This document shows, piece by piece, positions 1 through 64,000 of a stretch of DNA of 64,000 nt. The notes under the pieces were generated by a model. It was not told the origin of the DNA. It searched no databases and saw only the letters and a program-made list of their open reading frames with translations. The DNA comes from Carcharhinus longimanus (Eukaryota). Location: NCBI GenBank assembly GCA_030264375.1, contig JASCQW010000099.1, positions 46,361,651-46,425,650 of the forward strand. The letters run 5' to 3'. Made by a program: the position numbers and the translations under genes. Each line of letters begins with the position of its first letter. The first letter of the stretch is position 1.

Positions 1-281
1 CTTGCAAAATCTCACTAACTGTCCTGGCTGGAGACAATACACATCTCTTTAACCTGTGCTTAACCCTCTCTCCACTCCCAATGTCTATACTTTTAAGATT
101 TGATTGCCAGTAAAGACTTGCATTCCAACCATTATTTTGTAACTTGAGTTTGTGTCTTTATATGCCCTATTTGCGAACACAAGTCCTCACTCACCTGAAA
201 AAGGAGCTTGAGGCTCTGAAAGCTGGTGCTGCCAAATAAATTTGTTGGACTTTAACCTGATGTTGTGAGATTTCTTACTGT
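1..281 (+). mobile_element. Penelope-like element 3' terminal (pLTR-type) fragment with a degenerate hammerhead motif
   Basis: Ends in CCAAATAAATTTGTTGGACTTTAACCTGATGTTGTGAGATTTCTTACT, a terminus shared with the copies at 39912, 56109 and 61301. 190-228 reads CTCAC-CTGAAAA-A-GGAGC-ttgag-GCTCT-GAAA-GCT-G-GTG, a hammerhead layout with G8>A and H17>G changes. Confidence 0.7.
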
Positions 282-1016
282 AATTTAATTTGGCTAGTCA
301 TAGTTAATATCAAGCTTCCACCTGCCCCCGTACAACAATGAAATTTCAACATTATATGCATAACATGGGATTTGGAACAACCACCAGTATTGAACACTTC
401 CCCTTCAGTGATCTTTGCCAAGTTGTAGTGAAGACAAGAAAAACTAGTGAAAAGCATTAGTGTTTTGGTTTGTAAATGTAAAAGGTTTTGATGTCCCCTG
501 TGGTCTCATTTTATATGGAACGCTTTGTAGTATGATGGATCATTTACCAGAAACCCTTTGACTTTTGAAACATTTAATATATAACAAAAACCTAAATTTA
601 ACAGCACATGGCTATTTTATGTTGATTAATTTTGTTTAGAGATGAAATTTAAGATTGAAACTAAGTACAGTTGAACAGAATGTCTTTTAAATCTGCCAAA
701 GTCAATACACAATTTGAAAATTCAAGGGCAGGGTTGGAGTTTGGGAATTGCGTAATGATAAATACACTCCACAAGAGGTTGCATATCAACATTATTTCAA
801 CACAGGCATCGCTGATGAATTGTTTGTGCTTCTGACACTGACTCCTTGATTGAGTCCCACTCTATCTGCTGTGTACTCTTTGCTGTCTCCATTTAATTAA
901 TTTTGCCTTCTACTTATTGAGTTAATGGAAAGTGCCTATGCTTTACCAGTCTTTCTGTTTGGGTAAGAAAGGAATGGAGCAGAGAGTCAGAAGATGGGAC
1001 CAATTCTGCCGTGTTG

Positions 1017-1260
1017 AACATAAGAACATAAGAAATAGGAGCAGGAGTAGGCCATCTAGCCCCTCGAGCCTGCCCCGCCATTCAATAAGNNNNNNNNNNN
1101 NNNNNNNNNNNNNNNNNNNNNNNNNNNNNNNNNNNNNNNNNNNNNNNNNNNNNNNNNNNNNNNNNNNNNNNNNNNNNNNNNNNNNNNNNTCTATCCTATC
1201 CATCCCATTCATCATCTTATATGTCTCAATGAGATCTCCCCTCATTCTTCTAAACTCTAA
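1017..1260 (-). mobile_element. CR1/HER1-type LINE 3' end, interrupted by an N gap
   Basis: Minus-strand translation SLEFRRMRGDLIETYKMMNGMDR is the CR1 ORF2 C-terminal motif. The tail is a (TTCTTATG)n-like repeat. Confidence 0.85.
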
Positions 1261-2902
1261 CGAGTTGATAATGTGGGGCTGTGGAGGACAGCACAGCTCT
1301 TTCTGCAATCATAATTAAGTATATCAGAGATAGAAAGCAGCAGGATTTGTTATTCAGGAGGGTTTTCTGGGTGGTATGAACTTATTAAAGTAAGGGATAT
1401 TAACTTTAGGGTCTGAATACTTTTATTTTGTATACCAAGATTTATTAAACACTATGCTATTCAGGAATAGTTTAGGCCAGATGCAAGCTGAAGTTTATTT
1501 TGTAGTGTGTCTACCAGACCTAACAGACACATTCAGTCCTTACTGTAAAATTTTCAGATTTCCCTTGCCAATCATTCTTGATGAAAGCACCAAAATGAAA
1601 ACTAATTTATGCTGACTTACGGGCAAATATGCCTCAGTCCTGCCCCCTAGGATTTGTGTTGAAGCTGCTGAAACACATTTTATGACATTTGCCAGTGAGA
1701 AGTCACTTTGGCAAGTCTAATATTGGTGCATGTTTTATATTGGCTCTTTTTTTACGTTGGTGCTTGGTTAAATTTGAATTACAGGAAGCTGCTGAATATG
1801 ACTAGCTCCCCAGCATTTCTACAATTACAGCCATTCATGATGATGTATGAAACCCGAGACCAGAAAGTCAATTAGTTCATGTTGTAAAAATGTTGATCTT
1901 TCTGTCACTATATCCAGTTTGCCCCTTTTGTGATTTGTTGAGGGAAATTACATTTTGAGAAACTTTTCCTTGATTCCACTCGTTTAAGATGTGGGGCGCA
2001 GTTACTCTTTTCCCGAAGGTATCACAATACATTTTTTTTAAATGACGTGCAGTCCTCTACTTCTACAATGAAAGAAGCTACTCGGGTTCTTGCACATTCA
2101 TAACTCATGTTCTGTCCATATCATAGATTATTAATACTGAAGTGGAGTAATGAGGCTTGCCTGCTGTAACAAGGTTCCCACTTACATCTGAACTCTTTCC
2201 GATATAGCCAGGCATAGGTTTTAAAGTGGGGAAGGTGATAAACACCAGGGAAAGCAAATCAAAGATCGAGATTGATTTATGTGACATATCTGAGTTGCTC
2301 TGTTCAATTGTTTCAACAACCAGTCATACAGATCAGCTTCATATTGTAAATTAAATTGAAATTACACTGTGTTGGGTGGAAAATTGCTCAGTTAATCTAC
2401 TCCTTCAAAATGAAATTTGATTTTTGTTTTGTCCCCCACGTGAACTGCCTTCTGATTTTATTTTCACACCTGGCTGATTTTTGCCTGTATATATAATAGT
2501 ATGGTGAGCTTTCTTTTCTCCATTTTTATATGTTAATTTTTTTATGCACACTTGAAAGATGGGCTTAGCACAGTGTTACGATCCCATTGAGTCTCATGAT
2601 GTTTAAAAAGGAATTCAACCTTCCAATTCATAGCTGAAAAGAATGAAACAGTGAGATCTTATGTTTTAAGATTTTACTGTGCCTAATGACTAAAAACAGT
2701 ACAACCTGAGCACTATTTTTGTTGGCAACATATACTTCAAAATACAGAAAGGAACATTTCCATTTTATGTTCCTCCCACATCTCATTCTCTGTGGAATCA
2801 CATCCCTATAGTAAACAGGCCAGTCACTTAAACCTTTCAACAGGTTCATGATACCCCCTTCATTTCATTGAGCAGTAACTTTGAATGACCAGCTAAGGAT
2901 TA

Positions 2903-3130
2903 AATAAAAGCAAAATACTGCGGATACTAGAAATCTGAAATAAAAACAGAAAATGCTGAATAAACTCAGCAGGACTAGCAGTATTTGTGGAGAGAGAAAC
3001 AGTTCATGCTTCAAGTCCATATGACCCTTCTGCAGACCCTTTTGTCGATTGTCAAATGGATTTGAAACATTAACTCTGTTTCTCCCTCTACAAATACTGC
3101 CAGATCTGCTGAGTTTATCCAGAATTTTCT
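2903..3130. mobile_element. Penelope-derived element with two arms in inverted orientation
   Basis: AGAAAATGCTGAATAAACTCAGCAGG...GAGAGAGAAACAG (~2948-3002) is the approximate reverse complement of CTGTTTCTCCCTC...CTGCTGAGTTTATCCAGAATTTTCT (~3076-3130). Same family as 31325, 32200 and 33020. Confidence 0.65.
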
Positions 3131-3729
3131 ATCTAAAAATACATCCTTAGTTTTCAGAGAGTATCCCAAATCCACTGCCAGTAATAAAGCCCATTAAGAA
3201 GATTCTTCTCCTATCCCCAGGTCACACCAGGATGAATCTCCTGGCTTCAGTAGCTGCAGCTTCTTCTCTCTGCTGACTGTTGCAGCTATTGTTCTTTTCC
3301 TTCATCCCTTTTATTTACACTGCACCAAAAGCTTGGGAGCAAGCAAGTGTATTTTCTACTAACAATGTTACCTTTGTTCTTTCTTTCCTGGTGTAAGAGA
3401 TTCATATCTTGACCAGCTAGTCCCTTGACTAAGCCAGTCACATGACCAGCCTCCATTTTAGGATCATAGAATCCCTACAGTACAGAAGAGACCATTCATC
3501 CCATCGGGTCAGCAATGACCCTCCAAAGGAGCACATTATGTAGGCCCAATCCCACTGAGTCTGAAATCTGTCTGGATCTCACTTAGGTCAATTGGGGCAT
3601 TTAATTGGTAGGTCTAAAATTTTTGATTTCTCTGAAGCTGATGCACAAAGACTGTGAGTGAAGTATATTGTGTGTATTCATCCTCTTCTGAACCCTCCCC
3701 ATTTCACCCCACACTATTTCCAAATAATA

Positions 3730-3870
3730 TCCTTGAAGGAAGGACATCTGCCATTCTCACCCGGTTTGTTCTCCATGTTACTCCAGACACATAGCAATGT
3801 GGTTGACTCTGAAATATCCAAACAAGACACTCTATTCAAGGGCAATGAGGGATGGATTGTAGGGCTCAGC
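3730..3870 (+). mobile_element. Decayed body fragment of the tRNA-derived SINE also found at 16155-16510
   Basis: GAAGGACATCTGCC...CTCCAGACACATAGCAATGTGGTTGACTCT resembles the reverse complement of ~16240-16315. Confidence 0.55.
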
Positions 3871-4408
3871 CAGAGAAGCTCACTAGCAAGTTACTAGCAA
3901 ACTGACCTTTTATTCCTCCATCTCCCTCATTACCATTCCCCATCACCGTTCCCAAATATAAAAGCAAGTGATAAGTTCAAAATTTATAGCAAAGTAATAA
4001 ATGTATTCTCTATACTAACTTTCGGCTTGAGTACGTACTGCAATTTCACAACAAGTAGAAGATAATAACTTGCATCTGTACAATATGTGCATGTCAATCT
4101 AGAAATCTAACAAAAGCTGACTTAATCCACAAAAACTGACAGCATATAATCACCCTGGAATTATAGACTATGATACACCCTGGGTGATAAATAAGATTGA
4201 AGTTGTAGCGGGGCATGCATTTGTTTGAAGTTAATCGTTGTGATATACCCATCACGGTTTTTGCAGGGGAAATACCTGATATGCAAAAAATACAGATTGC
4301 AGCAGTGAGATTTATTTTTCAGTGGAATATGGAGACTCCATAAAATTTTGGTTCAGCATTGGTCCCTTTTCTATCATTTTGGAGCCTGCAGTTCTTCTGG
4401 ATAGATTA

Positions 4409-4640
4409 AACATAGAACATAGAACATTACAGCGCAGAACAGGCCCTTCGGCCCACGCTGTTGCGCCGACCAGTTACAAAAACAANNNNNNNNNNNNNNN
4501 NNNNNNNNNNNNNNNNNNNNNNNNNNNNNNNNNNNNNNNNNNNNNNNNNNNNNNNNNNNNNNNNNNNNNNNNNNNNNNNNNNNNNCAAGTCTAGCACCTG
4601 GTCTGGCTCATTTCCCAGCACCAAATCCAATATAGCCTCA
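4409..4640 (-). mobile_element. Young CR1 LINE; both ends visible, interior lost in an N gap
   Basis: (AACATAG)n tail with intact CpGs on the left. Right of the gap the minus strand gives DLVLGNEPDQV, an endonuclease-domain motif, so the gap probably hides far more than 100 nt. Confidence 0.75.
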
Positions 4641-5400
4641 CCTCTAGTTGGCCTATCTACATTACTGATGTGTAATTATGAAAATAAATGTAATTGTACA
4701 GAGTTCAATAGGACTTGCAGGACTCAATCTCATTCTTGTAGCTAATATCAAGTATGAACTGTTAATTTATAAACTGATACATTTTTAAAACACTGATCTA
4801 CTGTAATCCCATGTTAGTAATGCATTCTGCATTCAGAGGACAGAATTGTTTTGCAGTAAACGTTTGACTCTGCCTGCACCCAGGCAGGTAGGATTATACT
4901 TGGATTGAGGGCATAAGAGCTAGTTCAGCTCTTTGGAGGGCAGAATTAAACAACTGAGTGGCAAAGGCTGACATAGAAATTTGGAAGACAATGTAAAAGC
5001 AAGTTTTAGCCAGGGAATGTTGAAGGCGTGTATGTTAAAATTAGTGCAGACATGTTGATGGATAAGCAGGCTCTTGTGATGGACAAGAAGTGGATGGAGG
5101 ACCTTTGGACATTTGAGTTTGTGTAAGATGGAACGTAGCATTGGAAAACTAAAGTCTTGAAGTTTAAAACGTAATAATGGTGTCAGATGGATTAAGGTAA
5201 GGACAGAAATGAAAATAGAAGGCACCTGTCAGTTTTGATTATATTGTCAGGTGCCTCATAACTTTATCAGTCTAGTGAACTTGTTCTCTTAACTGTAACA
5301 AAGCAATAAATACATGTGGGGTTCTCCACTTTTGGTGGGAAGAAGAGAAAAGCAATGTATTATTTAAATGGAAAGAGATTGCAGAACCCTTGGTACAGAG

Positions 5401-6390
5401 CCAGCGTGTACAACTATTGTGTGTGAAGGGTGACATTTCAATTTTTTGTCATTCCAGGGATCAATGAACACATTTTGAAAAAATAAAGTTTGACACCACT
5501 TTAAACATGGATTTCAATAACATGTTGGGGTGTGGAGAAAATAAACAACTTGCTGAGCAAAAATGAAGTAATACCAAAGCAATAAATTGATCATTTAAAA
5601 TGTTGAATCAATAATAAAGATAACCATTAGCATATGAGAGGGTCAAAATGTGTTTTTCTGGCACACTCTTGGTACTTATTCACTGTGTGGGTTTGTGTAA
5701 GTGTTGGTGTATGGAGGTGAGGGAGAGTGTGAACCCTGAGATTGGGAGTGAGACAGATGTTCACTTTCACACACACCCATGCTCATACACACACACTGTC
5801 TCACTTGCACACTTACATGTTCACTCTCACTCACAACACAGAATCACTCACAACACACACTCACTCTCACTCATGACACACTCACGACACACTCAACACA
5901 GCACGCATACACTCACTCAACACACAGTCACAACACACTCTCATTCATGACACACACACACTCAAAACACACATGCACTCACTCACAACACACATAGTCA
6001 CAACACATACTCTCACTGGTAGCACACATATATTCACTCATGACACACACAACACACTGTCACTCATGACACACACACAACACACAATCACAACACACAC
6101 TCACTCACTCAACACATACTCATAATACACTCACTCTCACTCATTACATATGCACACACACTCTTAAAACACACACACACACTCACTCAAAACACACACT
6201 CACAGCATATGCACACACTGTCACAACGCACGCACACTCACTCACAACGCACACACTGTCTCACTGACAAGCAACCTGTGATTGGAGGGGCAGCTCTTTC
6301 ACTTGTTGACATTTTGAACATAAGCCTGCAGGCTGAATAGAGAAGCCGAGGAAGCCGGGTATGGCCCACTGGTCGCATGGTGGACAGGCC
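5401..6390. mobile_element. Putative non-autonomous hAT (Charlie-like) DNA transposon
   Basis: Left end CAGCGTGTACAAC and right end GGCCCACTGGTCGCATGGTGGACAGGCCG are imperfect inverted termini. The flanking CR1 sequence rejoins across it. A possible degenerate 8-bp TSD is GTACAGAG/GTGTAGAT. Confidence 0.45.
5760..6265. repeat. CA-rich low-complexity / degenerate minisatellite (CACACACTCA, CACAACACAC, CTCATGACAC units)
   Basis: Directly visible. It explains the His/Thr-rich ORFs at 5648 and 5779. Confidence 0.95.
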
Positions 6391-6744
6391 GGGTGTAGAT
6401 GGATTTGGATGTCCTGGTCCATGAATCAACCAAAAGTTAGTGTCCAGGTACAGCAAGTGATTAGGAAGGCAAGTGGAAGTTTTAATTTGTTGTAAAGAGA
6501 ATGGAATGTGAAATTGGGGAGGTTTTGCTGCAGTTATACAGCACCTTGGTGGGACCATGTCTAAAGTACTGTGTATAATTTTGGTCTCCTTGGTTAAGAT
6601 GGGAAATAATTGCATTAGAATCAGTTCAAAGAAGGTTCACTCACTCTGATTCCTGGGATGGATGGATTGAGCCAGTATCCATTGGAGCATAGAGGAGTGA
6701 GAGGCTATCTTATTGAAATATATATGCTGTAAATCTTTGGTCTT

Positions 6745-6880
6745 GCCTGCTGCTGAGATTTTTCTGGTGTCATTGCAGTGAATGGAGTTTTGGCTGAGCA
6801 CCAAATTTTCCATTCTTGTTGGCAGCGGTGGTGGTGGGGGGAGGTTTGCTACTAGAGAAATTTGAGAATCCCAGCCCGGC
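6745..6880 (-). mobile_element. Short MITE-like element (possibly PIF/Harbinger-derived)
   Basis: Termini GCTGAGATTTTTC...GAGAATCCCAGCC are inverted. The interior is the approximate reverse complement of 24910-25040. Confidence 0.55.
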
Positions 6881-8086
6881 TCTGCCATGTAAGACAGAGA
6901 TGAGAAGAATTTGTTTCTCTCGGTGTCTCTCTCTCTCTCTGAGTCTGTGGAATTCTGTTCCTTGGCAAGTAGTGGAGGTTGGATCACTGGGTATTTTTAA
7001 GGCTGAGTTGGATAGGTTCTTGATTGACAAGGAACGTAAAGCATTTAGGAGGCAGACAGGAAAGTAGAACTGAAGCAACAAGCAGATCAGCCACGATTTT
7101 ATCAAATGGCAGAGAGTGGCCCGCTCCTGCTCTTAATTTGTGTATTCTTATGCATCAGCGGAAAAAATCACCAAAAACCTATTTCAGTTGGTAAGCCTCA
7201 ACATAGAATACTTTGCACTGCTAACTCTTGGTATTAATTGAATTATTTTTCTTGACACAAAAAATGTAATTTTGCAATATTAGTTCATTTCTGATTCACT
7301 GAAGCAATGTTCTGTATCCTTCATGGTGCAATTATTCAGCATTTTTTTTACATGAAACACAAATTTGGAAAATTAATGGAATTCTTGAATCCAGCCATTG
7401 ATCCAGATAATAGATTGTACTGCACATGGTTAACTAATCCTACAGTAAACAGTTTTGGTTTTCATCTCACACTATATACTCTTCCTGAATCCCTGAGCTA
7501 GCCGCAAATGTTTGACCTTCACTGTAAAACTCATTTTGCTTCACGTAAAGTCGACTCATTTTCTGCAGTTCCCGTTGAAACCATATTATATATCCAGAAT
7601 TTGGTGTTGGAAATTTACTGCAGTGCTTATATTTCCCTGCATTGGAAAACAAATCATACATTCTGCATTCTAATCCCTATCTGACCTGCCAGTCCAGAAA
7701 AAGATTTTCACAATGCCCTTGTCTGAAAGACTTCTGAAATGTTCTTTTTGTGTTTATCATCTCTCAGCTGAGAAAGCAAAAGCATAGACAATGGTTGTTA
7801 ACAGAATTGTATGCAGAGGTTCTGAGCAATTATGACAGCAGTTGTCAATAAAATAACAATTCACTATTTGAATTTAATTCAAATAAAGCACTTGATTCGG
7901 AATATCATTCATGCTGTGGTGAGGATTAAAATATTGACTGTATAAGGCGCAGCACAAATATCTAAACATGATTCTAAGTATTGATAGTGTGTTTTATTTT
8001 CATTTTTTTAATTCTATAATTTTTAAATTTTGTATGACTATTTGGAATTAGAAGATGGTAACTTTCAGCCTTTTTTTTAATCACAG

Positions 8087-8174
8087 AGCACAGATGATCT
8101 ATTGGTTGCCTCTGCTGAATGTCCTAGCGATGATGAGGACATTGATGAATGTGAGCCAAGCTCAGGTGGGTTGG
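8087..8174 (+). CDS. NRXN1: Neurexin-1 penultimate coding exon (stalk / cysteine loop)
   Basis: Acceptor ttttttttaatcacag| is followed by [29 protein letters not shown], matching the recalled NRXN1 sequence [29 protein letters not shown]. Phase-1 donor G|GTGAGT at 8174/8175; alternative donor G|GTGGGT at 8165/8166. Confidence 0.95.
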
Positions 8175-8952
8175 GTGAGTCCATTTTTATTACTCTTTCT
8201 TGGTGTTTCTGTGATAGTGTGTTTGCATGTTATGTATGTTTGCTTGATAAATGGAAGGGGTTTCATTGTTCGGTCACTGAAAGTATTAAAGGATTTTTGT
8301 TGTAAGTCGCTAAAGGTCAAGTCGGCAGCTAAAGGGCTTACAGATTGATGTCCTAAAATGTGACAATGATGTGGCACCTCAGTCAATCTGCACCAGAGTT
8401 CTGTGGCATCACTTTCTTAGTCAATGAGTTGGAGGTGGAGCTCGACTTAGCATTGATTCAAACAATGTCTATTTACTTTGCAAATGAGGTTTGTTTAAGC
8501 AACACATTACAGCAAACAATCTACAGAGGCTATTTAAAGGGAGTTTCTGTGATAAAGCAAGCAAAAACTTATTACTGAAACTGCAACCATTTCTCAAAAT
8601 AAAAACAGTTAGCTCTCCAGTAAAATTGAGTGATTGAATGATAGCTAAATGTTACAATTGATTATTTCACTAGAAAATCGCCTTGAGTGGAGTACACTTG
8701 CATACGAATTATGCATGCAAAATCAATCCTAATCACTTACAGTGGTGCAGTCTGCAGGCGTGATTGACAGGTTATTACCAAATCATCTCCTTTCCAGCTG
8801 GGAATAGTGGCATCACAGCCAAATCTACATGTATTCATTCAAAAACGCAGCCATGTAACATTCAGGGATATAGACATGAATACGCTGTTATATACATGAA
8901 TATTGGCAGATTACATAACGATTCTTTCAAATATGCAAATTTTTGTATCTTT

Positions 8953-9262
8953 GGGGCGGCATGGGGGCACAGTGGTTAGCACTGCTACCTCACAGTACCA
9001 GGGACCCGGGTTCAATTCCAGCCTTGGGACATTGTGTGGAGTTTGCATATTCTCCCCGTGTCTGCGTGGGCTTCCTCCCACAGTCCAAAGATGCGCAGTT
9101 AGGTGGATTTGCCATGCTAAATTGACCTTAGTCTTGGGGGAATTAGAGGCTTAAATATGTGGGGTTACAGGTCTAGGGCCTGGGTGGGATTGTGATGGGT
9201 GCAGACTCGATGGGTCGGATGGTTTCATTCTATACTGTAGAAATTCAGTGATTCTATGATTC
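8953..9262 (+). mobile_element. HE1-type V-SINE
   Basis: tRNA-like head with A box GGCACAGTGGTTAGC and B box GGTTCAATTCC, V-domain GTGTGGAGTTTGCA...CTCCCACAGTCCAAAGATG, and tail GATTCTATGATTCT. Confidence 0.9.
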
Positions 9263-10454
9263 TTTAGCCTCAAGCTATATCCTGACACTCTGAGACTTAT
9301 ACAGGCATTGAGACAAAAACTTTACCAATTAAGCAAATACACAAATGCACATAAACATTTGTAGATATACTTAAGGACCCACTTCTTATCCACACACACA
9401 TTCAGATGCGTCAACAGACTGGGCTTACTTCATAGATTCAGACAGGTTCACGTATCAACAAATAGAAATAAGTGCACGTACCATGCACTTGCACATCATG
9501 CAGAGCAAACACTAACACCAACAACATTTCATGTTGCCCTCAGCACATATTTCATTTGAAACACAGGTCATTGTCGAAATTACTGTACACTTTCAGCATA
9601 TATTCATGTAAATCTGTAACTGGGGACATTTCCATTTCTGCTTGACTTTCAACGAGTGATTTATAGTCACTCAGTAGAAAGTTTTCAGCAAACATACCAA
9701 ATCCTCTGNNNNNNNNNNCTCTGGTCCCTTGGGCTGATCTGTCAGCGACAGAATCACTGCTTCACACTGTCACATTAAAACTATAGTGAAGAGGACATTT
9801 TACTCCCAGTCTAAATCATTTTTCTTGTTACTTTCTCCCAAAGATGCCCTTTTTGAAAAATGTTATCACTTAGTTTCCTCCTTTGTTTTTCCCCTTTGCT
9901 CAATGCCAGGAGTATGTTTCATTTCAAAACTAAATAGTTAGGCATGCAGTTCATTTCTCTTGCCTCTCCCATTGCCACTTTGAATCCAGATGCTATAAAG
10001 TTTGCACTTGCAACCATGGGCAATTTTCCTTACAGTCTTTTGTCATAGGAAAGCACGTAATTACCCAAGCTGAGATTGGGCAATTACTTCAAGGATCAAG
10101 GAGCTGAATCCTATCATTCTGTGACATAGCATTGGTACAATATACTCTGTCATTAGACAACCATTATTGTAATTTTCTTTCAGCTTTGTGAAACTCGGTT
10201 GGAATGGTTCAAAATCAATGGAAAGAATAAGACTGTTGGGATGAAGTTTGTGTTGGGCAAAATATGGGAAATTAGCATCTCTTTTTACACCATGCCCAAC
10301 AGTTATTTCAATTGGAATATAAATGAATAGCAGGCAGGATGTAAAACGGGCTGTTGAATCACTATTGCTGCATTCAAAACGACTTTTATTTTCATTATCT
10401 TATAAAGACATTAGGGTGCAGGATTTCCATTTCCCCACTCTCTCCCTGTGAACC

Positions 10455-11690
10455 TAGAAGCTTATCTCTCTCAAGAGCTCATCTAATTTCCTTTTGAAAT
10501 CATTATTCGCCTCCACTTATGTCATCCTTGTGAACAGTGAGTTTCAGGCCATTACCACTTGGTTTCTTAAAATGTTCTTTCTCACAGCCACCCTGCATTC
10601 CTTGCCCAAATTTGTGAATGTATCCCCTAGATCTCGTAGCATCAGCTAATGGGAACAGCTTTTTTTTAGGTAACTGGTGGGATCTTCCAGTCCACTAGCC
10701 TATCCCATTGTCAGGGAATCTGCCATGGGGGGGGGGGTCACCTTCAGTGAGCCCAGAAGGCCACAAGAAGTAAACCACTTGCAAATCAACCCCCCTCCCC
10801 CCCCACCAACCCTCCACATCAAGTACAAAAGCAGGAAAGTTATGGTGAACCTTTTGAAAACTTTGGTTAAGCCACAAAAAAAAGCATTGTATTCTGTCCA
10901 TTGTATTCCCCCCACAACCCTCCACATCCAAATCTCATTTACTCCAAGAAGGGAAATCCCTAGTTTCTCTAATCTTCCCTCCTGGTTAATATCCCTCATC
11001 CCTGGAACCATTCTGGAAAATCTCCTCTGGATCCTCTCAGGAACTCTCGCACCCTGTCTAAAGTGTGGTCACAAGAATCATAGAACTGTGGAATCCTTAC
11101 AGAAGGAGGCCTTTCAGCCTATCGCATTTTGCACTGACTCTCCGACAGAGCATCTGACTGAGATCCCCCCCTCCACCCCATGCATACACTCCACTAACTC
11201 CTGCCCATCTTTGGACATTAAGTGGCAATTTAGTATGGCCAGTCCACCTAACCTGCACATCTTTGGATGGTAGGAGGAAAGAGGAACACCTGGAGGAAAC
11301 CCACGCAGACATGAGGAAAACATGTAATCTCCGTACAGGCAGTCAGAGGCCAGAACTCTAAGGCTGGAATCGAACCCTGGTCCCTGGTACCATGAGGCAG
11401 CAGTGCTAATCACTGTGCCACCGTGGACAGAATACAATGCTTTTTTTTGTGGCTTAACCAAAGTTTTCAAAAGGTTCACCATAACTTTCCTGCCTTTGTA
11501 CTGATACCTTTATTTACAAAGCTCAAATTCCCATCTGCTTTGCTAACTGCTGTCACATTATATCCTACCACCATCAACAATCTGCATATGGACCTCAAGG
11601 TCCTTCTGAGCCTGCACAATCTTTAGAATTGTGACATTAAGTCTACATTGTGTGTCCCCATTCCTTTTGCTAGAAAGTATCACCTTTCCC
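10455..11690 (-). mobile_element. Old CR1 LINE fragment disrupted by a SINE and a local inverted duplication
   Basis: Minus-strand translations VPGMRDINQEGRLEKLGI and KSRKVMVNLLKTLVKPQ correspond to CR1 RT C-terminal motifs. Confidence 0.7.
11075..11425 (-). mobile_element. HE1-type V-SINE
   Basis: Reverse complement of the head (GTGCTAATCACTGTGCCACCGTG, GAATCGAACCC), V-domain, and AGAATCATAGAA tail. Confidence 0.9.
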
Positions 11691-12099
11691 ACATCCTCCA
11701 CTCAAACCTATACAAAGCCCCTATGGCCCCCACATCTCCCCCCCCCCCCCCAAGCCTCCATGCCAAGTTATAGCATTTCCATGCCCATTCACCCAGGATG
11801 CGTTCTTACAGAATGAATGAACCCTACAGTAAAAATGACAAAAAGTTTAAAAAAGCCCTTCATAACTTTCTGTAAAAATCTGCTCTTACTACAGCCCATA
11901 AAAATGTCAATCAACTCAACTTTAAAGTATCAGTAGCAGAAAGTACAAGCCATTGATAAAACATCTAAGAAAAAAGGCTGTTTGGTTGAGTGCCTGGACA
12001 TCCATTAGTTTGGTGGAACTGGTGCGCATGAGAGAGAAAAGCATTGGTTAATTGACCGCCTTTTTTCTTAGATTTGTTTGTAAATGTTTTGCTCATTAG

Positions 12100-12422
12100 G
12101 ACAGCATGGTAGCACAGTGGTTTGCACTGCTGCTTCACAGGTCCAGGGACCTGGGGGTTCAATTCCTGGCTTGGATCACTGTCTGTATGGAGTTTGCACA
12201 TTCTCCTCATGTCTGCGTGTGTTTCCTCTGGGTGCTTTGGTTTCCTCCCACAGTCCAAAGATGTGCAGGTTAGGTTGATTGGCCATGTTAAAATTGCCCC
12301 TTAGTGTCCTGAGATGTGTGGATTAGCTGTTGGATATGGGTTAGGGCCTGGATGGGATTGTGGTCGGTGCAGACTCGATAGGTCAAATGACCTCCTTCTG
12401 CATTGTACGGTTTCTATGATTC
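12100..12422 (+). mobile_element. HE1-type V-SINE
   Basis: Same head, V-domain and TTCTATGATTCT tail as the 8953 copy. Confidence 0.9.
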
Positions 12423-13534
12423 TTCTAATTATATTAGTTCATTATTCAAAATCAATAGAGGGGTTCATGTTTTATCTTGTATTCAGGAGAAAGGACATTA
12501 TGGATTGAGATAAATGATATAAGTGTTTCCTTGCAAACAATGCCAAACGATAATACACAAAACCAGATTAGCTAGTCAACCTATCAAATTAAAGGATTAG
12601 AAATTTGGCTCTGTTCCATGACCTGGCATTATGGAAGCCAGAACCCCACCAAATGGTGTGAGTGATGCTCCGAGCTGCTACTGGCTTGGTCTGCGTGGTG
12701 CCTCATGCTGAAAGGAATGCTGGTGTGGGTGTGTGTTGTGTGGCGCTGGAAGCTTCCCAATTGACCAGACTGTGACATCAAACAGATACGCTCACTGATC
12801 TAAATGCAACTTAGACCATACAAGTCTACTCATCACACACTCACTTGTCACTCACCGACATGCATTAAGTTGCAAGACGGTCCCACTACATCTGGTGATA
12901 TTTAAATGTCAGGCATCCAACTTGCAGGTCAGATGATTTAGACAAACTTCCATTATTACAAAGCTTTGGAAGAGTAGTTTCTGTATTGAGTTGTTGAATT
13001 TGGCAGGGAGTGTTATTGTAGGAGTCAAGAGAATTGATGACCTATCCACATAAAAGGCCCATAGCAGGTATAGGGACTTCAGGTGCGGTACCTCAGGGTG
13101 TGCAGCATGACAGGGGGATGGAGCAGAGGCTCCCGATAGGGCAAACTCTGCATTGAGGCATGAGGAGAAGGAAAAAGATGAAAATGTACCAGAAAAGCTT
13201 CACTCTGGACACATTGCACATGAGTGCCTATTCAAACTTTGGTTTTCTTAGGATGGCAGCACTTCTCCCCAATTCCTCACCTTCCCATTCATGTGTTACT
13301 TTCACTTACAGACTTCTTTTGACAAAAATCCTGTAATAGAAGCCATCCACAAAAATGTTGCAATGAGGTCTTTATCAAATAATATATCCAATCATACAGC
13401 TAAAATTAACTATTTACTCTTGGCAATCCTCTTGGTGCTTATTTTACATTTGCCTTTTCTAATGTTCCTGCACAATGGCAGCAGTATGCCTCATCAAAGG
13501 CTGCTGACTTTCACTGGGAACAACTAGAAGTGAC

Positions 13535-13900
13535 TTTGCAGTTCACGCACAAGCAGCTCTTGTCCTTGAGGTTTCTGCCTCAAAATACACCATTTTGCTT
13601 GGCATAGGTGGTGGCAGTCTGGGTTGGCTAACCTTGGAGAAAGGACAAGAGCACCACCAGAATGGCAGTAGTGGAAATGTTGCCATCCTCTGAGGGGACT
13701 GAGTGTTCATGTTCCAGGATGCCGCTACCCATGTGATATGGAACACTTTGCCTGCAGAGGAGAAAGTGAAAGGTTAATGATGGTGTTGCACTGGATTTGG
13801 CTGATGTGCTTGCAACACTCGACTCAAATGAGGTAAATGTAAACACCAAGAGCTGGGTATCCGTCTGGAATCATTGGAATATGTATGAGGGAGAAGTGGA
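13535..13900 (-). mobile_element. Decayed RTE-clade LINE, 5' / endonuclease-start region
   Basis: Minus strand gives VAASWNMNT, similar to the WNVRT motif at the start of AP endonucleases. Heavily decayed. Confidence 0.4.
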
Positions 13901-16154
13901 CTCCATGGATGTTTGTGTAAGTTCTGGGCATTAGGGTGGATGATAGGGGTGTTTTGAACAGCATAAATTGAATGTATGATGGGTAGGAGATGTCCTTTAA
14001 AGATACAGTAATTGAACTTGGCCACATGCATGAGGTCAAGAAACATTTCATGGCATTGAGCTAGGTCCTCAGGACTCAATTATGCTAAAAATATTCAAAC
14101 TATCACAAATGTTCTAAATATTACCAATTAAAATATTTCACTTCAAGGAACAGAGTATGAATCACAAATACACACAAACAAGCTTTTCCTTTTGAGGAGT
14201 GTACATGATTATAAATACTTGTTTTTGAGTTCTAAAAAAAAAAGAAAAATTCATATACTAATAAATGAATTAGCAAGCTTTGAATTTTGCTTACAAATGT
14301 AAAGCTAATAGATTTTCAGGTATTCCAATGTATATGCAGCCCCTGGATCCTGAGCATCACCAGAATGTGCATATACCATAAAGATTTACTAAGAAAATAA
14401 AATGTCACACTGAGATATCAGAAATGTTGTCAGTAAGCGACAAAAACAGCAGCATCACTCGTGATGAGGGTGCAATAATCTCAGAAACATTGACAATGAG
14501 CGAGAGCAAAAAAACAATAGCAACAGTGACAAAAATAGAAAATGCTGGATATACTCAGCAGGTTGTGAAGAAAACACAATAAAGATAATAATGTTTGCTT
14601 AGCTCAACTATAACCACAGATAGCCAGCATCTTGGTATGTTCATAAACAACCTCCCTTTATTTTGAAATTTTTGGATTACTGCACAATGCTAAAAAGAAT
14701 TAATTGAGAGTAACAGACACATCAGAGTGACTTGCATGGATTTAACCAAATTAACAAGCGTTAAGGAAAGTCTTGCATCCAGTGTGCATTCATCATACAT
14801 CAGACATCACATTTTATTATGAATACTGGACAATCCACAATGAAAAGAGAAAGAAATCCAATCACTGATCTGGAACTTGACATTTAAAAGAACCCTGGAC
14901 TGCATCTTGACTGACCTCAATTACTTACAATTGCTTACTTAGAGCAGTTAACTGTACCGGCCATGATAGAGTTGGTTATCATAGCCATCGTACCTATCTA
15001 ATTGAACTGTCTGTATTTAGATTCACTGCCAGGGGCTGCATCCATCCTAAATATTCACAAGCATATATCTTACTTTGTTATGATATATTTTATATAACAT
15101 GTTAGATTTACAGCTTTCTGTACTATTTGTCAAGGTATTAGTGATCAATTTAAACAAAAACATTGCTGCCATTATTTAGACGTAAATTAAATCATTAAAT
15201 TATTTTGCATCCAGGAAACAGCACAAGCAAAGCTAAGTAGTCATTATTTTCACTTACAGTTTTTGGGGAGTTTTAATGAATCACATAAATGAGTGTTACG
15301 CTGTCTAATTGCAAACTTAGCTGTCTTTAAATATTTAACAGTTAATTCATTTCAAAGAGAACTGTTTTTAATTCTGTATTTGCAACATTCAGTTGGACGC
15401 TTTGTATGAAATTATTATTTTACTACGATTGTGGTTTGGGCTGTGAAGGGAGTGACTAATTAAAACCTTGAAAAATAAAATAGCGCTAAAGCTGCTTTGC
15501 AGCTTTTCTCGTAGTCTGCTGAAGCTGAAAACAAGGTTTGGAGCTGAACAGCTGTGACACCAGCTGTTAGACTGTCAGAAGTATCTCACCATGTTGAATA
15601 TTATCAGAGTGGGAAGTATGGTTCAATTGCTTCAGTCCATCCATATCAAATTACAGCAAACTGTCCCTTGGAAAAAAAACAGGCTATGCTATTAGTTCCC
15701 ATAATGTTTTTACATTGGCTTGGTTGACAATGGTTTGACAATGCACCAAATTGATTTTACAAGGATATTTCCTGCATTAAGGGCTGGATTCTTCCGGCAG
15801 GTGTTGAGCCCAAATACAGATGCTGAGCCTGCCTGTGCCGTCAACATGCCCTCTCGCCTTCTGGGAGATTGCCTCCAAATTGGCTGCCTCCGTGCTCGCC
15901 ATCCAATTAAGGACTGTGAGTAGGCCCCCAAGCCCGGAGCCAAAGGAAAGTCAGGCTGGCAGCCCCACAGGTCAGGCGGGTGCTTTTGAGATAAGCAGGA
16001 GGGTGCGCGGGAGATCCCCATTATCGATGCACCCTCATGGCCTACATAAAGGTAATAAAATAAAGAGGTCCTAAGCTGGTCGGGCTATTGGTGTATAGGT
16101 GAAGCTTACCACATGCGTGGCCATCGATAGCTGGCCACGTAGTGTGGTGAAGAA

Positions 16155-16510
16155 TCTTTTTTTCATTCATTCATGGGACATAGGCATTGTTGGCTAGCCA
16201 GCATTTATTTCCCATTTGTAGTTGCCTGAGGGCACTTGAGAGTCAACCATTTTGCTGTAGCTCTGGAATCACATAAAGGTCAGATCTGGTTAGGACCACA
16301 GATTTCCTTCCCTAAAGGGCATTAGTGAACCAGTTGGGATTTTCTGACAATCAACAATTGTTTCATGATCATCAGTAGATTCTTAATTCCAGATATTTTT
16401 TATTGAATTCAATTTCCACCATCTCCTATGGGAATCTTGGTCCCTAGAACATTAGCTGAGTTTCTGGATTAATAGCCTAGCGATAATACCACTAGGCCGT
16501 TGCTTCCCCC
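16155..16510 (-). mobile_element. tRNA-derived SINE (second family), near full length
   Basis: Minus strand starts GGGGAAGCAACGGCCTAGTGGTATTATCGCTAGGCT (A-box-like) and ends CCCATGAATGAATGAAAAAA (LINE-type tail). Confidence 0.75.
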
Positions 16511-17624
16511 GAGAAGTTGCCTCGCTTGAAATGGAACTTCTATACGTATTCGAAAGGCAGTAAAATTTTGTGACCGCCTGGTCACAAAATGGCCCTATTT
16601 GTGGATCTTAATTGTGTTAATTAGAAGCCAATCAATCCAGTTCAAGACCTAATCTTGGGAAACTTCCCAGAGATCAAAATGCATTTGGGAGCCATCTGAA
16701 CCCCTGACACTTATTTCCTCCTTCCATTGCCTATAACTTTCATCTCCTGGGGCTAGATAAATTCAGTCCTGAGTGTGAAATGCTTTTAAAGTCAGGAAAT
16801 AAATAATACATGAATATCTGCAAATTGTATTAACCATTTGGGACTGCATGTGGTATTGACATTTGTGAGATAATAGAACTTTCATAATCAGCATGGGATT
16901 TAAATATTGCATGAAGGTGACTAGTCTTCCCATCTCTCTGCAGACATTCTTAAACACACAATTTACCTTGCCAAAGGATGGTTTATATTCTATTTACTAT
17001 AAATATAAGTTTAAATAGAAAACACATTCATTTTTCTCAGTGGTATTATCACTTCCTTTGCTGCAGGAACAAAATGGTTATGCATCATTACCATTAGTCA
17101 CCTATTGTCATAGGGTCTGTGACTGACCTTCACACCTAAGGCAGGAACATGAATGCTGAGATTGTGATTCAGACTGTCTATGGATCACTTGAGGTTTGCA
17201 GATACAGATGGATATCTGAAGGATTAATTCACCCATCATTTGATGGCATTTCCTTCAACAAGGCTCACCTTATCTTCCTTCAGGCCACAATAACTTGAAA
17301 CATGGCACTGCATTGGCCACTCACAAGTAGTAAGATTGAACATCGAAAGTTATTACTGTCAAAAGTTTTAACATCTGATTTGCCTCTTTAAACACATAGC
17401 ATCCTGTCTCCCCAGCATTGGATTTGAGGGGATACCCCCAAAGATGTCCTAGGGAATCCCCCTTGGAGATTTTCAGGTAAGGCTTTATGCGGCTATTGTC
17501 TAACTATCCCATGTGGTATTGCACTGGGCTGGGGAACCATCCCACAAAGTGATTTAAATGGCTAACTTCAGATGGTTCTTCCAGTTTTACACCAATAGTT
17601 ACTCTGAAATTAAAAAGAAATAAA

Positions 17625-18490
17625 TTTCTTTGCTTTGATTTAGTTTAATTGGATTTATGATTGCCATGTGTATTAATATACAATGAAAAGTATTGTTTCT
17701 TGCGCACTATGCAGACAGAGCATACCATACATAGAGAAGGAAAGGAGACAGTATAGAACGTAATGTCACAGTCATAGCTAGGGTGTTGAGAAAGATCAAC
17801 TTAATGTGAGGTAGGTCCTTTCAAAGTCTGATGGCAGCAAGGAAGAAGCTGTTTTTGAGTTGGTTGGTACATGTCCTCAGACTATTGTAACATTTTCTGG
17901 ACAGTGAAAGTGAAAGAGAGTATATCCAAGTGTCCTTAGTTATGCTGGCTGCTTTTCTGAGGCAACAAAGAGTGTAGATAGTGTCAATGGATAGAAGGCT
18001 GGTTTCAGTGATGAACTGGGCTTCATTCATGATCTTTTGTAATTTCTTGTGGTCTTGGACACAGCAGGAGCCATACCAAACTGTGATACAACCAGAAGGA
18101 ATGCTTTCTATTGTGTATCTGTAAAAGTTCTGAGAGTCATAGCAGACATGTCAAATTTCCTTACTCTTCTGAGAAAGTAGAGGCTTTGTGGGCTTCCTTA
18201 ACTATAGCGTCGGCTTGGAGGGACAAGACGAGTTGTTGGTGACCTGGACATGAAAAATTTGAAGCTCTCGCCCATTTCCACTTCATCCCTGTTGATTAGA
18301 CTGAGACATACCCTCCACTGGGCTTCCTGAAGTCAATGACTATCTTCTTTATTTTGTTGACGTTGAGGGAGAGATTATTTTTGCCTCACCAGTTCACCAG
18401 ATTCTCTATCTCACTCCTATACTCTGTCTCGTCACTGTTTGAGATCTGACCCACTACGGCGGTGTCATCAACAAACTCGAAAATCAAGTT
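17625..18490 (-). mobile_element. Rex1/Babar-clade LINE 3' fragment (RT core to tail)
   Basis: Minus strand gives FVDDTAVVGQISNSDETEYR (RT catalytic motif) near 18470 and TNQLKNSFFLAAIRL, typical of the Rex1 C-terminus. The tail is (AAATC)n-like. Confidence 0.8.
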
Positions 18491-21206
18491 CTAACTTTCT
18501 AGCTTCAGTGTAACTATTTGAAATATCCAGACCAAGCCCCACAAGGGACACACCACACAATCTGGACACCTGATTAATCAACCCCAGAGTATCCCCAACT
18601 GCACCCCCCCCCCCCCAAAGTCACACCACCCCTCGCCCTGAANNNNNNNNNNCTCGGACCGCCCCCCAGAACCCCAAACTTCCATATAATTCCCTGCGCA
18701 CTTCTCCTTCAGGTTCACTGGGCCCCTTTAAACCAACCTGCTTTCTGGCAGCCAATGTGGTAAAAAAGGGGACACAGCCTCAATGAGCTTGCTGATGTTG
18801 CACTGTGCTGGGGCCTACAGGGACTCGCTTGCTACAGATTCCAAACAGCTCCAGCCAGTGGAGGTTTCGACAAAGTTTTCTATAGCAGATCAGTGTGCTT
18901 TAGACTCTTTTAATTTCAGCGGGATATCACTTTACACCACTGGATGGAAGTTATTGCCTACCATGCAATGGATCATTGCACTAAAGGGAAGTACATCGTA
19001 CTAGGGTGTCAATAGAGGCATTATAATTAGTCTTGTGTCTCTTGACAGAAGGTGGAAAATATTTAAGCAGAATTCACAATCCTATTTGCTGCTGGCTCAA
19101 GAGATGGATGTAAAGAATGAACAGGATTAGGGTCAATTGTGGTGCAAACCCATGCCTGTGTGAAAGCTCATGACAAAAGTACATGAGATGATGTACTAAA
19201 ATCCTGATAGCCTCTNNNNNNNNNNNNNNNNNNNNNNNNNNNNNNNNNNNNNNNNNNNNNNNNNNNNNNNNNNNNNNNNNNNNNNNNNNNNNNNNNNNNN
19301 NNNNNNNNNNNNNNNGCCAAATTAGGCTAATTTCAGAACGTGACTGGAATTTTCCAGTCAGACCAAAAGGGTAAGTGCTCCAGTTAGGCTTTGAGGTCCT
19401 TCCAAACCGGTTGCAGTCTGTCCTGAAAAGAGTGGGGGCGGGTTCCTCAATCAGTGGTCATTGATATTTTGGATTTTGTTGCAGTTGCTGAGGAGGCATC
19501 TCAAGGTGGGGATGCCTCTCCCTTACCTACAACAGCACTCTGCAGCTTCCTCCATGCTGGAGAGCCTTTTATTGGCCCTCCATCTTTGAGAGTAGTTCAC
19601 ATCCTCTTTTGGATCATGAATGTGCCTTCTGGTCGCTAACTGGCCAGTGCAGAGAAAATCACGCTCCCCACTTTGCCCCTTTGTTGGCTTCTGGCTTAGT
19701 CTTAAAACTGTGAGAAGCAATAAACTTGATCATTAAGTTACCTATGGCTGTGCACAGACCGATCAAGGCACTGAACTACTGAATGTCAGCCCATATGATG
19801 GATCCAGAGTGCAACCTTGAAAAATAAAACAATTATCGAATAATCTAAAGCGAGGAAATAAATGTCAAGTGACACAAGTGTAAGAAAAAGGCATAATAAA
19901 AATCACAGCACAAAAAGCAATCTTATTCAGTGCCTCATTCTCTCTGTGTCACAGTCTTAGAAATTTGCAAAAACTCAGATTCCAGGTTTTTGACACTAAT
20001 TGCTTGCCTGTCAACAACAAAATATTTGTTGTGATTTTTGAGAAATATTTACTAACCATTTATTCACAGCTTGTGGCAGCCCAATTCCACTTCACTTTTC
20101 ACTTCTGCATCAGTCTTTGCTGGGTTATAGTCACTTCTGATTGTCAATTGCAGCCAATGACCCAGTGGCCCTACTAAATACATGTAGATAGATGCAGTAA
20201 CATTGGACCTAATTGTTGACCTGCAGTCATCATTTCAATATTAAAATGGTCATTTACTGTTCTTTGTACGTACATCCGATAACTCGCCCTTTTTCCATGC
20301 CCTTGTGAATATGCTTGCAGTCATTTTGATATCTATTTCTATCATTTATATGCCTAGAAGTTTGTTGCCAACACAGAGCTTCCGTGCTAGATGTGTGCCA
20401 TTTGCTTTATTGGTAAAAGCTATCCATCTATAACAGGATTAGACTGTGCGTGCATTTCAGGAATCCTTACCACTGCTGGACTGCAGTGTCCAGGTGGCCT
20501 AACCACCAATCTTCAAAGGAGTGTGTGCTGCACCCTGGCTCCATGGCAATCCCAATCATGATAGACTCTACTCAGACATCTCCCTGATGTAACTGCCTCT
20601 ACCCACTTGCAATTGCCTGTCACCTCACAATTCTGATTGCTTACCATCCTCCTCCCTCCCCCCCTAGGAATTTGCTGAGTCTCACTGCTGATGACATGTT
20701 GTCCTCAGGCCTTGCAACAAAATTTAATTCTGTTTTGCCGGCAAGCAACTTGGGATGTGTGGCTAGTGTCATTGTTCTTATTTAAATGTAGCCTAAATGT
20801 GCTTTGGGCCTGCTAGTTCACTACCAATTCCCTGTTTCACCAATTCCATCCTCCAATATTTCTGAAGATATTGCCAATACAGATTCTCAGAGTGTGTTAC
20901 ACTACTATGCAATGTTCAATTATAAACTTACCATGATATCCTTAATGAATCTCGCAGAGTTAACAGGTTTTTAGACACACTTACAAGTACAATAGACTGA
21001 CCTGAAACATAGATAGTAAGCTGTGATGTGCTCTATCACCACATTGTTAAACCCCATCCTATTTATTTTATATGATTCAGTTTTATTCGTTGTGAGAAAA
21101 GTTTTCTTTTGCTTGTATTCAGATATCCAAATTTAAAGTTTCCTTTGTTACTGTAGGCAAAAAAAAATTGTTGGAAAGTATTCTGGTTGTACAGAACCAA
21201 TTGTGT

Positions 21207-21510
21207 ATAGAATCATAGAAGCCCTACAGTGCAGAACGATGCCATTGGGCCTATCAAGCCTTCACTAACAACAATCACACCCAGACCCTATCCCTGAAAC
21301 CTCACATATTTATCCTGCTAATCTCCCTGACACAAAAGGACAATTTAGCTTGGCCAGTCAACCTAACCGGCACATCTTTGGAGTGGGGAAGGAAACCGGA
21401 GCACCCAGAGGAAACCCATATAGGCACAGGAAGAATGTGCCTCACCAAGGCCGGAATTGAACTTGGGTCCTTGGCGCTGTGAACCAGCAGTGCTAGCCAC
21501 TGTGCCACCC
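21207..21510 (-). mobile_element. HE1-type V-SINE
   Basis: ATAGAATCATAGAA tail, V-domain, and CAGTGCTAGCCACTGTGCCACC head in reverse. Confidence 0.9.
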
Positions 21511-22419
21511 AGACCTTGTACCACACAATTAGATAGAAATCTAATGGATAAAAAGTGCCGATGCTGAAAATCATTTACAAAAATAGGCAATACTGTAAAC
21601 TGTCAGCAAGCATCAATAGGAAGAACAGACAGGTAAATATTTCACTATGTACTTTCCTTCAAACATTTGGAAGAAGGCTCTGTGCCCAAAACATGAACCT
21701 GTTTGTATGTTCAATGATGCTGCCCGTTTTGCAACATTTTTTTGTTTTAGTTGTGGAACATTGCTGATGAGTGAACAGTTTGAAGAGTTAATCTCTGAAA
21801 AAAATGGTGTTGAGGTAAAAACAAGTACTTCCAAATAAGACTACAGGAGTGTAACGTACATCCACTTTCATGATTTCAGAGCAGATTACATCCACAGTCA
21901 CTCAGCACTGACAGCCTGTTATGTCTGCAGCTGGAGGTAAACATACCATGTGTCATCTGCATGCTGCTGTCTCTAAAATTCAACTGACTATAAAATATAG
22001 CTGAAGGGAGCCTGGGTTAACATGAACTGGCAGGTAGCAACATTCTCAGCCCTCCTAAAATGCCAAAGGGACGAGTGTTACCCAGACCCAATGAACTCAA
22101 TGCTCCATTCAGCTTGTTCAAACAAAACTCCGGGGAAGAAATAGCTTTGATCCAGCCGGCCAATAACAACATCGATCATGCAGAGCTGTGTCTGACCATC
22201 AGTGTAGGTGTCTGCAAATATTAATTAATTAGCATCACATGTATTGTAGTATAATATGAAGCAGGTTGATTTTGTACAATCAATTAAAATCACGAGAAAG
22301 ATGGAACAGCTTGTTAAAGTAGCTGATAAGCTCAGTTTTGTTGTTGCTTTGTGCCTTATCTACATCCTCTTTGGGGAGAGAGGCTTGACTGTGCCATTTT
22401 GCTGCTGTCTTATAGATAG

Positions 22420-22548
22420 TGGCTGGAATTTTACCAGCATACCTGCCCCGATTCCGGGGGTGGGCAAGGCTCAGAGAATGGTACTCTCCGTTGGCCTCAG
22501 GCAGGATTGTACGAAACTCAGGTGGACATGCAGTAAAATTCTGCCCAC
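22420..22548. mobile_element. Short MITE-like element
   Basis: Inverted termini GGCTGGAATTTTACC / AGTAAAATTCTGCCC around a GC-richer core. Confidence 0.55.
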
Positions 22549-24909
22549 TATCAGGAGTTAGTGTTTGAGTGTACTGAATTTTGCTATAAAAGTAGAGAGC
22601 CAGAGGACAACCATTTGGCTCTCTGTGCTTACATGACCACACTCAGCAGCCTTATCCCAAAGACAAGTTTGTAGACCCACATCTTTATGAATCTATGATG
22701 CCATAACCTATGGCATACATAATCAAACTGCAATAGTTAATGTAAATGCACTTAAATGCACATTGTTACTAATATTTGATGTAACAGTAGGTGGATGGAG
22801 TCATCGGGCCTCAACGACTTCATTCAGAAAATAATTATTTAAACTTAATATGTGCAAAAGGAATTAACTCGATAATTCTAAAGAAGAAATCTTCCAAAAG
22901 CAGAAAATGTGTACTCTCAAAACAATGCTTGCAACATTTGTGGGCTAGTTTTAGTCTGGTCAAAACCAGCCATAACAAAATGTTTCATTTTGAATTTATT
23001 CCATTTTAACTGTTTGAGTTTTGATGCACTGATCGACAATATGGGAGTACTCATGTACAACCTTCTCAGATTGTGCACCACTGTACACATTACTAACGCA
23101 TCCGATCATTGTTTCTTTTCTGCCTCCTTAAAATGAGTTGCAGTATCTCATGATAGGAAGCTGTTTCATTCCAGATTATATTGCAGATCTGTCCAAAAGT
23201 AATTTCCACAGCAGTTTGAAATAAAATGATAAATTATTAGATGACAGAGAATAGCATATTTAAAATTCACACAGAGCATTAGGTTTGCCTCACAGCAATG
23301 CTTTGATTTTACTGAATAGTTGATTGGCCTCGGACCTTAGATTCGGACTATTGCAGTATCACACAAACAGAAACTTTCTTTTCATTGTTGTGTCAAGTTT
23401 ATCATGCAACTGCATAAAACAGTGGTAGCATTTCTGGTTGACTGATATGCGCCATCTGAAATGTGATTTAGTGAGTCTTTCCTTTAAGTTGAAGTTTGTT
23501 CAAATATTAAAACTTCTGCTTTACTTATTTCGAACAGTTAACATTGTACTTTCAAATTAAAAATAGAAAATGACAGTGATATAGGCACGTGACAAAAACT
23601 CATGAAGCCTCATGGCAATGTTGTTGTGTGACACTATTCAAATTAAGTTGCAACTTTGGATAGTTATTTAATAAAATGAATAGAGTCCAGTATATCATCT
23701 GCCAAGGAAGTGTTATTCCCAACATCAACAAGCTAAATTTAGAAAATATACCTCCAGTGGATTGTCATTGATTCACCAGTAATCTGCAGTCTTCCTGTTC
23801 CTAGTATTTGAGTGTAACAATAAGCTTTTGTGTTAGTTAGTTCTAAAGTTGATCATTTCCATCTGAAATGGTTAATGCAGCTTGTCAGCACAAGAATGTT
23901 TTTACACTGAACAAACATAAAATACCTCTGCTGGATAAGGGACCTTTGCTGATAACCTCTTAAATTATTCTTTCATCTGTGGCGTAAGTATCTTGGACTA
24001 AAAATACTTCTCTCTAACAATATTGTCTTCCTCTAATAACATTCTGTAATGCAACATCCAATCATTAACATATTCAGCCTGCAACCAGTAATTTGTCTGA
24101 CTCATTCTGGATATATTAATTAGTCTAATTCAGTGTTTTTGAAAACTAATTAAATAGATTCTAATTGTATAACAGACAAGAGCTATATTATGTTGTAAAA
24201 ATGTTAGCTCTACCCTTTAGTTTCATTAAATTGCATTGCAGATGGCATCAATCTAATTTTATATTTGCCCTGCTGGCTTTGTTACTGTTCTGTTTTAAGT
24301 TTCAGTTAAGCGACATGCAGTACAACTCACATGTGATGTTAAACATTTGTATGAAGTCCATTTTGGTCTGGTGTCTTGTTATCCTTGACCTCACTCAGCA
24401 CAATAGTGTTGACCTTCTCTGAAACCTTTTAGTATTTCAGTTTCTGTGTGCCCACTCCACCCAAGAAATTCACAACGTCCATGGCCGCTTCGTAGAAACA
24501 AAATTGATATATTAATCCAATATTCCCACATTTGTCAAAACATTTTTATTCTTTTATTACAGGAGGTCCATATTGAAGTGGGTAATCAGATCCAGCTTTA
24601 TAATTGAGTTATATACTCAAAAGCTGTATTTAGAATATGTTTTAGTTGCCACCATGATGTGGGAACAAAGTGGGAAATTAGTTTCAGGACATTTTAAAAG
24701 AAAATTAGGTTGGTCATCTCAGACACAGAACAACTTTATAAAGTTACAGCTTTTTATTATCCCTAATAGCAGAGTTTAAGCCATTGCTGCAGCTCTGCAC
24801 TCAGTTGCATCGTATATTGTATTCATTTCTAAAAATGCTGACAGAGAGATTTGTGGAAATAACTTCATCCATGCTGTCCCTTGCAGTAAATGTCTGCCTT
24901 TTGACATGT

Positions 24910-25040
24910 GGATTGGAATTCTCTGGCCGTTCACACCCCGCTGCTGCTAGTGAGGATGGAGAATTTGGCGCTCAACCAAATCTCTGTTCAGTGCAGCGAG
25001 ACCAAAGAATCCCACTGGTGTGAATGGCCGGAGAAACCCA
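24910..25040 (+). mobile_element. Short MITE-like element
   Basis: Internal inverted arms TTCTCTGGCCGTTCACACC / GGTGTGAATGGCCGGAGAA. Related to 6745-6880. Confidence 0.6.
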
Positions 25041-25767
25041 TCCGTGGTTTCAGATCCCAACTTAAACAGAGATCATTATTGTTATTGTAACCTGATAGCG
25101 TGAAGAGGTGTCAAACCCACATCTTTCTGTGAGGACACACCTTCTATTACAGTGCTACAAAGAATGACCACATCTTCACAAAGTAGGGAATATGTTGATT
25201 AAGAACATTCTGTGGCATTAAATATTACTTGGAATTACTTGTCTATGTTGACAGCGATAATAAATTGTAATTGAAGATAGCTAAAGATAACTGCCCTTAA
25301 AAATTCTATGGCGCTCTATGGTCTAACATGCGTTCAATATGTTATTTTTTGCCCTAACCAAGGTGTTCAATTATACAGTCATTAAGACTCACTGGTGCAA
25401 GTCTGATATAGAACAGGAACAAGACAAGAAAATAAACTGGTACAACTAGAAAACGTGTGTGCATTTGACCTGCTGCATAACTGCGGCTCAGGAGACCAAG
25501 ATACTGACTCAATTCCTTCAATCACGATTGTAGAGCATAATAATAAATTGCTCATCACATCACATGGTTAAAAAACCTGCTTTGTTTTATCATGAAAGTC
25601 AGTTATTTATTGTGATCTGNNNNNNNNNNTGATGCCAGCAAATGCAATTCAAGCTTAATTGGAAATTAATGCTTCAGCTGCTGTGTGTTTCTATGCAACA
25701 GCAGGTACAATGTACATCATGGATGCATAGGGAAATTGATGTTGATCTTGTTGAATAAGACATTGAA

Positions 25768-25897
25768 AGGGATTCTCTGGCTGCGCTCGCCCATAAATCG
25801 AGGTCAGTGGACCTTTGCATGGTCCCACTTGAGGTCAATGGACCTTTGCATGGTCTGTTCCCCGCCTACCTGTGGTGGGCAGGATGAGAGAATTCAT
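25768..25897 (+). mobile_element. Short MITE-like element with an internal ~30-bp tandem duplication
   Basis: GAGGTCA(G/A)TGGACCTTTGCATGGTC occurs twice. The same core recurs at ~43590 and ~63260. Confidence 0.55.
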
Positions 25898-28800
25898 CTC
25901 CTTGTTTAATAATTCATGGAAGAAACTAAACTAAACTACTAAATATTACATTAAAAGTAAAGTATAAGAACATCTGAGAGTATTTGCCAGGTTGACTTCC
26001 TTTCAAATATATATGATTCTTGGAAAAATATATTATCTGCTTGGTTCTACCTTGGTATCAAGTTTGCCTCTGGGTTTGCCTCAACTGATGTGCAGGCGCA
26101 GCCTTCATCCAAACGATAGGCATCTCCAATCTCAACTCTTCCAGTGCTCTCATTGGTTTACTATTCTCTGCAATCTTCAGCTCTTCTTAAGTTCTGCTGC
26201 CCATGTCTGACCTTGCAGCAAGTTCTGTTTATACATTAACCATATCTTCATTGACATCCATTGGCTCACAATACATCATGGGTCAATTTCAAAATTCTCA
26301 TTCTTGGGCTAAATTTTCACTCCCAAGTCAAGAGCAAGCACATAGTCAGGAAGATTTCCTACTCCGCAAACCTAACGCTGGAATAATTGTCCTGGATCTC
26401 CGGATTTTCATTCCCCAGGGGCGGGTATTAACTAGTGAAAAAATTAAATACATTTCTGAATGTTTGTTACAGTCTTCACTGTTCAACAAAAAACACCCTT
26501 ATTCAAAATAAGTTAATACATTTAAATTCCTTTAAGTACTTAATCCTTAATACAAACAGACACTTACTTCAAGCACTTAATCCACTATTAAAACAAACAT
26601 TTGCATTCCTACATCCTAGATTTTAAATCATTTGGAACTGTCAATCAAACTGTGAATTTACAGGCATCAACTGTGATAACGATAGACTATAGAATAGTCA
26701 AGCAGCACTAATCCAATAATATTATCCCTCAGGCCTATGTCAATGTACAGCTGGTGAAATTGTAGCCACTGTTTTCTTTCCAAAAATGTAAAGGGCTTCT
26801 AAATTTAAACGATTTGATAGCTTAACATTCCATTAAAACTTACTTACTTTCTAGGCACATTCATGTCTGTGCTTAACAGTCCCAAAGGGCACCTGACCTC
26901 TTCCAAAATGGCATCTTAGCTCTCCCAAAGATTACTTTTGACCTCTCTAGAAGGGTACCGTATTTTTCTAAACAGCTCCAGCAGCTTTAGACCTTTCCTC
27001 AAATATATAAAGCCCATGAATTGTGTTTTCAACATCCCAGCCATGAAAATTGGATCTGTTTGAAGGCAGCAACACTTATCTCTGTGCAACTGCTGCCATG
27101 AACCACAGATGTGTAAGCTACAATCCGTCCCCTGGCAAAATGGTGGGTGCTGGGTTTGGGGGCAGGACTTGCGGAATCAGAACGCCAGTTCCATTTTGGC
27201 GAAAGAAAGTCCCCTTCCAGCTTTGCAAAAATTGTTTAATTGTTTTCTTCGTGAAAAGTGTTTAAATCCTTTTGTGCCCCCTGTCATTCCGCTCCCCTCC
27301 CCCCCCCACGCCAACCTCTGCAACTTCCTCGAGCTTACATATCCCCTGAATTCTTTGACTGATGTACCTTTGGCTGGGCAGGATTTCATTGTTTAGAATT
27401 CTTCTCTGAACCTTTCTGCCTCTTCCTCCCTCTCCACCTTAATGGCTCCCAAGATTCACTGATTTGACCAACTTTTTGCTTACCTCTCCAAAATCATTGA
27501 TGGTTCAGCATTTATTTTGTTCTTCCCTTTGTGCAATTTCTATGTTATATGAATACAAGTCATTACTGTAGTCTTTGTTCTATTCCAGAAAACCAGTTTG
27601 TGAAGGATAAACCTGGAGCTATTTTTACACACTTTTATATTTATTTGCAAAGGCCCAAGTTCTACCGGTGTGGCCATGGCCCCATAACAAAACTGGGTTG
27701 AGTGGGCAGGGACAATCCACCTTCACCATTTATGGGACCCCTGGCCACGTTTTGCAGCTGTCCAACAAATAGGGNNNNNNNNNNNNNNNNNNNNNNNNNN
27801 NNNNNNNNNNNNNNGGCAGCTCAGTAACACCAGTGGAAGCAGTGACCAGTGCTGGGACTGCACCTAACAAAGAGGATGCCATGGGAGAAAGCCACACTCC
27901 CAGCCAAGTAAGTGGGACCCGAGCATGTCATGGCCTATCAGGCATGCCCCAGCAAAGAGGAGGGCAAGTGTTGGTAAGGATAGCAGAACGAGATTGCCAT
28001 GGGGGTGGACATTACCACTGGGGTGGCACTCAGTGCATCATTGAGAGCCTAACACAGAGGCAGCAGGGAGGCTACCATATTCACCAGGTGCCCTATCCAA
28101 TATGGCGAGGACTCACCCTCCACTGGTAAAATGCCAGCAATGAACCTTAATTTGCCACTTAACTAGTGCAATTGGCATCTGGGTAGGAGGTTCATCTTCC
28201 TCCATTCCACCTACTGGTAAAATGCCACAGTGGCAGGAAAGCAATGAACACTTGTCTCCCATTCCCTTGCCATCTTATGGGCCATTATGCTTTCCAGCCA
28301 ATTCCTAGAAAGCTGGTAAAATCAGCCAATGTTAAACATTGCAAACCTACATCTCCTCACCCTACCAGCACAATTTTACTTTGCATATATATATATATGT
28401 ATAAAGGGGATCACGTGAATGCCCCATTAATGACATCAATTGCACAGAATGAAACATGTTTAATGTGTAATTAACCATCTTAAAATTAATATATAGTTTA
28501 ATGAACTGCGCAGAATAACCAAAATTAAGTGTAACTATTCTAGCCTTCCCCCAAATCCAGATTGGCTTAATTGTGATAATAGCAATCTTCTCATATCTGT
28601 AGAGATTTTAATTCATTTTAAGTGCCTGTATCTCTCAATCCAGAATAAAAATAAATCCAAATAAAGAAAAGCATGAAAATCAGTGAAATTTTCATACAGA
28701 ACTCATTCTCTTCAACAAAAAATGCAAGTCATTCTGAAGTCAGACCCTAAATGGCAACTTCCATCTGCCGTATTCCATAGAATTCATAGAATCCCCACAG

Positions 28801-31324
28801 TCCAGAGGAGTCACTTGGCTCATCGAGTTGGCACCGACTTTTCCGAAAAAGCATTTTGTCCAGGCCCACCCCCTATCTTATATCTTGTTGTTTCACTCCC
28901 CCCAGGTATTTTCTAGTCCCCAGTCCAAAGGCACTTTCCACTTTTCCATCCTTACCATTCAGGACCCATTGGACTTTTCTTGCATATCTGAATATTTCAG
29001 GCTATATTGAAATTAGCTGATGCTACAATTTATGCCAGTGCTGGCACTACGACCTCAATGTAGGCAGTGGTTTAGTTTTGGGTATCTTTTCCCACTTGAT
29101 TTCCGTATTCCATATAAATCTCCTCTATTAATTCTTCATTTCATTGAGCCTGAACAAATATTTCTGCACAGGCTAAGATATATCCAAGTCAGCCAAGGCA
29201 ACTTTCAGAAGTTACATTCCTTCCAAATGGTTTTCAGTGGATAAATGGATAAATTTCCTTAACTGAGCACATTAGGGACCACATTAGCAATTTTCACAAG
29301 TTGAACATTGTGCTCTTAAATATATATAAAATATATTCATGTGGAAAAAATGGGCGGAATTTGACAGACCCATGCCAGTGTGTTANNNNNNNNNNTTGGG
29401 TGGACTGGTAAAATTCCTGCCTACCCGTGTCTTGTCTGCAGTTTTATGGGAGGGATGTTGTTAAGTTAGGCCTCGGATGACCCAACTGCCCTTGCCCCAA
29501 ATGAGACCTTTAAATGGGCAATCAATGTCTATTTAACAGCTACTTACCACCCAGTCGCAATTCTGAGACTGGCAGCAAGGAGGTCAGTGATGGGGTGGGA
29601 GAAAGTCTAGCAGAATTGTCTGCTCAGCCTCACGCAGGAAAGAGAGGGGCACCTTCTTTGTGAATCCCTTCCCAAAGGTATGGACAAGGTACTCCCTACC
29701 CACTGGCGTTTCCAATCTCATGCTTGCCATCACCTTCACCTCCCCTAGAGTCTCCCCACCTTCCAACCCTGAGACCCCTGTATCCACATGGTCCTGCTTT
29801 TCCCAACACACTTAGGTGAGATTGCATGTAGTGCCAGGAGTGACCATCAGTCCTGGTGGTGTAGCTGCCACCACAGAGTTGCCTGCAGTTCTCTGAGGAC
29901 GGGCTTCCTCTCGAATGAGGGGCAGTTGTCCTGCCTCCAACTTGTTAAAGCTCCACAGAGCATACATGGCTGTGGAGTAGCCAACATCGATAAAGGTGAG
30001 TGTGGTAACTTTTGTGGTGGCCAGACCACATATCCTGCCATCTGACAAATCCTGCCCAGTGTTAAATAAAATGAAGTAAATATATTGATTGGATCAAATC
30101 ACTCAACTGCTGTGAGATACCATACTCCCTGCTTTAATCTTGATGAGCAAAAAGCTCTCCCTTGAAATTTGGAAGTATACTATCTGATTTTTGACATCTG
30201 CAAGAGTGATGACCCATGGAGATCACCCTCCATTAATCAGACTCCTGTTGTGCATGGAATTGAACCCTTTTTTTAATATTAAACAGCCAGGACTTCCCAA
30301 AGATAGGTACTGCAGCCTTGTGCTAATGACTGCTCATGATCCTGAGTTTCCTGTTTCTTCTTAAATCCTAGAACATGACTGAAAAGGATAAAATGTTGAG
30401 TGAATTTTGCTAGAATTTTGAATCCAAGATAACTTATGTTCAGTTTAGCACTAAACTAACTGAACTGACCTGGCAATTTGCTGATTTTTCTAGTTTCTGT
30501 ATATTGAAATAAAGTATCTTAGTGTGTGCTTACCCGACCACCACATAATGCTGTGCAAGATCACTGAAGTTCACTGGATTACTACTGTGCTTGATTTTGC
30601 ACTATGCCAGTAAGTAAACGTGCAGGATTATGCTTTATTCCAATTGAGATTATTACAGTGACAGATTTGAGGCAGGGTGTACCATAATGGCAACTGTGAA
30701 CACTAAAATTAAACAAGTCAGTCAATGTGGGAAACAGAAAGCATGGCTAAGAATTTTAAGAGATGGGCTATCCATCATAAATAGTCCCATTTAAATTGTT
30801 GACTTCCTATTTCAGCCACTGATGGTCTTATGGGCTTACAGAACATTTGTTTCTATTTCAAATATTTCAAATGCTCATATGGAATGGATACTGTTCACAC
30901 ACTGGAGGTTATAATTTATTCTACGATTTCAGTTGACGCTGTAAATCACGAGAGAGAGATATGGATGATTTACTGTGGTCACGTGAACCCTGAGTATGAA
31001 GTCTAGTCTCAATCAAGTGAGCCAATGAAAGTGGTATCAAATTTATGCTGCAGCTTTTGTGCCATTGCAAAATATAATTTAAAAAATTCACAGGGGGATA
31101 TAATTAGGCAATTATATTCTAATCGAAAAGAGTGTAGGAGATTCCATGAAGGTTTCAGAGGTGGACTTGCTGCTGATCCTAAATGAATTAGAATTAAAGC
31201 AAAGACAAACGCAGCCTAGCAGTGGATGTTTCTGCATTTGTATTAAAAATCTTAATTCATATATTTTTGGCTTGCTTCACTGGATATGCAAAATTGAGCT
31301 ATCGAATGAAAGTAAGGATTTTTA

Positions 31325-31646
31325 TACAAAAACAGAAAATGCTGGAAAATCTCAGCAGGTCTGACAGCATCTGTGGAGAGAGAATAGAGCCAATNNNNNN
31401 NNNNNNNNNNNNNNNNNNNNNNNNNNNNNNNNNNNNNNNNNNNNNNNNNNNNNNNNNNNNNNNNNNNNNNNNNNNNNNNNNNNNNNNNNNNNNNAAAATG
31501 CTGGAAAATCTCAGCAGGTCTGACAGCATCTGTGGAGAGAGAATAGAGCCAATGTTTTGAGTCTGGATGACCCTTGAGCTCTGAGCCTTTCCAGCATTTT
31601 CTGTTTTTGTTACAGATTCCAACATCTGCAGTATTTTGCTTTTATC
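31325..31646. mobile_element. Penelope-derived inverted element spanning an N gap
   Basis: ACAAAAACAGAAAATGCTGGAAAA on the left and TTTTCCAGCATTTTCTGTTTTTGT on the right, flanked by the direct repeat GATTTTTA. Confidence 0.65.
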
Positions 31647-32199
31647 TAAAGATTTTTACAGCTTTGTCGACAGGTACAAAATAGTTAACATAGTCCATTT
31701 TATTAATTTAAAACTTAATTAATGTCGTTACAATTTTGATGACCAGATTTAACACATACTGCTTAGAATTTGGTGTAAGGAGGGAGGATAAAAATGGTTG
31801 CAGACCAAGGTACTGTGAGAAGTAGCATTCCAGATGTGGAGAGAGTGGTCACAATTAGCATTACTGTTTCACTGTTTATTTGTTTCTTCAGCATGACACA
31901 TTTTTAATTTTAATTGTCAATTCCTTCAAACCTTATCAATCCTCCTTGGCAATGTCTTATAAATATTTATACATCAATTTTCCAAATTTAGACAACTATA
32001 GGAGCCCCCTTTTATCAGCAGTGCATCCACAGGCAATTACTTCCAATTTTAATTTCAAGGTAACATATTTGAAAGTGTTGCATTAACCTAGTCAGTTCCC
32101 TCTTGGTCAATTCAGATTTTTGGGCTACAGTCCAGGAACTTTCCATTTTTGATCCTTGGTCCTTGCTGAGTTAATTGATCTCCATAGAACCGTCAGGAT

Positions 32200-32420
32200 G
32201 GAGTAGCAACTGGAAACATGAAATGTTGGAAAGGCACACAGCTCTGTCATCTTCAGCATCGGTGGGGAGAGAAAGAGTTTATGTTTCAGGTTGTGACCTT
32301 TTATCAGATGACACGAAACGTTGACTCTATTTCTCTCCCACTGATGCTGCCAAACCTGCTGAGTGTATTCAGCATTTTCAGTTTTTATTTCAGATTCCAA
32401 CATTGGCAATATTTTTCCTT
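32200..32420. mobile_element. Older Penelope-derived inverted element
   Basis: CAGCATCGGTGGGGAGAGAAAGAGTT and GACTCTATTTCTCTCCCACTGATGCTG form inverted arms. Hammerhead remnants lie at the centre (CGAAACGTT; minus-strand CTGATAA...GAAAC). Confidence 0.55.
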
Positions 32421-33019
32421 TGGGTTTCCAAGCTGAGAATGTGAGCAACCAGCCAACTTTCACACGATCCATTCATTATGGAATGTCCCATCCTAGGAAA
32501 GGCACAACAGTTGAGAGAAGGATTAGGCTAACTCCTGGCAGTCACAGTTACTTTCTCGGTCAGCATCTTGGATGAGATATTAGAGGGCTATTGACAAATG
32601 AGATGCCCTCAGTAATTCACATTTTAGTTGTGTTTGCTGTGTTGATTCAAGTGCCCCCAACCAAAACACCTTAAAAATTTGTGGAAAAAAATCTCAGTGC
32701 AAATGTAATTCTGCTACTTTATTGGATATCCTTGTTTCTTAAGAATGAATAGTCTTTATTTCCTCCCTCCTAATGAGCCGGGCCAAAGCAAAAGTACTGT
32801 ATTACCTAGGATCATTATTTCTGGTGCAAATACCATGGGCTGCATTTAACATGCCATCTTTTCACCAGGGGGACAAGTAAAAGGATAGGTGCCCATCCAC
32901 CCACCCAGCCCTGAGGTTCACCCCATAATACGGAGGGTGGGCAGGTGCTGAAATCAACAGCCAGCCTGTCATATTTTAATAAATAATTAGGGGTCAACTG
33001 AAGTTGTTTGCAGCAAGTC

Positions 33020-33058
33020 AGCTCTGATGAAGGGTCATCCAAACTTGAAACGTTGGCT
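33020..33058 (+). ncRNA. Minimal type-I hammerhead ribozyme motif at the start of a Penelope-derived fragment (33020-33119)
   Basis: AGCT-CTGATGA-A-GGGT-catccaa-ACTT-GAAA-CGT-T-GGCT: intact CUGANGA/GAAA core, 4-bp stem I, weak stem II, palindromic ACGT stem III, GUU triplet. Confidence 0.65.
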
Positions 33059-35324
33059 CTATTCTCTCTCCATGGATGCTGTCAGACCTGCTGAGATTTT
33101 CCAGCATTCTCTGTTTTTGATCTGACAATGTACTGCCCATGCCATAAATCTCACGTTGGGCAGGCTGTTTTGCTGAAATAGTTTTTCAAAGGGCAAAAAG
33201 GAATAAGCACCAAAAAAAACCCTTTTTCTGCCCCCCTCTCTGAACTGCCCGGCCCCAGACACAGGACTTGCCTTGCTCTGTGGCCAAGCTTTCTTGTCCC
33301 TAGTTGCAGTCTCAGCAGTTCCCGCTAATACACTCTTACTGTCACTGGGACCGCTGGAGCTGCCAGCCAATTGAATTAGCCAGCTGCTCCCGAGGGCAGG
33401 GTTTTCTCCCAGTGGTGCAGGTTAACTTCATGCCGAATTTGCTTCTGGGGGTGAGGGTTGCGCGATCCATCCGTTCCCCCCTTCGTAATTTGTTACCCCA
33501 TATAGTTTTAATCAAACTAATGAAATTCAGTGACTGAAACACATACAGAAATAGAAAGGAGCTGGAGGAATCCTATTCCCTAACCTAGTTAAAATAAAAG
33601 TAAATTTGGGTCATGTACTTGACTGAGCAGATTTCAATTTAGCTCGGAATTACAAGATTAAACATACTTTTTCATCACAATAGAGCCAGTTCATGATTCT
33701 TGCAATAAAGGTTAATTAGCTATTTTGAACAAAAGTGGGTACTTCTATTTCCATTATGACTGCTGGCCTTTAATACGATGGTGGTGTTAAAGCTGAAAGG
33801 TTATGCTTCTTAACAAATTAATCCGTGAAACCATTCTGTGTCTAGTTGGTGTCTTACTTAAGTTCTCTGCTTCTCTCTAACCATTTTGTTAGTCCTGATG
33901 TACCTTATTAGTGAAAGTACTTATATGATTTGTGTTTTATCCCCTTTTGTTCTTTCCTTAATTCTGAAGTTTCCTATCTGCCATCAAAATGATATGGAAA
34001 GCTAAAATTTGATGGGCTTGACTGAACATCTAAACAGGTTTCAAGTACATGACAAATGGTTATTATTCTGAAGAGGTGTGGGAGCGTTAATTATCATTGA
34101 AATTGAGTTTCTCTGCTTAAGTAATTGAATGTGGCAAATGGTGAGTGCAGACTTTGCCATTGCTCTGTTAATGTGTGTGCAAGGTTCAAAGGTGACCTGG
34201 CTTACAAGTGATGGGCACACAGAGGAATACAAAGCAATATCTTTAAACTGACAAGAAATTTACTGTCGTGCCATTGAGGTTTTAGAAAATCTGTTGGTAG
34301 CTGTAATGGTATAATTATGATACAGGTACTTTGCATAATTACTTTTCTCATTTTCTAAGGTAAGATTGTGTATACCATGTCAAGAACTATTTCACAATGG
34401 TTCAGCTTTTATGTCTGCTTGCTGTTTCCTCGAGTTGTGTTCATGCACCTTTTTTAGGTGAGGAGTCAAGTTCAGTGTGACACTAACTAGCAATTCTTTT
34501 GAGCAAGTATTATATAGATTTGACCTGAGAATTATCCACTGTGCTGGGGAAAGTCATTGTTATGGAATGTATTTCGGTGGAAAACCTTAAGAAGGAGTGA
34601 CATTTAATAAACAATTTATCTCAGAGCTTTACTGATAAGGATACATCAGTCGATGAAGATAACTTTCAGAGCACCCCACGTTTACCGTGTCTCTGAGTTT
34701 AACATTCTGCTGTGTGGTTCCTGGCTGTGGCTTGATCTTTTCACATAGTATTTAATTTTAAGTTTACAGGAGATTCACTAGACCACCGCTTACTCTCTCT
34801 GTTAAAAGATGTGCAAACCCATTTCCTTGAAATGGGAAGGATGTGATAATAATATAAAAATGGGTGTACCTGGATAGCATGAAAAATTGTTATTTTGTAA
34901 TGTGTTGACAGGTATGCTAACTGATCTGAAAGATTTAACAGTTTTAATATGCTTTATAGTATTATGTTGAAGCTGAAATACTGTAAGAAGCAAATATGAT
35001 TGTGTTTCTAGATCATTCTTTTACAACTTTCTTTCATTTTTCCTTCATGCCAAATCATGGGGGCAATTTGTTGACTGACATGTATGGTGAGCATTCTTTT
35101 TTGATACTTTCAGGCTAAATGTTAAAGTGTTAATGTTTGCATTCAACCAATAAACCAATTGCAGTTGTCATCCATTTCATAAATCTCACTATGTGCTGTG
35201 AAGTTGACGTGTGTTAATGTTTCTGTATTTTAACATGTATGCATTTTGGCTCTTTCTTTTAAATAAACAGCAGTTCTACAGTGCTGTCCATTTCTAATAC
35301 ACCTTATACTTTGTTTGCTCCTAG

Positions 35325-35927
35325 GAGGTCATTTTAATGATCACAGAAGTCCCATAAGAAACCCATTCCTCTACTTCATCATGTTCCTTTGCTTTTCTTC
35401 ATCATGTGCCATTGTTGATTTATTGTTGTCGATAAAAAGGAAACTGTCTTTTTCTTTGAGGTTTGCATTACTGATTGTGACAACACCAGTTGAGTTAATG
35501 GGGTGGTGTTATTCTTAAGGCAGTGTTCTTTCATGGTAGTTGGTGAAGGTAAAAGGGGAGTAGTTAATTCCAAACTGCCACCTAGTGATAATGTTCTTAC
35601 ATGACTTCATCCAGTCAACAGATAACACTATAACTGTAGTGTGCATATTGTTATTTGAAGATTACTTTGTAGATATCTGGGTGGGATACAAAGGAAGTCA
35701 GAACGAACAAAGTATTTGTAAGCACTGATCAAACACTTACTTTAACTCTTGTTAAGATTTGCAACTGCTTTCTCTTTTCCAAATTGCAGGTCAGAAAAAT
35801 ATTGTTTAACAGTGGCTTGAAACCCCTTCCAGATTCTGTATTGTATCCCTTTGCCCATCTTATCAAATCATGCTGACATATAAAAGCCCAGTAATAACCT
35901 CCTCCATGTTTCATGATGTACCCACAG
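35325..35927 (+). pseudogene. Vestigial, frameshifted homolog of the long splice-site-5 exon extension of NRXN2/NRXN3
   Basis: Collinear peptide remnants in different frames: [55 protein letters not shown]. Recalled NRXN3 counterparts are GGELVIPLLVEDP, DSNLPPTDD, TDKSLSTSIFEGGY..W, LKPQPDIVLLP, KSPLITSPMFRNVPT. Length is 603 nt (201 codons). Confidence 0.75.
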
Positions 35928-36232
35928 CAAACCCCACTGGAGCAGATGGCAGAGGCTTCCCAGGAACAGCGGAAGTGATTCGGGAATCGAGCAGCACCAC
36001 AGGGATGGTGGTTGGGATTGTGGCAGCAGCCGCTCTTTGCATTCTCATCCTCCTCTATGCTATGTACAAGTACAGGAATAGGGACGAAGGCTCCTACCAT
36101 GTGGATGAGAGCAGAAACTACATCAGTAACTCGGCTCAGTCCAATGGGGCTGTGGTGAAAGAGAAGCAGGTGAACAATGCCAAAAATTCCAGCAAAAACA
36201 AGAAGAATAAGGATAAAGAGTACTACGTCTGA
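35928..36232 (+). CDS. NRXN1: Neurexin-1 terminal coding exon (juxtamembrane stalk, transmembrane helix, cytoplasmic tail with PDZ-binding EYYV)
   Basis: Phase-1 acceptor cccacag|CA restores ...SSGGL-ANPT.... The protein reads [66 protein letters not shown]...[18 protein letters not shown] and the upstream SSGGL favour NRXN1 over NRXN2 (YQVDQS) and NRXN3 (YQVDET). Confidence 0.96.
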
Positions 36233-39200
36233 TTATACACTCTTGAAGAAGGAAGTCTGTAAAAAGAAAAGGAAAACAAAAAAAAACTTCATTTTATCAA
36301 AGACATGATAAAACTGAGATGTACTTTTTGCAAAGCACACGGGATAAAGACAGTACACATAATCGGGAAGGAAAGACGACAGTTTGTAAAGTAAGCATTA
36401 ACATTTCAAGCTGGTTGAAGTCTCCTACTTGTTCACAGTGTTTTNNNNNNNNNNCTTCTCGTTGTCTGAACTTTACTGTGGAGACAACAGCATGAAGCAT
36501 TCATAAAGAAGAGTATTACGACAGTGCACAGAGAATCTACCTGTTACCCATGAGTTTTCAGCCAAAGTGCTAAACAATTGTGCAACATGACAGAAGTCTC
36601 ATTACTCCAAGAAACTTAAATAGACAATAGTTAGCAGACCCTCGACGGTAAAGGGTTCATCATCTTTACATCCATGGGCGACCTGTGTTTAAGTGCTGGC
36701 TACAACATAAGACTAATGTTAAACTAGTATAAAGTGGAATAATCCCTTTCTGGTTGTAAGAAGTAAGGAAAGCCTTAATTTCATTCACAGGAAATGTAAG
36801 GCATGGATATATACAGATAAAAGAGAGCATAGATACAATCATTTGAAAATTTTCATGCACGCTAATATGTTATTACATACATTTATACAAACACGTATAT
36901 GTGCTTTCTGGACTGTGATGAGTGATGTTTTATAGCCTGTTGTATAGACAATGCAAATATCTCTGCTATCCAGACATTTTTTGGTAAACGTAATGTTATA
37001 GCTGTAGCTAGGTATAGACAGGTTTGAAGTTGTTGATGACGTTTGCAATATTACAATGTTTTTGCAGCCGTCATTAATTGTCTCAAACTTCTTTTTTAAT
37101 TTCCATCGTAATGAATGTCTACTATACATGTATGAGGGATACATATGAATGTACATATGATTTAGCTGCATTTTTTGTAATTGACTCAGACAGTAATCTC
37201 TTATGTTCTTATGAGGTTTTGTTGTGCAGGAAACAAAGTGAGTTTAACACTGAAATGGTGGCTGATGCTATGAAATCTTTGTAAGGTAAACCAGTGGAAA
37301 TTGGTTTCAATTGTTTCACCTTGTTTTTTTTTATCTTTACTGCATCCAGTGGGGAAAATGAAAAATGCTAAAAGAAATATCTGATCTTTCAATTATTTGC
37401 AAGCCAGATATTGATGTTGCTTAATGTCATGTACATGTTACATGGAAACCTTCCTAAGTATCTGTAGAGTCATTGCAGAAAATAATTGCTTATTTGTTCC
37501 TATTTCATATTGTTATGTTCCATCATTTTTTATTTAAAAATGTCCCTTATCCCATTTGAAAGTTGAGAGCTTTAACATTAAAGCATTGGAGGTCCTTCAT
37601 TTTCTAGCTTTGACTAAACAGTCCTATATGTGGATTATTAACGTGTATAGATCTTAAGAACTCATTATTTAGCTTCTATATTATTTTTAGATGATTTCAC
37701 AGCAATAAACCCGGTTGTAATGTACTTCAAATCAAATACAAAGAGAATATGTTAGATTCTATGGGTGTACTTCAAGGGAAACCAGCTGAATTTCTAGAAG
37801 ACCTCCTGGGAGGAAAATAGATGTTCACACATTCAAACAGGAAGAAGGAATTTAAAATTAGCTTTAAACAGCGGGGGCCACAACATAACAGGAATTGTGT
37901 ATTTTGTGTCAGCAGTCACTTAGAATTGACTATAGTCTCCTTGCCAACTGCTACAGCCACCTCGATGACATCTAAAACAATCATTACATTCGTCATTTTA
38001 TGCTCTCCACTAGAATAAATGTCTAAACAAAACTCATTTTTGATCACTTTGCTTTTACCTTGGAGAGAGAAATGTGTTCTCATTATAGTCAGTTTCTGAG
38101 GAGCAGATGGATCCTTAATCACAATAATGTCACATGCACCTTGACAGTGATATGTTGTGATGTGATTTATGCAATTATATTGAGCATTTATAAACAGTAA
38201 TGCATTATCTAAAAATGTTCATGAAGACTGCACCCCTTTAAATTTTAATATGAATGCTAACATTTGATTGCTGACCCATTTATTGTGTAGAATGATGATG
38301 TTTCTACAATTAAAGTCAGTCTTCCTTTGTCTCCAGTAACATGAAAAATGTCAACCATATTCAAGCTTCCCACACAAACATGTTCACATTTGTGAAATTA
38401 GGAAGATTGGAAAAAGTAATTCAAAACATTTTGTGCTTTCTTAATTGTACCAGAAGGAGACTTGAAAATCCCACATGATCAAGTTTACAAATAACCTTTT
38501 GCAGTGAGATCAAAGTCTGTTTTCTCCCCTCAATTTGCATAATCTGCTGTGTATTCCTTATTATTAGGAAAGCAGATTCAGAAGTTGTTGAGAAACTCCT
38601 CCATACTTAAGATTAATTGTTAGGTCTCGTGGCATTTTGGATTCATTTTGGAACCATAATTTGTGCAGAGTGGTATTCTTTGGCAGTTGCATTGTTTTGG
38701 TGATGCAAAGGTATATAAAAGAGGCCTAAGGCCTGGTGATGGATACAGACAACAGATGAAAATGGGAAGAAAAATACTTGTTTACTTCAGTTAATCCCAT
38801 TACTAAACACGCCCATACAATCAGATACATTAAAAGTGGCTGTAGGAACTTTAGAAAGCACTAGACAACAGTAGAATATATCGTAAAGTAATTAGAACTT
38901 GACTAACTAGACAGTTTTAAGCTATTCATGTTGCCAAGGTGGTTGTATCCATGCAGTCAACAATTTGGTTTAATGGCTGCACTGAAGCAACTTTTTCTTA
39001 TGTCTTAAACTACCTACAGCCCCTAGCATGGCAGTTTCCAAATCTCATTTAGGTTGATACTGTTTGGTACTGTAATGTGTTGTGTTTTGGCAAACTCTTG
39101 TTTTAAAACTGTATGAAATTTTACTTATGAATGATGCATTTCACACAAGATAAAACGAGCAAAACCATTCTGGAGCCCCATCTTCGAGTGCTTTGTGTGA

Positions 39201-39545
39201 TAAATATTGAAAGAAAATTTTGTTGCAAAAGCCAAGTTAACCATTATTGGAAATGCTAAGCCAGTGGAATTTACTGTTTTTGTTAATAAAATGTTTCTTA
39301 TAATAGAAACCTTGTGATACACAATCTTTTGTTTCTTCCCTGTTTAACTGCAAATAACACCTAAGGAATTACATTGGTATGGTGTAGTATGATATTTCCA
39401 TAATATTGTTTCTACTTTTCGTAGTTTAATCAGCCTTATTTTCAGCTTTGTAACAAAGCCAACAATGAACTATTCAAGAACTTTTTAATGTGACTCCTAT
39501 GCTTTACTTTACTGGATGAAATAAAGTTCCAGGTAGATTGGAGGT
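36233..39545 (+). other. NRXN1: NRXN1 3' UTR (3' end inferred)
   Basis: AT-rich sequence with no recognisable transposons after the stop. AATAAA occurs at 37704, 38014, 39285 and 39520. Repeats resume after ~39700. Confidence 0.65.
39520..39525 (+). terminator. Candidate distal polyadenylation signal
   Basis: Last AATAAA of the repeat-free block, followed by the GU-rich TTTGTATGTATGTTTCTG at ~39573-39590. Confidence 0.55.
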
Positions 39546-39911
39546 ATCACAGGAGATGTTACTCCTAATTCATTTGTATGTATGTTTCTGGGATTGGAAA
39601 GCAGTCTATAAATAACAGAATGTACACTGCCAGTGTTGCGTTCCTTCATTTACTCATTTTATTTATCAAAAGTCTTTAATTTTGCATTGCAGAGTAACAG
39701 CTTTTATCTACACTCATCATGCCAGATTTTACAGGGTCCCAGGCTCCCCCAACCCACCCCAGTAAATAGTTGGTCAGGAGGTCATTCACAATTGCTACTG
39801 CTATCCTACAGCAAGTTAATATTGGAAGCAGTGTTAATTGTTTTAGGCAAAACTTCTGCCCTCTCTTAGGAGGATGTCCCACCTTAGAGAGCTTCTGGCC
39901 AGTTGAATGAC

Positions 39912-40071
39912 ATGGATTCTAATCAGTACTCTGTAAACTGTGTGTGCCTTTATATGCCCTTCTCTGATCAGAACTTTCCACTCACCTGACGAAGGAACAC
40001 ATTCCGAAAGCTTGTGGGTTTACTATCAAATAAACTTGTTGGACTTTAATCTGGTGTTGTGAGACTTCTTC
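39912..40071 (+). mobile_element. Penelope-derived terminal fragment with a 13-bp flanking direct repeat
   Basis: CCAGTTGAATGAC at 39899-39911 and 40072-40084. Same terminus as 1-281. Confidence 0.75.
39980..40019 (+). ncRNA. Minimal type-I hammerhead ribozyme motif
   Basis: ACTCAC-CTGACGA-A-GGAA-caca-TTCC-GAAA-GCT-T-GTGGGT: intact core, 6-bp stem I with one G-U, perfect 4-bp stem II, palindromic AGCT stem III. Confidence 0.75.
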
Positions 40072-40167
40072 CCAGTTGAATGACCAACAGTTCTGCAGTC
40101 ACCAGAATGCCAGTGTAAACACTGGCCACGGCTGGATCTATAGGCACTCCTACCATGCGAAGTATAA

Positions 40168-40514
40168 TAAGAACATGAGAACATAAGAATTAGGAGTAGG
40201 AGTAGGCCATCTGGCCCCTGGGCCTGCTCCGCCATCCAATATGATCATGGCTGATTTTTTCGTGGACTCAGCTCCACTTATCCACCCGCTCACCATAACC
40301 TTTTCGTCCTTTACAGTTCAAAAATTTATCTATCCTTCCCTTAAATCATTCAATGAAGTAGCCTCAACTGCTTCACGGGGCAGGGAATTCCACAGATTCA
40401 CAACCCTTCGTGTGAAGAAGTTCCACCTCAACTCAGGCCTAAATCTGCTTCCCCTTATTTTGAGGCCATGCCCCCGATTCTAGTTTCACCTGCCAGTGGA
40501 AAAAACTTCCCTGC
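40168..40514 (-). mobile_element. Young CR1 LINE 3' end
   Basis: (AAGAACAT)n tail followed by the reverse complement of the CR1 ORF2 end, running into the N gap. Confidence 0.85.
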
Positions 40515-40656
40515 NNNNNNNNNNNNNNNNNNNNNNNNNNNNNNNNNNNNNNNNNNNNNNNNNNNNNNNNNNNNNNNNNNNNNNNNNNNNNNNNNNNNNN
40601 NNNNNNNNNNNNNNNNNNNNNNNNNNNNNNNNNNNNNNNNNNNNNNNNNNNNNNNN

Positions 40657-40730
40657 TGATCTTATTGAATGGCGGGGCAGGCTCGAAGGGCTAGATGGCC
40701 TACTCCTGCTCCTATTTCTTATGTTCTCAT
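40657..40730 (+). mobile_element. CR1 3' tail in the opposite orientation, right of the gap
   Basis: Near-exact reverse complement of 1017-1089; both translate as LIEWRGRLEGLDGLLLLLFLMF. Confidence 0.8.
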
Positions 40731-41408
40731 GAGTCTACGATCCTCAAACTACTGCCAAATCTCAAGACATGACGCTGCTTTGCAAGATTTAAAACGAAAG
40801 TGACGAGGGGTTACGAAATGGAACAGATTTTGTCGGAGTTGTTGCTTTGAATGGATTAGTCACGGTTGTTCAGCGGCCATTTTCGTTTTTTATATAGTTG
40901 AGCAAATAATTTATTTCTGACTCCGATTTACCCGTAAATTCTGGGAGGAGGACTGAATGAGAAGCGGCAGGGTGACTAATTGTACAAGTCCTAATTATCT
41001 GCTCCCTGCCATTTTGCATTGTTTTCAAAGAGGTATTTAAGGACACACTCAAAACAGGTTGATTTGTGAGCTAATCACAATATCAACAGGCTGTTAATAA
41101 TTCGCTAACACGCTGAGCTGAACTGGCTGTTTGGCCTGCTTTTAAGCAACAGGCCAGTAGTGTAGAACAGAATCCGCTAAACGTTACGAAATAAACAAAT
41201 GATTGTAATAATGGACAACAATTACCTCTCAAAAGCCGCAATCAGTGAGAAAAGTTGACATCCAGACAAAGAAGGTGACATTAGGACAGGTGAACGACTA
41301 AATGCATCGCAGAATTAGGTTTTAAAGGGCCTGTTCAAAGGAGCAGAGAGGTTTAGGTAGGGAGTTCCCAGGGCTTAGGGTCTAAACAGCTGAAGGCATG
41401 GTCACCAA

Positions 41409-41660
41409 TGGGTGGCACGGTGGCTAGCACTGCTGTCTCACAGTGCCAGGGACCCGGGTTTGATTCTCAGCTCGGGTCACTATCTGTGCGTAGTCTGTCT
41501 GTTGTCCCTATGTCTGTGTGGGTTTCCTCCCACACTCCGAAAATGCTAATTAGGCGCATTGGCCAGTTAAATTCTCCCTCAGTATACGTGAACGGGCGCC
41601 GGAATGTGGCGGCTAGGGGATTTTCACTGTAGCTTCATTGCAGTGTTAATGTAAGCCTTA
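41409..41660 (+). mobile_element. V-SINE variant with an HE1-like head and a different 3' half
   Basis: GGCACGGTGGCTAGCACTGCTGTCTCACAGTGCCAGGGACCCGGGTTTGATTC head. The 3' part (GGCGCCGGAATGTGGCGGCTAGGGG...GTTAATGTAAGCCTTAC) differs from the other copies. Confidence 0.75.
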
Positions 41661-42019
41661 CATAGACTTCTCAACAGTGAGGGAAAGGAAATGCAGAGTG
41701 TACAATAGCTCATCGTTGAAGGAATGCTTAGTTCTTGGAGGATGGTAGGGTTTGCAGGAGGTTTCAAAGGAGGAGAATGATAGGAGGAAGGGTCTGGGAA
41801 CTGGAGGCATTTCCAGACCAGGAACTGGAAGGTAGGCAGGCTGGTAGGGGACTGGAATAGGCAAGGCTCAAGGAAATGAAGGCAGAATTTCAGCAGCAGT
41901 TAAGTTGAGACCAGGGTGGAGACGGCAATATTATGGAACACGAGGAGGCCACTCAGCCCATTTAATTTCATCATGGTCAATCTTCTACCTACTTACTATT
42001 CATTATATATATAAATGGC

Positions 42020-42738
42020 ATAGATGATTCTATGGGGGGTAAGGTTAATAAGTTTATGGATGATACAAAGATTGGCTGGGTGAGGTTAACAGTGAGACGG
42101 AGTTACACTCGCCTTTATCAATTGAGGCATAGATTACGAAAGCAGGGAAGTCATGTTGGAGTTGTATAGAGCCTTGGTGAGGCCACAGCTGGAGCACTGT
42201 GTGCAGTTCTGGTCACCACATTGGAGGAAAGATGTGATCACACTGGAGGGGGTGCAGAGGAGATCCATCAGGATGCTGCCTGGGATGGAACATTTAAGTT
42301 GTGAAGAGAGGTTGGGGAGGCTTGGGTTGTTTTCGTTGGAGCAGAGAAGGCAGAGGGGTGACCTGATCGAGGTGTACAAGATTATGATGAACATGGACAG
42401 AGTGGTTAGGGAGCAGCTGTCCCCCTTATTTGGAGGGTCAGTCATGAGGGGACAGAGGTTCAAGGTGAGGGGCAGGAGATTTGGGGAGGGGTGGGGAATG
42501 TGAGGAAAGATCTCTTTACCCAGAGAGCAGTGAGGGTCTGGAATGTGCTGTCTGGGAGGGTGGTGGAGGCCTCACACCCTTTAAAAAGTACCTGGATGAA
42601 CACTTGGCACATCATAACATTCAGGGCTATGGGCCAAGTGCTGGCAGATGGGATTAGATGGGAGTTCAGGTGTTCCTAATGTGTCAGTACAGAGTCAATG
42701 GGCTAAAGGGCCTCTTCTGTGCTTTACGATTCTACGAT
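42020..42738 (+). mobile_element. CR1/HER1 LINE 3' fragment
   Basis: MLELYRALVRPQLEHCVQFWSPHWRKDVITLEGVQRR...GLFSLEQRRQRGDLIEVYKIM, then an HE1-like (TTCTACGA) tail. Confidence 0.92.
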
Positions 42739-43542
42739 TAAAGATACTACTTAAATGCAAGTTGTATTGTTGCAGTTTTGAAACCTTTTGGTCTATCTTT
42801 TTTACTCGGCTTCTTTATTAAAGTGCAAGATATTCCCTCTTATTGGTATCATGATGTTGCTGTTGGAGGAGAGACATGTTAAATCCTTTGAAACTGTGCT
42901 CAACAGATAACTGATAAGGCAAGGTACATGAGTGTACAGAAGAATAATTTTTATGACTAGATAACAGCAGGTTCTTTAGAGTTGCAGGTTGACCCCAGTT
43001 TATAGTTTGGGCTTTGCTGTGAATTTTTAACTAAAGATAGGAATTGATTTGGTGAAATCACTAATAAGCGTAAAGATATTCAGTTTGTAAAATAGTTACT
43101 TTCCCACTTCTCCTGAAGGTACAGATACATTTGGGGAGATGGTAGTAATAGGTACTTGTGGTTTTCTATACCTTAGCAGCCTCCCATGTTGTGTTAACAC
43201 TCTGCAGCAAAATAGGATTGCCCTTTCTCCCATTTGACCTTCCTGCATGGAGCAAAGGAGTGCAAAGCACTGTGTTTGGTGCTAGCTTGGTTGCGAGTGC
43301 CAGAAGAATGACATACTTAGATATTAGCCTGTCTTTGAGCTCCACTTCAGATTTTTGTTCAAGTTTACTCCCTTAGCCATCGCTTCTCCTGAATGCATAG
43401 CTACAAAACAATGGAGTTATTCACCCATAGCTGGGAACTTGGTTCATGAGTGTCTACATATTGGTGGGCCTAGGCATTGCAATCTGGGAGCTAAACCTCC
43501 TCTGAGTTCCTCTGAGGTTTTAGCTTGAGGCCTTGAGGGGCC

Positions 43543-43672
43543 CATGGCAGGATTTTCCAGCCGTGCGCTCCCAAGACCGGAAAATGCCACCCGAGGTCAA
43601 CAGACTTTTGCATGGCCCGTCCCTGCCCATTACAATTCCCATGGTGGGTGGGAGGGGAAAAGTACACCCCCA
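43543..43672. mobile_element. Short MITE-like element
   Basis: GGCAGGATTTTCC terminus; core shared with 25768 and 63216. Confidence 0.5.
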
Positions 43673-43899
43673 GTTTCAATGTAATACCACAAGGAGGTAA
43701 ACAGAGGACTTGCCAATATCAAGGCTTTGTACTGAAGTGGAGATGTACGCACTTGGATCTAATTTTCACATTGTGACTAGCCAGTGGTGTAGGCCAAAAA
43801 TGGGAAGGAAAATAGAATGCAAAAAACTGGAAGCGTCCTAGCTTTCATTACTCATGCAATGGACTCATTGTACGCACTTCTCTTTGCTACTGTCCCTGG

Positions 43900-44772
43900 C
43901 ATTCGCTTCACCTGGAGAGGGTGTTTATTTACATACCAGAACTGACTGAAAGCTGATCAGCCGTGCCCACCTGAGATCTATGACAAAAGTGTACTAAATC
44001 TTCATCGGCAAGTTTCTCTACACTGAGATTTCGCTTTAACATTTCATACCAAAGAAGACCTTGAGTGGCAAATGGACAGACTCTCTCACACCTGTGAAGC
44101 ATTTTGTTTGACCATCAGCATCTGAATGATAAATGTCATGGCCCTGGAACTACCATGTCACCATCAATCAATTTTGATGATGAAGCACTGGAAGTTGTTG
44201 GTTACTTCACATGTTTAGACTTCACAGCCATTGGCAGTCTATCACTTGATGCTGAAATTAATCATTGAAGCATTGTAAAAACCACAGCTCCATGCTAAAT
44301 AAGATAATGTGGAGAATAGCAACTTATCAAGAATAGCAAACTGTTAGTCCTCCAAGACTGTGCCCTCAGTGCACTTCTTGACGGTATTGAGACTTGGACA
44401 AATACGCTCGGCAGGAGAAAAAGCTGAACACTTGGCTGCCTCAGATATAACCTCTGCATGTCTTGGTGGAACATAGTCACCAATTCAGAGGTGCTGAAAC
44501 ATTCTAAGTCTATCAGCATTCCTTCATTATAAAGCCAACAATGTCTCCACTGGCTTGGTCACATTCAGTGGATAAATGACAGTCATATGACCAAAAATCT
44601 TTTTCTGATTGGTGAATTGGCCATTGGGTTACATCCTGCTTGATGTCCATATTTCCATTTGAAAGACATCTGCAAGTGAAATATGAAAATGCGGGACATC
44701 GGCAAATGTCTCCCAGTTTTCTTTGGCAAAGTTCATGACTTCTGGAGGCTCACCGTCTGTATAGGCATTGGA
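43900..44772 (+). mobile_element. RTE-clade LINE, RT to C-terminal region (decayed)
   Basis: LEVVGYFTCL...DAEIN-like and WLGHI-like RTE motifs. It appears to continue at 46978 after a CR1 insertion. Confidence 0.6.
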
Positions 44773-44774
44773 GG

Positions 44775-46975
44775 GGGCTCTTTGGTCCCACAAGCCTGCT
44801 ACACTATTCAATAAAATCATGGCTGATCTGATTGTGGCTTTAACTCCACTTTCCTGTCTGGCCATGTAACCTTCAATTTCCTCCAAGATCAAAAATCTGT
44901 CGAACTCAGCTTTGCATATATNNNNNNNNNNNNNNNNNNNNNNNNNNNNNNNNNNNNNNNNNNNNNNNNNNNNNNNNNNNNNNNNNNNNNNNNNNNNNNN
45001 NNNNNNNNNNNNNNNNNNNNNATATTAAATGATCCAGTTTCTACTGCTCTTCAGGTGCAGTGAATTCCAAAGATTAAAGATTGTCTTGAAAAAAGAAATT
45101 CCTCTTCATCTCTGTCTTAAATTGGAGATACCAAATTTTGAAACAGTGCCACCTAATCCTGGATTCTCCATGCTGGTAAACATTTTTCAGCATCTACGTT
45201 GTCAAGTCCCCTCTGAATGTTATATATTTTAATAAGATCACCTCTCATTCTTCTAAACTCCAATGGTATTTCTTCATCAGAAGCTGCTTCATCTAAGGGA
45301 TCAATCTAATGAATGTTCTCAGAACTGCTTCCATTGCAAGCTCATTCCTCCTTAAGTAAGAAGACCAAAACTATATGTGGTATATTAGTTATGGTCTCAC
45401 CAATGCAACGTAACACTGTAGCAAGACTTCACTACTTTTGAACTCCATCCCCCTTGCAATAAAGTCCAACATTCCAATTGCCATCTTAACTGACTATACC
45501 TGCATGTTAATTTTTTTCTGATTCATGTACGAGGACACTCAGATCCCTCTGCACTGCAGCAGTCTGCATTGTCTATTCATTTAAATAATAATAAATCTAT
45601 TTTCTTTAAGAAACGCATTCACATCATAGATTTTCAGCATAATTTACAACTAAAATGCATATAAAGGCCAAGCAATCAGGTTAAACACATGTAAACATGC
45701 AACAACCACATAGTAAGAAAAAAGACCAACATATTCAGTAGGTAACAGGGGATCATTGGAGGGGAGATTAAAGAAAGTGTAAAATGAATTAAAATGATAA
45801 AATTGCAAAGCATACACCATTCCTGCATCGCTTCACTGAAGTACTCCATATGCCAGCTTTTCCCAACATCTCTAATTTACATACAGACCATTTTGGTTCC
45901 TCCACACAACTTGCTTTCCAAATTTGTATCTTTGACAAATTTGGCTACAATGCAGTTGGTCCCTTCATCAAGTCATTCATACAGATCATACTTAGTTGAA
46001 GCCCCAACACAAATCCGTATAGCAACCATTACATGAACATGACCCATTTATTCCAACTCTCTGTCTGTTTGCCAATCCTGTATCCATGCTAATATACTAA
46101 CCCCAACAATATGAGTTCTTATCTTGTGTGGTAACTGTTGGTATGGCACTTTATCAAATGCCTTTTGGAAATCTAAATGCAGTACTTATGACTTTTTCTT
46201 TGTCTACCTTACTTGTTAACTCGAGCTCTAACAAATTTGTTGATTTTCTTTCCATAAAACCATGCTTGATTGATTGACTTTCTGCTTGTCCTTCTATTAA
46301 TTCCCTAACAATGGACTCTGTCATTTTCCCAAATGACATATACTATACTAACTCAGTTGTAGTTTCTTACTTTTTGTATTCTGTCATTGAATAGAGGTGT
46401 TACATTTGCAGTCTTTCAATCCACGGGGACATTTCCAGAATCTAGAGAAGTTTGGAAGATTATAACCAATGCATCCACTAAGTCTGCAGTGACTTCTCTG
46501 AAGACCCAAGGATGCAGGTCCTCTTAATCTCATTGGTTTACTTGATACTTTTTTTTCTAGTAAAAATGATTGTTTAAAGCTGCTCGCTCCCTTTGCCCCT
46601 TGATTTTCTACGATTAATAGAATGCTTTTTTGTATCTTCTGCTGTGAAGATAAATATAAAATACTTGTTTAAAATGTCTACCATATTTCCTTGCTTCCCA
46701 TTATTTATTCCCCCGTTTTGTCCTCCAACACATCAACATTTATTTTAATTACTCTGTTCTTTTCATACACTTGTAGCAGCTCTTACTGTCTGTTTCTTTA
46801 CTTCTCCATTTATGCTTACACTCTGATTTCTCACTCTTTCTTACCTTTTTATCATCCTTTGCTGGTTTTTAAACCTTTCTGTCCCTACCACTAATCTTTG
46901 CAGCATTGTACCTCTTCTTTTAATTTGAGACCATCCTTAACTTCCTTCATCTGCCAGAAATGGTGCATCCCTCTT
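44775..46975 (-). mobile_element. Old ~2.2-kb CR1 LINE nested inside the RTE element
   Basis: Minus strand gives KHGFMERKSTNLLE...VDKE-like RT motifs and CR1 3' sequence (ATIRSAMILLN). Confidence 0.75.
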
Positions 46976-46977
46976 CT

Positions 46978-47135
46978 AGAAATGGAAACCCAGCTGACTG
47001 AGAAGAGAGCCCAGAGAAAAGGGAGCCTCAGGCCAGAAAATCCTGCACCTTCTCAGCTCACTGTCTTTATCTGCAGCAAATGCAGCAAAGATTGCCACGG
47101 AGAGTAGGGTTCCTGTTGCACACCAGGTGACGTTT
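46978..47135 (+). mobile_element. RTE LINE C-terminal end with a Cys/His-knuckle remnant
   Basis: TQLTEKRAQRK...FICSKCSKDCH. Confidence 0.6.
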
Positions 47136-47399
47136 AATGTAGAATTGACCACCAAGGTCAATTGGGAAGCTGCTAAAGAAAGAAAGAGAGTACTTCAGCA
47201 AATAGAACAAATTTATTGTTACTGTCAGCAAGATATTCACAGTCAGGCCCAAGTGGGCCTTAGCGACCAGCTGGAAATGCAGTATCCCAACAGGCGTGAG
47301 TAAGTAGTGATTAGGAATGACAATGTTGACTCCAGCGTTCCCCCCCCCCCCCCATTGGAGATACTAATCCCAATTATGGGGCTGGATTTCACAGATTAT

Positions 47400-47950
47400 T
47401 GTATTGCTGGAGTATTGTATGCAGTTTTGGTGTCCTTCTATGAGGAAAAATGTCTTTGCTATAGAGGGATTACTGCATAGATTTACCTGGCTGATTCCTG
47501 GGATGGCAGGTCTGTCATATGAGGAGAGATTAAGTTGATATGTTCACTGGAGTTTAGAAAAGTGAGAGGGGATCTCATAGAAACTTTTACAATTCTAACA
47601 GAGTTAGACAAGGTAGATTCAGAAAGAATGTTCCTAATGGTGGGGGAGTCCAGAACTAATGGTCATAGTCTGAGGATAAGGGGTAAACCTTTTGGAATGG
47701 AGGTGAGGAGAATTTCTTCACCCAGGAGGTGGTGAATGCGTGGAATTCACTACCACAGAAAGTAGTTGAGGACAATACATTGCTTGACTTCAAGAAGAAG
47801 TTAGACATAGATCTTGGGGCTAAAGGACTAAAGGGATATGGCAGGAAGGGGGATTAGAATATTGAATTTGATGCTCAGCCATGATCAAGATGAATGGCGG
47901 AGCAGGCTCAAAGGGCCAAATGGCCTACTCCTGCTTCTAGTTTCTATGTT
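47400..47950 (+). mobile_element. CR1 LINE 3' fragment
   Basis: SLEFRKVRGDLIETFTIL...GHSLRIRG, then tail GGCCTACTCCTGCTTCTAGTTTCTATGTT. Confidence 0.9.
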
Positions 47951-49469
47951 GTATCACCTCTCCTTTGTGAAATTCAACTGGTAGCTGAGTCACCCACTGA
48001 AAGCCTCCCTCCACAACTAATAAAGTGCTGCCGGTGAGCTAAATAGACTGGGCAGAATCTCCCAGAAATTGGCAAAGGCTGATGTTGGATGGGAAAGCAG
48101 CGTTGAAGCTGCCAACAGCTACAATGGCTTCCTCTACCAATCAGATTGGCTAGCAGCTCTGCCAACCCTGATAGTGGCAGAATGTTGGATCTGCAGGTTC
48201 ACCCATGCAGAACATTGCTCGCCCCTGGAGCCAGATAAGTACCATGCTTTCAGTACAGGAAGGGATGGGGCATCCTAGAGCGGGGGCAAGGGAGTCAGGG
48301 CGCAGGTTTGGAAGGACAGGCAGAGAGGAATGAAGGAGGGGGGAACATTAGGCAGGTGCCCATGATGTGCACAGGGTATCCTTGAAGGACGTTCCATCTT
48401 CAACCTTCCCGCCTTTTAACCATGTGTTTAAGAAAACAGCCTGCCGACTCCCACCCACCTGCTCATGCTAACAGTTTTATGGTGTGGAAAGTGTATTTTT
48501 TGGGTCAATTGGATTTTGTACCAAACTCAATTGAACAGTAATCATTTATTTAATAATGGCAGGCAGGCTACTGATTTCAGCACCCACCCAGCCACAAGTA
48601 TTATGTGAGACAGCTTAGCAAATAGCAAGAAGGTTCTGGGTGTGCCACCCTCATATTTTACGTGACCTCTGGCAAAAACTCACCCAGTAGTAAAATCTAG
48701 CCCTTGATTCCCCCATTGACATGATGACAAAGATCTACTAACACTGCATTTCTCGATCGGGTAATAATTTGACCAGATTATTCATTTTCTGCTGCATTCC
48801 AAAAGTATTTGTAATGGTTGTCATAATATTAGAAATGCTATTATTTAACAGTAAAGAATGCAGAGTGTGAGCATTATGGACTTGGGTCTACTGAAGGTAC
48901 ATTCACTGATTCAGTTATGCCTTGGAAACAGTTTGAGTATCTTAGTTTTATGGGAGCTCTCCTTCTGCCCTATATCTACTTGTGCAGTAGCAGAAACCAT
49001 GCTGTAAATACGATAGTCCCTTGCAATATGAACTGGATACATAAGTCTTCCAAATATACATCTTCAATCTTGCTGAAGGTGAGCTGAAGACGGACACTAA
49101 TCAAACTGAACTTGAGTATCACAAAACATATATCCCAAGAACTAGACAAATCCTTAATCTGTGTATTCCTGGTTTTACCTCTATGTGTGGGTTTAAGAAT
49201 GAATAATGCCTGATTCGGCTTGTCAAATTATCTTGCTTTTGACCTAATTCAGATTCAAATTAATTTAATTTACTAACACTTGATTAATTGTCTCTTGAAT
49301 TTTTGAGTGAGTTATTTATATCCTTCTCACCAAACTACCTAGGAAGAATCCAGACTACAGGTCTTACACTAAGCAGTATTTTTTGGTTATGAACCAGAAA
49401 TTAAAGTTGACTACACGATGTTTAATAAATACAAATAAATGTAATGCTAATTTTGTGGCTGAGGAGTGT

Positions 49470-49800
49470 TCTCATGATTCCTCCAAGCATGTTCCGTAGC
49501 AGAAGTGAAAAATTTGAGGGACTTATTCACTGCTTGGATAAGCATAATTCCAGCAGCCGTCAGAAAACTGGACACCATTCAGCATGAAGCATGATGCTTG
49601 ACTGACATCCCATCCGGCACCCTCAACATTCAGCCCCTCCACGACCGTCCGTAGTGACAGCTGTATATTTGCTATGTGAAAGATGCACTGCTGCTGGTTC
49701 CTCAGGCTACTTCAGCAGCCGTCTCCAAGCCCATGAGTTTTAGCAGCTCAAAGGACAAGGGCAGAAGAGGCCTGGGATCGGCAGCATCAATAAGCTGTCT
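49470..49800 (+). mobile_element. Old CR1/L2-group LINE 3' remnant
   Basis: AW...KLDTIQHEA-like translation at ~49530-49590, typical of LINE RT C-terminal regions. Very decayed. Confidence 0.45.
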
Positions 49801-49879
49801 CTGCTCCCAATTCCATCCCCCATACTCCAAAACTCAATCATTTCTCAGTATTAGTGTAAGAGAGAAAACATCTGTAAAC

Positions 49880-50760
49880 CAACTTCATTCATCTCAGCAG
49901 ATGCTTCAGCAGACATCTTTCAGCATCTCAGGTGGCCTTTACTGGAACTACCTCACAAAGCTGAAGTTGCTCCAAAACATTTCCATGGAGTATTCAATAA
50001 ACGCTCATCTCCCTCTTCTGCTTATCAACCTTGCTGTCACTACAGCCACAATTGTAATGCCATGGAATCAGTGTTGCCAGGCTGGCAACTCCACTCACTG
50101 AACAATTCCTCCTACAGTTGTTGTACACTCCTTTCTTTTGCAATGTGAACCAAAGAAGTCTGCCATACTTAACTTTCCCATGTGCCCCTCCTTCTCCATT
50201 GTCAGAAGTGAATCTCCTACATTGTATTTGCCAACGGCTTACAGCACCATACTCCTGATCATTTTGATCACTGCCCTCAGCTGAGAGTCGGAACTGGGCA
50301 TTAATCTCCTTGGTGTAACTAATTACTGCCTGCCTTGAAGCCTCCTGCTGAGAGCAGTGCTGCACCTGAAAGACACTTACAGTTGACATCTTGGCTTTGT
50401 TTCTTGGCCACTTTACCAAAATGTATAAAGTTGTCAAAGCACTTCCTGCAGTGGACCCAAGTCCTGCAAACCATTCTGTGGTTGTTGGCCTCTCTAGTGA
50501 TGACGAGCCATGCCTCCTTTACCAGGCAGGCCTCCTCCTGCTGCTCTTCAGAAATGAAATCTTGTACCTAGCTTGTACCTCATCTACCATGCCCTCCCGG
50601 AAGGTGTTTGTGAATGTAAGTGCTGTCCTACAATGCTTCACTGCCATGTTACTGATCTCTCAGGGCTAATTCTCTCTGCGTACTTGCACTTTGAACCCGA
50701 TTGGGTGTCCTTTAAATGGTCCTTTAAATTCCCATCTTCTGCTTATGCCTGCCAAATGTC
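49880..50760 (-). mobile_element. Decayed LINE ORF fragment, probably RTE (post-endonuclease linker)
   Basis: Fragmented LINE-like translation on the minus strand (PPEMLK near 49925). Clade assignment is tentative. Confidence 0.4.
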
Positions 50761-51124
50761 AAATATCACTGACACCACCCGTTAATGGTTTTTCTCCAGG
50801 AGTATGTTAACTTTCTGAACTCTGCAGCTGCCAGTGGAATCAAAGCCCAAAATGTTCCAATATCACGGTGTTGGTGAAGTCATGAAATTCCAACCCAGTG
50901 AATTGGACTAGCCAGGTGTTTCTTAGATTGGAGAAATGTTGGAAGTGGTGTGCCACACTGGTTAGAGCATTTGTTCTCAATGGGTGATGTGAATTTAGAT
51001 ATAAAAAGCACAATCTCAAAAGGCAGAGAGAGGAATTTTAAAGAGGTATTGCAAACCAGCGAAAATACATTGGCAAGAAAGTCTTCCCACTGTGTGGCCA
51101 ATGCCTGTTGGTCTGTGGTCATGC

Positions 51125-51398
51125 AAGTAATCCCCACAGTGCACAAGGAAGCCATTTGGCCCATTGAGTCTGCACCAACTATTACCCAAACTTATCCTGT
51201 AACCCCACTAACCTGAAGGGCAATTTGGCATTGTCACTCACCTAACCTGCACACCTTTGGACTGTGGGTGGAAACTGGAGTACTTGGAGGAAACCGACAC
51301 AGACACGGTGAGAATGTGCAAACTCTACATAGTCACCCAAGACCAGAATCAACTCTGGGCCCCTGGTGCTTTGAGGCCACAGTGCCAACCACTGTGCA
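51125..51398 (-). mobile_element. HE1-type V-SINE
   Basis: CCTAACCTGCACACCTTTGGACTGTGGG...CAGTGCCAACCACTGTGC. Confidence 0.85.
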
Positions 51399-52566
51399 CA
51401 GTTTAATTTTATGCTGAGGGTTAATACCAAAACAATACCTTTGTTTAATTAAATTTTTGGTACAGTTAATACTCTAATATCGAACATATACACTTTGTAG
51501 TGAATACTGATAATTTACCTGTTGAATGATGTTAAATGAATGTGGCCATCTACTTTCACATCTACTGAAGACAAGTGCATCATGCAATCTATTCCAGTAC
51601 AGTATAAAGAGTACCTCTGTTTAACCTTGGCAATAACTGTAAGTTTACCAGCGATTATCTATAGTTGTTCATTAGGAAATAGCATCACCTGCCTTCTTGA
51701 TAACATTCAGTATCATTGCACTGGAGTAGAGAACCAGAACATACCTTTGGTATTGTCTATCTAATGATTCAAAACGGCACAAGAATGGAAGGCGATAAGT
51801 GGAAATCTGAGCAAATTACTTTTTAACTTAGAAAAATGTAACAAAACTTATTTAAGTGGCAAGCATTTGTTGACAAGGCAATAAAGTCTAAACAATTGTT
51901 TTGTGTACATGATTATTTGCTGTCAGCTGGATTCAGAATTATTATATGTCCATTTATGTACTAAGTATTACATGGCAGTAATAATATGTTAATACATGGT
52001 TGAGGTTTTACTGCACATTTCCCCCAATATTATTCTCCCCTGACTGTAATCTTATTTTAGTCAATAACCAAGGCTCCGGGTTCTCACACAAAGCTCCAAT
52101 AACTGGGTGAACAAGAGCCCTGGTATGCATGCCGCGCACCATGACCATTCTCACAGCGGTCCATTGACTTCCAGATCCTTCATTCACCCCTCCAGAACTG
52201 TTATCATTGAAAACCTACAAACTAACAAAACTACACTCTCAACAACAAAGCTGGTAGTTAGTTTGCCAAGTGTCATCTTTAAACACATATGTATAACTGT
52301 TACCATAGTAACTGATGGTTGAGAGGGTAACATTTGTTGTTTGGGAGTTGTTTCTTTGTTAATTAAGGTGAGATTATATCAGTTATGGAAAACAGAATAG
52401 TTAGCCATTTCTGACACTAAGGAGGATGATTTTCCTCAGGTCTCCTGCACCACCATGACAACTTTGACAGATGAGACATGGAAACATTATCAAAGTAACT
52501 TGTGGTTGACAAGCAAGCAGAAATTCAACCCTCAGTGTCAGCATTAAGCTTAAAGTCCAATCTCAT

Positions 52567-52893
52567 AATCATAGGATCTCTATATTGCAAAAGCAGGCCA
52601 TTTGGTCCATTGAATCTGCACCAACCCTCCAACAGAGCATCCCACCCAGACCCTAACCCCGTAGCTCCATGTATTTACCCTACTAATCCTACACATCCTG
52701 GTACACTAAGGGATAATTTAGCATGGCTCGCTAGTCCACCTAACCTACATGTCTTTGGACTGTGGGGGGAAACCAGAGCACCCGGAAGAAACCCATGCAG
52801 ACACAGGAAGAATGTGCAAACTTCACACACCCAAGACTAGAATTGAACTTAGGTCCTTGACGCTCTGAGTACTAACCACTGTGCCACCATGCT
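52567..52893 (-). mobile_element. HE1-type V-SINE
   Basis: CCACCTAACCTACATGTCTTTGGACTGTGGG...CTAACCACTGTGCCACCATGCTGC. Confidence 0.88.
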
Positions 52894-55314
52894 GCTTCAT
52901 ATACATATTATGCTTAAAAATCGTTTAGTATTTTTTCTTAATGTTTAGTTGTTGAAAACATCTCCAAATTACTTACTTTATTATTCCTCTCTTTTTACAC
53001 TTCTTTGTTCCTCATCGTTTATCAATGTACCATATCTTACTAAGTGAGCCAACAAACTACCTATCAACAGGCCTCTGTCAAAGCTGCTCTGCTGCTGGTA
53101 CTGGAAAGGACACAGTCAACTTCAATTTGCTCTCTTAGGTTCCCTCAGCCCCACTGGGAAAACACCTAAGGGTAGATTTTCTGATCAATTATGCAGGTGC
53201 AGGATGTGCACAGGGGATCAGGAAATTACTCTTAGCTTTCCACTGCACCTGATTCCTTCCGCTTCCAGTTTTTCAGCTGTCTGTATTTTGCATGCTGGCG
53301 TGCACTTACACTTTTCATACATTAGCCTCATTAAGGCCCCAGAAAGCTTTGAAATATTTTAATGCGAACATTCTGCACAGTTTCCTGCCATTTTGTGCAA
53401 GGATTGCTTTTTATTCAAAGCCCAGCTTGAGTAGAATTAAATAAGGCTCCATGTGAAAGGGAGCTTTGGAAAGGGAATAGGTATTATTATTTTTTATTTT
53501 GCAATGATTAGAATACCTTTTTCATTATGAATATTAGAGATCACTTTGTGTTCCTGAACTGCTGAATGTTTTTGAGAAAACACATTTGGTGACAAAATTG
53601 AATCATTATGATAATTATTTATTCGAACATTCAGAACACAACAGTATTATTACTTACTAGGTAACTGAACAGTGGACTTCATAAGGACTTCTGAGAAAGA
53701 GTCTCCAGTGACTCAGCAATCATAAAGCCACGATGCTGCCATTGATATCAGTTAAACCCAACCACTTAACATGGGCATTGACTGTGTAATAAGTAACAAT
53801 ACTGACTGTTTTCCTCCCTCAGATGACTCATTCTGCAAGGCCAGCCATGAAACCCTGGACTCTCCATTAGCACCAGAGGAGGCACTGGTGTCAAATGCAT
53901 CCATGACACACCCTCTTTCTGGGCCAATCACCCATGCAGACATGGGCATGTTGGTGGGCAATAGCGCATTGGTTCAGTTGGTAGTGCACAGTGGTGGGGA
54001 TATATCATTCTCACATGAGGAGCCGATGGCGACAGAGAGTGCCCAGGTCCCTGGAATTTGGTGGACTCCTGGAGGCCAGGCCAAGGCTGAGTCCAAAATA
54101 GATCATGAGTTTGCCTGTCCCCCCTCCTCTAAAGTGATACCTGCAACCACCTGACCTCCTCTCTCCTTGGCCCAGTCTTCCCCCTCAGAGGACCTCTCAC
54201 ATTCATTAGCGGGGAAACATATCAAAACTCATTCTCTGTTGGATACTTTCATATCACCACCACCCCATCTATCATGTTCAAACTCCATCCCTTGGCCCTT
54301 CTGGAGCTGCTCACCATATACAAGGGACATGTTTTTAACCCAAGCTCTATTCCATCCCTCTGATCATATGCCTTTCTTACGTCTTCATATAGCACACTGG
54401 TGCACAAGAAGTCAGGGCAAGCCCAGGCAGAGACCCTCACCCTGACCAAATTCAGCGAGACTACAGCTGATTTTCCCGGGAAGACAGGGGTCGCTCCTAT
54501 GGGGAAATGAAATTGGCCTCTCCCAACAATGTAATATGGTCATAGCTCCATCACTTCATCAAATCCTACCTATCAAAGTGAGTCGAATGTACTCTGGAAT
54601 AGCTCAAACTCATACACCGAAACTCTATTTTCTTTTATGTAGGTACCAGGATATCGCAGCCATCCAGTCAGCTGAGCAGCACCCAAGCCCCAAAAGCACA
54701 TCTGAAGACAAGAGATGGCTCACAAGGGGCCATCACAGAGCTCATTCATACCCTTCACCAAAGCAGGGACACAACTTGGTGGGGCATAGAAGACCTCAGG
54801 CCACCAGAGGATAACCATCAAGGCATCAGGACATAGCAGTCATCAGGCTACCTCTGCCCTCACTGTGGGTGCTGGGATTGCATCAAGGCATAGTGGCAGT
54901 GTTAGCAAATTAAAACATTTTGATGTCGCCTCTGGTTCAACGGTGTGCTATCAACAGCACTGAGTGGAATTCACTCCATGGGTGTGTGAATGCTCTAGTC
55001 AACAGAAGGCATTGTGATTTTGTACTTTGGAATCCTCTTATCTCAAGGTTTAGTCATCCACCCATTCTTGTGACAGTGTTCTGTTATAAGATGAACATTC
55101 ATGTGATGTCAGCCTCAGTGCAACTAGCCTTTGGACCCTTGCGTGTTGCCAGGGAGATGTGCTTAAATCTTTATTATTAGAAGTGTATGATAGGAAATAT
55201 TTGATTGCTAATTTCTCAAGGGACAGCAATGGTTGATGGTAGCCCATCAGCTATGATACTGTCATAGTGTCTGGGTCTTTTCAATGTTAGTATCTGAACC
55301 CATGACATGCACTT

Positions 55315-56100
55315 TATGACAAAGGTGCATTTGAGTCCATGATGCAGCCCATTAAAGTGTGTAGAAAAATTATTTCCCACTGCTGCGGATTCAAATATAG
55401 CAAATGTATTATCCACATATCGAACATTTGCAAGGGGCAGGAAGTTAGGTGTCATTCCATTTCTCATGGAACCTGATAAAAGTGTTGGTGAGAGCTGGTC
55501 TAGAGGGGTTTCCATGGCAACACTATCTAGTTGGGCATACATAGTGTCATTAAAACTGAACTCAATTGTGTGAGTTGCTGAATTCACAAGTTCAATGAAT
55601 ACTGATTCACACAATGACAACATGTCTACATCACCATGATATATAGTTGCAGTACAATTATCTATAGCTTCCTTGAGCTTCATTGGTGAATAGGCAAGCA
55701 ATGTGAAATCAGTGCATGGATACAGCATCACTATTGATATGCAAGTCCTGTACGGTCTTCACAAATATGAAGGAATCCTTCACTGCGTGTGTGGAAGATT
55801 TGCTTAAAACTAGTTGTCGTGACTCACCCAATTGTTTGACCAATTTATGCCAGCCAGAACCAGTCATAGATAAGATAGAGTGAAAGGGTCATCACTTTGG
55901 TGTGACTTGGGCAACATACGCAGCTACAGTGAACTGTGAGGATGAATTCTATCATTATATCATCCAGCAGCTCGTTACGCTTATAAAAATCGAACAAGCA
56001 TTTTTTTTTAGCCTGATCTTTGCTTTCTTTTAGTAAATGTAGACCTGTCTATTACTAAATTCCAATGGATGCTGACATAAGCATTGAAAGTTTGCAGGAC
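55315..56100 (-). mobile_element. Penelope-like element reverse-transcriptase relic
   Basis: FSFNDTMYAQLDSVAMETPL (compare FxFNGxxYxQxxGxAMGSPL) and RYVDNTFAIF...HFNGLHHGLKCT (compare RYVDD...LNxxHxxIKFT). Confidence 0.85.
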
Positions 56101-56108
56101 TTCTTCAT

Positions 56109-56236
56109 GATGTGGAGATGCCAGCATTGGACTGGGGTAAACACAGTAAGAAGTCTGACAACATCAGGTTTAAGTCCAGCCGATTTATTTGATAGTAAAC
56201 TCACAAGCTTTCGAGGTTAAACTCTTCGTCAGGTGG
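56109..56236 (-). mobile_element. 128-bp hammerhead-headed Penelope-derived mini-element with TSD
   Basis: Flanked by CTTCTTCAT at 56100-56108 and 56237-56245. Confidence 0.78.
56201..56236 (-). ncRNA. Minimal type-I hammerhead ribozyme motif
   Basis: Minus strand: CCAC-CTGACGA-A-GAG-tttaac-CTC-GAAA-GCT-T-GTGA. Confidence 0.7.
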
Positions 56237-56289
56237 CTTCTTCATAACAGGCTGAAGATCCTTAACCCACGGCTTTGCTATTATGTTAT

Positions 56290-57915
56290 CAGTGATAGAA
56301 CTTATTGCTAAAAGTAATGTACCGTCCTGGTCTGTTTAATGTTTTTTGCAAACCTAAATTATTTCTGTACCTTTTTTCTGTCCATGTCCTTCCTACCAAA
56401 ATGCATCACCTCACACTTCATCTGCCACCTATCTGCCCATTTGTCTGTGTCCTTTTGAAGTTCTACTGTCATCCTCACAACTTGCAATGCTTCTAAGTTC
56501 CATGTCATCCACAAACTTTGAACTTGCCCCCTGCACACCAAGATCTAGATCATTAATATATATCAAAAAAAGCAACAGACTTAATATTGACCCCTGGGGA
56601 ACTTTCCTCCAGCCCCAAAAATTTCCATTCACCCTTACTCTCTGCTTCCTGTTACTCAGCCAATTTTATATTCATATTGCTAGTTTTGATTCCATGAACT
56701 ATAACTTTTCTCACAAGCCTGTTGTGTAACGTTATATCAAATGCCTTTCGAAAATCCATATACACATCAACTGCATTACTCTCATCAACTCTTTCTGTCG
56801 CCTGTTCAAAAACTTTCAGCAAGTTATTTAAATACAATTTCCCCTTTAGAAATTCATGCTCGCTCTTCCTAATCAATCCACATTTTTCCATGTGACGACT
56901 AATTCTATCCTGAATAACTGTTTCCAGAACCCTCCCCACCACTGAAGTTGAACTGACTGNNNNNNNNNNNNNNNNNNNNNNNNNNNNNNNNNNNNNNNNN
57001 NNNNNNNNNNNNNNNNNNNNNNNNNNNNNNNNNNNNNNNNNNNNNNNNNNNNNNNNNNNACCCTCCCCACCACTGAAGTTGAACTGACTGGTCTGCAATT
57101 GATGGGCTTATCCTTGTATCCTTTTTAAACAAGGGCATAATTCTCCTGTGCTTTGGCACCTTCCTCTATGGCTAGAGAAGACAGAAAGATTATGACCTGT
57201 GCCCCTTCAATTTTCATTCTCAATTACTTCAATATTCTTGGCTGCATCTCATTCGCCCCAGCTCCTTATCAACTTTAAATACCAACAGCCAATCCAACGC
57301 TAGCTCCTTCTCAGTTTTGAACCCCTCTCATTAGTTTCCTTCTCTGTCACCCTGGCCTGGAGAGCATCTACATCCTTGGTAAAGACAGATGCAAAGTATT
57401 CATTTAATACGTCAGCCATGACCCCTGCCTTTATGTGTGAATTCTCTTTTAGGTCCCTAATCGGCTGTGTTCCTGCTTTTATCACACTCCTACTATTTAT
57501 TTGCCTATAGAAAATGTTGGGATTCCCCTTTATGTTGGCTGCAAGTCTTTTCTTATAATCCCTCTTCACTTCTCTAATGTGCTCTTAACATTCCCCCTCT
57601 CCCCTGTCGCCCTCCCCGAACCTTCTGTATTCTTCTGGGCTCCCAAATCTATTATCTACCTGACTCCTGTCATAAGCACATTTTTTCTACTTTATCTTAA
57701 TTTCTCACTCCTTTCTCATCCAGGGAGCACTGAATTTATTTGCCGCACCTTTCCCGTTTAATGTAACATCCCATGATTATGCCTAAACCATTTATTTATG
57801 AAGGCGGCCCATTGTATAACTATAGTTTTTCCTCCACCCTTTCATTCAATCTACCAGGCCAGCTTCATTCTTGCCCCAAAGTCGGCTGTTGCCCTGTTAA
57901 TTATTCTGAGCCTGG
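56290..57915 (-). mobile_element. CR1 LINE ORF2 fragment (linker plus RT)
   Basis: KRLAANIKGNPNIFYRQI...LNEYFASVFT, VYMDFRKAFD, VPQGSILSLLLFLIYINDLD...KFVDD. Confidence 0.92.
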
Positions 57916-59056
57916 ATTGCCCAATGATCCAAGGGTCTTTCTGTCCCAGCAGCACCAGAGAAGGAGAGGACACGGACTGCAAGCAGTCCTGAGAGCCTAG
58001 AATTTAATCTGTGACACTGAAATAAGTTTGTCTTAAAATGGAGTGAAGCTGAACTTTCCAAAAGCGTCAAAGACTGAGGCAGACAGCGAGAAGAATTAAA
58101 TAATTAATGCTGACATGGTCAGCTGAGAAGTGACCCCCTTGCTGTTGTTTTCGAATCGACCATAGCCTCATCCCACCTCAATGATCTCTGCCAGGTGTGT
58201 GTCTACTTACACACACTTTGCCTCTTGACATTTGTTTATTCCTCACTTGCTACTCTCTAACACTGGCTATCATTTTTAATCATTATGTTCTGCCCTCAGG
58301 AACTCTCTCCCTTAATTGTTTAGCCTCATTTCCCACTACTTTTCAGAATATTTTCTCTTGCACAATGCTTTAAAACTCTCAGCTTTCCTTTATTTTCTCC
58401 ATTCCTTAGTGTCCACCAATTCCCCTGCCCTTTAGATGTGCTTTGAGATGCCTTTCTGTGCTCAAGAAGCACTGTGGCCCTTTAAGCTGTTACATTTTGA
58501 GAAAAGGTTGCAGTTTTAGACTTTTCTCATTAAATTGAAGGCTAAAGGCTTGTTCTGCACACTCGGAGAATAGATAAGAAATAACGATTGAAACTGACAT
58601 AGCATGGCTCTCAGGGCATGTCATCAGGAGCAGTTATCAAGGTGGGGCACAAGCTAAGACTGCTGGCAAGAATGTAGTAGTTGTCATTCCACACACGAGA
58701 GGGGTTATCACAAGAAAATCTAATAGACAGTTCTACAGTTCCACTTTATTTTTCATGTCTTATAATTTCGCAAATGTTTTTTGACACACACTCCGGAATG
58801 AACGAGTTCTAGATTTAGCATGATAAAATGAAAACGTCTGCTATGAAGGGTATAATACAAAATGAAAGGGAATAAACAAAATGCAAACATGGGTAAAGTA
58901 GAGAATAAGTGGGGGCAATGTATCAACAGGTAGATAGCAGATGAGCAAAATATTTCAAACCATAAAGACACGTGAAATAAGAAATGGAATAATAGAGTAA
59001 AGGGGAAAATTGGTTACAATTCAGACAAGCAAATTTGTATCTTACTGGAAGAGAGA

Positions 59057-59390
59057 GAACTTGTGTTTAAGGAATGCCTTTCATTACCTCAGGACATCCC
59101 AAAATAATTTCCAATCAATTATATACATTTGAAGTATAGACAGTTTTAATGGAGAAACACAGCAGCCAATTTGCAAAAAGTAAGATTCCACAAATAGTAA
59201 TGAAATAAACTAATTTGGTTATCAGGTTATGCTGGTTAAAGGGAAACTGTTGGCTGGACTAAAGGAGAACATTGTTGCACTTGTTCCAATCATAATTTAC
59301 ATCCTCTGTGAGGGATAATGGGGCTTCAGAGTAATGCCTCATTTGAAAGGCAGCACCTTCAGCAGGGAAGCACTCCTCCTGTACTGGTTC
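59057..59390 (-). mobile_element. Ancient DeuSINE (SacSINE1/AmnSINE1-like) relic
   Basis: GGGGCTTCAGAGTAATGCCTCATTTGAAAGGCAGCACCTTCAGCAGGGAAGCACTCC resembles the reversed Deu-domain. CCTCAGGACATCCCAAA...GCAGCCAATTTGC resembles the recalled 3' half. Confidence 0.6.
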
Positions 59391-59869
59391 CTAGTAGATG
59401 CTCATCATTTCTTTGATATGTATGTCGGCCTTTGAATCATTCAATTCAGTATTTGAGTTCTTCAGTACATGACTTCGCATTCTGGAGCTGGTACCTCTGG
59501 TACCCTATCTCCTTAAATAATTAATTCCCTAACTCCTGTGCACTTGTGCTTGGTGTGTCATTACATATAGCCACCTCCTGTGGGAGTCACATTGAGTGAT
59601 GTTGTGACTTTCAGACAGCCTGGGCTGATTTTCCCTTTTTTCAAATGTCAGGCACTGACTGAAAACCGTGTGAAGTTCTCCAGTTGCACAGCCCAGTTTT
59701 CACTCTAGATCTTGGGCCTCTCTGAAGAAACAAAATGAGTGGGTGGGGTTTTGCCATCTGTCTGGCAGGATGGGGGCTGATAGAACTGGCAAGGTCGGCT
59801 TCACAGAGATTACGGAGCCATCTTTAAAGGGCGCTCCAATCAGGACTGAAGTTCAACTCATCCGCTTCT

Positions 59870-59960
59870 TCCCTCACACAGATTCCACACAGTCACCCAA
59901 GGCCGGAATTGAACCTGGGTCCCTGGCACAGTGAGGCAACGGTGCTAACCACTGTGCCAC
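59870..59960 (-). mobile_element. HE1 SINE head only
   Basis: CACACAGTCACCCAAGGCCGGAATTGAACCTGGGTCCCTGGCACAGTGAGGCAACGGTGCTAACCACTGTGCCAC. Confidence 0.85.
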
Positions 59961-61300
59961 TCAAATGTGGTGGTTGGGCTGGGTAATTAGATTTAGATGA
60001 ATTAATCAACATTAAAATGATATTCTCTCCCTTTGTAGGTGTGAGCCACATGACACCACTGGTGAGGGGTGTGGAAAATCAAGAAACTCACTGGTGATAG
60101 TTGCATTTCCTGATTCTTGCTGTATTCTCGTCGTTATTCTCTCTGACAGCAAATGTGGGCTGAAATCACCCCCTCTTGCCTTTTATTGGCAATGTTTGAA
60201 TTTCTAAATTAAAGATGAAGCTTTCAAAAAGTTGAACTCTTAATTTATATTATCTAGCATATGTGGATATGGTTTAATTGAATGTCATATTGAATGTGGT
60301 GAATAAAATGAATTTTAAATGTATACATATCTTGAATGAGAAGTCACTGTAAAAGTAAATTTTTTTAACCAGTCGAACTTTCTTTCCAGAGTGGCTGGTT
60401 TCCCTATAGATCAAAGACTCATACGTATGAAGTGACAGCTGGGTGGAATCTATTACAGTATATCCTCAGCTAATCAATCATCTTTGTTTTATTTTCCCCA
60501 CAGACATGAGGTCATTGAAATTCTGGGTCACCAAGAAATATGCATGAAAGCTAGCAACAATGGACGTGAAGCAGTGGATAATTAGGGACAGGCTTTATGG
60601 GACACTGACATTTTAAAACACAGTCTCATAATCTAAATTGTTCCTCTCTCCTCAACTTTTTTACAGCCAAGTTTAAGATACAAAGTCAAAGGGGGCCCAA
60701 AAATTACCAAAAGCTTCAAACCAATTTAACAGTAGATTATACTGTGCAATAATCCATTGCTGTACAAATATAAATACGTTTGTTGTTCATGAATGTTGAA
60801 AATGCTATTTCTCTAATGAATTCTGAAACTGAATCAAGTCAATACATGATGAAAAAACTGGGGGTCTGTTACCAGAATTTGGCCAAGTGTCAGACTCAGT
60901 CAGAAAATTGGCATGTCACTCTCCAGTTGTGTTTACCAATTTTCTCTCTCGATTTTGAGCCCCTTGAAAGAAAAAAATGAGTGAGCATGGTTTAGGTTGT
61001 CACTCTGGTGAGGTGAGGGCTCTTAGAGCTGGTAACAGCTCCACAGAAATTAGGGCTGCATCTTTGAAGGGTAGCCTGATTAGAAAAAAGTCCCCACCTT
61101 CACCCACCATGCCCCCTCTCCAACCCCATAATTATTGCTGGTAGTTTCCCCGACACCACCTCCCACAATCATCGCAGCATTTCAACACCCTTCTCCCACT
61201 CAGTGACCATTCTCTCCGCCACACATAAATCAAGCGGCAGCATATTTCATGTTGGTATATTATGGAATAGACTTGTGGAAAATGAAATTAATTACAATTA

Positions 61301-61425
61301 TGATGTGGAGTTGCTGGCATTGGACTGGAGTAGGCACAATAAGAATTCTCACAACATCAGGTTAAAGTCCAACAGGTTTATTTGGAATCACGAGCTTTCA
61401 GAGTGTAGTTCCTTCATCAGGTGAG
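61301..61425 (-). mobile_element. 125-bp hammerhead-headed Penelope-derived mini-element with TSD
   Basis: Flanked by TTACAATTA at 61292-61300 and 61426-61434. Both ends match the 56109 copy. Confidence 0.78.
61387..61425 (-). ncRNA. Minimal type-I hammerhead ribozyme motif
   Basis: Minus strand: CTCAC-CTGATGA-A-GGA-actacac-TCT-GAAA-GCT-C-GTGAT. Core intact, stem II weakened. Confidence 0.65.
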
Positions 61426-62327
61426 TTACAATTAAGCATCACAAGGAAAATCATTAGTTCTGGAATATGCTCATTTAGAATCTGCTTTATTGAAATCAAT
61501 GCACCAAAAACTTGCCAAGTATTATGGATGTTGTTTTGTATCTTTCAAATGCCATTTCTGAAGGAATATGTCTGTGTTGTGTTGTTTTTTGATTCCGTGT
61601 AATCCATAATGAATTGAAAATAATAAGTTAAAAGTTTCGGGGTAAAGCAAAATAAAGAAAGTAAAACATCACTAAATGAATAAGCAAGATGCAACACCAA
61701 AAGTTAGTCTCTGGATCTGGTCCACATTTCACTTTAACTTGAAAAAGCAAAAAGGCAGTCTGTTCGTAAGTATTTATGATGGCTTCTTAAAGGCCAATGG
61801 AGTGAAACATACAGAATTGCACAGGGGGAAGTATAAGTGGAAAGTGATTCCACTCAGACTTGACATTAATCAGCAGAAGAAAGGGCAAGACTTGGAATCT
61901 GTATCAGAACACTGTCAGAAGTGATTAGTAGATTGAGGTTTTGAAGCACACAGTATGAGACTATGGCCATTGCAAGCTTTTACTTACTGTAGTTAGAAGA
62001 GGTGGCTTCCTTTTTTGTACAATAAAAGAATGAGAGAATATTTATGAGAAAGAAATATTTTTCTCTTTGTTTACTTATGGTGTGCGTGTGAATAACATAT
62101 TGGATATATTTATGGATAGCTATGTACAGATTGGACAAAATCTTACCAAAAAATGGCAGTGTTCTTTCTGGTTAGAAAACCAATGTGTTTCTCTCCAGAG
62201 GGCCCTTTAAAGATGGCACCTTGATTATAACCTGAGTAAGCCCCCAACTCACCATGGAGGTCTTGGGGTCTTCATTTCCCCACTCCCAATTGGAGTCAAC
62301 ACTTCTCTCCCCCAAATCAGTGAAGTA

Positions 62328-62415
62328 GTTTTGGAAATTGTCATCATCAAAACAGATGCAACAGAAGCGAAGGAGCTGAGAGAAAGGGATGGAGTCCTTA
62401 CAGGACATGCGGTTG
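62328..62415 (-). mobile_element. Small Penelope-like RT-thumb fragment
   Basis: SCKDSIPFSQLLRFCCICFDDDNF (compare the Penelope motif IPxSQFLRLRRICS). Confidence 0.7.
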
Positions 62416-63215
62416 AAGAGTTATAGTTGAGGCAATATACTTTACCTTAATTACTGGAATCTCAATACTTTCTTGGGCAGCAGTTTGCATCCCTGGAATC
62501 AACCTAGTGAACATTTTCTGAACTCCCCCTAATGTACTTACACCCTTCCTCAAGTTTGCATAGAAAAAAATATAGTATGAAATTGTACTTAACATAAGCC
62601 CTGCTACCCTTCCCGCTACATAAAATTCATCCCATGGTGGGTGATGTTGAAGCTTTGGATAGGGTGCAGTGGAAGGTGACTGAACTATTCTTCTGTTTAA
62701 AGCATCCAAGTTATAAAAATAGACTAAAAAAGCAGGAACTTTCCTTTTCAGGATAATACCTTTTTTGGCAGTGGTCTGATTAAAGCATATAAGATAATGA
62801 AAAGAACAGATCATTTTTGAATTGATAGTTTGTTCCAATTAAATTGGGTGTAGAGGATGAGGGGTCATGATTTAAGATATATAAGGCCAAATTTAGGTTA
62901 ACTTGGAAGAGCTGGTTGTTTCTCTGGAAATTACAGATGGCTGCCATCTAATGCAGTGGACACGGGTTTAGTGAATTCATTTCAGTAACAGCTAGATCTT
63001 TCCTGGCTCAGATGGAGATCACCACTTAGAAAAGCCTGATACTGCAAGAAACTATCAGAATCAGTGTGATATCTTGGTATAGTTTTGACTCCTAGAGGAA
63101 TTTCCCATTCATTTTTTTGCCTCAGACAGCCCTGGGATCTAACCTTTTTTTCAACCTTGTCCAGAAAATTACATGGTTTTGAATGAGGTGGTTAGTCTAT
63201 ATATTATAATACACA

Positions 63216-63334
63216 AGGGACGGGATTTTCTGGCCATGTTCACTGGAAAATCCTGTCTGCGGTCAATGGACCTTTGCGTGGTCTTGTCTGCCTGTTATGT
63301 TTCCTGTGGTGGACGGAATGGGAAAATTCCACCC
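63216..63334. mobile_element. Short MITE-like element
   Basis: Inverted termini GGGACGGGATTTTCT / GGAAAATTCCACCC and the shared core GGTCAATGGACCTTTGC. Confidence 0.6.
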
Positions 63335-63477
63335 AAAGTATCACACTTGTATGGAGAAGGCTGGATGGTCTACTTTTAAACTCCCCTAACATCCATGATG
63401 ATTCATGGCAGGTACTGAAGCCAAGCTGCTGACTTTTTCTACTATATCCTGGTCATGACTTAATATCATATTCAGTA

Positions 63478-63810
63478 TGTTGTAGGTAAAATTACCTCTG
63501 AGACCAATTGTGAGTCAAAGTACAGCAAGCTTATTCAAAAGCTTTTGGGAGATACACCTGGTACCTAACAGCAGTTCCCCAGGCTTCTCCCCGAATACAA
63601 GTTAAGAGCACATATTTATACCCCCCTGTCACATACACATCTTCTCATTCTCAACAGGTTCCCAGGCTGTGGGTTGTTCTCCATCGTGGGAACATGGCTG
63701 CCTCGGCATTTCTTCATGGTTATTTCAAGGCTGCAATTGTCTTGTGTGATTAACCCTTAAGTAACACACAGGCCGGCAAGACAAGTTAAAATTAATGGGC
63801 CGATATAACA
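63478..63810 (-). mobile_element. Possible solo LTR
   Basis: TGTTGTA...TATAACA inverted ends, with minus-strand TATAAATA followed by an AATAAG-like signal. No TSD found. Confidence 0.35.
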
Positions 63811-64000
63811 ATCCATGCTCATAAGTTGTTTAACATATAATATGTCTAGTATGTTGTACATGACACATAAGCAGTATATAATGAATATATATGAATATAT
63901 TTAGGACATGCAGGCTTCACTATGTTAAGCGAAAGTCCGTGAAATTGAAGACACAACTTAACTACAAGCCGGGTCAGCTACATTTCTGAGCGGGCTTATC

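Follow-up and report, generated by a model that had tools for sequence, protein, structure and literature searches.

Here, we describe a decayed paralogue of NRXN3 exons 25a and 25b, the long splice-site-5 (SS5) insert, in the last intron of NRXN1 of the shark Carcharhinus longimanus. The segment occupies 603 nt (35325-35927, forward strand) directly before the terminal coding exon, within the 64,000-nt stretch of DNA that was analysed (the window; GenBank assembly GCA_030264375.1, contig JASCQW010000099.1, positions 46,361,651 to 46,425,650). It is very probably a fossil, by descent, of a long SS5 insert of NRXN1 itself, and we take it to be about 500 million years old. The reading that we favour, with good though not full confidence, is that of a frameshifted, non-coding 25a+25b copy that was inherited and has remained recognisable through slow evolution together with selection on its splice signals.

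The window contains the two last coding exons of a neurexin, both on the forward strand. The penultimate exon (cys-loop; 8087-8174) matches shark NRXN1 at 94-97% (tblastn) and ends at either of two donors, after 8165 or 9 nt further on after 8174, which give the 3-residue SS5 variation and are both found in RNA-like contigs. The terminal exon (35928-36232; the 25c equivalent), placed by contig junctions and by 96-98% identity to shark and ray proteins named neurexin 1a, encodes the end of the stalk, the transmembrane helix and the cytoplasmic tail, with the stop at 36230-36232. A second in-frame acceptor lies 18 nt inside it, at 35946; this acceptor is used in one RNA-like contig set (X15), is annotated in skates and a stingray, and takes out ANPTG-like residues, and the +18 form of the exon occurs in 10 proteins, including ray and skate. 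The 3' UTR (36233-38500) reaches at least to 38500, as in both X15 and X17 the junction and that position are linked within a single contig, and it shows about 94-95% identity in organisms G, H and I. Interspersed SINE/LINE-like repeats common to the window and the NRXN3 intron (68-79% identical) have copies at 8952-9251, 11150-11479, 12098-12426, 17648-18103, 21208-21509, 41411-41656 and 52567-52891.

A tree was built from the region between LNS6 and the C-terminus with inserts removed (25 rows, 355 columns; five exons from this genome and 23 named proteins; one NRXN2 row only). The window gene falls inside chondrichthyan NRXN1 (100/99), with all NRXN1 at 96/92, which upholds the original prediction that the gene is NRXN1. 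A second locus of this genome, C112, falls in NRXN3. A third neurexin locus (C187:5100710-5100886) comprises one exon, probably of NRXN2, in a scaffold region of 55% GC and 65% N; its remaining neurexin exons were likely lost in assembly gaps.

The NRXN3 locus of the same genome carries an intact 621-nt insert between CCTAG|GAGG and CCCACAG|C, and global DNA alignment shows the 603 nt to be collinear with it over the full length. When the last 50 nt are excluded, the alignment scores 131 versus -15 +/- 12 for 500 dinucleotide shuffles (maximum 26.5; z 11.7) and versus a maximum of 47.5 for 1098 other window segments (z 7.8). Frameshift-aware alignment to a profile of 11 intact inserts gives a score of 63 versus -40 +/- 13 (maximum -8; z ~8; 60 shuffles with the last 45 nt kept), with path identity highest to NRXN3 (35%), followed by lamprey (30%) and lungfish NRXN2 (28%), whereas plain tblastn with intact inserts recovers only the 3' end (the last ~15 codons) and a 12-residue block. 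Among the 46 aligned columns that are invariant across NRXN3, NRXN2 and lamprey, 24 are still kept in the fossil. The fossil also aligns with a teleost nrxn3b insert (z 11.3), and weakly with two teleost nrxn2 inserts (z 2.3 and 1.1). DNA identity to the NRXN3 insert is 62% (347/557 columns), which is not itself evidence because unrelated gapped alignments reach about 60% at the same settings; as shuffled or saturated sequences also give 49-60%, percent identity was dropped as an argument for homology. The fossil is single-copy in the genome, its sole other match being the NRXN3 element.

The motifs from which an NRXN2/NRXN3-type insert remnant had been predicted are all present in their frames: CTAAT (35294), CCTAG|GAGGT (35325), MITEVP (35337), NSKLPPSDN (35566-35592), TDNTIT..LFEDY..W (35618-35680), an 11-residue block from 35817, and a 15-residue block (35882-35926) in frame with ANPT. 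The alignments bear out that remnant as homologous over its whole length to the long SS5 insert of NRXN3. A literature search returned no prior description of an NRXN1 fossil; older gene-structure comparisons, which might mention it, lie beyond the reach of that search.

Divided at the exon starts defined for 25a, 25b and 25c by mouse Nrxn3 in Table S4 of PMC9275415, the fossil comprises a 25a part (35325-35621; 297 nt, versus 300 in shark NRXN3 and 303 in mouse) with 7 frameshifts and 1 stop, and a 25b part (35622-35927; 306 nt, versus 321 in shark NRXN3) with 2 frameshifts, whose 3' end doubles as the working acceptor's tract. The frameshifts lie at approximately 35330, 35349, 35366, 35395, 35418, 35456, 35599, 35672 and 35853 and the one stop on the homologous path at 35491, so the open frame from the cys-loop to the transmembrane exon is broken. 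Use of the 25a acceptor would lead to a stop at 35516-35518 after 64 residues, and use of the 25b acceptor to one at 35726-35728 after 35 residues. A GPI-like tail in the 64-residue frame was considered and rejected, as hydrophobicity peaks inside the peptide (KD 2.0 at residue 16) and not in its tail (KD 1.0); T-rich DNA accounts for this peak. A short direct duplication, CTTCATCATGT twice, is found at 35375-35409.

The frameshifts are real. DNA-like contig sets from four organisms (A-D), differing from the window by 0.1-2%, span the fossil, apart from a gap in X7 between 35839 and 35854, and have the frame breaks in common, the only indel inside it being one base at 35854 in one depth-2 contig; X1 is possibly the source sample, and the other three DNA studies are independent of X1. 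The shared lesions do not date the loss, because all four organisms are close relatives. Organism H has a more ancestral, in-frame reading, YQINTDDRKL before KSP, versus YQIMLTY in the window and YEVDSTKL in NRXN3. The single stop on the homologous path compares with 3.7-5.1 in neutral simulations (<=1 in 20/240), a deficit that is no more than a hint of a coding role during some of the insert's history. Together, the two observations hint at a loss of coding after the duplication and at decay that is ongoing.

Elsewhere, lamprey has the intact insert in 11 long forms alongside 4 short ones, and it is also intact in lungfish NRXN2, in two teleost nrxn2 contigs, and in NRXN3 from rays to mammals. 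Its intact state in lamprey as well as in NRXN2 and NRXN3 dates it to before the three genes separated, and to that extent the predicted origin before the vertebrate neurexin duplications stands; an origin before both genome duplications is likely rather than firm, because the place of lamprey neurexin in the tree is weak (83/79) and the comparison is vertebrate-only. The long insert occurs in 0/172 jawed-vertebrate NRXN1-type proteins, including those of 14 named cartilaginous fish species. No intact long NRXN1 was found among the 120 best of 654 matches to the lamprey insert, which are the query itself and 119 proteins named neurexin 3, nor among 323 proteins examined, the main shark cluster being represented by 15 of its 294 members; intact NRXN1 forms may still exist among unnamed proteins. 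The insert is likely ancestral and NRXN1 the gene that lost it; with the long ligand-binding stalk ancestral, the short stalk of NRXN1 is derived.

A remnant in birds is suggested by a finch NRXN1 gene model (P0027; A0A8C3MLC1), in which 81 residues before ANPT align collinearly to NRXN3 25b. The score is reached by 0/2000 shuffles against macaw and against sturgeon, and without the last 15 residues by 3 and 0 of 2000, respectively; the match fails against carp NRXN3 (186 and 1287 of 2000 shuffles). In one teleost nrxn1 paralogue, seen in two contigs (L047, L053), the last intron is only ~670 nt long and has no insert trace, and the exon start is changed. Tilapia NRXN1 models P0025, P0026 and P0076 show no consistent match to the insert.

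Calling the segment a decaying copy, as in the original prediction, agrees with its frameshifts but gives only part of the picture, since preservation is better at the splice signals and at an upstream element than elsewhere. Comparison with NRXN3 identifies a branch-point-like CTAAT at -31 (CTAAC at -30 in NRXN3), a pyrimidine tract and the AG of a 25a-like acceptor (35294-35324, forward strand). This acceptor has 13/17 pyrimidines, versus 10/17 at 35928, no other AG in -40..-4, and the core CCTAG|GAGG of NRXN3. The internal 25b acceptor also survives, at 35622 (AACAG|ATAA), and both unused acceptors match NRXN3 in 9/9 letters, while fully kept nine-letter windows inside the insert number only 3/598. 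Exact runs shared with NRXN3 are longest at the working acceptor (14 nt), followed by the 25a acceptor (11), a site elsewhere (10) and the 25b acceptor (9). The neutral probability of keeping both unused cores is 1e-3 to 1e-4 at d 0.4-0.6, for a core width picked after the alignment had been viewed; for the two AGs alone it is 0.1-0.2.

The upstream element (35017-35081, forward strand) is non-coding and paralogous to the 3' end of NRXN3 exon 24 (52/58 letters, z 10.6; genome-wide E 4.4e-6), with about 90% identity to the last 60 nt of that exon. In shark NRXN3, exon 24 (C112, about 7164950-7165670, reverse strand; L003-L004) encodes a 35-residue, stop-ending peptide resembling the mouse GPI-anchor cassette and extends 710 nt to a GTAAGT donor, compared to ~706 nt in mouse. 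From these exon lengths, we infer that the donor-like AT|GTATGG at which the element ends (GT at 35082; AT|GTAAGT in NRXN3) corresponds to the exon-24 donor. So clear an exon 24 in a shark makes it likely that the GPI-type isoform dates to the jawed-vertebrate ancestor. The flanks of the element do not align with NRXN3 (z 0.3, -0.9, -0.2), nor do the rest of exon 24 and the intron up to 25a align with the window; the exon-24 coding start (small-residue site, hydrophobic tail) has no significant match in 8200-35325, and a 9-letter match to the exon start at 34621 was rejected (z 0.9). This element, the 25b acceptor at 35622 and the 9/9 conservation of the unused acceptors go beyond the original prediction.

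In post hoc counts, UWAA is about 3-fold enriched from the donor-like site to 25a in both paralogues (35082-35324 in the window; 11 vs 3.9 and 10 vs 3.5) and YCAY about 2-fold in 25a (35325-35621 in the window; 12 vs 6.3 and 8 vs 3.7). We take these motifs to be possible STAR- and NOVA-family sites, respectively.

Splicing was followed in four RNA-like contig sets (X15, X17, X19, X20), assigned to RNA by guess, whose contigs drop rare forms. Three of the four splice the fossil out, with the upstream exon joined to 35928 in X17 and X20 (from the long and the short donor) and to 35946 in X15. No contig in the four runs starts at 35325 or 35622 with a loose end of the upstream exon. In X19, one contig crosses 35928 unbroken, covering 89 nt of 25b before the last exon, and a second reaches 35079 with 2 letters left over, beside the proposed exon-24-like donor; X19 may be unspliced RNA or DNA, and low depth could also give both contigs. 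Among 16 candidate annotated truncated NRXN1 isoforms, none carries the 25a-frame peptide end at E <= 10, which is weak evidence. Present-day use of a minor splice path through the fossil signals is a tentative proposal, possible but less likely than not.

By simulation, the fossil is about 0.65-0.75 substitutions per site from the NRXN3 insert, and its GC content is 37% versus 55%. Fourfold sites of the working exons, compared between NRXN1 and NRXN3, are near saturation (41/125 identical, d ~1.7). The divergence of the fossil's body is therefore compatible with neutral decay that has lasted for the greater part of the period since duplication. Among close relatives, the fossil changed at 8/515 and 9/603 sites versus 19 and 18 of 825 upstream (p 0.43 each), a rate so similar to that of the upstream intron that there is no clear extra constraint, and it changed faster than exon and UTR (9/603 vs 1/493, p 0.027).

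These rates are what would be expected if the fossil were wholly neutral, with nothing working in 35017-35900 and the acceptors surviving by chance and the slow shark rate. The evenness of identity along the fossil (22-36/50 per window of 50, not clearly uneven), the lack of junctions at 35325 or 35622 in the RNA-like contigs, and an RNA fold of the region nowhere beyond shuffles (z -1.2, 0.7) agree with such an account, but the upstream element retains 52/58 letters between unalignable flanks (p 6e-7 at 60% retention), both unused cores are intact with the branch point at the same distance, and a remnant appears in a bird. We consider a wholly neutral fossil unlikely, and selection on the splice signals somewhat probable.

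A transfer from NRXN3 to NRXN1 within sharks, by gene conversion or ectopic transfer and followed by decay, is improbable. It would explain why the fossil is much closer to NRXN3 than to teleost NRXN2 DNA and shares with NRXN3 a 25b acceptor absent from the two teleost nrxn2 inserts. Where shark and bony NRXN3 differ (28 sites), the fossil agrees with shark at 6 and with bony at 4, yet 4/6 of the shark-matching states are shared by NRXN2 or lamprey, and 11 sites of the fossil carry a state that NRXN2 or lamprey has but that no NRXN3 shows. Position and spacing are also as expected of ohnologues, the finch gene model suggests a remnant in birds, and the working exon alongside is plainly NRXN1. 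An ordinary intact insert, in an NRXN2 or NRXN3 gene or with indels that are assembly errors, can be set aside despite lengths that are multiples of 3 (603, 297 and 306) and the low stop count (1 vs 3.7-5.1 in neutral simulations), as the tree places the gene in NRXN1, other loci (C112 and C187) hold NRXN3 and a third neurexin, and contigs of four organisms share the frame breaks.

We return to the inherited, non-coding copy with selected splice signals. The last exon of the ancestral vertebrate neurexin would have had tandem acceptors 25a, 25b and 25c. After the genome duplications, the long stalk would have persisted in NRXN2 and NRXN3 but not in NRXN1, whose copy drifted to a GC content of 37% and a distance of about 0.65-0.75 substitutions per site while slow shark evolution and selection on the splice signals kept it recognisable. 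Selection would still act on the branch point, on the acceptor cores of 25a and 25b and on the exon-24-like donor element, most likely because they serve a minor splice path. Given nine frameshifts and a stop alongside kept signals, the protein is dead and the splice scaffold looks selected. Such a path would produce NRXN1 mRNAs that stop before the transmembrane helix, or that carry the fossil as untranslated sequence, on the model of mouse Nrxn3 exon 24-25a mRNAs, the insert being freed from coding with donor and acceptor kept.

The finding gives a direction to neurexin SS5 evolution, with NRXN1 as the gene that lost the long stalk, and is a clear instance of ohnologues diverging by loss of a splice form that is still legible in a slow genome. 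It also marks a 900-nt stretch of the last NRXN1 intron as a candidate regulatory region. More speculatively, and in our view with low probability, jawed-vertebrate NRXN1 (sharks, birds, perhaps mammals) may have kept the SS5 splice module, lost only its peptide, and still make truncated, transmembrane-less or silenced transcripts. Were this true, the last intron of NRXN1, a major risk gene for autism and schizophrenia, would conceal a dosage switch, and the view of stop-containing SS5 forms as unique to NRXN3 would be overturned.

Compared to the mouse Nrxn3 AS5 tandem acceptors 25a/25b/25c, as given in passages of PMC9275415, the fossil has the same position, similar spacing (297+306 vs 303+321 nt), the same acceptor cores and homologous peptide blocks; it differs in that its frame is broken and that RNA-like contigs gave no junction at 35325 or 35622. 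According to the same paper, mouse exon-24 mRNAs mostly splice to 25a, and 25a is then untranslated and represses translation; passages of PMC10942602 report that mouse 25b binds C1ql2. Nrxn3 exon 24, described in passages of PMC9812575 as a stop-containing GPI-anchor cassette unique to Nrxn3, has its pre-donor element 90% kept in NRXN1, 243 nt upstream of 25a versus 470 in shark NRXN3, but its coding start and body are without match in the NRXN1 window. The long SS5 form of NRXN2 (lungfish P0106, teleost L050 and L052) has a homologous insert before the same terminal exon with the frame open, and is without the FEGGY..W block; teleost NRXN2 also is without the 25b AG common to the fossil and NRXN3. 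The lamprey neurexin-1-like long form (P0085) likewise has a homologous insert in open frame, and lamprey also makes the short form. The pseudoexons and duplicated conserved elements of ohnologues covered in passages of PMC1794582, which do not name this case, are alike in the loss of a splice form and in a shared intronic element, but here a whole 600-nt alternative segment is still readable with its splice signals.
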